DNA from: Octopus sinensis
Taxonomy: Eukaryota
DNA length: 64,000 bases
Assembly (NCBI RefSeq): GCF_006345805.1
Contig: NC_043002.1
Coordinates: forward strand, 78,740,001 to 78,804,000
Direction: 5' to 3'
The position numbers and the translations under genes were made by a program. Under the pieces are notes generated by a model that was not told the DNA's origin, searched no databases, and worked only from the letters and a program-made list of their open reading frames with translations. Shown in pieces: positions 1 through 64,000 of the stretch (position 1 is the stretch's first letter; each line of letters begins with the position of its first letter).

Positions 1-37
1 TTAATTGGCGCAACTCCGAAACGGCCCGTAGATGATC
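1..37 (+). ncRNA. 3' half of a type I hammerhead ribozyme motif, cut by the window edge
   Basis: CTCC-GAAA(18-21)-C-GGCCC-GTA(28-30)-GATGATC: A-C/G-U stem III closure with a GUA cleavage triplet. The CUGANGA half would lie upstream of the window. Confidence 0.45.
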
Positions 38-282
38 TTTTATGTATTTTTGTAAGTGTGTATATTTATCTTCTATGTATTTTTCTCTGGAATTTTAATT
101 TGTCTTTTTAATATGTCATTGTGTGTTTTATTACCCCAAATTTTTAATTTAACAAATTTATACCAAATGTTTTACGAGTTTAAGCGTAAATTCAAGGTGT
201 TATATATGCAACATTGATTCTCTTATATATTTATATATCTTTATATGATGTTTATATATTTATATATTACTATATATTTCTT

Positions 283-407
283 TGCTGGGCTCTCAGAGCT
301 GGAGCCAGTTATCAAAGCAAAGCATGCAGTTCTGATGCAATACAAGAGTGATTCTTCTACAAAGTCACTTGAAGAACAACACTCAGAAAGGCAAGAAATA
401 AAATCCA
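283..407 (+). mobile_element. RTE-type LINE fragment
   Basis: Clearly homologous to 22045-22160, which lies inside the RTE ORF remnant (GLSELEPVIKAKHAVLMQYKSDSS...). Confidence 0.7.
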
Positions 408-448
408 TATATATGTGTGTGTGTATGTATATATATATATATATATAT

Positions 449-988
449 AGTTAAATGAAGGAAAGAAAATAGAGAGTTGAAAGTTAATAATTATATATTA
501 TCAACAAATTGGTAATCTTTACTTCTTACAGCTGTTTTCATTAATACTCAATAATTTAAGTTACAAATTTGTGCATTAAATTTGCATTAATATCTAGTCT
601 GCTGGCATGAACTGATAAGTCGGCATGTAACATCATAAGGTACATTTTTTTCTCTAATGAAATTATACTCATAGCATATCAATGTAAATTTAATGCACAA
701 AATTGTAATTTGATTATTGAGTATTAATGGAAACAGCTGTAAGAAGTAAAGATTACCAATTTACTCTTTTACTCTTTTACTTGTTTCAGTCATTTGACTA
801 CGGCCATGCTGGAGCACCGCCTTTAGTCGAGCAAATCGACCCCAGGACTTATTCTTTGTAAGCCCAGTACTTATTCTATCGGTTTCTTTTGCCGAACCGC
901 TAAGTGACGGGGACATAAACACACCAGCATCGGTTGTCAAGCAATGCTAGGGGGACAAACACAGACACACAAACACACACAGACACAA

Positions 989-1027
<39 letters not shown>

Positions 1028-1242
1028 CGACAGGCTTCTTTCAGTTTCCGTCTACCAAATCCACTCACAAGGCATTGGTCGGCCCGGGGCTATAGCAGAA
1101 GACACTTGCCCAAGATGCCACGCAGTGGGACTGAACCTGGAACCATGTGGTTGGTAAGCAAGCTACTTACCACACAGCCACATTTGTTTATAATAAATAA
1201 TTATTAACTTTCGATTCTCTATTTTCTTTCCTTCATTTAACT
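449..1242. mobile_element. MITE with ~140-bp terminal inverted repeats, right TIR split by a SINE
   Basis: 506-590 is the reverse complement of ~675-762. 449-505 (AGTTAAATGAAGGAAAGAAAATAGAG...) is the reverse complement of ~1185-1242. Confidence 0.75.
763..1182 (-). mobile_element. tRNA-derived SINE, family A (most abundant family here)
   Basis: The minus strand has a tRNA-like head with A box TGGCTGTGTGG and B box GGTTCAGTCCC, an internal (CA/TA)n and a GAGTAAAA tail. Many copies in the window. Confidence 0.85.
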
Positions 1243-1412
1243 GGATATGAACTATATACTTAATATATTACCAATTGTTTTAAAGGAATTTCATTCCCCA
1301 ATAATACTTGGTATTGAACCAATATTCCCTTGGTTTCCCTTTATGAGGTTAACTTATCCTCTAAGTAAGTAAATAAATAAATATGTGTATATATACACAC
1401 ATATATATATAT

Positions 1413-1522
<110 letters not shown>

Positions 1523-1879
1523 ATGTATATATATATTATATATATATATATATATATTATACATACACACACACACACATACATATGTGTATATGGGTAT
1601 GTAAATATATATGTTGTTGGTCAGTATGTTTCTATCATACTGAGTACAACCTTTAGACCTACCTACATCGTCTTGTGAACATCAAAGCACAAGATAAGAA
1701 ATTTCTTTACGAACAAAACCGTGACATACCCCACTAATAACCCCTACCTTCCACTTACTAAGATTTTAAATACTGGACTATTGATTAGCATAGAACCACA
1801 CAGACACACACACACAGCTTGGTTTCTATCATTTGTTCAACAGACAAAATTTAACTTCTCTTTTTAACAGTTTTCTTTT

Positions 1880-2104
1880 GCATAGCTGTGTGGTTAGAAG
1901 CTTGCTTCTCAACCACATGGTTCTGGGTTCAGTCTTACTGCATGGTACCTTGAGCAAGTGTCTTCTACTATGGCCTCAAGCTGACCAAAGTCTTGTGGGT
2001 GGATTTGATAAATGGAAACTGAAAGAAGCCCATCGTCTCTCTCTCTCTCCTCTCTCTCTCTCTCTATGTATGTATGTATGTATGTATGTGTGTGTGTGTA
2101 TGTA

Positions 2105-2148
<44 letters not shown>

Positions 2149-2330
2149 TCCCCTCACCATCACTTGATAGCTGATGTTGGTGTGTTTATGTCCCCATAAC
2201 TTAGTGGTTCAGCAAAAGAGACCAAAGGAATAAATACTAGGCTTACAAAGAATAAGTCCTGGGGATGATTTCTTTGACTGTTTAGGGCAGTGGTCCAGCA
2301 TGGCTGCAGTCAAATGACTGAAATATGTAG
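1880..2330 (+). mobile_element. SINE family A, diverged copy
   Basis: Colinear with the other family A copies, with expanded internal microsatellites. Confidence 0.75.
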
Positions 2331-2344
2331 AAGAAAAAATAATC

Positions 2345-2560
2345 TTTTCTACTCTAGGCACAAAGTCCAAAATTTTTGGGGAGGGGAGGCAGTCGATTAG
2401 ATCGACCCCAGTACACATCTGGTACTTAATTTATCAACCCCGAAAGGATGAAAGGCAAAGTCAACCTCAGTGGAATTTGAACTCAGAATATAAAGACAGA
2501 CGAAATACCACTAAGCATTTTGCTTGGCATGCTAACGTTTCTGCTAGCTCATCGCCTTTG
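2345..2560 (-). mobile_element. SINE family C
   Basis: Central GCCTTTCATCCTTTCGGGGT..ATAAATTAAGTACCAG block; related copies at 6545-6742 and 44950-45350. Confidence 0.75.
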
Positions 2561-3619
2561 AAGAATAAAATAATAAAAATATTGTGTACTGCTGCTCCTT
2601 TGTGCCAAAAGCATGGAATTCTTATGCTGATTTAAAGGGACAAATGCTATATTTTAAATAAGTTTTTTATGAATGTATATTACATTCTAATTTCAATGAA
2701 GAAGAGGTTTCCTGAGATGCAAGACATAACTTATGACAAGTATGAATTTAAAATCTGCTGAAGTTTACTCAACCAGTTGACCTGACCCTATTTCTGTTTA
2801 AAATTGGCAACTTGTGTTTTCTCTAGCTTAATATTAAGCTTTCAGATTTCACTAGACCATTGTTTTCTTCCTAAGGAATTTTAACAAACAGCAATATAGC
2901 TGATTTTAGACTGGAAGAGTCTAAACATATTTGAAGTTAAAATTCACAAGACCACATGTTATTTTACTTTGTTTAAAATGTATGAGAAGATGAAATCTGC
3001 AGCAACATTATGAAGCATGCTACTTTTGTAATCTTTGTTAACAGATAGCCCACACGAGTTCTAGAAATGGAAGTCATGGGAGATATAGCTCATCCTGTTT
3101 ACAAACAAGTAGTTCAAACAGTGAAATGAATTTTCTGCCATGAGTCTAATGTTTCACTCTAATGTTTCGTTGGTGAGAGATGAAATGTCAACTAGTGTGA
3201 AGGATAAATAAATCTGAATTAAGATGTCCTTATATTTAAACTGCTCTAGTAACAAAGTTAACACTTGTGAACACTTTATGAATATAGAAGATTACCATGT
3301 TTAAGAGAGGAAGATATCGAAATGAATAAAAGCAAAAATCTTAACACACAAAAAGGAAAATATTAGTTTCTAGTATAATCTTTTCTTTTTTGTCTTTTAC
3401 TTGCTTTAATCATTGGATTGCGACCATGCTGGAGCATCACCTTGAGGGGTTTAGTTGAACAAATTGAAACCTAGTACTAATTGTTTTTAAAGTTTGATAC
3501 TTACTTTGTTGGTGTCTTTTGCAAAACTGTTAAGTTGCAGGGATGTAAACAAACCTACACTGGTTGTCAAACAGTGATAGAACACCCCCCCCCCACTCCA
3601 CCCCCATCGCAAGAAGGGG

Positions 3620-3930
3620 CTGCTACACAGTTTCCATCTACCAAATTCACTCACTGTAAACGCAAACACATACACACACACAGAATAGGTTTTTAGACAG
3701 CTTCCCTCTACCAAATTCACACTGATCACACACACACATGCACACACATGCACACACACACACACACACACAGGGGGATTCTACACAGTTTCCATCTACC
3801 AAATTCTCTCACTGTACACACAAACACATACATACAGACAGCTTCCCTCTACCAAATTCACTCATCACACGCACATACACATGCACACACACACACACAC
3901 ACAGAATGGGCTTCTACACAGTTTCCATCG
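3620..3930. repeat. Minisatellite built from a SINE internal segment
   Basis: Repeated CAG(T/C)TTCC(A/C)TCTACCAAATTC units separated by (CA)n tracts; the unit matches family A CAGTTTCCGTCTACCAAATCC. Confidence 0.7.
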
Positions 3931-4349
3931 AAACTTTAAAAAAATTTTTTAAATAATGATAAAATAATTTGGGCATTACTAAGTTGGTATTTGGGATAAA
4001 TTAACATGAAGTTTTGATAGCAGATTTAATGTGGATTACTTCAAAACAGGAAACCCGTACCATAGAATCATTTCACCTTAAATTTTCGATAATTTAATCA
4101 TACTTTTAGTTTTTCCTTCTTTTAATCAATTTATCATTACATGCTGAAATAACTTGATAACTAGTGTTGGCATGTCTATGCCCATGTAACTTAGTGGCTC
4201 AGCAAAAGAGACCAGTAGAATAAGTACCAGGATTAACAAAAAACTGATAAGTACTGGGGTCATTTGATTCAACTAACTTTCTTTAAGGTGGTGCCCTAGC
4301 ATGACTGCAGTCTAATGACTGAAGCAAGTAAAAGATAAAAGATAAATAT

Positions 4350-4742
4350 AGGCCCAGGAGTGGCTGTGTGGTAAGTAGCTTGTTTACCAACCACATCGTT
4401 CCGGGTTCAGTCCCACTGCGTGGCACCTTGGGCAAGTGTCTTCTACTATAGCCTCGGGCCAACCAAAGCCTTGTGAGTGGATTTGGTAGACAGAAACTGA
4501 AAGAAGCCTGTCGTATATATGTATATATATATGTATGTGTGTGTGTTTGTGTGTCTGTGTTTGTCCCCCTAGCATTGCTGGTGTGTTTATGTCCCTGTCA
4601 CTTAGCGGTTCGGCAAAAGAGACTGATAGAATAAGTACTGGGCTTACAAAGAATAAGTCCTGGGGTTGATTTGCTCGATTAAAGGTGGTGCTCCAGCATG
4701 GCTGCAGTCAAATGACTGAAACAAGTAAAAGAGTAAAAGAGT
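4350..4742 (+). mobile_element. SINE family A, full length
   Basis: Runs from GGAGTGGCTGTGTGGTAAGTAGC to GTAAAAGAGTAAAAGAGTA. Confidence 0.85.
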
Positions 4743-5764
4743 ATGTGTTTACTATGTGGGTTTAAGCCGGAGATGTATATGCTGAGCTGAGAGAAAAACA
4801 ACAACAGAAAAAAAAACCCCAAAACCCCACCCCTACCCCCAAGATATGTCCAAAGAAAGAAATCCAGCACTGTTCATTGTTACCATTTATTGATATAAGA
4901 TCTGATAATCAGTTGAAATGAAAGAAAACATTTTTTTTTATTAAATCACTGGGGAAATAAGGAACCACATTACAACTGTAAGTGTACCCCAGGAATGCAA
5001 ATAAAAATGCCTATCTCTCAAAAATCCATTGTCAAGAGATTAAGAGTTGCTGTCTTGAGATCTCCATCTGTTTTTACTGATAGCAATATCTGAGAATTCT
5101 TTACCTCAACAACAATTATCTATGGCACACCCTTTTCTCTGTTGTCATCAACCAGGCAGGTTTGACAAAATTCAGAATATCTGTAGGATGCTAAAATAAA
5201 CTCAAATGCTATGGGACTTTGTAATGTGCTCCTGTGGGACAGAAAAAATATATCTTGTATAATCATGTTTAGTACTTGTTCGTGGTGTGCACGTTTTGAC
5301 TGTAACAGTATCCACCTTTGCTTTTGAGATTGTAAGTAATAAATAAAACAATGTACAACAACGTATAACATAATATACTTGTATGAATACATACAAGCAC
5401 CCATACAAACACACACACACACACTCATAAACTCACTCAGACATACATGCACTCACACCACACACACACTTATTTATCGACTGAAGTTGATTAGTATTCC
5501 ATCCCATTCATCACTTCAAGTTTATTGAAACATTATTCCTTATATATATCATCATCCTCCTCCTCCTCATCATCATCACTTAATGTCTGTTTCCCATGCC
5601 GGCATGGGTTAGACAGTTTCACTGGATCTGTTTAGCCAGAGAGCTGTACCAAGCTCTAGTTATCTGTTTTGGTTTGGTTTCTATGGGCTGGATGCTCTTC
5701 TTAATGCCAACACACACACACCACACACACACACCACACACACCACCACATACCATATATTATA

Positions 5765-5836
<72 letters not shown>

Positions 5837-5870
5837 GTAGCTATATATAGCTATATATATATATATATAT

Positions 5871-6215
5871 ACTCTTTACTCATTTACTTGTTTCAGTCAT
5901 TTGACTGTGGCCATGCTGGAGCACCGCCTTTAGTCGAGCAAATCGACCCCGGAACTTATTCTTTGTAAGCCCAGTACTTATTCTATCGGTCTCTTTTGCC
6001 AAACTGCTAAGTGACGGGGACGTAAACACACCAGCATCGATTGTCAAGCGATGTTGGGGGGACAAACACAGACACACAAACATATACACACGTAACTGTG
6101 TGGTTAAGAAGTTTGCTTCCAACCATGTAGCTTCAGGTTCAGTCTCACTGGATGATATCATGGTTAAGTGTCTTCTGCTATAACCCCAGGCTGACCCAAG
6201 TCTTGTTAGAGGATT
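5871..6215. mobile_element. SINE family A chimera (inverted 3' half joined to a 5' half)
   Basis: 5871-6090 is a minus-strand 3' half; ~6095-6215 is a plus-strand tRNA head. Confidence 0.6.
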
Positions 6216-6434
6216 CAGTATTGTGAAAGTTGTTTTTCTACTGATGGTGTTGTCCAGTTAGTGGGTTCTGTAAATACTTGCCAACATTCTAGATACCAAA
6301 TGTCCAATCTCAGGTGTCTGGCTTCCATTTAGTTCAAACACTGAACAGATGCTGCTACATGTGTTACTCATTATCGCAGCTTAGTTGGTAATTACCTTGC
6401 AATTACCAGATCTCTCTCTCTCTCTCTCTCTCTC

Positions 6435-6474
<40 letters not shown>

Positions 6475-6544
6475 TCTAATATAATAAATGTGAATGTCAG
6501 TGTGTCGCACTTTTTCAACTTTAATAAATCCTTTAATAAAGTAC

Positions 6545-6742
6545 CAGGCCTCAAATTTTGGAAGAAGAGATTAAGTCAATTACATCGACCCCAGTACATA
6601 ACTGGTACTAATTTTAACAACCTCGAAAGGATGAAAAGCAAAGTCGACCTTGGCGGAATTTGAACTCAAAACCTAACAGCAGACAAAATACTGCTAAGCA
6701 TTTCGCTTGGCGTGCTAACAATTCTGCCAACTCACCTCCCTA
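6545..6742 (-). mobile_element. SINE family C
   Basis: Homologous to 2345-2560. Confidence 0.7.
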
Positions 6743-6849
6743 ATATAATATAATAAATGTGAATGTCAATGTGTTACACTTTTTCAACTTTACTCCTAGA
6801 GGCTGTAGCCCAACATACACCATTTTGGAATCAGGCTGACAGCGTGGGT

Positions 6850-7130
6850 AAATTAAAAACATTCTGGGATGAATCTGGACCCACAATCCTGAAATTTTGC
6901 ATTCCCAAGTTTTCATTGCTGTGATTGTTTTCAGTGATTTTTTTTACGTGAGTTTTTGTGACAAATTTTCTTGTACAATAACAATTTTTATAATCTAAAG
7001 GCTAACTCTGTGACTAAATTAAAAACATTCTGGGCCAAATCCTGACCTGCAATCCTGAAATTTTGGATTCCTATATTTTCATTACTGCAACTGTTTTTTA
7101 CGTGATTTTTTTTGCAATGAATATGATCAT
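6850..7130. repeat. Diverged tandem duplication, ~165-bp unit
   Basis: AAAAACATTCTGGG...CAATCCTGAAATTTTG occurs at ~6856 and ~7021. Confidence 0.6.
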
Positions 7131-7278
7131 CATTGGGATATGACTCTGAAGGAAGCAATTGCAACAAACTCTCCAAAACGAGTCAGAGATCTGTTTGCAG
7201 GTCTTTCCATTCAGGGTCAGTTGCTTAAAAGTTAGATACTAGCTTAAAATCCACCTGATGGGGTGCCCTCTAAACTGG

Positions 7279-7314
<36 letters not shown>

Positions 7315-7358
7315 TGTATGTGTATATATATATATATATATACATATATATATGATAT

Positions 7359-7391
<33 letters not shown>

Positions 7392-7496
7392 CATATATAT
7401 GATATACACACACACATATATATGATATACACACACATCGGTGGTGCCCCAGCATGGCCACGGCCTTCGGCCTAGAACATTTTTAAGAATTTAAGG

Positions 7497-7555
<59 letters not shown>

Positions 7556-7564
7556 TATGATATA

Positions 7565-7980
7565 TACTCTTACTCTTTTACTTATTTCAGACATTTGACT
7601 GTGACCATGCTGGAGCACTGCCTTTAGTTGAGCAAATTGACCCCAAGACTTATTCTTTGTAAGCCTAGTACTTATTCTCTCAGTCTCTTTTGCCAAACCG
7701 CTAAGTTACGGGGACGTAAACACACCAGCATTGGTTGTCAAGCGATGGTGGGGGGACAAACACAGACACACAAATGCACACACACACACACACACCACAC
7801 ATATATATATACATATATATGACGGGCTTCTTTCAGTTTCCATCTACCAAATCCACCCACAAGGTTTTGGTCAGCCCAAGGCTATAGTAGAAGACACTTG
7901 CCCAAAGTGCCACACAGTGGGACTGAACCCAGAAACATGTGGTTGGTAAGCAATCTACTTACCACACAGCCACTCCTGCA
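7565..7980 (-). mobile_element. SINE family A, full length
   Basis: Colinear with 763-1182. Confidence 0.85.
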
Positions 7981-8065
7981 TTGAATACATATGTATGTAT
8001 TTGTGTGTGTACAAACATACACACATACATGCATGTATGATGTATGTCTATATGAATGTATGTAC

Positions 8066-8456
8066 ACTGCTTGCGAAGACATGTTGGGGCAAGCGAAATC
8101 GAAATCGAATTGAACCAGCCAGGATCCCTGGTCTGGTGGTACATAAAAAGCACTATCCGACTCGTGGCCGATGCCAGTGCCGCCTCGACTGGCTTCTGTG
8201 CCGGTGGCACATAAAATACACCAATCCGACCGTGGCCGTTGCCAGCCTCGCCTGGCACCTGTGCAGGTGGCACGTAAAAAGCACCCACTACACTCACGGA
8301 GTGGTTGGCGTTAGGAAGGGCATCCAGCTGTAGAAACATTGCCAGTTAAGACTGGAGCCTGGTGCAGCCTTCTGACTTCCCAGATCCCCGGTCGAACCGT
8401 CCAACCCATGCTAGCATGGAGAACGGACGTTAAATGATGATGATGATGATGATGAT
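8066..8456 (+). mobile_element. Family B: 3' UTR segment of an RTE-like LINE (or a SINE sharing it) with a (GAT)n tail
   Basis: Highly similar to 37556-37965; ends CCAACCCATGCTAGCATGGAGAACGGACGTTAAA(TGA)n. Confidence 0.8.
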
Positions 8457-8579
8457 GTATGTATGTATGTATGTATGTGTGTGTGTATGGTTGTATGTAT
8501 GTACCTATGTATGTATGTACCTATGTATGTATGTATATATGTATGCATGTGTGTATATGTATTGGGGTGTTACTTTGTG

Positions 8580-8905
8580 AAAGTGTGTGGCTTTGTAGTT
8601 AGGGTATTTGATTCACAATCGTAAGGTCATGAACTCAATTCCCAGGAGCATGGTGTGTCCTTGAGCAAGACACTTGATTTCTTGTTGCTCCAGTTCAGTC
8701 AGCTGGCAAAAATGAGTTGTACTTGTAATTCAAAGACCAGCCTCCTCACATTCTGTGTGACGCTGAATCTCCCTGAGAACTACATTAAAGGTATGCATGT
8801 CTGTGGAGTACTCAGTCACTTGTACATTAATTTCCATAGCAGGCTTTTCTGTTGAGTGGATCGACTAGAACACTTGTCATCATAATGGATGGAGAACCAG
8901 TCCCA
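8580..8905 (+). mobile_element. tRNA-derived SINE, family E
   Basis: tRNA-like head followed by TGTGTCCTTGAGCAAGACACTT; a diverged tail copy lies at ~54795-54890 (minus). Confidence 0.6.
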
Positions 8906-10914
8906 GTTTAGAATTTTTGTGTTCTTGCCCAGGATTCTATTCCATTTGTAGTAAATATATGGCAACTGAAAAATCATTTTATTTGAATAATTATAGGTCA
9001 CCCCACCCACCATTCAAAACTTAATGCTTGGATGACATTTCAGTAATATCAGATATCTAATATCTATATGTCTGTAATCTGTATATCTGCGTGTATATGT
9101 TTAATTCAGAAAGAAAGAGAATAATATAGAACACTGTGTTTTAACCATTTGTCATAATATATTTCTTGTAGTGAAAGTGGGACACAATATGTTTAATTTT
9201 CCCAATTTCTTCAAAAATTAAAAAAAAATTGTTTTTTATTCACTATTTCTTTTAGTGGACATTTCAAAGAAAATTTTTAGCTAATTGTGAATATATATCA
9301 TCATTATACTTATTGTCAATTAATCATCTTTCCTTGAGTTGTCAGACAAATTTGTTCATCTTTTATTTTCTTCCTACTTGACACTTCATTGCCATAAAAG
9401 GGGTAAAATTGATTCAAATTTCAAAAACTATAAACAAAAGTTGTAGAGAAAGAAGTATGCTACAAAAATAATAATAATAATAAACAAAACAAAAACCCCA
9501 TAAAACACTCAGATAAAAATATTTTGTTTCTACTCAACATTGGAAAGGATTAGAATCAAAAGGAAAAAAAATATTTATCTGACAACCCAATAAAAATTAA
9601 TAATAATTTCTTTAATAATTTTTAACTAAATTGAATCCTTACAACTGTTTTATTCTGCATGAGCATAAGACAACTATTATGGCAGTCTTAGTTATTTTAT
9701 TTGTGTGGCAGTTATTATGACAATTAATTATTAACCTCTTCTCATTTTAGTTATTGATCATTGATTGCAATTCCATCGAAGTTTTATACCGATTTTTGTG
9801 ACAATCTATATTAATTTTTTACTGGTTATATTTTCAATTAAGTGATTTCAAGAAATGGAAACCTATAAGTGTATCTACTTATTAAGGATGATATCAAAGA
9901 ATACAAACTTCTTTCTTAAACGCAACAATCGGAGTATTTCTTTTACCTTCTACATGAAAATTGACAGTATGTATAACATATAAAGGAGTGTGTGAGTGTA
10001 TGCGTGTGTGTGTGTGTGCATGTATGTATGTATGTATTTATTTATGTATGTATTTATATATGTATGTATTTATTTATTTATGTATGTATTTATTTATTTA
10101 TTTATATATGTATTTATTTATACATGTATTTATATATGTATTTATTTATTTATTTATATATGTATTTATTTATTTATTTATAAGTGCAGGAGCGGCTGTG
10201 TGGTAAAAAGCTTGGTATCCAGCCACATGGTTCTAGGTTCAGTCCCACTGCATTGCACCTTGGGCAAGTGTCTTCTACTATAGCCTTGGCATTTTGTTTG
10301 ACATGCAAATAATTCTGCCAGTTTGTTGCCATATTTTTAACAAGAAATTAAACCCAGTTTAATTGAATTTACTTTAAAATGTTTACAAGACAAATAGATA
10401 TAACTACAAGCAAGAAGTACAAAAATTAAGCAACAAATTCCAAATATCAGAATTGTTTTACTTTTAAGTTTATTATTATTTTTAATGAAGATAAAATTCT
10501 ATGATTTATTATTATTGTTGTTGTTATTATTATTAATAATGCTGTCATCACAATTTCCTTGGTGTTTTTCTAAAATGAAGTAAATCTTGAAAGAGATCAA
10601 TCTCATTTTCTCAGTCACTCCCATCTAAGAAATGTGATTCAGAACCTGATATTAGATATTGAAAGTTTAAAGCAAAGTTATTAGATTAATTATTCAATAA
10701 CATTGAATACATTCTGACAATAATGGTGGTGGTTGTGGTGAGGATTATGATAGTCACAGAAAGGATGGTACCAATAATCATATCTAAACACACACACTCA
10801 CACATACATGCATACATACACACACAAATAAACACTCTCTCACTTACACACATACATACACAAATATACACATACACTCACACAATGCATGTGCGTGTAT
10901 TATATATTCTTTTA

Positions 10915-11292
10915 TTCTTTTACTTGTTTCAGTCATTTGACTGCAGCCATGCTGGAGCACCACCTTTAATCGAACAAATCGACCCCAGGACTTATTTGTT
11001 GTAAGCCTAGTACTTATTCTATTGGTCTCTTTTGCCGAACTGCTAAGTTACAGGGGATGTAAACACACCAACATCAGTTGTCAAGCAATGATGGACAGAC
11101 AAACACAGGTACACAAACATACACACACATACAATGTGCTTCTTTCAGTTTCTGTCTACCAAATCCACTCACAAGGCTTTGGTTGGGCTGAGGCTATTTA
11201 ATAGAAGACACTTGTCCAAGGTGACATGCAGTGGGACTGAACCTGGAATCATATGGTTGGTAAGCAAGCTACTTACCACACAGCCACTCCTG
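10915..11292 (-). mobile_element. SINE family A
   Basis: Colinear with the other copies. Confidence 0.8.
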
Positions 11293-11344
11293 TGACTACA
11301 TTTATGCCAAAATTTGAAACAAAATTCTTGGTTAAAAGGATTCC

Positions 11345-11765
11345 TTTCACTTCAACTAGAAATATCTTTGAGAAAGGCATCTTTTATAGATGAGCCAAAA
11401 GAGAAAGGACTGAGATAGATATGAAACTGACTCTTGCCAAACCTTCAAGCTTGGTGCAGGAAAGGGAGGCAGAAACTGTGGCAGAGGGTTGCTGCTAACC
11501 CAAACTTAGATCCATTAAGTACCACTGTTGGAGGTCAAAAAGCTATTAGTATGTCTGACAGCAAAAGTCTACTTCAATTCTTGTTCTCTACCTCATGTAC
11601 AATGGCACTATGCAAAGAATGTTCTGTAAGAAGAAGCCCATTAAAAGATCAAGTTAAGGGAAGAGAGTTGTGTGAAATTCATAGGCAGCAATGCTGTAGT
11701 ATTCTTATGCCAACAGGGCTAAAGGATGATGTCAAGGGCAATAACTTGGCTTTTATTGAAAGTTC
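11345..11765 (-). mobile_element. Decayed CR1/Jockey-type LINE reverse-transcriptase fragment
   Basis: Minus-strand pieces QVIALDI..., AAYEFHTTL and LSPFSF match the ALDIxKAFDxVWH...LSPxLF RT region, with stops and frameshifts. Confidence 0.55.
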
Positions 11766-11889
11766 TTTTTTGTTGATCTGTTTTTTAGTTGGTTTGTTCT
11801 GAAGGAAGGTGTTGTGCCCCTGGTTTTCACATGCACTCTCTTTATATATATTCATAGATATATGTATATATTTGTCTGTCTATACTTAT

Positions 11890-11914
11890 ATCTATCTGTC
11901 TGTCTATCTGACTG

Positions 11915-12004
<90 letters not shown>

Positions 12005-12054
12005 ATCTATCTATCTTTCTATCTATCTATATTTCTATCTATATTTCTATCTAA

Positions 12055-12107
<53 letters not shown>

Positions 12108-12300
12108 CATCTGTCTGTTTTTTTGACTGCCTGTCTATGTAATGATGCACACACACCACACACACACACATTCACTTACTCACCCACTCACACACTCACC
12201 CACTTACACATAGAAACACAGCCACACCTAGATAGATAGATAGACAGATAGACAGACAGATAGACAGACAGACAGACAAGCAGACAGACAGACAGATAGA
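11890..12300. repeat. (TCTG)n/(TCTA)n array and an opposed (GATA)/(GACA)n array
   Basis: Read directly from the sequence. Confidence 0.9.
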
Positions 12301-13369
12301 TTGAAGCAGTCTTCAACTATATATGAACACCAAACAAACACAAAATAAAATATAATGCCTTGCTTTTTGCGTTTCTAATTTGGTTAACTATTTCAAATAG
12401 TGTTAGACTACAATTTGGTTGTGATTGTATCTGAAGATCTTGTAACATTTTTATTTGATAATCTTGCTCTCCTCTCCCCCCCCCTTTCTCACTCTCTTTT
12501 CTTCTCTCTCTTACCTTTTCTTATCTCTTTCCTCACTCCTCTTTTTCTCTCTTTCTCTTCCCTATCACTCTCTCTCTTTGCTCCTTTCTTTCCCTTTTAT
12601 GTGTTTCTCTAAATCCTCTCTCACAGTGATTTGAACTGGTTTTGCTTGTTTCATTCCATAGGAATGGGTTACACATAAGTAGTTTGGATAGATTTACAGT
12701 TTGGGTTTTAGCTGTAATTCATGCTGGCTGTGCTTCTTTTACCCCCTCCTCATATCCTAAAAAAAAAAGCATTCCTTTTTCTTTTCTTATTCATTTTTAT
12801 TCTTGTTTTTGATTTCCACTCTTCCTCATAAAAAAAAACCCAAGCAAAATGTAATAAAAATGAAAAGAAATTTAACAGAATGAAAATAAAAAACAGAAAA
12901 GACAAATTAAAGAATTAAAAAATATGAAATAATGAAAGGCAAGCAAAGTATATAAACATGTATAATAACACAAAGCAAAAAAATGCAACAAAAATTGTAT
13001 GTATGTGATATGTAATTGTACATAAACACATATAGATACATAGATACATACATGTGTGCATATATATACATGCACACATACATACATATGTACATACATA
13101 TGTACATACATACATACATATGTTATATTATATATATATTATATATATATAATATATAATATAATATATATATATATATATATGCATATATATAGTTATA
13201 GATAGGTATGTGTAAGTATATGTATAAATATATATATATGTATGCATGTATGTATATATGTTAATATATAAATATAAACTATATATAAATGTATATATAG
13301 TTATATATATATACATATACGTATATGTAACTAACTATATATATATAGTATAATATAAATGTATGTATG

Positions 13370-13400
<31 letters not shown>

Positions 13401-13694
13401 ATATTTATATATATAATATACATACAGTTTATATATACCCATATATATATATATATTATAATATATATTATATATATAATATATTATATATATATATATG
13501 TATATATATAAATGTATGTATGCATGTATATATATATATATATATAACACCACACACACACACACATACATAAAGAGTGCATGTATACTTTATAAAGGTT
13601 TAAATGTACACATGAAATGTACAAACATACACACACCCACATGGTTATATCTATATTTCTATATAATATGTGTGTGTATATATATTCATATGTA

Positions 13695-13754
<60 letters not shown>

Positions 13755-14403
13755 CATATACATATATCATATATATATATATATACATACACACACATGC
13801 ATATATGTGTGTGTGTGTATATATGTACATATACTTTATAATATACACATTTATTGTGATGGTGATGATGATACATACGTAATGCATACATACATGTCCG
13901 TTTATATACATTTATTCCTTTGTAAGGCATGCACACAAACTCTCAAATATCCACCAAAACAAACTTTTTCAACTGCACACACACACATACACTCACACAC
14001 ACTTGCACATATGCACACATATATGCACTCACATAGTACATACACAAGCACATACATTCAAAGACGTGCAAGTGTGTATGTATACATACACACATACATA
14101 CATACATACATGTTCCTGCTCTTTCACTCAAAAACAAAAACATAAGATCACAAACTGATTACATAATGCCCACGCATATATTTAAGCAGACACATAAACT
14201 AGCAAACATTGATGAACACACACACACACTCAACACACACACACACACACACACATACATACACACACATAATACATATGGACACTAATAGATATATAAA
14301 TATTTACATATACTACGCATGTACTTACAAGTCCAAAAGCACCGAACATAACATGAATAGACATACACAAACACATCTACACACAAACATGTATATATAT
14401 ATA

Positions 14404-14804
14404 GACGCAGGAGTGGCTGTGTGGTAAGTGGCTTGCTTACCAACCACATCGTTCCGGGTTCAGTCCCACTGCGTGGCATCTTGGGCAAATGTCTTCTGCT
14501 ATAGCCTCGGGCCGACCAGTGTCTTGTGAGTGGATTTGGTAGACGGAAACTGAAAGAAGCCTGTCGTATATATTTATATATATGTGTATGTGTGTGTATG
14601 TTTGTGTGTTTGTGTTTGTCCCCCTAGCATTGCTTGACAACCGATGCTGGTGTGTTTACGTCCCTGTCACTTAGCGGTTTGCCAAAAGAGACCGATAGAA
14701 TAAGTACTGGGATTACAAAGAATAAGTCCCGGGGTCGATTTGCTCGACGAAAGTCGGTGCTCCAGCATGGCTGCAGTCAAATGACTGAAACAAGTAAAAG
14801 AGTA
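14404..14804 (+). mobile_element. SINE family A, full length
   Basis: Head with A/B boxes through the GTAAAAGAGTA tail. Confidence 0.85.
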
Positions 14805-15476
14805 ATGTATACATACATATGTGTGGTGTGTGTGTTGTGTGTGTGCATACATACATACTTGTGTGTGGCTACATATGTATATGTATGTATGTATATTCAT
14901 ATATATATATATATGTATGTGTATATGTATGTATGTATATTCATATATATATATATGTATGTATGTATGTTTGTTATGTATGTATGTATATATCTACATA
15001 CATGCATATACACATACACACATTCACACACACATACATACTTAGAAACACATATAGACAGATTTACATTCACCAGAATTCATACCTAATCTTTCAAACA
15101 CATACATACACACATGCACATATGCTTACCAACACATAAACGCATCCATATAAACTGATGTATACATACGTCTATCAAACCTGCAAACACACACATATAC
15201 ATGCTCAAACATGCCCACACATACAATTATACACTCACAGGCACAAAGTTTTCATAAACGCACATACTACGTATATTTACACCCACCCACTCGCAAACAT
15301 ACCTTCACAAGCACTTGCACACTTGTACATACATGCATATTATCACAAGCACATATATACAGACAACTGATACAAATGGATGCACACAAATATAACCATA
15401 CTAGCATTTATGCATACATACACACACTCGTTTTGACATGCACACACAGTCTTTTCCTTTCATATATAAACACATA

Positions 15477-15986
15477 CCGTAAATCCTCGAGTATAGCCCG
15501 TCCTTGAGTATAATACGCAGAGGATTTTAGTGGACTGTACCTCTGAAAAACCTAAACCTTGTGTATAATACGCACCCCTTCTCTAACTTGAGTCAAGGAG
15601 GTTTATATAACGTCCTTGGTTTGTAACACTGTATACGGTAACGTCCTTTATTATTACTGTATATATAACATAATGCAAACATATAGCCTTTTGTGCATTT
15701 TGTTTGCAGAATATAAAGAAATAACAGTAATAACGTTTAATAAATGTTGCTTACTGCAAGTTATGGATGATTCTTTTACGACTTCATTGCTTTCAGGCTT
15801 AGCTTAAGGTATTTTCGCGCCCGACATCACAAAATGTGTCTGAATAAACACTGCCGGACAGCAAATAGAGTCTTGGACATTGCTCAGAAAATAATTTTCA
15901 TTTTTAACCTCGTATATAGTACGCACTAAGGATTTTGACCTTTAAATTTTGGGAAAAAAATGTGGATTATACTTGAGGATTTACGG
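15477..15986. mobile_element. Tc1/pogo-type MITE, 510 bp
   Basis: 19-bp TIR CCGTAAATCCTC(G/A)AGTATA with 1 mismatch; TA on both flanks (15475-76, 15987-88). Confidence 0.85.
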
Positions 15987-16864
15987 TATACAAATGTATT
16001 TATGCTAAAATTTGCACACAGGCACAACACATATTTACAAATATGTATGACTTTCATTTATTTCAGTCATTTGATGGTGCTGGGGCATCATCTTAAAGGG
16101 TTTTAGTCAAACAAACTGACCCCCACCAAAGGACTTGTTTTTTAAAGCTTAGTACTTATTCTATTGGTTTCTTTTGCTGAACCACTAAGTTACAGTAATG
16201 TTGACATACCAACACCAGTTGTCAAGAGGTGGGGAGGACAAACAGAGATACAAAGACACATACACACACGTGCGTGCACACACACACACACACTCTCACA
16301 CACTTATGATGAGCTTCTTTCAGTTTCCATGTACCAAATCCACTCACAAGGCTTTGGTCAGCCTGCAGCTATAGCAGAAGACACTTGCCCAAGATGCCAC
16401 ACAGTGAGACTGAACCAGGAACCTTGTAGGTGGGAAGCAAGTTTCTTACCACAGACCCCTCATACGCACTTATACTCTCTCATACACACACACACACACT
16501 TATACATACTAATACGTACTAATACATACTAATACATACTAATACATACACCAACCCCATACATACGCCTGTCCAGACCTATCCTACGCACTAATACTCT
16601 CTCATACACACACACACACACACCCTTATACATACTAATACATACTAATACATACACCAACCCTATACATACACACGTCCAGACCCCTCCTACGCACTAA
16701 TAGGTGGTCATTCAACCCTATTATCAACCCTATTATCTCCCCTATTTCGCTCTCGCATCTCATGTTGATCTTTGACTTCTGGCCGAAATCAGATCGCCAT
16801 GTTGATTCGTTAGTTACTGCACGCATTTTTCTCTCTTCTTTTCTGTTTTTTTTCTCTCTGTGTA

Positions 16865-16902
16865 TCTTTCTGTTGAAGAGCGTAGGCTCGAAACGTTAAA
16901 GA
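16865..16902 (+). ncRNA. Minimal hammerhead-like motif with a variant core, in a Penelope-like terminal segment (~16460-17000)
   Basis: Stem I TCTTT/AAAGA; core CTGTTGA plus A; stem II GAGC-GTAG-GCTC; GAAA; palindromic ACGT; then T. Confidence 0.5.
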
Positions 16903-17114
16903 CTTGTTTTATTTATATTTCCTGAGCGCCATACTAATACAATTGTTGTTTGTTTTCCACCTGCCTTCATCTTTGTCTATTTTCATAAAGCTTCCCGTTA
17001 TATATATATATATATGCCCACACAAACATACTGACACTAGTATACACACACATACACAAATATACTTATACATATATGTCCATATTAACATATGAACACA
17101 TACACACACACACA

Positions 17115-17172
<58 letters not shown>

Positions 17173-17173
17173 T

Positions 17174-17263
<90 letters not shown>

Positions 17264-18052
17264 ATATATATATATATATGATCATGCGTACATGTATACA
17301 CACAAGCACTAACATATGTCCTTATTAAGATATGTAAGCAACATACACAAACATGGTCATACTAGCATGTGTATATACATGCACATGCACAAGTGCACAC
17401 ACACACACACATGCTCACATAACACACACAGAAACACACACATAAGCACACACACATAAGCATGCACATACACACATATCCTATCAAACACATATGTACT
17501 AAAATTTATAAATCAAATAAGTCTATGTTGGTTTTTGATGGTAAGAATTCAGCCATTCAGTCAACTGAGTTGGTTCACACAGTAAATTAATCTGAAGGTG
17601 GCTGTGTATTCCACAGGCATGTGTACCCCTAAAGTAATCCCTAGGCACAATCAGCATGACATACTCTGTAACAAGACTGGATTTTTAAAGTTACAAGGAC
17701 AGTGTACCCTATGGTCATCCAAGCAGTTTATAGCTGCCTAGTTTCACTCAATAAGGCTTGAGTTGATCTGAGGCTGTGACAAAAGAAACTTACCTAAGAT
17801 ACCATGCAGTGAGATTGAACTTGGGACCTTGTGATTGCAAGGCAAGTGTCTTAATCATTCAGCCATGTTGAAGTTATACCAACATATGATGTATACACGT
17901 ACACACAAACACATAGACAATGCACATAACAGTATAAGTATACATAACCCATGCTAGCATGGAGAACGGACGTTAAACGATGATGATGATGATGATTTAT
18001 ATATATATATATATACATGTAATATATATATTTATATATCGCATTTAACTTT

Positions 18053-18135
<83 letters not shown>

Positions 18136-18761
18136 ATTAAACTGTGGTTGCAGAACAAACAAATACAAGGTCATCCACGTAACATTTCATATCTCGAACA
18201 TTTAATCACATAATGCTTTTTCTTTCACATAGAATATACATGTATAACATCACGGAAGATGAAACATAACTCATCAGTACAAGCATATAAGAAAATACAA
18301 GAAAGTGCGTGAATACAGTTCATCTCGGTTAAAATTTAACGATTAATACTTTAGCGATTAAGAAATATATATTTTTTTTAAAAACATTACAACACCTAGA
18401 ATAATAAATACATAAAAATATAAGAAATATATAAATATATAGATATATAAAAATATAAATATAGGAAGCATATAAATAAGTAATATATAGTATATAAAGC
18501 AAGATAAAAGTTCATCGTTTAGAAATTTTTTTCGATTAAAAATTACTTTTCAGATGAAGGAAACCTATAGTTAAAAGCCAGTGCCGATTTATAGTAGCTT
18601 ATCTTTTGACTTATTTTAGAACATGTTTGAGTCCATAAAATAGGATTTGACTACACCTCCATTTAGAGCACAGTTTAAGCTATCTTTTAGTGGAAGAAGG
18701 TTTATGTTCCTATAACCTGTGTTAATTCTGTAACCCTTTAAAACAAAAGATGAGAAAGTTC

Positions 18762-19119
18762 ATTTTCGGCACTTGATGCTTTGGGTACCAGACAAAAATT
18801 GCTGCAGCTCGGCTGGGATGTGTTACCCCCACCCTCCCTATCCCGCAGATATTGCTCCTTCGGATTTCCACTTGTTCAGAAAAGTTTTAATTGTAAAAAT
18901 TTCAATTCCTTAGATGATGTAAAAAGATACTGTGACGAATTCCTTGCCTTTGAAACCACCCCAATTCTGGGAAGAGGGTATTTTCAAGGTAAAGGAAAGA
19001 TGGAGACGTATTGGGCAACGAAATGGTTCAGATTTGGTTCATTAAAAATGTAGTCGCAAGTATTTAGTGACCTTTACTTTCCTTTAAAAATCGGAACAAA
19101 CTTTCCAGACAACCCAATA
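18762..19119 (+). mobile_element. Mariner transposase C-terminal remnant with 3' TIR
   Basis: RQKLLQLGWDVLP..., FNSLDDVKRYCDEF match the mariner C-terminus (frameshifted); TIR ...ATCGGAACAAACTTTCCAGACAACCCAA + TA. Confidence 0.85.
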
Positions 19120-19198
19120 TAAACATAACAATCAAATACGAATATAAACTTGAAAAATTAAAACCTAAATTGAAAGAGGCGATTAAAATTTTTTTCCT

Positions 19199-19253
19199 AA
19201 CCTGCAGTCGTTTCAGAAAAGTATTTGAAATTCAGCCCTCCTTCCTCAGGGTT
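19199..19253 (-). ncRNA. Type I hammerhead ribozyme motif, probably mutated at the cleavage triplet
   Basis: Minus strand: AACC-CTGAGGA-AGGAGGG...CTTTTCT-GAAA-C-GACT-G-CA-GGTT. Stem I is 4 bp, stem II 7 bp with G.U pairs, and GCA replaces GUA. Confidence 0.6.
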
Positions 19254-19682
19254 CCTTTCTCGAGGTAAAATCCAGCAAAAAGCATTAAGGCACTACATGG
19301 TGAGTATTCAGTTGGTGAAAGTTCAGTTTTTGAGTATTGATGAATAAGCAACAGCATAATATCTGATTTTTTATTACCCACAAGGGGCCAACAAAGAAGG
19401 GACAATACAAATCGGGGAACTTAAAATATAACAAAAGTGGATGAAAAATAAGACGAAATAAAATTTTAAAATAATGAGTTATGAAAAAGATATTACAATG
19501 AGGTGCAATGTCCACTTGATCCCCGAAATCAAGTGGTTATATTTTTGTCAGTCTTTCGCATATTGATTTTTTCAAAAATTTTACACAATTCACAAAGTTT
19601 ATCGCACAAAAATTTTCATAGAGTTTCACAATACCTTTTGCTAACAGAATTTTCTTCTTTTTTTTCCTTCTTTTCCACAATT

Positions 19683-20936
19683 TTAAATGTATTCTATCTC
19701 GTGCACTAGTGTGTCATATCTCTCGACGTGGGATGGACACTCCTTCAATCGACACTTCCAGTGATCCACCATGTATCTTTTTGCGGCCTCCATGAATCCC
19801 TGGACACTATCCTCGTGAACTAGAGCACTGGCCTCAATCTCGGTTCCCATTTCAACCCATGATGTTTTCCTTGTTCTCCCTATTATCTCGTCCATTTCAG
19901 GACATTTCTTGTATATCACAAATTCTCCGTAAAATCGGTGTCCCCACTTCAAAACTGTGGTTTCTGTTGTGTGTTCCTTTGTCTTCTTTTTAGGACTGGT
20001 TGCTTCTTTGTTCTCTACTCTTAGTTTCTCCCTTTCTCTCTTCTTTCTTTCTATATTTTCTTTTACTGTCGGTGCATCTTTTTCAAGTCCGAACAGAGAC
20101 AGAAGACTTGGTTTTTTCTTGAGCTCTTTTTCTGCTTTTTCTCTTTTTTGTTTCTTTTGTTCTTTTCCTGTTGTTTCTTTTTCCTTGCTTTCTTTTTCTT
20201 TCTTTGCACTGGCCTTTCCTTTCTCTTGTCGCTTTTCCTTCATTTGTTCCTTCTCTGTTGCTTCTTTTACCTTATTTTCTTTCTCTTTCAGTGTGTTGTT
20301 TTTTCCATTCTCCTGTTCTTTTTTCTCTCTCTGTTCTTCCTCTGTAGCTTCTCCACTCTGTGTCTTATTTTGATCCATTTCTTTCTCCACTGTAAATTCA
20401 TATAGTGGACATTCTGCTCTTATATGACCTCTTGTTCCACATAAGTAACAGTTCGGCCTTCTTCCCTCTACAATTATGCCAATTGTCCTTCCATTTTCAA
20501 CCTCTATCTGAAAGGAAATTCGCTCTATATCCTCTATTGTGGCCATCAGCCACAACTCCACACCGAATCCCTTCCAGTTCACGACATTGGTCTCTGTGAT
20601 CGACCCCAGTTCTATTTCATCTTCAGCCGACCCTAAGATGGCTGTCACCAGCCATCCCGTCTTTATCTCCGGTGGGACGTTTGGGATCTTAACCCTTACT
20701 CCTCGTCTTCCTTTGTAAGTAGGTAACATAATAAAATTTTCCGCTCTGAGTACAGTGGAAGATAGCGAGGCTGCCTCCTCACTTGTTGCACACCTCACTT
20801 CCACTGTACCATATTTCTTTCCTCTGCTTACATACGTTGCTTTGTTCATTATGTCACCAAGACACTTTTCTATCTCTTCTATCGAAATTCGCATTAGTTT
20901 CCTTGAGTTCTTGTCCTGTGTCCTGTATATTATCAT
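19683..20936 (-). CDS. Gag/ORF1-like nucleic-acid-binding protein with a CCHC zinc knuckle (417 aa; ~463 aa if joined to the ATG at 21075)
   Basis: Uninterrupted, non-repetitive ORF with CYLCGTRGHIRAEC (C-X2-C-X4-H-X4-C), an RRM-like N-terminal region (GTVEVRC; VRVKIPNVPPEI), a K/E-rich linker and an SPKKK motif. This layout is typical of L1/Tx1-type ORF1 proteins. Confidence 0.85.
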   Translation of the reverse strand: MIIYRTQDKNSRKLMRISIEEIEKCLGDIMNKATYVSRGKKYGTVEVRCATSEEAASLSSTVLRAENFIMLPTYKGRRGVRVKIPNVPPEIKTGWLVTAILGSAEDEIELGSITETNVVNWKGFGVELWLMATIEDIERISFQIEVENGRTIGIIVEGRRPNCYLCGTRGHIRAECPLYEFTVEKEMDQNKTQSGEATEEEQREKKEQENGKNNTLKEKENKVKEATEKEQMKEKRQEKGKASAKKEKESKEKETTGKEQKKQKREKAEKELKKKPSLLSLFGLEKDAPTVKENIERKKREREKLRVENKEATSPKKKTKEHTTETTVLKWGHRFYGEFVIYKKCPEMDEIIGRTRKTSWVEMGTEIEASALVHEDSVQGFMEAAKRYMVDHWKCRLKECPSHVERYDTLVHEIEYI

Positions 20937-21589
20937 TTTGTTGTCTATCTCCTCCGTTGTTTCTGCTTTTTACATATTTCTCATATTCCTTCATTTGTTC
21001 CTTCTTGAAAGCCACATCTCTTATCACAAGCGACGAGCCACTCTTCGTTGCGGCAACCCCCGCATACGTCTCCATGACTGGGGGTCGATGCTTCTTCTAT
21101 AAAAAGTAACGACACGCAGCGACAAGCGCCTCTCGCGATTTGATCCTGTTTCATCTCTCTCTACAATTTTTCACTTTTTTTTACTCTTTCACACAATAAT
21201 AACGTCCGACTCTGACAGCATAATGTCTGGTTCTGCAGTTTTTCAAGAGGATTCAACGTTTAAATAAGAAATGAAAATCATTGAAAGGTTAACTTTAGTT
21301 AATCTTGCAAATATTAGCCAATTGGAATATTCCACTGTGTAAAAAAATAATTTAAGATTACAGGTTTGTGCATAAGTGTTCATTGGATCTAATGATCTAA
21401 TTGGACCGTATTTTCAAAAAGCTTTTATATTCTAAAAAATTATATTTTAAAGTTTAAGAAAATTATAAGACGCTAAATATTTATGCGTTAAACTAATAAA
21501 CCTGTTTGCTGTTTACACACCCGTCTTCGTCTTTTGTTCGTTTCTTTTGTAAATTCCAAATATATATGTATATATATGTATGTATATAT

Positions 21590-22470
21590 GTAAGTGTATG
21601 TGTTTTGGTATTGGCAACATGAATGACAATGGCCAGAGACTACTTGAATTTTGCACATACCACAACCTGTGCATCACTAACAAATTCTTTGCCAACAAGG
21701 CATGCCACAAGGCATCTTGGAGACATCCAAGATCTCACCACTGATATCAGCTGGATCTCATCATTACACGAAGACCCTTTCTGGATTCTGTTCAACTGAC
21801 TCGTAGTTACCACAGTGTGGATTGTGACACAGATCATTCACTAATAAGAAGCAGGGTGAGGATTCACCCTAAAAAAGTCCATCACTCCAAGAAAATGGGC
21901 CGCTGTTTCTATCAAAGTTGCCCTCAGTAGCTGCCCAACCACCTCTGCTGAAAGTAGGTGGAATTATATCAGGGAAGCTTTGTATACCACATCAATAGAT
22001 ACTTTCGGCATGAGAGAAAGGCAAAACCCAGATTTTGTTCAGTGCTGGGCTCTCAGAGCTGGAAACAGTTATCGAAACAAAGCGTGCAGCTCTGATGTAA
22101 TACAAGAGTGATTCTTCTATAAAGTCACTTGAAGAACTCAGAAAGGCAAGAAATAAAACCCAACTGACTGCCAGACACTGTGCAAATAGGTATTGGCAGG
22201 AAATCTGTCGGAGTATCCAGTCAGCTGCTGACAGTGGCGACACCTGTGGGATGTATGCCGATTTGGAGAAGGCCCTCGGTCCATCTGCAACCAAGTCAGC
22301 CCCTCTGAAATCAACTACTGGGGATCTCATCAACGACCAAAGCAAGCAAATGGATAGATGGGTGGAGTACTACCAGGACCTCTACTCACGAGAGACCCCG
22401 GTAACTGAGGCTGCAATCGAGAGTGTCAAGATCTTGCCAGTCATGTGTAAACTTGACAGTCTGCCATCTA
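21590..22470 (+). mobile_element. RTE LINE fragment (APE endonuclease end and linker), decayed
   Basis: FGIGNMNDNGQRLLEFCTYHNLCITNKFF...SWRHPRS...LDLIITRR...SYHSVDCDTDHSL, then [29 protein letters not shown]. Confidence 0.85.
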
Positions 22471-22683
22471 TAGCATACATATATATACATATATATACAT
22501 ACATACATATATATATATATACATATATACATATATATATATATACATATATACATATATATATATATACATACATATATATACATATACATACATATAT
22601 ATATATACACATACATATATATATACATACATGCATATATATATATACATATATATATACACACACATATACACACACACACA

Positions 22684-22781
<98 letters not shown>

Positions 22782-23610
22782 GAGCTGTCTATGTATGGAC
22801 CAAAAGCCCCCGCAGACACACAGCCTGTGTGTATATGTGTATATATGTGTATATATGTGTATATATTTATATATGTGTATATATGTATGTATGTATGCAT
22901 GTATGTATGTGTGTGTGTGTGTATATGTTTGTGTGTCTGTGTTTTTACCCCTAACATTGCTTGACAACCAATGCTGGTGTGTTTATGTCCCTGTAATTTT
23001 GTGGTTCGGCAAAAGAGACTGGTAGAATAAGTCCTGGGTGTTTGATTTGTTTGGTTAAGGCAGTGCTCCAGCATGGCCACAGGCAAATTTACTGAAACAA
23101 GTAAAAGTATAAAAGAATGCTGACTGTGAAAAATATTTAAATAGGAAAATATTCAGCATTGAAGAATAATGGTCCACCATCCAAAATAAATTCTGTACCT
23201 CTAGCATTGTAGCTTATCAAAATAAGATGATAGACATTTTTTGTAAAATCCTATATTTTTGTCTTGGACTTTTCTTTTATCTCTCACTTGATATGGCTTC
23301 TTTGTTTTTGGCTAAGCTTCTTTTTTTTTTTTATTCTACAAACATTTTCTTAGTGTTAATCAGATTGTTTATTATCTCACACTCTATAAAATCTTGTCTG
23401 TTTTTTTATATGTATTTCTCTGACCCATTTTTTTTCCTTTTTCACTTTCAGACCAACTCCCCCATATCCACTATATTAATATTCCATCATGTCTCATCAT
23501 ATTGTTACCAAGATGTGTGTGTGTGTATAGACATAATATGTATGTATATATATATATATATATATTTATAGACACTCACCCACATACATACATATATATA
23601 TACATACATG

Positions 23611-23660
<50 letters not shown>

Positions 23661-23836
23661 CACATATATATATGTATGTATGCATCTATGCATCTATGTA
23701 TGTGTGAATATATGTATATTGTGAAATCCTTGACAAAACTGACAATTTATGGTTCTGTCTTTTTCTTAGTAATTATTTACATAGATTCCATAAAAATTAA
23801 AAACTTTCTTTTGATTTCTCACATGTCAACTGCTAG

Positions 23837-23919
23837 ATAGACAAAGGCCTGATTTACTCAGAGAGACTTCCATCAGAGCAAAAGTCAACACACTTGATAC
23901 TATAAAGATATGTGCCAAA
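23837..23919 (+). CDS. Candidate host exon, unverified
   Basis: AG acceptor and GTATGG donor; open frame RQRPDLLRETSIRAKVNTLDTIKICAK in non-repeat sequence; phase-compatible with 24146. Confidence 0.3.
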
Positions 23920-24145
23920 GTATGGCGCCTGTTATAATTTTTACGCATCATGTTCAGGGTACTTGCTCTTCTTGTTTTTTCTTTTTTTATTACTTTGTTT
24001 TACTATTTTGTTTTCCACATAGAAGAACCTCATCAACCTCTTCCCCTTACTTTTGGCTCATGTCAGCAATAATTTCTCAGTTAAATTAATTGGGGTTTTT
24101 ATAAAAGACATTTTTTTGTTTACACTATTTACCTCAGTTGATCAG

Positions 24146-24264
24146 ATAATGAGGTCAGCCATAACATGGTCAAACGACCTGCTAGAAATAGAAGTCATAT
24201 CTCCCTCAAATCCCCCTTATCATCATCACCAACAGCAGCAGCAGCAGCATCCTTTTGACTTGAG
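24146..24264 (+). CDS. Candidate host exon with a His/Gln tract, unverified
   Basis: CAG acceptor; IMRSAITWSNDLLEIEVISPSNPPYHHHQQQQQQHPFDL; weak GTACAC donor. Confidence 0.35.
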
Positions 24265-25478
24265 GTACACATTTGTCAAGATAGGGTGTGATATGAGAGT
24301 GATTTGGTTGCTATTTCTAGCAGGTAGAAGTACATAGTGGCTACCAGCATGAGTTGTTGAAACATCTTTCATCTACGAAAAGGAAACCAGGCCCATATCA
24401 TATATTTTTGGCAATGTAGAGAATTACTTGTGTCTATGAGAGATCATGAAAGATTTTTGATAGACAGAAAACTCAGCCCATGTGATGCATTCTTGGTTTC
24501 ATAGAAAATTCTTGATCTATGAAAAGTTATCAAAGATTTATAGATATTGTATTTAGGAAATTCATGAAAGAAAGAATTACAGTGTTGAGGGCATGTTTAC
24601 AGACATACCTACAAAAATAAATGAAATAAAAAAAGATAAATTTAATTGAAACGCAGAATCAATATCACTAGCCATTGCTGTGTGGTAAGAAACTTGCCTC
24701 CAAACCACATGGTTCTGGGTTCAATCCCACTGTATGAAACTTTGGACAAGTGTCTTGGCCAACCAAAGCCTTGTGAGTTGATTTGGTAGATGGAAACTAA
24801 AAGAAGCCTGCCATGTATATACAATAGGGAGCAAAAGCAGGTATACAGTTCTGAAAAAAGAAAACAGGTACAACATTCATTTATTTTTATCAACAAAAAA
24901 AATTAAAAGTCAACCTAATTTTTATATTTTCAGCGTCATTATTCATAATAACACATTTATCATAACTATAATAATACTTTTATTGTAACTTTTAATTTTT
25001 TTTGATAAAAATAAATGAAAATTGTACGTTTTCTTTTTTCTTAACTGCATACCTACTTTTGCACCCTACTGTGTGTGTGTGTGTGTATATATATATACAT
25101 ATATATATATAAAATACAAAATGGGACAAGAATGCAAAACATCTAGACAGTTAGGTGATACAAAAATGGGACAACAAAACATCCAGATAGACGATACAAA
25201 GAAAACAAGGATGGGTCATTCGAAGTTTTCTTTCCTCAGTCAAGTACCAAATTATCTTCACAATTTCAGCTGATTATACTTGAGATTGCTCCAGTCTGGT
25301 CAACTCCAAGGAAAAACTAAGCTGAGAGCATTAGATTTCTTTTGGAAGAAAGCAGCGAATGTATACAAAAACAAGGACAGAAAAAAACAGACAATGTAAT
25401 AAAAGTAATGACGGCACATAACAACAGGTGTCTTTCAACTAAGGACGAATGAAATTACGCTGGCGTGTGTGGAAATGA

Positions 25479-25511
<33 letters not shown>

Positions 25512-25519
25512 GTATGTAG

Positions 25520-25790
25520 GTGGTGTCCGTGTCAGTGACACGTAAAAGCACCAACCGATTGTGGCCGTTTGCCAGCCTGCTCTGGTCGCTGTGCCGGTGG
25601 CACGTAAAAAACACCCACTACACTCATGGAGTGGTTGGTGTTAGGAAGGGCATCCAACTCTGTAGAAACACTGCCAAATCAGACTAGAGCCTGGCACAGC
25701 CTCCATGGCTTCCAGACCCCGATCGAACCGTCCAACCCATGCTAGCGTGGAAAACGGACGTTAAATGATGATGATGATGATGATGATATA
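25520..25790 (+). mobile_element. Family B LINE-tail element
   Basis: Homologous to 8066-8456, with a (GAT)n tail. Confidence 0.75.
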
Positions 25791-26851
25791 TATATATATA
25801 TATATTTAGCATTTCACAGTGAAAAGATGTCACATTGTATGGCAGACAAATAATAAATAAAAAAATCAAAAAAATGTGAAAGGAGCTAAAAAATATTCTG
25901 TGAGTGAATTTGGTAGATGGGAAAGTATGGAAAACAGTCAAAATAAATAAATAGACAATATCCTTTCAATTTTATAATATTCTCTAACCAAAACACTGAA
26001 GCACAAAATACACACCAATACACATATAAAAAAATATAGAAAGTAATAATACACAATTACAACATATAAATAAATAATAAATCAAAAAAATGTGAAAACC
26101 ACTAAAAATATTTTCTAATGCCAACATATGACCGTATAGTATAAAAGTATGGAAGACCCTACAAACAGAAAACTATGTACAAACAACAAATTAAAGAAAA
26201 AACTATGTAAACCACCATTTTTCCTGGTTTGTCCATTTACATGGGAGCTTGGGGGAAAAGGTTATAGTGCATAGCCATTCTTGGGACATAAGTAATGTGT
26301 GTGTAATGTGTGGTGAAAATCAGTTGAGAATTGTGGAAATGTATACATTAGTCAATATACATACTATGATTTATATATACTAGATGTGTGTGTGTTTTTG
26401 AGTCTGTGTATGTTTTTGAGTCTGTGTGTGTGTCTTTCTGTCTGTGTTTGTTCCCCACCACTGCTTGACAACAGGTGTTGGTGTGTTTGCATCCCTGTAA
26501 CTTAGCAGTCTGACAAAAGAGGCCAATAAAATAAGTACCATGCTTGAAAAATAAAATGAGTACAGGGGTTTATTCACTAGACTAAGAATTCTTCAAGGCA
26601 AGTACCCCAGCATGGCTGCAGTCTAATGACTGAAACAAGTAAAAGATAAAAGATAAATTCTGAATTTGTTATTTTAGCAGCTCCAATGGTTTGAGATGGT
26701 GATTTGGTCTAGCAGACATAAGTTTGCATGATCGCCACTCGGCCAGCTTCTCTCACAGTAGTTCTTGGTCATAAAGAAGTCCAGTAAGATTGAACTAGAT
26801 TTGTGCCAATGAAAGCTGTATTGCTATTAGTAATAGAGTACATATAGGCAT

Positions 26852-27262
26852 TACTCTTTTACTCTTTTACTTGTTTCAGTCATTTGACTCAGGCCATGCT
26901 GGAGCACCACCTTTAGTCGAGCAAATCAACCCCAGGACTTATTCTTTGTAAGCCTAGTACTTATTCTATCAGTCTCTTTTGTCGAACCGCTAAGTTACGG
27001 GGACGTAAACACACCAGCATCGGTTGTCAAGCGATATTGGGAGGACAAACACAGATACGCAAACACACACACATATATATATATATATATACATATACAT
27101 GACGGGCTTCTTTCGGTTTCCATCTACCAAATCCACTCACAAGGCTTTGGTCAGCCTGAGGCTATAATAGAAGACACTTGCCCAAGGTGCAATGCAGTGG
27201 GACTGAACCTAGAACCATGTGGTTGGTAAGCAAGCTACTTACCACACAGCCACTCCTGCGGG
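26852..27262 (-). mobile_element. SINE family A, full length
   Basis: Colinear with the other copies. Confidence 0.85.
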
Positions 27263-27480
27263 TATTCTTTTATCTTAATCTTCATTTGTTTGGGAAATTT
27301 ACTATTCAGAAACTGGAATACATCCTATCACTTGCATGATTTGGAAGCACCAGCTCAGAGTGTTTGGCCATATTGCTTGATTTTCTGAGTTAGACTTTGT
27401 TTACTGTATTTTCTTCACTAAGGAACCGGCTGGGTTGATGGCTCATGTTAGTCGACCACATACCACACAGCCACGGCAGA

Positions 27481-27810
27481 TACTCTCTTTTTCTTTTACT
27501 CTCTTACTTGTTTCAGTCATTTGACTGCAGCCATGCTGGAGCACTGCCTTTAGTCAAGCAAATCGACCCCAGGACTTATTGTTTGGCAGCCTAGTACTTA
27601 TTCTCTCGGTCTCTTTTGCCGAACCACTAAGTTACAGGGAAGTAAACACACCACCATCGGTTGTCAAGCGATGTTGGGGGGACAAACACAGACACACAAG
27701 CATATACACACACATACATATATATATATATACATATATACGATGGGCTTCTTTCAGTTTCCGTCTACCAAATCCACTCACAAGGCTTTGGTCGGCCTTA
27801 GGCTGTAGAG
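27481..27810 (-). mobile_element. SINE family A lacking its head
   Basis: Colinear up to ~27810; LINE-like fragments flank it at ~27345-27470 and ~27810-28050. Confidence 0.75.
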
Positions 27811-28098
27811 GAAGAATCTTGAAACGATGGGGACTGATTGGGACTCTGCACAAAGGGTCATCTGGCAGAACCTTGGAATATACTGACAAATGGTAAATTT
27901 AGCAATGCATTACAACGGTGCATGCCTCAACATCTGACCTGGCCCAACCTATATCTCTCTGGTCTCAAGTTTGCCTGATTAGTGAAGTTCAACCTCTGTT
28001 ATGTCTATCAGTAAGAGTATATAAAGATTTCATAACCAGACACTGACCAACGACTTGTGAGTGAATTTGGTAGATGGGAAATGAAAAAAGACTGTCAC

Positions 28099-28156
<58 letters not shown>

Positions 28157-28222
28157 ATATATATATCTATATAATATATTTATATTTATATATATTAATA
28201 TATAATATATATATATATATAC

Positions 28223-28280
<58 letters not shown>

Positions 28281-28284
28281 TATA

Positions 28285-30305
28285 TAATCCTTGTGTGTTG
28301 TGTGTTTCTCTATCATGGCCAAACCACTGCGAAGAATCTGTACTAAATTTGGCATGAAGGATTTTCATTACTATGGGAAGGTTCTGGGGGTAGGTAAATT
28401 TTGGCCCTTGCCCATATAGGGGGCTGTAGCTCCCCCTATACGATCCTTCCAATTTTTTTTCAGCGTTATAATACCAAATTTGGCATGAAGGATTTTCATT
28501 ACTCAGGGAAGGTTGAAGAGGAGGTCAAATTTTGGTCCTTACCCATATAGGGAGCTGTAGCCCACCCCATACAACTCTTCTGATTTTTTGCAGTGCTATA
28601 ATTGTTTCACTTTTCATAACACTACAGTTTCACTTTTATTGTTACATTTTTATTCTTACTGTCTGTCTATGTGCATATATGTGTTTCCTTTACGCATGGC
28701 CAAACCACTGGATCAATCTGTATCAAATTTGGCTTTCTAGAAATTATGTCAGTTTTGTTTTTTTTGCTTTAAAGGTAAACGATTCTGAAACACTTTAATT
28801 GTGATAATGAAATGAGAGGTTTAAGGAAAAAGAAACAGTAAGATTTCTAAATAACGAATGGTGTTCATACAGACACACACTTATACACTGTAGGATATCT
28901 TTCAATTTATATGAAAAACTTGATAAATTTTAAAGTTCAATACTCCTGGGACATAAGTTAAAAATATTGACATGAGTTATTCAAATAATTGTTCATAGAC
29001 CCCTATACGACCTGTCTGATTTTTTTTTTTTTGCAGCAGTATGATAGCTTCACTTTTTATAACACTATAGTTTCACTTTTATTCTTACTGTGTGTGTGTG
29101 GTGTGTGTGTGTTGTGTGTGCGTGTGTGTGTGTTTCCTCTATGCATAGCCAAACCACTGGATCAATCTGTTCCAAATTTGGCTGTCTGGAAATTACATGG
29201 CTTTTGTTTTTTTTGCTTTAAAGGTAAACATGAGGTTTAAAGAAAAAGTAACTTTAAGGTTTCTAAATACCGAAAGGTGTTCATACAGACACATGCTTAT
29301 ACACTGTAAGATATCTTTCAATTTATATGATAAACTTTATAAATCTTAAAGTTCAATATTCTCGTGACATAAATTAGAGATATCAACACGAGTTATTCAA
29401 ATAACTGTTCATGGAATGGACCCAATAAAATTAGCTAGAATACACTTGATATTTCATATTTAAATCTGATGTGACTATTTCTACTTGGATATTGGTACCA
29501 CCTCAGAATCGAAATTGAATCTACTTTTTCTTCCTAGCCATACAGCCTGTTGTTCAGAACGGTCAAACTACTAGATCAATCTGTACCAAATTTGGCATGA
29601 AGGTTTTTCATTACTTGGGGAAGGGTCTTAGGAAGGGGGGGGGGGCACAAAATTTTAAACCTTTTTCCAAAAGCAGAAATATGTTTTATATACCTGTCGT
29701 ATATGTTGGTTTTGTTTTTTCTCTTTAAAGGTAAATGATTCTGATAGAATCAAATACGATATTGAATAATTTGCTGTCATACGTCTACGACCCTTCCTCT
29801 TTTTTTTAAAGTAAAGATGAACACTTTTTAATTGTGATAATGAAACAAGAGGTTTAGTCCTTACCCCTAAAATTCATTCCCTTGAGAAATATCAGGGTAA
29901 TGATGTCTTCATTCTATGGAACCCATTAATGCCATCTGACCTCGCCTATGAATTGAAACGGCTCCAAAGTTTTGCTATGTCCATAAACAAATCTCAAGCA
30001 TAAACTCTCAATGTTGTTAGACTTAACCTTGCTTCTCCTTGCTTCTCTCATGGGCAATTATATGCAGGATGTTCGTGAATTGGAAGTTCCAAAACTCTTT
30101 TTCTTTGTACACCAATTAAAGGATACACTGAAAATATAGTATATTTAGAATTTCTACAAAATTAAACTGTGATTGATTTCAGGATTTGTTTATATTCATG
30201 TCATCTGATAGAATTATTCTGCAACTATCTTTTTTATCAGAATAAATATATTTATTTTCTTTAACATTCTTTAAACTTCCAAGCAACGCCAGGCACTTAG
30301 ACTAG
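28285..30305 (+). mobile_element. Non-autonomous Helitron-like element with internal tandem duplications
   Basis: Degenerate 3' hairpin CCAAGCAACGCCAGG (30279-30293), then CTAG (30302-30305) and T. Internal ~120-bp and ~400-bp direct repeats. The 5' end is uncertain. Confidence 0.6.
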
Positions 30306-30342
30306 TACTATATATATATATATAGATATATATATAGATATA

Positions 30343-30512
30343 TAAAGTATAGAAGCCATCTTATCATGGCTAACCACATTGGGGAGGGGGTGTTACTGTA
30401 GCTTTATAGCCCCAAGAGATCTTCGTCTCTAGTTCTCTCTTGGGGCTATAAAGCTACAGTAACACCCCCTCCCCAATGGGGTTAGCCATGATAAGATGGC
30501 TTCTATACTTTA
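30343..30512. repeat. Near-perfect inverted repeat: 77-bp arms, 16-nt loop
   Basis: 30343-30419 is the reverse complement of 30436-30512, with one mismatch (30376/30479). Confidence 0.95.
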
Positions 30513-31849
30513 CATTATCGAGCGATTACTGTTTCAATCTCATTCTGAGATTTAATTATGCTATTATAGTATATATATATATATCACCGTGACTGACCAG
30601 GCTATCATATGTTGCTGGTCACAATGCACTTTGCATTGTTTTAGCCTTCAAATGATGCCACCCCGCTGGCTAAGCGAGCAGGCCAATACACATACACACA
30701 CACACACACATATATACATATGAGTGTGTGTTTGTGCATGGACTTGTCCTGACATCATGTGATGTTTATAAAGGAACATCACCATCACATGAGTGATGCT
30801 GTTCATTTCTAGTCTTCTATGAAAATCATGCAGAGCTATGAGAAGAATTACCTCGATTGGAAGCAAGTGATGGTTAGTGACAGGATGAGCATCCAGCCAT
30901 AGAAAATCTGCCTCAACAAATTCTGTCTGACCCATGCAAGCATAAAAAAGTGAACATTAACCCTTTAGTGTTTAGATTACACTTCCAAATGTAATGCTTA
31001 TTTATTCACAGGATAATTTGGATAATGTTGTCTTAGAAGAGGAAAACAAGAAAGATAGGATGACTATAGCTGGAATATCTTTGATTGTAGGTCTGCTTGA
31101 TCAAGGTTGATCTTAGACTAAATTACAATGCTAAAGTTAGCTGAACTTACCCCGTACCTTAAACCTTTTGATACCTGCCCACTGGCAGTGAACTCCAGTT
31201 CTATAATTCAAACATCTTGTTTTAAAGCAATCTAAATGAAAACCTTGTCCCAAAATTTCCTGTTAATTTTATGTTCCAAACATCAGCTTAATAATGGTAA
31301 AGTTACTTTATCAAATTCTTTATCATTATCAACATTAATTGAAGCACAGGCAATGTATTTCAACAGAAATATGGTAATAAAATGGTTAATCATAACCACA
31401 ATACAGTACCAATGACAAGATATGGACTATAAACTCTTCAATTAATTGCCTGGCATTCTATAAACCCAGCTATTGCTAATCCTCATTTGACGATATTGAA
31501 AAGGATTGATGTTAAAAAAAAGAATAAAAGAAAAAAGAAAACAAAGAAAAATCAATCAAACAAACAAACAAACAAAAGACACCAGAGTCCAAAAAAGCAG
31601 CAAGATGTTCAATTCAGTTATTTTAAAAATTTGATTGTAAAGTACACAGAGCTATTTTTCTTGAATTCCATTTAAAATTTATGGAATTCACAAGAGACAG
31701 TTTGGTTAACTTAGATCTTAGAAAGTTGGTTTTTACAGCTGAACTGAAATTGTGAAGATTACAAACAGATAAAGGTTAGAAAGAGGATCTTAAAAAAAAG
31801 CCAGCCCTGTGCCAAACCATGGTAAAATGGAAATACAAGGCATATAAAG

Positions 31850-32243
31850 ACTGAGGTGGTGATGTTGATGATGAGTTGGAGGAGAAGGAGGAAGAGGAGT
31901 GCAGCGGTGGTGGGTGGTGGTGGTGGATGATGATGATGGTGATGATGATGATGATGATGATGATGACGATGAAATGATGAGAATGGTGATGAGTAGGAAC
32001 ATGGTAATAGTGTTAGTGAGTGGTTGCAGTGATGGAGTTGGTGGGGATGATGGTGATTGTGGTATTGGTATTAGTTAAGATTATGGAAATGGTGATGATG
32101 ATGACTATGCTGATCATGATGGTGATGATGCTGATGACGATGATGTTGTTGGGAGAGTTGGATTGAAAATGAAGACGACACCAACAACAATGACGACGAA
32201 AACGACAATGATGAAGACAATGATGACAACGAAGATGATAACA

Positions 32244-32291
<48 letters not shown>

Positions 32292-32337
32292 GATGATGGT
32301 GATGATGCTGGTGATGATGATGATGATGGTGAAGATG

Positions 32338-32369
<32 letters not shown>

Positions 32370-32500
32370 GATGATGTTATGCTGATCATGTTAGTAGGAG
32401 TGCTAGTAGGAGTACTAGATGATGATAATGGTTGTGATGATGATGATGATAATGATGATGACGACAACGATGATGACGATGACGGTGGTTACAAGAAACC
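31850..32500. repeat. (GAT)n/(GGT)n low-complexity tract
   Basis: Read directly from the sequence. Confidence 0.9.
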
Positions 32501-32877
32501 TGAGTGAAATAGTCATGCTGTGTGTTTGATTTTTGTGTCTGAATACGTAGGGAAAGGATAAAATGATATCAAATCTCTCAAATTACTTAATGAGAAATTA
32601 ATTGCAAAAACATACCCAGAACTGTATTCAAACCAAAACTCCTTAAAACATCATCACCCTGGCCTACTTAGACACATACCCACCTGAACACACACAAATG
32701 CACACACATGTAAACACCATGCTCATAAAAAACACACAAGCACATGTAGACCTGCGTACATATACTGATATACCAGATTTTAAAAAAATAAACACAGTTT
32801 GTAAGTTACATGGTACTCTCATAGCTTTTAAATATCGCACCCCTGTGTAATTCTGGTAACCTCCCATTTACACATAG

Positions 32878-32912
<35 letters not shown>

Positions 32913-33269
32913 TGCACATGTGCTCACACACACACACACACACACATCTACACTCGTGTTAATATGTGTAAATATATGTATATATGTATATATGAATATA
33001 TGTATTAATATATATCTATCTCTTTGTGCGTGCATGTGTGTGTGTGTGTGTGTGGTGAGTGTGATTTTGTTACAAGGATTCATAACAATCAAGGCACATC
33101 AACTTGTAAGACGCCAGAAATGGCTAATGAAACAGCTGTTGTAAATTTTCAACGCCATTTGTGTTTACCTTTTATGCGTGTTTGTGTATATATATATATG
33201 TGTATATGTGTATATATAATATGTATGTATATGTAATATATATTATATATAATATATATATGTGGTGTG

Positions 33270-33300
<31 letters not shown>

Positions 33301-33331
33301 TGTTTTCATGCATACACATATATATATACAC

Positions 33332-33369
<38 letters not shown>

Positions 33370-33388
33370 ATATATATATATATATATG

Positions 33389-33419
<31 letters not shown>

Positions 33420-33695
33420 CATACATATATACATATATACACACACATATATATAAACACACACACACATATTTACACACACACTCACACACACATATAT
33501 ACACACACACATATCATCACTATCATCATCAACATCCTTTAACATCCGTTTTCATGCTGGCATGAGTTGGACTATATATGTTTCAGTATATGCTACTGGA
33601 GCAGGAATTACTACAGCTGTTGGCACCAGACTTGCCCTTCAGGCAAACACACACGCACACACACACCACACAACACACACACACACACACACACA

Positions 33696-33726
<31 letters not shown>

Positions 33727-34139
33727 CAGGCATACCTCACCCTACGTTGTTAATTGGTTCCAGGAGACATGGCTTAAGTTGGATTTACTTGTTTCTAGGT
33801 TAAACTGATAATAACCATCATTCCCAGTTCTATACTTTATTTATGAATGCATTTTCAATAACACCTGGTTAATAAAAACCTATCTTAAGCTTACAAACAA
33901 ATAATTTTTATTTTTTAATACAGTACAGTAAAAAAAAAAGTAATCTAAATTTACGAATACAATTTGACGGTGCTTACCATACATCGTAGACACTTTATTT
34001 ATGAATGTGGTTTGCAATAAGACATGGTAAAATAAAAGCCTTTTTTAAGCTTAAAAAACAAATTCAGTAATCATTATTATTTTGCAATAGTAAAAAAAAA
34101 AAACTAAATTATTTAAAATTTACCAATATGTACATACAA

Positions 34140-35310
34140 TTTGGTGGTTTACATTGTAGATGTAGATGGCTGTGAATTGTTAACAGCAACAGCTGACTCT
34201 GGCTGGTCTTGTTGTTCGATTCTCTTAAAAAACCGGTTGAAAGTTCCTTGAACTGTCTTCTTTTCCTCAAAGATTACATTATAAGGAGCAAAAGCTTCAT
34301 GACAAGCTCCCATAATCTTGGGGAAGCATTGAGCGTTTGGATCTATATCCTTGAACATAGAAAGACCTTTTTCGATATATGCAAATGCTTGCTGCATTTT
34401 CTTAATGGTAAAGGGACATGGCTCAGGTTCGACTTCCTCATCTTCTTTATTTTGCTACTCATGAAGCTCTATCAAATCCTCGTTCGTCAGGGTCTACTTG
34501 TCTTTTTCAAATAAATCTGTGAAATCTTTCTCCTCCAAATCCATTTCCAGTTCTTTGCTTGTAGTAACCAACATTTTGTTGATGGCAACATTATCAAACC
34601 CCTTAAAATCATTCATGAATTGCAAGCATAGCTTCTCCCATATACTATTCATAGCCATACTCTGTACATCATTCCATGCCGCTGCTATGTTCTGAACAGC
34701 CTTGTAGATATCACACCTCTTCTAAAAGTCATGAAGTATGAGGGACTCATCAAGATCAGTTGCAGCTGTTGCTTGCCACAGCATAAGCTTCATATAGTAA
34801 CGCTTGAAGATAGCAATTATTCCTTGGTCCATTGGCTGCAGAAGAGACGTGGAGTTCAGAGGGAGGTATATGATGGTAATGTTGGGGTCAAAATCTATGA
34901 TGTTTTGCAGGCAGCCAGGGGCATTATCTGAAATAAATAAAACCTTAAAAGGAATCCCCATCTCTTTACAAGTACTTTTCTGCTGCTGGGATGAAATGAT
35001 TGAAGAACCAATCTTCAAAAACAACAACAGTAACCCATGCTTTTGAATTAGTCATCCATATAACAGGAAGCGATGCCTTGGGTATGTTCTTCAGGGCATG
35101 GGGGGTTGTGTGCATGACACACAAGCAATGGCTTTAACTTCAAATCTCCTGCACATAATGGCCACACGTTTTTTTGAGACCTTGTAGCTTGGAATAGTTT
35201 TCTCCTCCTTGCAAATGAATGAACAGTCTGGCAATTTTTTCCAATACAATCCAGTTTTGTCTACATTAAAAATCTGTTCGGGAAGAAACCTATTTTCTTC
35301 AATGATAATT
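34140..35310 (-). mobile_element. Tigger/pogo-type transposase remnant (DDE_1)
   Basis: EQIFNVDKTGLYWKK, VLFISDNAPG, LPLNSTSLLQPMDQGIIAIFKRYY; frameshifts and stops; no TIRs found. Confidence 0.85.
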
Positions 35311-35469
35311 ACTGGTATTTTTTATATATGTAAAGCATAATATGTTCTACATGTATGTATATTGTTATAATCGTTTTTTTTTTAATAAATAAATAGACAT
35401 AATATAATGTCTAAAAGTAGATGAATAACCACCTCTTGATCCTCTCCATTTTTTTATATATTTTTATAT

Positions 35470-35825
35470 ATATATACACGAGTAAAATCCCACCCCCTCG
35501 TCCAATGGATGGTGCTGAGTTGTCAAACATTTAAACCAAATTTTCTCAAAACAATTTGTCTGAAACACTGATTTAACATAAATTTGAGACACAGTGCATT
35601 TTTCTCACATCCGTGTAGTATCGATCACAACAGCTGAAATACTTGCACATACAAATGCACGTTCCCACGGCTTTATCGATCACATTCTCACCTGGAATCG
35701 ATTTTTGTAATTTTTTCAAGACTTATACATGCCCTGATACTGTCGGTATCTACATATCAAATTTGAACGTAATCGGATGGAGGATACCCGAGATCCTAGA
35801 AGGCACACACACAAACAGATAGAAT
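35470..35825 (-). mobile_element. 5' part of a non-autonomous Helitron-like repeat
   Basis: The minus strand starts TCTATTATATAAAATCC... and contains a TTCAAATTTG motif like that of the 28285 element. Confidence 0.4.
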
Positions 35826-35994
35826 GGATTTTATATAATAGATATAACCACTGCACATCTACAAGGGTTGTTTATTTTTCTTCTGCTTCAGGGGAGATAA
35901 CCTGTCCTCATTAATGTTCTTTTGTTAAGATGTATTTCTTGATTTCTGAGCGTTTCCTCATGTCTGCGACATAGAAATTAAAATTTTTGTCTTT

Positions 35995-36063
35995 ATATAG
36001 AGTCTGACGAGCTGTCCACAAGGCTTTGGCTTTGTCGATGTGAAACCTTGGGTAATTCTATGT
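35995..36063 (+). ncRNA. Near-canonical type I hammerhead ribozyme
   Basis: Stem I ATATAGAGT/ATTCTATGT (9 bp, 2 G.U); CTGACGA 36004-36010; stem II with inner ACAAGGC-TTTG-GCTTTGT; GAAA 36042-36045; stem III ACC-TTG-GGT; GTA triplet 36052-36054. Confidence 0.8.
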
Positions 36064-36257
36064 CCAAGATATAAAATTTTGTGGTAACAATTACTGCTCT
36101 ATTCTTTAGAGTGTGCTTCTTTCTAAAATATGTTTTTTTATTAATTATATATATGATTAAAAAAACAGAGAAAAGAACAGGGTAAAAAGAAAGCAAAGCA
36201 ACAAATGTGAGGGCAAGCAAAGTATTAATATGATACTCAGAGAAGAAAAAGAGTAGT

Positions 36258-36294
36258 TGTTTTACATTTCGAACATAGCTCTTCTTTAGAAACA
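36258..36294 (-). ncRNA. Degenerate minimal hammerhead-like motif
   Basis: Minus strand: TGTTT-CTAAAGA-A-GAGC-TAT-GTTC-GAAA-TGT-A-AAACA; same architecture as 16865-16902. Confidence 0.5.
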
Positions 36295-36951
36295 GGAAAA
36301 GCAGGTAAATTCAAAAGGAAAAGAAGAAAGGAGGAAAAAAATCATCAATAATCCACATGTGGTTGCACAGTCCATGTGCTGTTACATAATCCATGTGTGG
36401 TTACACAATCCACATGCAGTTCTATAATCCATGCATGTAAAAGCACCCATTACACTCCTGGAGTGGTTGGTGTTAGGAAGGGCATCCAGCTGTAGAAACC
36501 ATGCCAAATCAGACTGGAATTTGGTGCAGCTCTCTTGCTCATCGGCTCCAGTCAAACTATCTAACCTATGCCAGCATCGAGAGTGGATGTTAAATGGTGG
36601 TGATGATGATGATGCTAGCTGCCAGCATCATGTAAGAAATACCTGTGCCAGTGTCGTATAAAGAACATCCATGTCAGTGCCACATAAAAAAGCACCACGT
36701 AAAGAGCATCCATGCTGGCATCACATAGAAAGCTCTCAGTACACTGAGTAAAACGGTGGGCATTAGGAAGGTCATCCAACAATAGAAACTATGCCAGTAC
36801 AGATGCCTGGGGCATTGCAGATTACCAGCTCCTATCAAACTATCCAACCCATGCCAGCATGGAAAACAGAATTAAATGATGATGAGGAGGAGGAAGAGGA
36901 GATATATATATATATATATATATAATGTGTGTGTGTGTGTATATATATGTA

Positions 36952-37167
36952 TACTCTTTACTCTTTTACTTGTTTCAGTCCTTTGACTGTGGCCATGCTG
37001 GAGTACCGCCTTTAGTCGAGCAAATTGACCCCAGGACTTATTCTTCATAAGCCCAGTACTTATTCTATCGTTCTCTTTTGCCGAACGCTAAGTGACGGGG
37101 ACGTAAACACACCAGCATCGGTTTGTCAAGCAATGCTAGGGGGACAAACACAGACAAACAAACACAT

Positions 37168-37198
<31 letters not shown>

Positions 37199-37370
37199 CA
37201 ATATACGCAGGCTTCTTTCATTTCCGTCTATACCAAATCCACTCACAAGGCATTGGTCAGCCCGGGGCTATAGCCGAAGACACTTGCCCAAGATGCCACG
37301 CAGTGGGACTGAACCGGAAACCATGGGGTTGGTTAGCAAGCTACTTACCACACAGCCACTCCTGCGCTAT
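36952..37370 (-). mobile_element. SINE family A, full length
   Basis: Colinear with the other copies. Confidence 0.85.
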
Positions 37371-37417
37371 ATATATATATCTAGATATTATATATATATA
37401 TATATATATAATATGCT

Positions 37418-37965
37418 GTACGTGAGAAGACCAGGCAGGACAAGTGAGCCAGCCCACTTATGCATGCCTTTCCTCCTTGGACACAAGAACTGTTGAGGCA
37501 AGCGAAGTCGATATCGAACCTCATCCGATGACAGGCACCCATACCAACCCCCTCTGCTTGCGAAGACATGTTGGGGCAAGTGAAATCGAAATCAGAATCG
37601 AAATTGAACCAATCCTATGACTGGCATCCGGCAGATGCCAGGACCCCTGGCCTGGTGGTATGTAAAAAGCACTATCCGAATCGTGGCCGATGCCAGCGCC
37701 GCCTCGACTGGCTTCCGTGCCGGTGGCACGTAAAATACACCAATCCGACCGTGGCCGTTGCCAGCCTCGCCTGGCACCTGTGCGGGTGGCACATAAAAAG
37801 CACCCACTACACTCACGGAGTTAGGAAGGGCATCCAGCTGTAGAAACATTGCCAGATCAGACTGGAGCCTGGTGCAGCCTTCTGGCTTCCCAGATCCCCG
37901 GTCGAACCATCCAACCCATGCTAGCATGGAGAACGGACGTTAAACGATGATGATGATGATGATGA
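37418..37965 (+). mobile_element. Family B LINE 3' end, long copy
   Basis: Begins GTACGTGAGAAGACC (compare the ...YAMLEKT ORF end at ~44200) and ends in (GAT)n. Confidence 0.75.
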
Positions 37966-38282
37966 TAATATATCATCATCATCATCATCACACTATCATC
38001 CTTAAAATCATATATATTTGTTTTACATCATGTGTGTGTGTGTTTTATATCCATTTTTCCATGTTAGCATGGGGTGAATGAAAGCATGTTACTGAAGTAT
38101 TGTTTTGCTGCCAAATGACTCTTTTGTTATCAATCATCACCTATTTTTCAAGTAAGGAATTTTTGTTATTCCACTTGTCTTCAAAAATGTAGAACTTGAG
38201 GACAATTTTTGCTGACAGGGAATGCCAACAAACTTCTCCATTTTTTACACATTGCTTTCATGCAAAGACACAGAATGTAAAT

Positions 38283-38332
<50 letters not shown>

Positions 38333-38629
38333 ACACACACACATTTATAATATATATGTGTGTGCATGTGTATGTGTATATATATTTATGTTTGTGTATA
38401 CATGCATATATATATATATGTGTATATATATAATATATATATGTATGTATGTATGTTATTCAGTTTTATTTCAAGATTTTTGCCAATAGAGAGAGTTGGT
38501 TTCTAACCTAGATCTGAGGCTCCTTCATTGGAATTTCAACATCAACAACAGGGCATTTCTGTTTGTATGTATGTATGTATATGTGCAGATTTGTATGTTT
38601 TGTTTTATGTATGTATTCTCATGTATAAC

Positions 38630-39100
38630 TGCACAAGCACCAGTTACGTTGGACTGGACACCTTATTAGAATGAAGGATAGCAAGATCTCTTAGCAGATG
38701 TTATATGGAGAACTTGTGAATGGAAAGAGACCCCAGCAGAAACGAAGGCTGCGATTTAAGGACTGTGCCAAGGCCTCATTAAATGATTAAAGGCCTGTGA
38801 TATGGGGAAACAATGCCTGTCATCATCACAGATGGAGGAAGCAGGTTAAGGAGGGGGTCGACACTTTTGAGTGAGCACGTATTCAGCATGAAGAACTTAA
38901 GCGTGCTGTGCGAAAGCACACAGATGGTGTAGTGAATGGGGAAAGCTTGGTCTGCAATGTTTGCAATCATTTATGCTTATCAAGAGCAGGGCTCAATAGC
39001 CACCAATGGAGCCACAAATGCAAAATATAAGTTAGTCCTAGAGTGCACAATATTCCTGAAGGTCAACAATGGTCTTCCTCGGTCATGAGTGGACGGCCAT
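38630..39100 (+). mobile_element. RTE LINE C-terminal fragment with 3' UTR
   Basis: HKHQLRWTGHLIRMKDSKIS*QMLYGELVNGKRP... and a C2H2-like CNVCNHLCLSRAGLNSHQWSH. Confidence 0.8.
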
Positions 39101-39108
39101 CATGTATG

Positions 39109-39166
<58 letters not shown>

Positions 39167-39180
39167 TATGTATATATATT

Positions 39181-40330
39181 TATGAGATAGTACCCAAAGA
39201 AACCAGAAATTTGCAATATTATTTTATTCACTTTGCTTTACATGTTTACATTTTATCACCTTCAAAGTATTCTTCATTTGAAGCAATGAGTTGGTCCAGA
39301 CACGTTTTCTACTGTTTGAAGCAGTCCTGGAACTCTTGTGAAGTGATGCCTTTTAATGCCCCCATCACTTTTTTTCTTCACCTCTTCCACATTTGCAACA
39401 TGCTTTCCTTTAAGGACTTTTTTTAATGTGGGGGAGCAAAAATAAGTCACAGGGAGCAAGATCATGTGAATAGGGAGGATGGGTAAATGGGGCTGTGCTA
39501 TCTTTGGTAAAAAACTGTCTCACACCCAAGGTAGTGTGCACAGGCACCTTGTCATGATGAAACCACCACTCTCCACTTTGCACAGACTGGGGTGTTTTCG
39601 TCTTACTGTGTTTCACAAACACTTTAGAACTACCAAATAAAATGTTTGCTTAGCAGTTTGAACAGGAGGAGCAAATTCTGTGTGGACAATTCCTTTTGCA
39701 TGGATGAAACAAACCAGCATTGCCTTGATATTGGGATTCACTTGACACACTTTGTTGGGGCTTGGTGACATTGAATGCTTCCATTAACTTGATTGTTGCT
39801 TCATTTCCTGATCATAGTTGTAGCAGCAGCTTTTGTCACCATTGATGACTTTCAAAAAGAGTCCGGATTTTCTTCCAACTGTTCTTTCAGTTCACAACAC
39901 GCATTCCATTTGCAATTCTTCACTCAAAATTCATTGGCACAGGATACACCAGTCATATCAACAAGTTCATCAATTGCTCCAGCAATGGTCCTCCAAGATC
40001 AGTTTACGAATTTTCAGGATGTTTTCATTTGTTTGGGAAGTCGACAGTCGCCTTGAATGAAGTTGGTCTTCAAGTGACAAGGGACCACTTGTAAACTTGT
40101 GTTTTGCTCATGGCAACATCCTTATAAGCTGTTTGAAGCATGACAATTATTTCAGTTGCTCTTTTCCCCAGCAGGCAAACAGAATTTCACAGAAGCACAC
40201 TGTTCCATTGTTTCAGCCATCACAGAAATCAATGAACACAGGAGAAGCACTGCAAAACAAAGGCACACCGAATGGTGGTATGACACCCCTCAAGGATGCC
40301 GATTGGCAGACTGATGCCTGAGTGTCTCAT
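39181..40330 (-). mobile_element. Mariner (DD34D-type) element remnant
   Basis: The N-terminus MAETMEQCASVKFC... starts at 40220; WWFHHDKVPVH...HPPYSHDLAPCDLFL follows; many frameshifts. Confidence 0.85.
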
Positions 40331-41233
40331 GAAGTGGCAGAAGCCTAAACTACCATGGGCTTGTCCCACAGAAAAGCACCATTCGAGTGTGATCGTTACC
40401 AGCATTGCCTTACTGGTACTTGTGCTGGGGGTATGTGAAAAACAACATTTGAGCAAGGGCATTGCCAGTGCCACTCGACTGGCTCCAGTGCAGGTGACAC
40501 ATAAAAACACCATTTGAGCATGGCTGTTGCCAGTACCGCCTGACTGGCCCTCGTGCCGGTGGCACGTAAAAGCATCCACTACACTCTCGGAGTGGTTGGT
40601 ATTAGGAAGGGCATCCAGTTGTTAAAACTCTGCTAGATCAGATTGGAGCCTGAAGCAGTCGAACCGTCCAACCCATGCCAGCATGGAAAGCGGATGTTAA
40701 ACGATGATGATGATAATGATTATGATATAGGCATAGCATAGCATAGGCATAGCCATGTGCTTTAGTCCCACTGTGTGTCATTTTGGGTAAGTGTCTTCTA
40801 CTATAGCCTCAGGCAGACCAAAGTCTTGTCAATGGATTTGGTGGAAGGAAACTGAAAGATGCTCATCGTATCCATATAAATTCTTAATTTGAAAAACAGA
40901 TAAATGTTGGGGACAGGAAGTGTATCTTGCTTTAAATAACTTCCTGTCCACCTTATGCAAGCATAGAAAAATGGATGCTAAATACACAGATGAATACACA
41001 CACACACAAACATGTTCAGTATTAACTGTCAGAAAAAAGTACTCAATACCGTGGTAGAAATGAATGATATTGTATTTTGGTTGACTCAGCCTCTTGCTAC
41101 TCTAAGTTTCATTTCACCTGTAACCACACAGAATCTTTAGGCAAGTTGTGGAACATGGACATTAAATGTTGACGATGATGATCACACACACACACACACA
41201 TGCACACATGCCCACACACGCATATGCACACAG

Positions 41234-41285
<52 letters not shown>

Positions 41286-42018
41286 TATATAGATACACAT
41301 AAACACACACAAACACATACACACATATGCACACACACATACACATGCTCATGCACATATATGCATATAGTCATTAAAACCAGCATCAATATAATCATGA
41401 TTCTCTCCTTGGTAGCAACTGTATTTGTTTGTGTGTGAGTATTTGTGTACGAGTGTTTGTGTGTGTAGTGTGTGTTAGTGAAGAGGAGGAGTTACTGTTG
41501 GTGATGAATATTTTGATGAATAGATTTTGATGTTTGGTGGGTGGTAATTGTAGGTGTGGCAGTGGTAAGTGCTGAGAGGTAGAAACAGGGTTATAGAAAG
41601 CAAAATAAGTGTGCATGTGAAGGAGATGAAGAAAATAGAATACATAATAATAATATATATGCTTTCTTTGAGAAAAGAGAAAAATACTATAAAGGAAACA
41701 TTGATTTTTTAAAAAATTAAGAAAAAAAAACAAAAACAAAATAAAGCATATAAATAAATAAATCAATGGAGAATAAATGAAAATACACATAACTGTTAAT
41801 AATTCATTTATTAATTAAGAAATATCAACAACAGCAACAGCAACGAAATTAAAAATAAAAAGAGACAAAATAAATATTAATATTGAAATTCTCTTTTTAG
41901 AGAATTGATAATTAATGTTTTGTTTTTTAATTTAGAATATTAATTAAAGTATTAACTATCATCTTAGCTATAACTATAACTGTCAGGATCTAAATTTTGG
42001 GAAAATAAAGATAATAGC

Positions 42019-42066
<48 letters not shown>

Positions 42067-42489
42067 AGTGACAAGGAGAAGCTTTACTAATCAATCTTAA
42101 CTTCTATTAAAAATGCTATTCATATTAATTTCATGCTTTTTAAAATAATATTTTCTTTTGTGTATATGTTTACTATTTTGAGACATGGCTTTGTGGTTGA
42201 GAAGCTTGTTTCCCAACCATGTGATTTTGGGTTCAGTTCCACTGTATGTCACCTTGGCCCCAGACCAAACAAAGCTTTATGAGTGGATGCGTCAGATGGA
42301 AAGTGGAAGAAGCCTATCGTACATTTACATATATATATATATATATATATAATATTATTAGTGAATTGAAGAAATGGAGTTGAACGAAGATTGAACAGAA
42401 ATCGTTTTATTGCATTAAACTTTTGATTAATCTGCAACAAGATTATTCATCTTTCTATTTCACAAAATATATATATATATATATATATA

Positions 42490-43850
42490 CTAGCAGAGAT
42501 ACCCAGCATTGCTTGGGATTAAAATGACATAGTTTGTAAATATATTGTATATTTATTACAGTTATATTGAAACATGTGATATGGAAAGTGCAGCATTGAT
42601 GACGAAACATTTATGGAGTAAATGATGGGCTAATTCGACTTAGCAACATGTCATGTGTCGATTGGTGGATTCCAGGCCCTAACCTGTCATTGAAAATTGG
42701 GGGCGGAGTGTATGTGATTTTGGAATGCACTGAAAAGCTGTCAGTGGATATACTCTCCTTTGCAGCAGACAGCGCTGCATCTAACATGACCCATTGTATG
42801 ATTGACAGTCGAATAAATGTAGGTTTAATGGAGATATTATATGTAAATGGGTGCACTATGGAAAGGGGCTGCAATAGGGACGTGAACAGTTGAAATGTTG
42901 CAGAAGGCAAAGGGTTGACTTCGGATTGTTGGTGCAGCTGTAGAATAAGAAACATAAACTGAGTCTATGCAGTCACATGAGAATATGTAGTAATGAATTA
43001 CTTGAAAAAATAAGGCATAATGGCTTACTACATGGTTGGTGGGAGTAGTTGGAGAATATGCTTTGATATTGAAGTCCATGCAGGAAACTGCTTTATTTAT
43101 GCAGTCTTCAGATTTGTTGGTATTACTCTGAGATAGTATCCATCTTCATCATTCACAAAGAGCAATGGATACTGGAGTGCATTGTAGGAAGTAGCAATTG
43201 CTACAAAACCTCTTGGTAAACAATATTCTTTGTTTTCCCTTGTAGAACAAATGCAAATAGATTTTTTTTGCTTCCCACACTAGAGCAGCCAACATTTAAT
43301 CACTTATGTGAGAAGCATAACTCTTCCAAATGAAGTTCCACCACAGACAGTGTTTGACTTTGGGATCTATTGATAGGCATTGCAAAGCTGATACAATTAG
43401 GAAATTGCACTCTTCTGAATGAAAAGGAATTTCTGCTCCCAATGGAATGAGAAAAATTCTGGGTGGGAAAATATCCTCTCCTTTCTGAGAGAATGGTGGC
43501 TTCAATATCATGTGGCATCATATTCCTTACCATCAGGCATGTCCATGTCCCGTTGCAGAGTATTAATGGATCCAAACTCCTCAATAACATTACTGGAGTT
43601 CCCACTTTCAGTTCCAGTCTGTGGGGAGGTAGACCTGGAGGCTCCAATGAATTGAGAAATTCTGTTGGATAGCTTACCACTTCTTCTGGATCTAAGATTG
43701 TATCAATTGATTTATAGATGTGAGGATTTCCAGGCCCATACTTCAGCAGCTGTTCATTAATTTTACTTACAGTGCTGTTTTTTGGAGCCAATTGTGGTAA
43801 TTTTTTGACCAATGGATGTAAGGGAAACAATCAATTTCTGAAAGTTACAT
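42490..43850 (-). mobile_element. Helitron 3' remnant (PIF1-like helicase C-terminus plus 3' terminus)
   Basis: LAPKN, YKSID, YPTEFLNSLEPPGLPPHRLELKVGTPVMLLR, LCNGT, AMPINRSQSQTL, CFSH; the minus-strand end is CCCAAGCAATGCTGGG...CTAG followed by T. Confidence 0.85.
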
Positions 43851-44096
43851 CACAAAGAGTTACCTCCCTTCTCCACGTAACCCAGGAATGGGTATTTTCT
43901 GCTCCCAGGGGACCTATTACTTATGTGAAAAATTTTAAGAGTCTAAAACTATCCCTGGAACATAAGTAATGTATGTTCCAAGTTTGGAGAAAATCAATAG
44001 AAAAATATAGCCATTATAATCTTTTACACACATACACACACACACAGACAAAACAGGATCTATATATTATAGATATACGTGCGTGTGTGTGTGTGT

Positions 44097-44650
44097 GTAA
44101 GTGGGAGACCCAAGAAGACATGGGACAAGGTGGTGAAGCATCTTCAAACGTTGGGCCTCACAGAAGCAATGACTAGTGACTGAGACCTTTGGCAATATGC
44201 CATGCTTGAGAAGACCTGTCTAGCCAAGTAAAATCATAGCTGTGGTCAATGTCAGTGTTATGTAACTGGCACTTGTACCAGTGGCACGTAAAAAGCACTT
44301 TTTGAGTTGTGGGTCTCACAGAGGCATTGTGGTGAATGCTGGTGTTGCGTAACTACCACCCTTGCCAGTGGCATGTAAAAAGCACCTTCCATACACTGAG
44401 CCTCATGGAGGCAATGACAAATGATATGCTTGAGAAGAAGACCCATCAAGCCAAGTGAAATCATAGTCATGGCAGATATTGGTGTCATGTAAACTGACAC
44501 CCATGCTGGTGGAATGTAAAAGCACCCATTATACTCTTGGAGTGGTTGGCATTAGGAAAGGCATCCAGCCGTAGAAACCATATCAAATCAGACTAGAGTC
44601 TGGTGCAGCTCCTAAGCTTACCAGCCTTGGTCAAACTGTCCAACTCATGC
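44097..44650 (+). mobile_element. RTE-like LINE ORF end and modular 3' UTR (source of family B)
   Basis: GRPKKTWDKVVK...LQTLGLTEAMTSD*DLWQYAMLEKT (one frameshift), followed by repeated GTGGCA(C/T)GTAAAAAGCAC modules. Confidence 0.7.
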
Positions 44651-44702
44651 CCACAAAGCCTTGTGAGAGGATTTGGTAGATGAAAACTGAAAGAAGCCCA
44701 TC

Positions 44703-44741
<39 letters not shown>

Positions 44742-45588
44742 CATACATGCATGTGTGTGTGTGTGTGTATCATCATCATCATCATTGCCTTTCTTCCATG
44801 TTGGCATGGGTTGGATGGTTTGATAGGAGTTGGCCAAGCAGGAGCCTGCACCAGACTGCTGTGTCTATTTTGGCAGGGTCTTTATAGCTGGATGCCCTTC
44901 CTAACACCAACCACTCTGCAGAGTGGACAGCCAACATTAGAAAGAGAATTAAGGCAGTGAGCTGAGAGAATCATTACCATTCTAAGTAAAATGCTTAGCA
45001 TCATTTTGTCTGTATTTACATTCTGAGTTCAAATTCCACTGAGGTCAGCTTTATCTTTCATCATTTCAGGGTCAATAAAATTAGTACCAGTTGAGCACTG
45101 GGGTCAATGTAATTGAACAGCCCACTCCCCACAAATCTCATACCTATACCAAAAAGGATTATTTATTAAGGGAGAGAGCTGGTAGAATCATTAGCCCATT
45201 GGACAAAATGCTTAGCAGTATTTCATACAATTTTATATTCTGAGTTCAAATTCTGCTGAGGTTAGCTTTACCTTTCATCCTTTTGGGGGATTGGGGTCAA
45301 TGTAATCAACTTACCCTCTCCCTCAAAATTGCTGGCCTTATGCCAAAATTTGAAACCAATATCTATCTGTAACAAGGTAGTGGGGTTGACAGTTCACCAC
45401 AATACACAGCTGCAATATTCTTTTACTTGTTTCAGTCATTAGATTGCAGCCATGCTAGGATACCCCAACCATTCTTTTTAAGCTTGGTACTCATTCTATC
45501 AGTCTCCTCTGCTGAACTACTAAGTTATGGGGATATAAACACACCAACACCAGTTGTCAAGTGATAATGAGGGACAGACAGACAGATA

Positions 45589-45647
<59 letters not shown>

Positions 45648-46104
45648 CACAGAGAGGCTTCTCTCAATTTCTGACTACAAATCCACTGACAAGATTTTGG
45701 TTGGCCTGAGGCTTCAGTAGAAGACCCTTGCCCAAGGTATCATAGAATGAGACTGAATCTGGAACCATGGGTTTGAGAAGCTGATCCCTTGTCACACAGT
45801 CATGTGTATACAATCTTGTTAGTTTGCATGGTTAAATTCAAAAGCTCCCCAAGGAGCTTACTCAAAAAACAATAAACTTCAGGTAGCCACAAAAGATAGG
45901 CAATGTAAGTCAATCAGCTACTTACCAAGCCATAAATCAATCTTTCATTCTAATAGAGAAGGTAACTGAAAGATGACACTTTAGAAATTACTCCTAGCAT
46001 GGTAAATATTTATTTCCTGAGATCTAAACATTCAATATCCACCTCCCTCTCCTTCCTTGACAAGTATTTCCTGTAATAAGACAACTATCCCTGTCCCTTT
46101 ATCA

Positions 46105-47691
46105 CAGTGTTTCTCAACCAGAGTTCTGCAAAAGGTTCCTAGGGTTTCCGTGAGAAAGATTGAGATAAGTTAATGCTAATTTTATGATCGTAATATTATT
46201 ATATATGCACAACATATTGGTTATTGTAATATTGTAATATAGACATCATCCTAGATAACCTATTATTTTACCAAAAAGATAGCAACCATATAGACAGGGT
46301 GCATAAGGTATTTGAGGACATGCCTTTTTTGGGTCATTGCTGCATTTTTTCCTAACTCTGTATAATCTTTGTTTTAAGAAAATAATAATGGCAGACCCTC
46401 AGCTTACCCAAGAAATGAAGAAGCATGCTGTTATTGTGGTTATAAAGGTTTTGCATAGTGATTTAGAAATATCACGATTTTTAAAAGTTGCTAGATCTTT
46501 TGTCTACAAGGTCTGTAAGAAGTTAGAGACTGAAGATGGAAACATATCACCAGTATCAAAGCATAAAAAACATTCTAAATACTCTGAAATCATCAGAACA
46601 TCTGAATTTATCCAGCAAGTCCAACAGACCATTGATTACAATCCCAGAAATCCCATGAGGTCAATTGCAAAAGATCTCCATATGTCAAAAGGAATAGTCA
46701 GAAATGTTATCCACAAAGACATCAGATATAAGTCTTGTGTGATGAGGAAAGCTCAATTTGTTGGAAAAAGCAAAAGAAAATCACTACATCAGATTTAAAA
46801 GGTGCTTAAACAAACTGAAAAATCCAGTAGAAGAAGATTTAATATGGTTTTTCTCAAATGAGAAAAACTTTGACTAAGATCAAAAAGTTAACTGAAGAAA
46901 TGACAGATGGTTATGTGCAGATCCTTCTGAAGTTACAAGTGTTATGCATACACAATTTCCTGCAACTGTCATGGTTTTAGGCGTTGTCAGCAATGAAGGA
47001 CATGTGATGCCTCCCTACTTCTAACCACAAGGCCTTAGAGTTAACTCTATCACCTACATTGAGGTCCTGGAAACAATTGTTAAGCCCTGAATAGACAATG
47101 TGTGTAATGGAAGGCCTTATGTGTTTCAGTAAGACTTTGCACTATCACACATGGCTCTAGTAACACAGGAAAGGATGGCTGAAAATTTTCGTGATGACAT
47201 AACCCCTAACATTTGGCCTCCTAATCCCCCAGATCTCAATCCATTGGACTATTACATGTGGAGCGCTGTAATGAACATGCTCATAACACCAAAGATTCTT
47301 TGAAAGCTGCCATAGTTACAAATGCCCAAAATTAACCAGGACCACTTGATTTGAGCATGCAGATGATTTAGATCTCATATAGAAGCAGTTGTTGAAGCTG
47401 AAGGTGGCTTTATTGAATAACATCATAGAAAAGAAGGGTTATTTTCATCCTCATGGCATTTTTTGATAAATAAAGTTATTATCTGTTATCATATATCTGT
47501 TTTTTTTATAAACATAAATCTGTCCTCAAATATCTTACGCACCCTGTATACATATATGATATTTACCATGTGAATTACAATGAAAAAAATATGAGGGAGA
47601 TATGGTATATAGTTTTTTTTATGCAGGGGTTCCTTGAAACATGCAATTTATTTTAAGGGTTACACAAGGGTAAAATGGTTGAGAAACACTA
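46105..47691. mobile_element. hAT (Charlie-like) MITE hosting the maT insertion
   Basis: TIRs CAGTGTTTCTCAACC / GGTTGAGAAACACTA; 8-bp flanks CTTTATCA vs CTCTATCT (6/8 match). Confidence 0.7.
46295..47546 (+). mobile_element. Full-length (1252 bp) maT/DD37D Tc1-mariner transposon, transposase pseudogenized
   Basis: 26-bp TIRs with 2 mismatches; ATG at 46388; FSNEK (first D lost); FQ*D-37 aa-D (DFALSH...PDLNPLD); stops and frameshifts. Confidence 0.9.
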
Positions 47692-48211
47692 CTCTATCTT
47701 ACTCCAACCTCTCACCTGACACACGGCTACTTCTCTTGATTCCAGTCCCTTTCTCAGCCGAAAGGTCTTTGTCTTACAAGCTACTTGGCAAACCCACAAG
47801 TACTGATACTGCATAAAAAGCACTGGTGCTGGTGTCACATAAAATGCACCCAGTAAACTCTGTAGAGTGTTTGGTGTCAGGACAGGCATCCAGCCATTGA
47901 AACCATGCCACCATGTTAAACAGATATTAAATGAGGGTGGCCATTAATTAAATCAAAAGTGATTGACTGGCAGAGCCCTTAATGTCAGATAAAATATATT
48001 ACAATATTTGTTCCAGCTGTTTAAATCTTGCCAAGGTCAAATTTGACTTTCAACCTTTCAATGTAAATAAAGACAACTATAAACCAAGTGCTGGTGCAGT
48101 GCTCTCTGCTTCTGTCAGTCTGTCTCTCTCTCCCTCTATCTCACTCACGCTCTCTCCCTCTCCTCCCCCTCTCTCCAGCTGTCACATCTTAAATACACAC
48201 ACATGCATATG

Positions 48212-48281
<70 letters not shown>

Positions 48282-48315
48282 TGTATGTATGTATGTATGT
48301 ATGTATGTATATGTG

Positions 48316-48346
<31 letters not shown>

Positions 48347-48428
48347 CTATATATATATATATATATATATATTATGTATGTATGTATGTATGTATGTATG
48401 TATGTATGTATGTATGTATGTATATGTG

Positions 48429-48469
<41 letters not shown>

Positions 48470-48554
48470 ATATGTATGTATATATATATATGTATATATA
48501 TATATACACACACACATACATATATATACATATATATATATATACACGCGCATT

Positions 48555-48704
48555 CAAGCTGAAAGAGTGTTTGCTGAATTGCATGAATTGGAACCTTACC
48601 ACATGGAAGTGATGGATCTACACAGTTCTGCTCTTTGGTAGATACAGCATGAAGTAGAATAATCTGCTCTGGCACAAGAACTCACAGAATTGAATAAAAA
48701 TACT
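48555..48704 (+). pseudogene. CDC27: CDC27/APC3-like TPR-region fragment with two in-frame stops
   Basis: [48 protein letters not shown] is gaplessly colinear with the CDC27 segment QAERIFSE...YSTTLWHLQKDVALSVLSKDLTDMDKNS (recalled from memory); stops at 48639 and 48660. Confidence 0.8.
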
Positions 48705-48709
48705 CTCTC

Positions 48710-48775
<66 letters not shown>

Positions 48776-49224
48776 CAGCTGTCACATCTTAACTGTTTTG
48801 TTAAGTCAAGGCTGGAAGGGCACCTAAAATAATTAACCAAAGCATGGTGCTTGCTACCAAGTTATCCTTGATTCCAACTAAATCAACAAAAAGTTACTGG
48901 CCTGAAATTAACATACACCAAGTCATTAAATCTGACAAAGTACTGGCTTAAATCAGCAAAATCATAAATGCAATTAAAAAATTGCATGCTAGGTGCAGAT
49001 GTGGTTGTATGGTAAAAACTTTGCTTCCCAACCACTTGGTTCCAGATTCAGTCCACTATATGGTACCTTGGGCAAGTGTCTTTCACTACAGCTCTGGGCT
49101 GACCAAAGCCCTGCAAAAGAATTTGGTAGACCGTAAATGGATTTGGTAGTCTGTGAATGGATTTAGAAACTGAAAGCAGCCCATCGCATATGTGTGTGAG
49201 TGCGTGTGCGTGTGTGTGTGTGTG

Positions 49225-49262
<38 letters not shown>

Positions 49263-49409
49263 TGTGTGTGTCCTCTTCCATGTTTTTAAGAGGTCTTGAG
49301 CCAACAGGTTTTGGGATGTGACAATACACCATAGAGCTAAACCCTTTATGGACAGGAAACTTAAGGTAATCCCATAAACCATCCTTCTCCATGTTTAATA
49401 TATATATAT

Positions 49410-49555
49410 ATATTATAGTGCGGTAGACTGGTTTATGGGATTACCCTGGTTTTCTCACTCATAAGGGGTTAGCCTTATAGTGTATCTTCAGATAAACCCC
49501 TTATGAGAAAGAAACTCAGGGTAAACCCATAAACTGGCCTACCCCAGTATAATAT
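49410..49555. repeat. Imperfect inverted repeat (~60-bp arms) with a third partial arm at ~49338-49382
   Basis: ATATTATAGTGCGGTAGACTGGTTTATGGG...ATAAGGGGTT pairs with AACCCCTTATGAG...CCCCAGTATAATAT. Confidence 0.8.
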
Positions 49556-49615
49556 TAACTGCTCTACATCTTAGAGTGTGCTTCTCCTCCAGATTTATGT
49601 ATTTCTACAAATGAT

Positions 49616-49726
<111 letters not shown>

Positions 49727-49739
49727 GACATATTTACAA

Positions 49740-51468
49740 AAAGAAATAGAAAATACACGTGGAATGTAATGGGAAAGTAAGAAGAAAAAAGTGAAAATGC
49801 ACATTGGAAATCAAAAAAGTAAAGGCTTTTTATGAAAAGTAACGATAGATATATACAATTAGATGAACTGAGGTAGGGATAAAAGTAATAAAAGTCATTA
49901 TTGTGAATTGTTAAAGAGATTCAAAGGCATACTGGTTTCATAAAATTTCTGTTCACTGCTTTAAATGCGCGCCAGTTACCAAACGATGTTGGGTCTACTA
50001 GTCCCTGAGTAAAAAGATTATGTGTAAGAGAGGTAAGTAGTTCTGGATTAAGTGCAATTAGGGTAGATATAAATCTGTAATGTGAATGGTGTATGGGACG
50101 TATGGGGGTTAGTGGTATTAATTGAAAGGTTAGTAGTGTTCTGTATTATGTTATATGTTCATATTGAGTTGAGGAAGATATTTATTGATGAAAGTTGATT
50201 CTTTATTCATTCTTTGCTGTACTGAGGTGTTCTGTAAACATTGATAGAAGGGGGAAATTAGGAAATTAGGATTAAAGTTCGTAGCACACTTTTCTATGTG
50301 TTCACTGACCTGTATCTGTCTGTATTGTGGGTGGCAGATTTGTTCTTTGTGGAGAGTGGTTCTTCGACGGAGAGATATTCCTGTTTGGCCAAAATAATGA
50401 TTACCACACCCTAAGCATGTAATGGCATAGATTAGGTTTTCTGAGGCACAGGTGAAATTTGATTTAATCTTCAATATTTCATCTTGTTTAAAGTGGAACT
50501 CTGAACCCTCCAAAAGGTAGGGGCATGGGCCACAGTTAGGTCGACCACATTTTTGAACTTTTGGTTCCGTTGTTAATGGATATAGTTTTGCACTGGTTAA
50601 TATTTTCTTCAATGATTTAGGTTGCATTTTGCTTTTGATAATTTTGTGTGAGCCTAAAATTTTGTTCATTGTTTTATCTCCTGTGAGGATGGGTAGGTTT
50701 TGGATGATAATGTTGAAGGCTTCATTGTTTCTAGAGTTATGTGAGGAGATGTATGGGGATATTTTTAAGTCTGGTGTAGTATTTCGGTTGACTTCTCTTA
50801 ATGTTAGAGTATCTATTTCCTTGGCTTGTTTAATACCATTATTAATAATATTGGGTAATGTCTTTTGATTAGTATTGATCTCAGTTCAAGGATTCTTCGT
50901 TCACGAGTATAGGTGTCTGAAACTATGGTACAGATTCTTTTCACTAGATTATAAGGTATATTCATTTTTATGTGTTTGGGATGGCATGAGTTGAATAATA
51001 GATATTGTTTTGAATCTGTGGGTTTATAGAAGATGTCTGTTTCGATGTAGGTGTTGACTATTCTAATTTGGATGTCAAGAAAAGGGAGTTGTTTACTGCT
51101 GTGCTCCATGGTGAATTGAATGTTGCTATTAATATTGTTAAGCAATATTTTGAAATCAAGGAGTTTGTCCATGCTATCTTTCCAAAGTATAAAGCAATTG
51201 TCCAAATACCGCTTCCAGTTCTCCTTTAAATAGCAATGAAATAAGGTGCCATATTTTTGTAGTGATGGTTGGTATATTTTAAATTCTAGGTAGCCCATTA
51301 CAGGGTTTGCAATCACTGGAGCAGCTCTGGTTAACCATTGCAATTCCACATTTTTGTCGATATTAAACTGTATTGAACATGAAATAGTTATTCAGTTGGA
51401 TAAGTTGGAGTGCTGCAATTATGAATCTGTGGTTGATACATCCTGGGATCTCTTCTGGGTATTTATTT

Positions 51469-51470
<2 letters not shown>
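49740..51470 (-). mobile_element. 5'-truncated Penelope-like element (RT + GIY-YIG endonuclease), inactive
   Basis: RT: TRAAPVIANPVMGYLE, RYLDNCF, LPFLDI, YKPTDSKQYL..SCHP. EN: CGRPNCGPC, NLIYAITCLGCGNHYFGQTG..R...H. Frameshifts present and YxDD reads YLDN. Confidence 0.92.
49926..49980 (-). ncRNA. Relic hammerhead motif in the Penelope 3' region
   Basis: GGTAA-CTGGCGC-(29 nt)-GAAA-C-CA-GTA-TGCC. The 3' half fits; the CUGANGA half has two substitutions. Confidence 0.35.
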
Positions 51471-51504
<34 letters not shown>

Positions 51505-51526
51505 ATAGTGTGCATGTATGTATGTG

Positions 51527-51558
<32 letters not shown>

Positions 51559-54359
51559 CATATATAAACATATATATACATACATATACACATCTGTCTT
51601 ATTTAAATTCACGATCATATAATCTTCATTTAAACCACCATTACCATTTTCATTCAAATCCAGCATTATACAGCTTTCATTTAAATGCACTCAAGACACC
51701 AGACTTTTCTCATCCTGTCGCCTTGTGTCTCCTACACTAAACCCTTTCATTCCTTTGTGTTTAGAAAGTAATTTATTTTGAATTCCCATCTAATTCAAAT
51801 TTTCCATTCAAACTCTCACAACACAAAGTGCTACAATAATTTCTGTGAGTTACCAGGTGGGGCTGCATGGTAAGAAGTTTGCTTCCCAGCCATATGGTTT
51901 CAGGTTCAGTCCTGCTGGGTGACACCTTGGGCAAGTGTCTTCTGCTATAACCTTGTGAGTAGATTCGGTAGACAGAGACTGAAAAAGGGTTATCATGTGT
52001 GTGCGTATATGTGTGTGTGTGTGTGTGTTTTCATATGTGAGCATAGGTGTGTTTGTGTCTCCTTGTCTCTAAATATTGTCATACAAACAGTTTTATACAT
52101 TTCCAATCTGGCCATAGAAAATCTGCTTTGATAAATTCCATCTGACCCATGCAAGCATAAAAAAGTGGATGTTAAAATGAGGAAGATGATGATGACGGTG
52201 ATGATGATGACAATGACGATGACGATGACGACGATGATGATGACGATTTCCATCCCCGCAAAACCAAAAAAGGTTGTACAGATAAAATATTTAGATGCAA
52301 ATACAACTGTATCTCACATAATATAATGAGTTGAAAAGCTTCAATAAAATCATATAAACCAAACAATTAATAGACAAAGGCTAGCAGAAAAGATGTGTAA
52401 AACCAAGACAAACAAGAAAGACAACTCATGCTAGATGACAGACAATACAGATAGGAATGGATCTAGTCTTGATAGCCAACTGGTCAAAGCAATAGACAAG
52501 TTTTGATCATATTAGACCTTCTCAGTGAAATATATTATACTACTTTATGAGGCAAAAACTAAAAATAGTATAAAAGCTGCTTAAATTTTAATCTTTTCAA
52601 TACTATATTTGCAGGGCCAGATTAAGACACATACAGGCCCTAAGCACTAAAAAAATTTCAGTTTCCCCATATATATGTAATTCAAAATATAAACCATGTT
52701 AAACCATAAAATGAAATTCTATTTCTTCAATATGAAACAAAACTAAACAGTAAGATGGAAAATAATGTTTATTTTTGTATCCTTCCACTTTATTTATATT
52801 TGAAAAGTTTTCTTCCCTTTTTTATTTGTAAAGTCTTTGATCAAATCCTTAAAATTAATATTACATAACACATCTGCTTCAAAACATAGTAGAGATAGGG
52901 CATCCTGAATATTGTTTTAGCAAGTTTAAAGTCATTGCTTTTGTGCCATAAACCATTTATCAATTCTGTAGTACTTCTGTTCCCTTCATGTCCTAAACAT
53001 GTGCTTATTTTGATTAATGGTTAATCCAGCGCTCTATATTTGTAATGAAACACTAAGATTTTAAATTGATTATAAAAATAAATTAGTCTTGTTTTTTAAT
53101 ATAACATGACATAAGTTTCTTATATAAAATTTTGATTGTAGATTATTCCTATTTAAATATGAACACTTTAATATGGGTGGATTTGTAAAATAGAACAAGA
53201 AGCAGATTCAGACTTTAGCACAATGCTCTACATAACATTAATCACTCAAAGTTGGAGTAAGAATGGTGTCTATTTTCATGAAGTTGACTGAAATAAGTTG
53301 AATGAGGACTAAAGTATCTTTTGTATGTTGTTTACATCGTATTATTGTGACTTCCATCTTTTATATGTGCAGCTATTTAATTTTATTTTTATCTACAAGG
53401 TTGCCTGGCCAATGGGGTAACCTCTGTATAGTCACCAAGCCAATGATGGAGCCTTATTGTAGTTGCCAATCCAACAAGGAAGCCTCAACGTGGTTATTCG
53501 AGATGCTAGAAACTGCAGTCAAATCTTCTTCAACTCGCACCCTAAAGTTATGGTTCTTAACTAAAATCTATATGACCTCTGTGTAGGGGATCCATTTCTT
53601 TGAGTTCATTCAAGCAAAATAGTGAATTAGGGATCCATAGTAGCAGTTTAAGAGTCCATGGAAAATTTTGATTTAAATGTATTTGATGCAAGAAACAGTT
53701 AGGTTTCTTTCTCTAATGTTTTGCATAGTTCAATCTACACAAGCTAATGTGTGAATAGCAAAATAGGCATTTTGAAAGAAGTGTTTATAAAATTAGTTTT
53801 TAAACATCAATCGGCTATGGGGGTCCACCAGAATAGAATGGCAAAAAAAAAGGGTGGGGGACATAAGGTAAAGGCACATTGAATAACGTAGTCCTATATT
53901 CCCCTAAAAATTGGGATGGTCACAGCTGGAATACTTTTAATTTTAGCTTACTCATTCAGGATTGACCAGGGGTTAAATAACAACAACAACTTTAATTTGC
54001 ATCTACACAATAACATGCATTTTTTTTCCTCCTTTCAATTCATGCAAGGTCAGCTAAAACATACAAGAATAAAATGTAAAATTTAATCTTGTGAAATTGA
54101 TATTTTTTAAAATCCGCCTCAATTTCAAGGATGAAAGCTAATTTAAGCTGTGAATGAGAAACCATATATCCTCAAAAGAAATTGGATTGATCAAACATTG
54201 CTTGAAGTGTTAAAATTTCACAGAAGTAACCTTATAAAATGACATTTTTTTTCTTCTTTTTAATATCTGCATATCTGCAGATTGTAGGAAATGCTGTGTT
54301 GCGTGTTACTGCAAATATGTCTTACACACATACATACATACATACATACATACATACAT

Positions 54360-54398
<39 letters not shown>

Positions 54399-55773
54399 CA
54401 TACATACGTACATACATACATACATACATACACACATACACACACACACACATACAAACACACATGGATACATACATACACATATGGATATGTGTGTGTA
54501 TGTGTGTGTGTGCATGTGTGCGTGTGTCTGTGTGTGCATGCATGTATGTATGCATGCATACATGTATGCATGTATGTATATATGTATGTATGTATATATG
54601 CTTGGGTTGTTTTTTTTTGTTTTTTTTTGTTTCATCTGTTTTTCTGTTTACAACTTTACATCATTTACTTATTTACTTTCAAGTTTCTATGGGTGGGATG
54701 GCTTTTTATTGGAGCAATTGCTTTTACAGATGGATAAACCCTTCCTATTGTTAAAACACTCAACTGTGAACCTGGAATAAATAGATATTTCATTGGTTTT
54801 GACGATGAGCCTTCCAGTTGTTCCATCAACTTGATTGCTTGTTCATTGATTGACTATATGAATGGCTGGATATTCCACTGACACTTGTGCACTAAATGTA
54901 TTAATCTACAAGCAGAATCAATGTAATTCAGTGCATGATAAGGTTGGCCTTTTGAATTACAGGTCAGTCTATCCAATAGGCCCTCCACATAAGTTTCTGT
55001 CTTCCCTAGGCTTGGGTCAGCCCAAAGTTCTGGCAGAAGACACAATGTAGGATCAAACCCAGAACCTTGTGAATGCAAAGAGAACTTTTGAATCACTTAA
55101 CTTTGTCTGTTGCAATGAAGTATGAATAGAAGCATTTGAATAAACTGATACAAATAAGAGTTGTTCATAATCAAGGACTCAACTCAATAGGAATATAGTT
55201 TGAATCATAAATATTGTATCTGGAAAAAGTATTTCTAAAGTGGTAGGTTATGAATCAAATAGCAAGTATTCTTGTTTCTGCTAAGCCCCAGATCAGCCCT
55301 GTTGAGCCAACGTATGAAAAGAATTCAAAGAAAGACCACAATGTCTTTTGTAATATTTTCAGGGCTACAGCATTCCAATTTATCCCTATTTTCTAAGATA
55401 TAGTGAAAGTTAAAAAAAAATTTTTTTTTACTAGTTTCAGTCATTTGACTGTGGCGATGCTGGAGCACTGCCTTTAGTCAAGCAAGTCGACCCCAGGACT
55501 TATTCTTTGTAAGCCTACAACTTATTCTATTGGTCTCCTTTGCCGAACTGCTAAGTTACGGGAACGTAAGCACACCAGCATCAGTTGTAAAACGATGTTG
55601 GGGGGACAAACACAGACACATAAACATATACACACACATACATATATACATTTATATACATATATACGACGGGTTGGGAAACGAACTTCTTATCAGTCAT
55701 GTTTTTGCCTTTACACACACACACATACACGAGCATATATCCGTATATAATGTGTATATATAATATTTATATA

Positions 55774-55842
<69 letters not shown>

Positions 55843-56039
55843 TATATATATGGATGGACAGGCAGATAGATAGACAAACAGATGGACAAAAGGATGAATG
55901 GACAAACAGTCTGACAGACAGATAGACATACATATTGCTAAATATACATCTACATACATAAATCAAATATGCTCACAAAACAATGTAAATGTCTCCAAGA
56001 TACACTTAGAAGCCAATAATTTATTCTACCTTTAAAACA

Positions 56040-57420
56040 TTTCGTAAATGAAGGATCAGTCTCTGAATAAAACCCCATCCGGTGTGCCTATGGGTTCAGT
56101 AATTTCTCTCACACTCTTTATTCTGTACATTAATATCCTGCTTATTGTCTTTTCCAACAACAGATGCTCTTATACAGGTAATATCAGATAGACTTCAATT
56201 CCCTTTAATCTTCCCAATACAACCCCATTCACACCCAATCTAAACCCCTCTTGTCAGACAGATTCTGAATATATGAATAGTGATCTTGTGAGCATCTTGC
56301 AATAAGGACCAATTACTTTACATATCAAAGAAACAGAATTGTATCTCACACTCCCTAATTTTGAATAACTTTTACTAACTACTGAAGCCCTTTATCCCTT
56401 ATTGAGCATAGGTCATTGATGACTTTTCTCTCTTCTTGACTATGGGCTGTCTTTCCCTGCAGGAAGGCCCTTCTCTCCCAGGTCTCCTGGTATTGTGTTG
56501 GCATTGAGGCTTCTGTAACATTGTTTTTTTTTCTAGATATAGGTGTTGTCCCTATGTAGATCCATTATTATCTCTGTGAAGAGGTGGTCCATATTAGAAT
56601 GGCCTCTGTCCTTTGACTTGTTCAGCATGGGAAACCTTAACAGGAGCATGTTCTCTGCTGACATAGCTCTCAGGGTCATCAAGGCTCATAAACCACCATA
56701 CCATAACAAGGCCTGGACCATGCGGTGGAGTTATGAATAACATACCTAAGTCAAAAGCTCTCGAGACTTCCACAAATGTGAAGCCACACAATATTTTATG
56801 GTCTTTCTTGGTGACCCTACATACATAAACATAGCTAAAACTGCATCTCAAAGATTGGCTTTCTTGTTTGGGGCCAGAAAATACTTCAACTCTGATCTAT
56901 CAATTTCTTCAAATCATGTTCTACTATCTTAAAAAAGCAACAATGAAGGATACATTTACCAAATGTACTCCTAGATAGACAAAACCCCACCAAAAGACTA
57001 AACAAAAACAACAAAACTCAGGCTGGTTATGGCTGAAATAAGACACACAGTGCAGTATTGCTCTTACATTTGGAACAATGCTGACCTTACATGCATAAGT
57101 ATCCTAGGTGAATCTAAAAGAAGGCCATTTGTTTGATTGTCATAGATTCACCCATCAAAATGTTTCAAATACTAGCATACAGCCATGTTGTTATTTTTCT
57201 CTCTGCTTCTTCTACAATAACTACTACATTGACCTCCAGTTCCCTAAAAGGGCTATCTACATGCAGTCCTCTCCCCAAGCCTGCTCATCTTTCTCTTCCC
57301 AATGTGTTCATTGTGTCTCAACCCCCAGCCATCCCACTAAACTCTTCCTCCACAGAACTATAACCCTTTGGAATTTTCTTGCTACTCATGTTTTTGTTCC
57401 AACAGCCCTAATCTAGGGAT
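56040..57420 (+). mobile_element. Decayed CR1/Jockey-type LINE RT pieces, interrupted by another repeat at ~56400-56850
   Basis: SGVPMGSVISLTLFILYIN near 56095; ...LFLHRTITLWNFLATHVF near 57340-57400. Confidence 0.6.
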
Positions 57421-57929
57421 GTTTAACATTTTTTAAACCAATCCACCAAAGACTATTCCTGGTTTTGTAATATAAACACCATTTGAGCATGGCCAGTGGC
57501 ACGTAAAAGCACCCACTACACTCTGAGAGTGATTGGTGTTAGGAAAGGCATCCAGCTGTAGAAACTCTGCCAGATCAGATTGGAGTCTGGTGCAGCCATC
57601 TGATTCACCACACCTCAGTCAAATTGTCCAACCTATGCTAGCATGGAAAGTGGACGTTAAATGATGATGATGATGATGATGTTTCAAAGTGATTTAAATT
57701 AAAATCTTGCATCAAAACTTCATGTGAATTAACATGCATGGAACATGTTAAGTTCCATACACCAGCTTAACAACGACAAAGTTATTTTTCAAAATACTTA
57801 ATCATGTATAAAAACTAACGAAAACAGAAGTATGGTAACAAAAGGTTAACCTGAACACCAATTACATAGATCTCTCTAATCTGAGATGACCTGGATAAGT
57901 ACTGAGTACTGCCCTCTATGACTATATTT

Positions 57930-58320
57930 CTTTTACTCTTTTACTTGTTTCAGTCATTTGACTGTGGCCATGCTAGAGCACCGCCTTTAGTCAAGCAAAT
58001 CGACCCCAGGACTTATTCTTTGGAAGCCTAGTACTTATTCTATCAGTCTCTTTTTCCGAACTGCTATGTTACGAGGACGTAAACACACCAGCATCAGTTG
58101 TCAAGCGATGTTGGGGGGGGGGGACAAACACAGATGCACAAACATATATATACACACATAAATATATACATTTATATACATATATACGACAGGCTTCTTT
58201 CAGTTTCCGTCTACCAAATCCAATCACAAGGCTTTGGTCGACCTGAGGCTATAGTAGAAAACTGAACCCAGAACCATGTGGTTCGTAAGCAAGCTACTTA
58301 CCACACAGCCACTCCTAATA
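57930..58320 (-). mobile_element. SINE family A (a second, head-less copy follows at ~58445-58730)
   Basis: Colinear with the other copies. Confidence 0.8.
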
Positions 58321-59229
58321 TTTATTAGAGATAATGCTCCTAGATAATCTCATATCAAATCTTAATAGTCAGGTGAACCGATGTACATACAATTAATGCA
58401 AATGCAAGTATATCAAATACCATACAACATAAATTACTCTCTCTCTCTCTTTTACTCTTTTACTTGTTTCAGTCATTTGACTGCGGCCATGCTGGAGCAC
58501 CGCCTTTAATTGAGCAACTCGACCCCGGGACTTATTCTTTTGTAAGCCCAGTACTTATGCTATCGGTCTCTTTTGCCGAACCGCTAAGTAACGGGGACAT
58601 AAACACACCAGCATCAGTTGTCAAGCAATGCTAGGAGGACAAACACAGACACACAAACACACACACGCATATATATATATATATACATATATACGACAGG
58701 CTTCTTTTCAGTTTCCGTCTACCAAATCCAAATTCTTGATTTATTAAAAGTACCTCTGCCAATAGAGAATGTGTCCTGATTACAAAATGGCAATTGAGAC
58801 CAGCTCCATAAGAGAAGGTGAGATAACCTCAAAAATCAAGAATTTTCCGAAGTTGGTATGCCATTAAGGAAAAGGACACGATTATTATTTAAAGATAAGA
58901 AGACAGTTGTGGGCACATATTTCTGCTTCAGTAGGCATCATCAGTACAATTACCAGTTGTTAATGGCCTCAATTGCTTTTTGGTTGTATGGTTTTTAATA
59001 TACTTATATTTGTCTATACTATTTATATGCATGCTACTGGTCACTCTCAGTTACTTTTCTTAGTTCATCTTTGTGCACAGTTAAGTTTATTGTCCAATTG
59101 CATGACAAAATACAATGGATTTGCGCTCAATATTTGTGGACTTGTAGTAAAGCTGTACCACATTTTACTTGGCCAGTTCACTTTTCTGTTATATTAACTA
59201 AAAAGTCAATATCAGGACCAATTATTCCA

Positions 59230-59720
59230 TTATTCATGATGATTGCCATCATCTGAAAGTGAGATGATGATGCTTTGGAAGGGGAAGAGGAGCAGGAAAA
59301 CTATAACAGTGGTAGTAGTGATAACAATGTTGTAAGTGATGTGATGAAAGCAGTTATTTTGGTGGTAATGGTTAAGTGGTTGTAGTATCAGTTGTGATGC
59401 TGGTGGTGGTGGTGGTGGTGGTTTGAGGGGAGGTGATGACAGTAATGAAGATAATGAGGAGGAGGAGGAGATGGTGGGCAATGATGATGGTAGTGATGGT
59501 GGTGATATCTATGATTATGGTGGTGTTAATGGGAGTTAAAATGATGGTGGTGGTGGAGGTGGTGGTGGTGGTAGTAGTAGTACTAGTGATGATAAGAATG
59601 ATAATATGAAGCAAGAGGAGGAGGAGGAGGAGGTGGTGGAGTGGAGTGGAGATGGAGGTGGAAGAGGAGGAGGAGGGGGAAGAAGAAGAGGAAAGAAAGC
59701 ATGAAGACAATGAGGACAGT
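59230..59720. repeat. (GGT)/(GGA)/(GAT) low-complexity tract
   Basis: Read directly from the sequence. Confidence 0.85.
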
Positions 59721-61312
59721 GATATTTGTTTAAATGCAATGAGTGTATAAATTAGAAATTGTTTAAATGTCTTACAGAAAATTAAATAAAATGTAAAACT
59801 GACATTACATTTAAAATCAGCAGAAATAAGAATGGAATGGCAGAAATACAATTTTTATTTCTCAGATTCAAACAATAAAAGAAAGATTAAAAAATTTTTT
59901 TCATATATCATTTTTTTTTAATTAGAGAGGAAAATTTTTAGTGAAGATTTAATCTTTTAATTGCTACTATCTGAAATAAAAATCTATAAGACTTTTCCAA
60001 GTTCAGATCATCTGTAACCTCAACAAATTTTGTTTTAAACAAAGTAACTTTATAAATGATTTCATATGAAATACAGTACATAGTCAATATAACCAGATTC
60101 TCTGTATTATTAATATCCTACCTTGGTGCAAGATCACATATCTCTAGATAGAAGTGGATAGAATTGTTTATATGTGCCTGGTACTTATTTTATTAGCCTC
60201 AGGGGGTTAAAAATCAATGTTGGCTTTGGAAAAATTTGTAATCAGAATATAGAAGGACAAAAAGATCCTCAAAAACCATTTTGGCAAAACGACCCTTCTC
60301 AAATATACAATAATTATTGATGTTTTTTGTTCTTGATTAGCATAAATTAAATGACCAACATTCACAAGCTAACTTAGGGGCTTCTAAGTGCTTACACAAT
60401 CTGCTGGAAATAGTAGTCAAATCTCTATCAGATCATATACTACTGTTTTAAAAAAGAAGGCAAAGCCTCAAGCTACATAAATATTGAAGGCCCCTTGTTA
60501 AAAAAATGACTGCAGATGATTTCTCAAAAATTGAATTTGCACTCAACATAGGAAATAGTATCAAGATTCAATTTATTAGTTCTTCTGGTCAGCAGTGTGT
60601 CATTAGAAAATAGAGTAAAAATGGAAGATTAAAACATTACAGAGCAATATATTTGCCATTGCTCCATATACATTCACAGACAAACACCAACACAGACACA
60701 TACAGATATGTATGTATATATGTGCATGTGTGTGAGCATGTGTGCATGTATGCATGTATGTATGCATGTATGTGTGTGTGTATACAAATACACACACCAC
60801 ACACATATAGACAAATACACACACATAGACACACACACACACACACACATGACAGGTTTCTTTAAGTTTCTATCTACCATATTTACTCACAAAGCTTAGT
60901 TTGACCCAGGGTTTTAGTAGAAAACGCTTGCCCAGGAAGCCATGATATGAGACTGAACACACTACAACATGATTGGGAAGGAGTCTTTTTAACCACACAC
61001 ACCAATGCCTGCATCATTCTGTATAAAATCCATGTATGCTCTTCTAAAGTAGATAGATTTTAGAAGGCTTTGGCTGAGAGATGAGTAATATTCAAAAGCA
61101 TGGAAGTGCATAAATTGAGGCTATTTTACTTTCATCGTCATTTCCTGTTATCTCCACCTGAGTGCTATCTCCATGGGTGCATGTGTTGTACATTACCAAT
61201 AACTGTACATATATATGTGAGTATGTGTGTGTGTATATATATATGTGTGTATGTATATATATATGTATATAAATATATACACATCTCTCTCTCTTTTCTC
61301 TCTCTCTCTCAC

Positions 61313-61346
<34 letters not shown>

Positions 61347-61350
61347 TATT

Positions 61351-61483
<133 letters not shown>

Positions 61484-61663
61484 CATATATATATTCATAT
61501 ATATATATACAGACACATATACATAAATATATATGTATATATGCATGTGTTTATATAAAAATGTCACTTTAAATTGGAGTAGTATATATATTATGACATA
61601 TTATTATATAGTTACTGTACTGTACTATATATATATATGTGTGTGTGTATATATATATGTATG

Positions 61664-61705
<42 letters not shown>

Positions 61706-62114
61706 TATACATATACGTATACACAGACATATAAGCATACACACATGTATGTGTGTATACATACATACATACACACACATAAACACACTCATGCACACAT
61801 GCACACACATACACACACACACACACACACGTATATATAAGCATACTTGCTGCTAGTAGTGTTCTTGAAAGAGTTAAAGGATTGCACCAGTGACAGAAAC
61901 ATCTGGTGCAGTAGCAGAGCAAATGAAGCAAAATGATTAGTAGAAAAGAATTTCAAATGCAGTCTTCGTTAATGTAGTCTAAAAGAATGTTTATTAAGAG
62001 AATTAGAAGGAATTGGTTTGACGGAAAACATTTTATGCATATCTATGCACATCAGCCTATGTGAAAATATTTGTGTATATGTATGTTTATATGCATATAT
62101 ATATATATATATAT

Positions 62115-62119
<5 letters not shown>

Positions 62120-62146
<27 letters not shown>

Positions 62147-62400
62147 TTAATGTCTGCTTTCCATGCTAGCATGGATTGGACGAATGACTGAGGGCTGGCG
62201 AACCAGATGGCTGCACCAGGCTTCAATCTTGATCTGACGGAGTTTCTACAGCTGGATGCCCTTCCTAACGCCAACCACTCCGAGAGTGTAGTGGGTGCTT
62301 TATACATGCCACCGGCACGGGGCCAGTCAGGCAGTACTGGCAACGACCTCGCTCGAGTCTTTTACACATGCCACCGGCACAGGTGCCAGTAAGGCGACAT
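62120..62400 (-). mobile_element. Family B LINE-tail element
   Basis: Reverse-complement copy with a (CAT)n tail. Confidence 0.8.
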
Positions 62401-62404
62401 ATAT

Positions 62405-62550
<146 letters not shown>

Positions 62551-62574
62551 TAGATAGATAGATAGATAGATAGA

Positions 62575-62880
62575 TTGTTGTTGTTTGTTCCTACTTCAGC
62601 CATGCCTGGCTCATAAGTTTCCGGTTTCCTTGGTATATATGTTCTCCACCTGGACGGGACGCTGGTCCATCGCAGGTGAGCTGCAAGATGCAGGAGGAAA
62701 AAGTGAGAGAAAGTTGTGGCGAATGAGTCAGCAGAAGTTTGCCATTATCTTCTGCCTGAGCCATGTTCGAGTTTAGGTGTTTCGCTCATAAACATACACT
62801 TCAGCCGGTCTGAGATATGAACCCGCGATCCTTCAACCGCAAGTCCGCTGCTCTAAACACTAGGCCATGTGCCTCCACAT
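62575..62880 (-). mobile_element. tRNA-derived SINE, family D
   Basis: Minus-strand head GGCACATGGCCTAGTGTTTAGAGCAGCGGAC...GGGTTCATATCTCAGACC; internal GATGGACCAGCGTCCCGTCCAGG; (AAC)n tail. Confidence 0.75.
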
Positions 62881-64000
62881 ATAGCTATATATATATATAT
62901 ATATATATAGATAGATATATACATATATATATACAGAGCACCACTACATTCACCCAGTGCCCCCAACTGCCATCTCTGCCTCCATGAAATATCCTCCAAT
63001 AACGCACAGTATCCATCAACAAGAGGTATGATTTGTCATATTGCTGTCACCAGAAAAATGCCGTTCTGACAAATTTCAGACCTCTGACCGCTGACAACCC
63101 GGATATATCACCTTAGCACCAGCTGCTACTTTGCACTGCCTGCACCAAGGTTACTGCTACCAACCAACTCCATGAGCTGGATCGCCATTTCCTAATTTCC
63201 AATGTTTACCAACCCCTAACACATACTAACCCCCAACACTTACCAATTCCCAACACTTGTTTTACACATGTACACTTGTGTATGCATGCATGCAAATGCA
63301 CATGTGCACCTGCATGTGTGTGTGCACACACACTCGTATCCATGTGTATGTATTATTTGACTTTTCACCATAAAAGGAAGATAGGGCTGGAAAGAAAATG
63401 CCTGACTGTGAAAACGTTTGAAAATCGATGGAAGAATGTAGCAGGGATGTTGTGAGTGAATGTAACCTCATGAATGCAACGCAGGACATATCTCAGGTAT
63501 CAGTGGCGAGGCAGGGCTCGTGGGGTTCAAATTGAACCCGCCTTCCCACTCCATCCGTAATGTCTTCCGGTCTGTCCTACCATTCGATTTATTTATATTT
63601 TTGTGAATTTTTAATGTCATCTTTATGTTATATCCATCTGTCCATCTGATCCCAATCAGATTGCATTGTCCCTTATCTATGTTGTCCCCTTGTGGGAAAT
63701 TTTAAAAAATCACTCGTATGCAAACAAATATACATATGTACATCTGAATGACTTCGCATGTGTGTGTTTGTATGTGTGTGCATGTGTGCATATGCATGTG
63801 TGTGCATGTGCATGTGTGTGTGTGTGCATGTGTGTATGTTCATCCATGTGTGTGTGTGTGTGCAGACATGCATGTGCACATATACAGATGCATGCACTCG
63901 CATCAATATACACATGCATGCAAGACTATATAAGTGCATCTGCTCACCCACTATACTGGCACATACTGCTCCTTCCTACTTCCACCCCAACAACCTGACC

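What the first reader, a model, noticed from the sequence alone, without database searches (positions are those of the whole stretch)
19120..21190. RT-less gag/ORF1-only element with a 3' hammerhead ribozyme (best candidate for an undescribed system)
Seen: a ~2-kb minus-strand unit with a CpG-rich 5' leader, one nearly intact CCHC-knuckle ORF, ~430 nt of 3' region, a type I HHR motif (19253-19199) and a short T-rich tail. No ORF2, RT or endonuclease is adjacent. Established: L1/Tx1-type ORF1s have an RRM-like domain plus knuckle; ORF1-only HAL1 elements exist; HHRs mark Penelope-like terminal repeats and non-coding retrozymes. Inferred: a non-autonomous retroelement pairing an L1-like RNA-binding protein with PLE-type ribozyme processing, possibly mobilised in trans by Penelope RT and possibly via circular or multimeric RNA. 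I know of no described family with this exact layout, but could not search.
Basis: partly seen in the sequence, partly recalled or inferred. Interest (0 to 1): 0.85.

Follow-up and report, generated by a model that had tools for sequence, protein, structure and literature searches.

The report
ORF1-only octopus LINE derivative, no ribozyme
This is a 1.85-kb octopus jumping gene that kept only the RNA-binding first gene of an L1/Tx1-type LINE plus that LINE's 3' end signal; the proposed hammerhead ribozyme lies outside it, in unrelated target DNA, so the exotic part of the finding falls away.

Summary
The ORF, the CCHC knuckle, the CpG-rich leader and the absence of RT are real. The element is shorter than claimed. 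It runs 21214..19365 (-), 1,850 bp, between 14-bp target-site duplications.

Its protein is predicted as RRM-RRM-CCHC, then a K/E-rich linker, then a family-specific C-terminal domain. It is 30-40% identical to ORF1 of a full-length L1/Tx1-like LINE seen in related Octopus vulgaris loci. That LINE carries APE, RT and zf-RVT. The element shares only its last ~45 nt with that LINE, and a SINE carries the same tail.

Twenty related units in eight loci all lack ORF2. Subfamilies differ with dN/dS of 0.05-0.25, so this is a long-lived ORF1-only lineage, analogous to HAL1 or HeT-A.

The "hammerhead" (19253-19199) lies 112 nt or more beyond the 3' end, inside a separate repeat that these elements use as a target. 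The window's flank is the empty site for a sister insertion 54 bp downstream in another locus. The motif has no helix I, no Rfam match and no excess stability. Its CUGA box is AGGA in one of three copies. None of 16 family 3' UTRs holds even the core boxes.

Verdict: an ordinary non-autonomous LINE derivative, with head-to-tail clustering worth a note.

The parts
21215..21228 (-). 5' copy of the target-site duplication (AGACATTATGCTGT)
   Evidence: 13/14 identical to 19364-19351. It sits exactly at the homology boundaries with paralogues.
21076..21214 (-). 5' UTR or leader, CpG-rich. The conserved block ATCGCG(A/C)GAGGCG..CTGCGTGT lies at 21139-21110.
   Evidence: CpG o/e 1.54 against 0.34 for the window. 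The start CAGAGTCGGACGTT matches the 5' ends of the L004 and L005 copies. The block is conserved in the L001, L003 and L005 units.
20970..21075 (-). N-terminal ~35 codons of ORF1 (METYAGV...), in a different frame from the rest. One frameshift lies near 20972-20966.
   Evidence: ORF 20854..21075. It aligns with the N-terminus of the intact 467-aa paralogue L001 11523-12926.
19683..20969 (-). Main ORF1 frame. It is open from 20969, the first ATG is at 20936, and the stop is at 19685-19683.
   Evidence: dN/dS against other subfamilies is 0.05-0.25.
20457..20936 (-). Two tandem RRM-like domains (aa 1-75 and 76-158 of the 417-aa ORF)
   Evidence: AlphaFold2 gives pLDDT 90.9 with two beta-alpha-beta-beta-alpha-beta units. 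The best Foldseek matches are the tandem-RRM proteins IMP3 RRM12, Hsh49 and nucleolin RBD12, at E 5e-5 to 8e-4.
20409..20450 (-). CCHC zinc knuckle (CYLCGTRGHIRAEC)
   Evidence: Pfam zf-CCHC. Both cysteines are nearly invariant in 31 relatives. PDB profile hits go to nucleocapsid knuckles only.
19956..20408 (-). Lys/Glu-rich low-complexity linker
   Evidence: Translation. It is the least constrained part, with dN/dS 0.15-0.25.
19686..19955 (-). Family-specific C-terminal domain (~90 aa), of unknown fold
   Evidence: Conserved among ORF1-only subfamilies. No Pfam hit. Low-confidence model, pLDDT 58. No profile similarity to the C-terminus of the partner LINE's ORF1.
19365..19682 (-). 3' UTR
   Evidence: The last ~190 nt align at 78-84% to the L001 and L004 units. 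The whole UTR plus ~90 nt of ORF is 92% identical to a chimeric sister element.
19512..19536 (-). Conserved stem-loop: 9-bp stem CCACTTGAT/ATCAAGTGG with loop TTCGGGG
   Evidence: Present in all 16 family 3' UTRs. There is one compensatory pair (C-G in the others, U-A here), plus a G-U and a few mismatches. The evidence for structure is weak.
19365..19410 (-). 3' tail box TTGTATTGTCCCTTCTTTGTTGGCCCCTTGTGGGTAATAAAAAATC, shared with the autonomous LINE and a SINE. It contains AATAAA.
   Evidence: It is the only part of the L003 LINE (nt 4971-5019) that matches the ORF1-only units at the DNA level.
19351..19364 (-). 3' copy of the target-site duplication (AGATATTATGCTGT)
18600..19350 (-). NOT part of the element. 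This is flanking repeat 'R2', the target DNA. It holds the claimed HHR-like motif (19253-19199) and, at 19310-19289, the uninterrupted site that is split by a sister insertion in L005.
   Evidence: Three copies exist: window, L002 at 91-93% and L005 at 83%. The L005 A2 element has its own 22-bp TSD TGAATACTCACCATGTAGTRCC, 54 bp downstream of the window's insertion point.

Best explanation
The unit at 21214..19365 (-) is one copy, with a single frameshift, of an ORF1-only non-autonomous non-LTR retrotransposon of Octopus.

It keeps three things: a CpG-rich 5' leader (presumably the internal promoter), a complete ORF1, and a 318-nt 3' UTR. The ORF1 consists of two RRM-like domains, one CCHC knuckle, a K/E-rich linker and a family-specific C-terminal domain. 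The last ~45 nt of the 3' UTR are the same 'tail' as that of a full-length L1/Tx1-like LINE (ORF1 + APE-RT-zf-RVT ORF2) and of a SINE.

Proposed mechanism (inferred):
1. The element is transcribed, and its own ORF1p coats the RNA.
2. The partner LINE's ORF2p recognises the shared 3' tail, in stringent, SINE-like fashion.
3. ORF2p inserts the RNA by target-primed reverse transcription, leaving 10-22-bp target-site duplications.
4. New copies tend to land, in the same orientation, at or next to the 3' end of resident copies and in a few preferred repeats. This builds mixed head-to-tail clusters, which DNA-level duplication then amplifies.

Shown: the anatomy, the TSDs, one empty site, the tail sharing, the lack of ORF2 in 20 units, and purifying selection on ORF1. 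Inferred: trans-mobilisation, the promoter, and the target preference.

The hammerhead-like motif is a chance core match in the target repeat and plays no part.
For: Boundaries and mobility:
- Every paralogue loses homology at 19361-19368.
- TSDs: 14 bp in the window, 18 bp at L004 A and 18 bp at L003 B, 22 bp at L005 A2.
- The window's 19310-19289 serves as the empty site for L005 A2.

ORF1-only status:
- 20 units lack ORF2: L001 x8, L006 x4, L003 x2, L005 x2, and one each in L004, L007, L002 and the window.

Long-lived coding lineage:
- Between subfamilies pS is 0.6-0.8 and pN 0.12-0.27. dN/dS is 0.05-0.07 in the RRM-CCHC part.
- Relatives occur in O. bimaculoides, O. sinensis and Argonauta.

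Partner LINE:
- L003 11222-16222 has an ORF1 that is 35-40% identical, plus Exo_endo_phos, RVT_1 and zf-RVT.
- Its best solved relatives are human L1 ORF2p, at 2e-11 for the APE and 4e-21 for the RT.
- DNA similarity to the ORF1-only units is limited to the last 45-49 nt.
- The same tail sits on a SINE and on window 63348-63712.

Fold: two RRM-like domains at pLDDT 91.

Literature:
- Type I ORF1p is RRM + CCHC and occurs in L1/Tx1 (PMC5203782).
- HAL1 is an ORF1-only L1 derivative (PMC5753468).
- SINE/LINE tail sharing marks stringent 3'-end recognition (PMC3747384).
Against: - No experiment or transcript data shows activity.
- This copy has a frameshift, and 6 of 8 L001 units share a C7-to-C6 frameshift.
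- Much of the copy number in hand comes from DNA-level duplication, not retrotransposition. The pairs window/L002, L001/L006 and L003/L007 share flanks.
- The partner LINE was not placed phylogenetically, so L1 versus Tx1 is unresolved.
- The C-terminal domain has no detectable relative in the partner's ORF1. The ORF is therefore not simply 'the partner's ORF1'.
- Structural evidence for the 3' UTR hairpin is weak: one compensatory pair.
Confidence: 0.82

Rival explanations
1. The unit extends to about 19120 and ends in a type I hammerhead that processes its RNA. It would be mobilised by a Penelope-like RT, perhaps through circular or multimeric RNA.
For: - CUGAGGA...GAAA boxes lie at 19249-19196, with a 2-bp helix III closed by a loop containing the palindrome CUGCAG. 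This feature recalls dimeric PLE hammerheads (own knowledge).
- A Penelope-like remnant (GIY-YIG) exists elsewhere in the window at 50151-51349.
- The family does form tandem arrays.
Against: - The motif lies 112 nt or more beyond the 3' TSD, in a separate repeat.
- A sister element sits 54 bp further into that repeat with its own TSD.
- No helix I can be drawn next to the core and cleavage site.
- Helix II is G-U-rich and carries a 13-nt indel among copies. CUGA is AGGA in L002.
- The fold z-score is +0.79.
- No Rfam hammerhead appears, even at E<=10 on 301 nt.
- The core pattern occurs at chance frequency.
- None of 16 family 3' UTRs has the boxes, and no HHR was found in the arrays.
Confidence: 0.03
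2. A host gene family, that is a domesticated ORF1-derived RNA-binding protein, amplified by tandem and segmental duplication rather than a mobile element.
For: - There is strong purifying selection between subfamilies.
- Tandem arrays and whole-cluster segmental duplicates exist.
- Copies are annotated as protein-coding genes in O. vulgaris, O. bimaculoides and O. sinensis.
- pN/pS is 0.29 even between the duplicated window and L002 copies.
Against: - TSDs flank single units at three unrelated sites, and one empty site is known.
- The LINE/SINE tail lies at the exact 3' end.
- A sister lineage shows chimeric 3'-module exchange.
- Most copies have frameshifts.
- The pN/pS figure is inflated by a transition bias in a K/E-rich ORF, and L002 carries a 16-nt deletion.
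Confidence: 0.07
3. A one-off, internally deleted dead copy of an ordinary LINE, in which ORF2 was lost by deletion at this locus.
For: Distant homologues (30-40% identity) are the ORF1 of full-length LINEs with APE-RT.
Against: - All 20 units of at least three subfamilies share the same ORF1 - stop - ~320-nt UTR - tail layout.
- They carry a C-terminal domain and a 3' UTR that the LINE lacks.
- Divergence between subfamilies is at synonymous saturation with low dN.
Confidence: 0.02
4. The HHR-like motif is a real but non-canonical (for example dimer-only) ribozyme of the separate flanking repeat R2, unrelated to the ORF1-only element.
For: The motif region is kept in three R2 copies at 83-93% identity. 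CUGA is intact in two of them, and the CUGCAG loop in all three.
Against: - Its conservation equals that of the surrounding repeat.
- There is no helix I.
- One copy has lost C3 and U4.
- There is a 13-nt indel in helix II.
- No Rfam match or stability signal was found.
Confidence: 0.04

Closest known systems
HAL1 (half-L1) of mammals
   Same: It is a non-autonomous LINE derivative that encodes only ORF1p and depends on a related autonomous LINE (PMC5753468). HAL1 arose several times. Here too, at least two ORF1-only lineages coexist: family A and the chimeric B'.
   Different: HAL1 has the mammalian Type II ORF1p (coiled coil-RRM-CTD) and a poly(A) end, with relaxed recognition. This element has a Type I-like RRM-RRM-CCHC protein with an extra private C-terminal domain. 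It has no poly(A), and it shares a specific 45-nt tail with its partner and with a SINE.
HeT-A / TART of Drosophila telomeres
   Same: It is a gag/ORF1-only non-LTR element with CCHC knuckle(s) and no RT. It is found in head-to-tail mixed arrays with an RT-encoding relative (own knowledge; PMC1636488 for HeT-A/TART).
   Different: The octopus clusters are chromosome-internal. For example, L001 lies at 64 Mb of a 226-Mb chromosome. They have TSDs and a LINE/SINE tail. No telomeric role is indicated. The partner belongs to the L1 superfamily, not to jockey.
Tx1/L1-clade LINEs with Type I ORF1p (RRM + CCHC)
   Same: The partner LINE has APE, RT and zf-RVT, and its nearest solved relative is L1 ORF2p. 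Its ORF1 has RRM-like domains plus a knuckle (PMC5203782). Repeated same-orientation insertion into a short stretch of another repeat recalls Tx1-type target specificity (PMC3747384).
   Different: The window element itself has no ORF2. Clade placement by RT phylogeny was not done. Target specificity is suggested by a handful of loci only.
SINE/LINE pairs with a common 3' tail (stringent recognition)
   Same: Only the last ~45 nt are shared among the ORF1-only units, the autonomous LINE and a SINE. This is the classic signature reviewed in PMC3747384.
   Different: This 'SINE-like' passenger is 1.85 kb and encodes a selected protein.
Penelope-like elements, their hammerheads, and animal retrozymes
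   Same: The only shared features are tandem arrangement in some loci and a CUGANGA...GAAA letter match in the flank.
   Different: There is no HHR in the units, no pLTR and no PLE RT/GIY-YIG nearby. Retrozymes are non-coding (PMC4918200; bioRxiv 10.64898/2026.07.22.740005).

Membership tests
Hammerhead ribozyme (type I, PLE-type minimal) | Conserved core boxes CUGANGA and GAAA with an NUH cleavage triplet | tested here: inconclusive
   The boxes are present at 19249-19196, with GUU before the putative cleavage site. The pattern occurs at chance frequency, 9 hits against 8.4 expected. CUGA is AGGA in the L002 copy.
Hammerhead ribozyme (type I, PLE-type minimal) | Helix I formed by the strands directly 5' of CUGA and 3' of the cleavage site | tested here: not met
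   The 5' strand ..AAGGAACC and the 3' strand AGGAAAAAAAUU are not complementary. The only complementarity (UUUUACCU with AGGAAAAA) lies 13 nt away from the core. The MFE fold does not form it, and z = +0.79.
Hammerhead ribozyme (type I, PLE-type minimal) | Match to curated covariance models (Rfam hammerhead families) | tested here: not met
   No hit at gathering score in the window. No hit at E<=10 on 3.3 kb or on 301 nt. Caveat: minimal PLE variants may escape these models.
Hammerhead ribozyme (type I, PLE-type minimal) | Belongs to the element, i.e. recurs in its other copies | tested here: not met
   None of 16 family 3' UTRs has the boxes. The motif lies in target repeat R2, beyond the TSD.
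Hammerhead ribozyme (type I, PLE-type minimal) | Self-cleavage | not testable with these tools
   Needs in vitro transcription and a Mg2+ assay.
ORF1-only non-autonomous LINE derivative (HAL1-like kind) | Encodes a protein homologous to ORF1p of an autonomous LINE | tested here: met
   tblastn gives 30-40% identity over about 200 aa to the ORF1 of the full-length LINEs in L001, L003, L005, L006 and L007.
ORF1-only non-autonomous LINE derivative (HAL1-like kind) | No ORF2 (endonuclease or RT) within the unit, as a family trait | tested here: met
   All 20 units have the layout ORF1 - stop - ~240-380-nt UTR - tail.
ORF1-only non-autonomous LINE derivative (HAL1-like kind) | Retrotransposed copies: TSDs, empty site, LINE-type 3' end | tested here: met
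   TSDs of 14, 18 and 22 bp. The empty site for L005 A2 lies at window 19310-19289. The tail is shared with the LINE.
ORF1-only non-autonomous LINE derivative (HAL1-like kind) | Mobilised in trans by the partner's ORF2p | not testable with these tools
   Inferred from the shared 45-nt tail only.
HAL1 sensu stricto (mammalian half-L1) | Type II ORF1p (Transposase_22) and a poly(A) 3' end | tested here: not met
   There is no Transposase_22 hit, and the protein is RRM-RRM-CCHC. The 3' end is ..GGGTAATAAAAAATC with no poly(A).
L1/Tx1 superfamily (partner LINE and its Type I ORF1p) | ORF2 with APE, RT and C-terminal zf-RVT; ORF1 with RRM(s) plus a CCHC knuckle | tested here: met
   Pfam finds Exo_endo_phos, RVT_1 and zf-RVT. 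The best PDB relatives are L1 ORF2p. The RRM-like folds and the knuckle are shown.
L1/Tx1 superfamily (partner LINE and its Type I ORF1p) | Tx1-type sequence-specific target choice | tested here: inconclusive
   Five or more same-orientation insertions fall within an ~80-bp stretch of repeat R2. Three of them share the nick C|ATCGATACTC. The L003 LINE nicked exactly at the end of a resident tail. The sample is small and biased.
Penelope-like element / retrozyme | PLE RT with or without GIY-YIG in the unit, or a non-coding tandem unit with one HHR per repeat | tested here: not met
   The units encode ORF1 only and have no HHR. The nearest PLE remnant is 29 kb away.

The most novel reading that the evidence does not exclude
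Octopods harbour a guild of long-lived, protein-selected ORF1-only LINE parasites: family A with a private C-terminal domain, plus chimeric lineages that swap a common 3' module. These would integrate by re-using the nick site at the 3' end of resident tail-bearing copies and a few preferred repeats. The result would be chromosome-internal, HeT-A/TART-like mixed head-to-tail arrays with their autonomous L1/Tx1-like partner. This would be a 'tail-homing' mode of LINE integration, in which the ORF1-only members may supply, or compete for, ORF1p.
Probability: 0.25. Interest if true: 0.55.

Novelty: new member of a known kind. Interest (0 to 1): 0.3.

Why it matters
It does not hold.

What remains is a clean invertebrate counterpart of HAL1 and HeT-A. 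It is an ORF1-only LINE lineage kept under purifying selection, using the same 45-nt tail as its L1/Tx1-like partner and a SINE. This is useful for three things:
- annotating cephalopod genomes, where these units are currently called 'uncharacterized protein' genes;
- asking what ORF1p does for a non-autonomous element;
- studying stringent 3'-end recognition in the L1 superfamily.

The clustering and re-use of nick sites could make target choice of an L1/Tx1-like LINE testable, but that part is only suggested here.

Tried and rejected
1. Rfam search for a hammerhead: whole window at gathering score, 3.3 kb and 301 nt at E<=10, and the L001 array at E<=1. Nothing was found.
2. A second HHR-like core at 49491-49434 (-), near the PLE remnant. 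It is one arm of a long palindrome and gives only weak miRNA-like hits, so it was rejected.
3. Search for an empty site for the window's own insertion, by joining its two flanks. Only microsatellite noise came back, and no spanning match.
4. Homology of the C-terminal domain to the 'FPxDVG' C-terminus of the partner-type ORF1. My eye-alignment was not borne out by hhalign, which gave probability 0.2%.
5. Structure of the C-terminal domain. pLDDT was 58, too poor for a fold search.
6. Profile search of the C-terminal domain in the 5.8-billion-protein set. It returned no hits at all, not even known family members, so it is uninformative.
7. PDB sequence search with the N-terminal profile. Only the knuckle matched.
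8. ARAGORN on the tail-sharing SINE. No tRNA was called.
9. Pfam on the mariner-like and APE-like ORF fragments beside the unit. No hits.
10. Phage collection search with the element. No match, as expected.
11. Covariation in the shared tail and the 3' UTR hairpin. Both are mostly invariant and gave little structural evidence.
Full report
**What is there**

On the minus strand, the window has a 417-aa ORF at 19683..20936. All homologues found are from Octopus, so the window is octopus DNA. Pfam sees only a CCHC knuckle at aa 162-177, at 20.2 bits against a 20.8 cut-off.

A paralogue in O. vulgaris locus L001 has an uninterrupted 467-aa ORF starting MATYAGV. The window encodes the matching METYAGV... 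from 21075 in another frame (ORF 20854..21075). The true ORF therefore starts at 21075 and carries one frameshift near 20972-20966. The 139-nt leader has CpG obs/exp 1.54, against 0.34 for the window.

**Boundaries**

The unit was compared by BLASTN with eight related loci. Every paralogue stops aligning at window 19361-19368, right after ...GCCCCTTGTGGGTAATAAAAAATC.

The 5' end, CAGAGTCGGACGTT at 21214, matches the 5' ends of the copies in L004 and L005. Directly outside these two points lie AGACATTATGCTGT (21228-21215) and AGATATTATGCTGT (19364-19351). This is a 14-bp target-site duplication with one mismatch. The element is therefore 21214..19365, 1,850 bp, with a 318-nt 3' UTR.

**The hammerhead claim**

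The motif (19253-19199) starts 112 nt beyond the element's last base. Several independent results argue against it:
- Rfam finds no hammerhead at gathering score in the window. It finds none at E<=10 on 3.3 kb or on 301 nt.
- The 86-nt region folds no better than shuffles, with z = +0.79.
- The strands that should form helix I are not complementary.
- The loose core pattern occurs 9 times (4 distinct sites) in the window, against 8.4 expected.

The flank 19364->18600 exists in two more copies, L002 at 91-93% and L005 at 83%:
- In L002 the element and the flank are equally diverged: ORF 93.2%, 3' UTR 95.3%, flanks 93.2% and 93.3%. That pair is a segmental duplication. There, CUGA reads AGGA and 'helix II' is 13 nt longer.
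- In L005 the same flank is present, but the ORF1-only element sits 54 bp further in. It has its own 22-bp duplication TGAATACTCACCATGTAGTRCC, and the window's 19310-19289 is the uninterrupted empty site.

The flank is thus a separate repeat (here called R2) used as a target. None of 16 family 3' UTRs contains even CUGANGA...GAAA, and the 8-unit array has no Rfam hammerhead. The ribozyme reading is rejected as a feature of the element.

**The protein**

HMMER run on the first 183 aa against 1.84 billion representatives gave 423 relatives at E<=1e-3. The named ones come from O. vulgaris, O. bimaculoides, O. sinensis and Argonauta hians.

AlphaFold2 on a 31-sequence alignment gives pLDDT 90.9 and two beta-alpha-beta-beta-alpha-beta units ahead of the knuckle. 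The best Foldseek matches are tandem-RRM proteins, at E 5e-5 to 8e-4. TM is only ~0.3, as expected when the angle between the two domains differs.

This layout is the 'Type I' ORF1p (RRM + CCHC) described for L1/Tx1 elements (PMC5203782). It is followed by a K/E-rich linker and a ~90-aa C-terminal domain. That domain:
- is conserved within the family;
- has no Pfam hit;
- gives no confident model;
- has no profile similarity to the C-terminus of the partner-type ORF1.

**The partner**

In L003, 11222-16222 is a full-length LINE flanked by an 18-bp TSD. It contains:
- an ORF1 that is 35-40% identical to the ORF1-only family;
- an APE domain (Exo_endo_phos);
- RVT_1 with YADD;
- zf-RVT.

Its nearest solved relatives are human L1 ORF2p. 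Further copies lie in L001, L005, L006 and L007.

At the DNA level this LINE matches the ORF1-only units only over its last 45-49 nt. A SINE and a LINE 3' fragment at window 63348-63712 carry the same box. This is the classic shared-tail signature of stringent 3'-end recognition (PMC3747384).

**A lineage, not an accident**

Twenty units in eight loci have the same ORF1 - stop - UTR - tail layout and no ORF2. Subfamilies are saturated at synonymous sites (pS 0.6-0.8) but have pN 0.12-0.27. dN/dS is 0.05-0.07 in the RRM-CCHC part and 0.15-0.25 in the linker.

A sister element in L005, called B', joins a different ORF1 (30% identical) to the last ~425 nt of the window's subfamily at 92% identity. 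The 3' module is therefore exchanged between ORF1-only lineages. The closest known kinds are HAL1 (PMC5753468) and, for the arrays, HeT-A/TART.

**Clustering**

- Units sit head to tail: A x8 then LINE in L001, A x4 then LINE in L006, and A,A,LINE in L003. In L005 the order is another tail-bearing element (cut by the locus edge), then LINE, A, B', A.
- In L003 the LINE's first nick fell exactly at the end of the resident unit's tail.
- In L005 five same-orientation insertions fall within ~80 bp of R2, and three share the nick C|ATCGATACTC.
- Much amplification is at the DNA level. L001/L006 and L003/L007 are duplicates of whole clusters including their flanks. Six of eight L001 units share a C7-to-C6 frameshift.
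- L001 and L003 share a 489-bp upstream flank at 91% identity, although their units are only ~70% alike. This is unexplained.

A site or 'tail-homing' preference is plausible but rests on few, biased loci.

**Verdict**

The unit is a real, slightly damaged copy of an ORF1-only non-autonomous derivative of an L1/Tx1-like LINE. It is most likely mobilised in trans through the shared tail. There is no ribozyme and no Penelope link. It is a new member of a known kind, of modest interest.

Noticed in passing
window 63348-63712 (+): A 3' end fragment of the autonomous L1/Tx1-like LINE. It is 77.6% identical to L003 LINE nt 4654-5010, and tblastn matches the ORF2 C-terminus. It ends in the same GCCCCTTGTGGG tail box.
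   Followed up: partly
L005 8150-9875: A chimeric ORF1-only element ('B''). It has a distinct RRM-RRM-CCHC ORF (294 aa open, ~30% identical to family A) fused to the last ~425 nt (ORF end + 3' UTR + tail) of the window's subfamily at 92% identity. This suggests exchange of the 3' module between lineages.
   Followed up: partly
L001 3778-4261 and L003 6857-7329 (also L006, L007): The arrays of two different ORF1-only subfamilies (~70% alike) are preceded by the same 489-bp flank at 91% identity. That flank itself ends in a tail-like CCAGATGGATAATAAAAAATT. Same-site reuse versus locus duplication with unit replacement is unresolved.
   Followed up: partly
L002 12355-12715, 47785-48145, 21970-21611(-); L004 12291-12560: An abundant ~300-nt SINE (head TAAGGCGGCGAGCTGGCAGAAACGTTAGCA..., internal GTTCTGAGTTCAAATTCCGCC) carries the same 3' tail box as the LINE and the ORF1-only units. 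ARAGORN calls no tRNA in it.
   Followed up: partly
window 20789-18608 vs L002 9471-11660: In this segmental duplicate, the ORF part shows ts:tv of 53:21 and pN/pS of 0.29. The flank shows ts:tv of about 1:1, and the L002 ORF carries a 16-nt deletion. The cause could be compositional bias or something else; it is not resolved.
   Followed up: no
window 50151-51349 (-): A Penelope-like element remnant. One ORF has a GIY-YIG domain (Pfam E 8e-4, below the cut-off). An upstream ORF looks RT-like by eye, with no Pfam hit. It is 29 kb from the finding and unrelated to it.
   Followed up: partly
window 49415-49550: A long, near-perfect palindromic hairpin that gives weak miRNA-family hits. It contains a CUGAAGA...GAAA letter match that is not a hammerhead.
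   Followed up: partly
window 43300-43830 (-): An ORF with a Pif1 helicase 2B domain (Pfam E 7e-15). It is probably a Helitron or Pif1-like helicase fragment.
   Followed up: no
window 18773-19053 (+) and 21580-21744 (+): ORF fragments that read like a mariner/Tc1 transposase C-terminus (..DIAPSDFHLF..) and a LINE APE domain (..NGQRLLEFC..) flank the unit on the opposite strand. Pfam gave no hit for the two ORFs tested, so the identifications rest on my reading only.
   Followed up: partly
L005 1-6345 and 27612-33929: The five-element LINE/ORF1-only cluster lies next to or within two large haemocyanin (tyrosinase/Haemocyan_bet_s) gene models.
   Followed up: no
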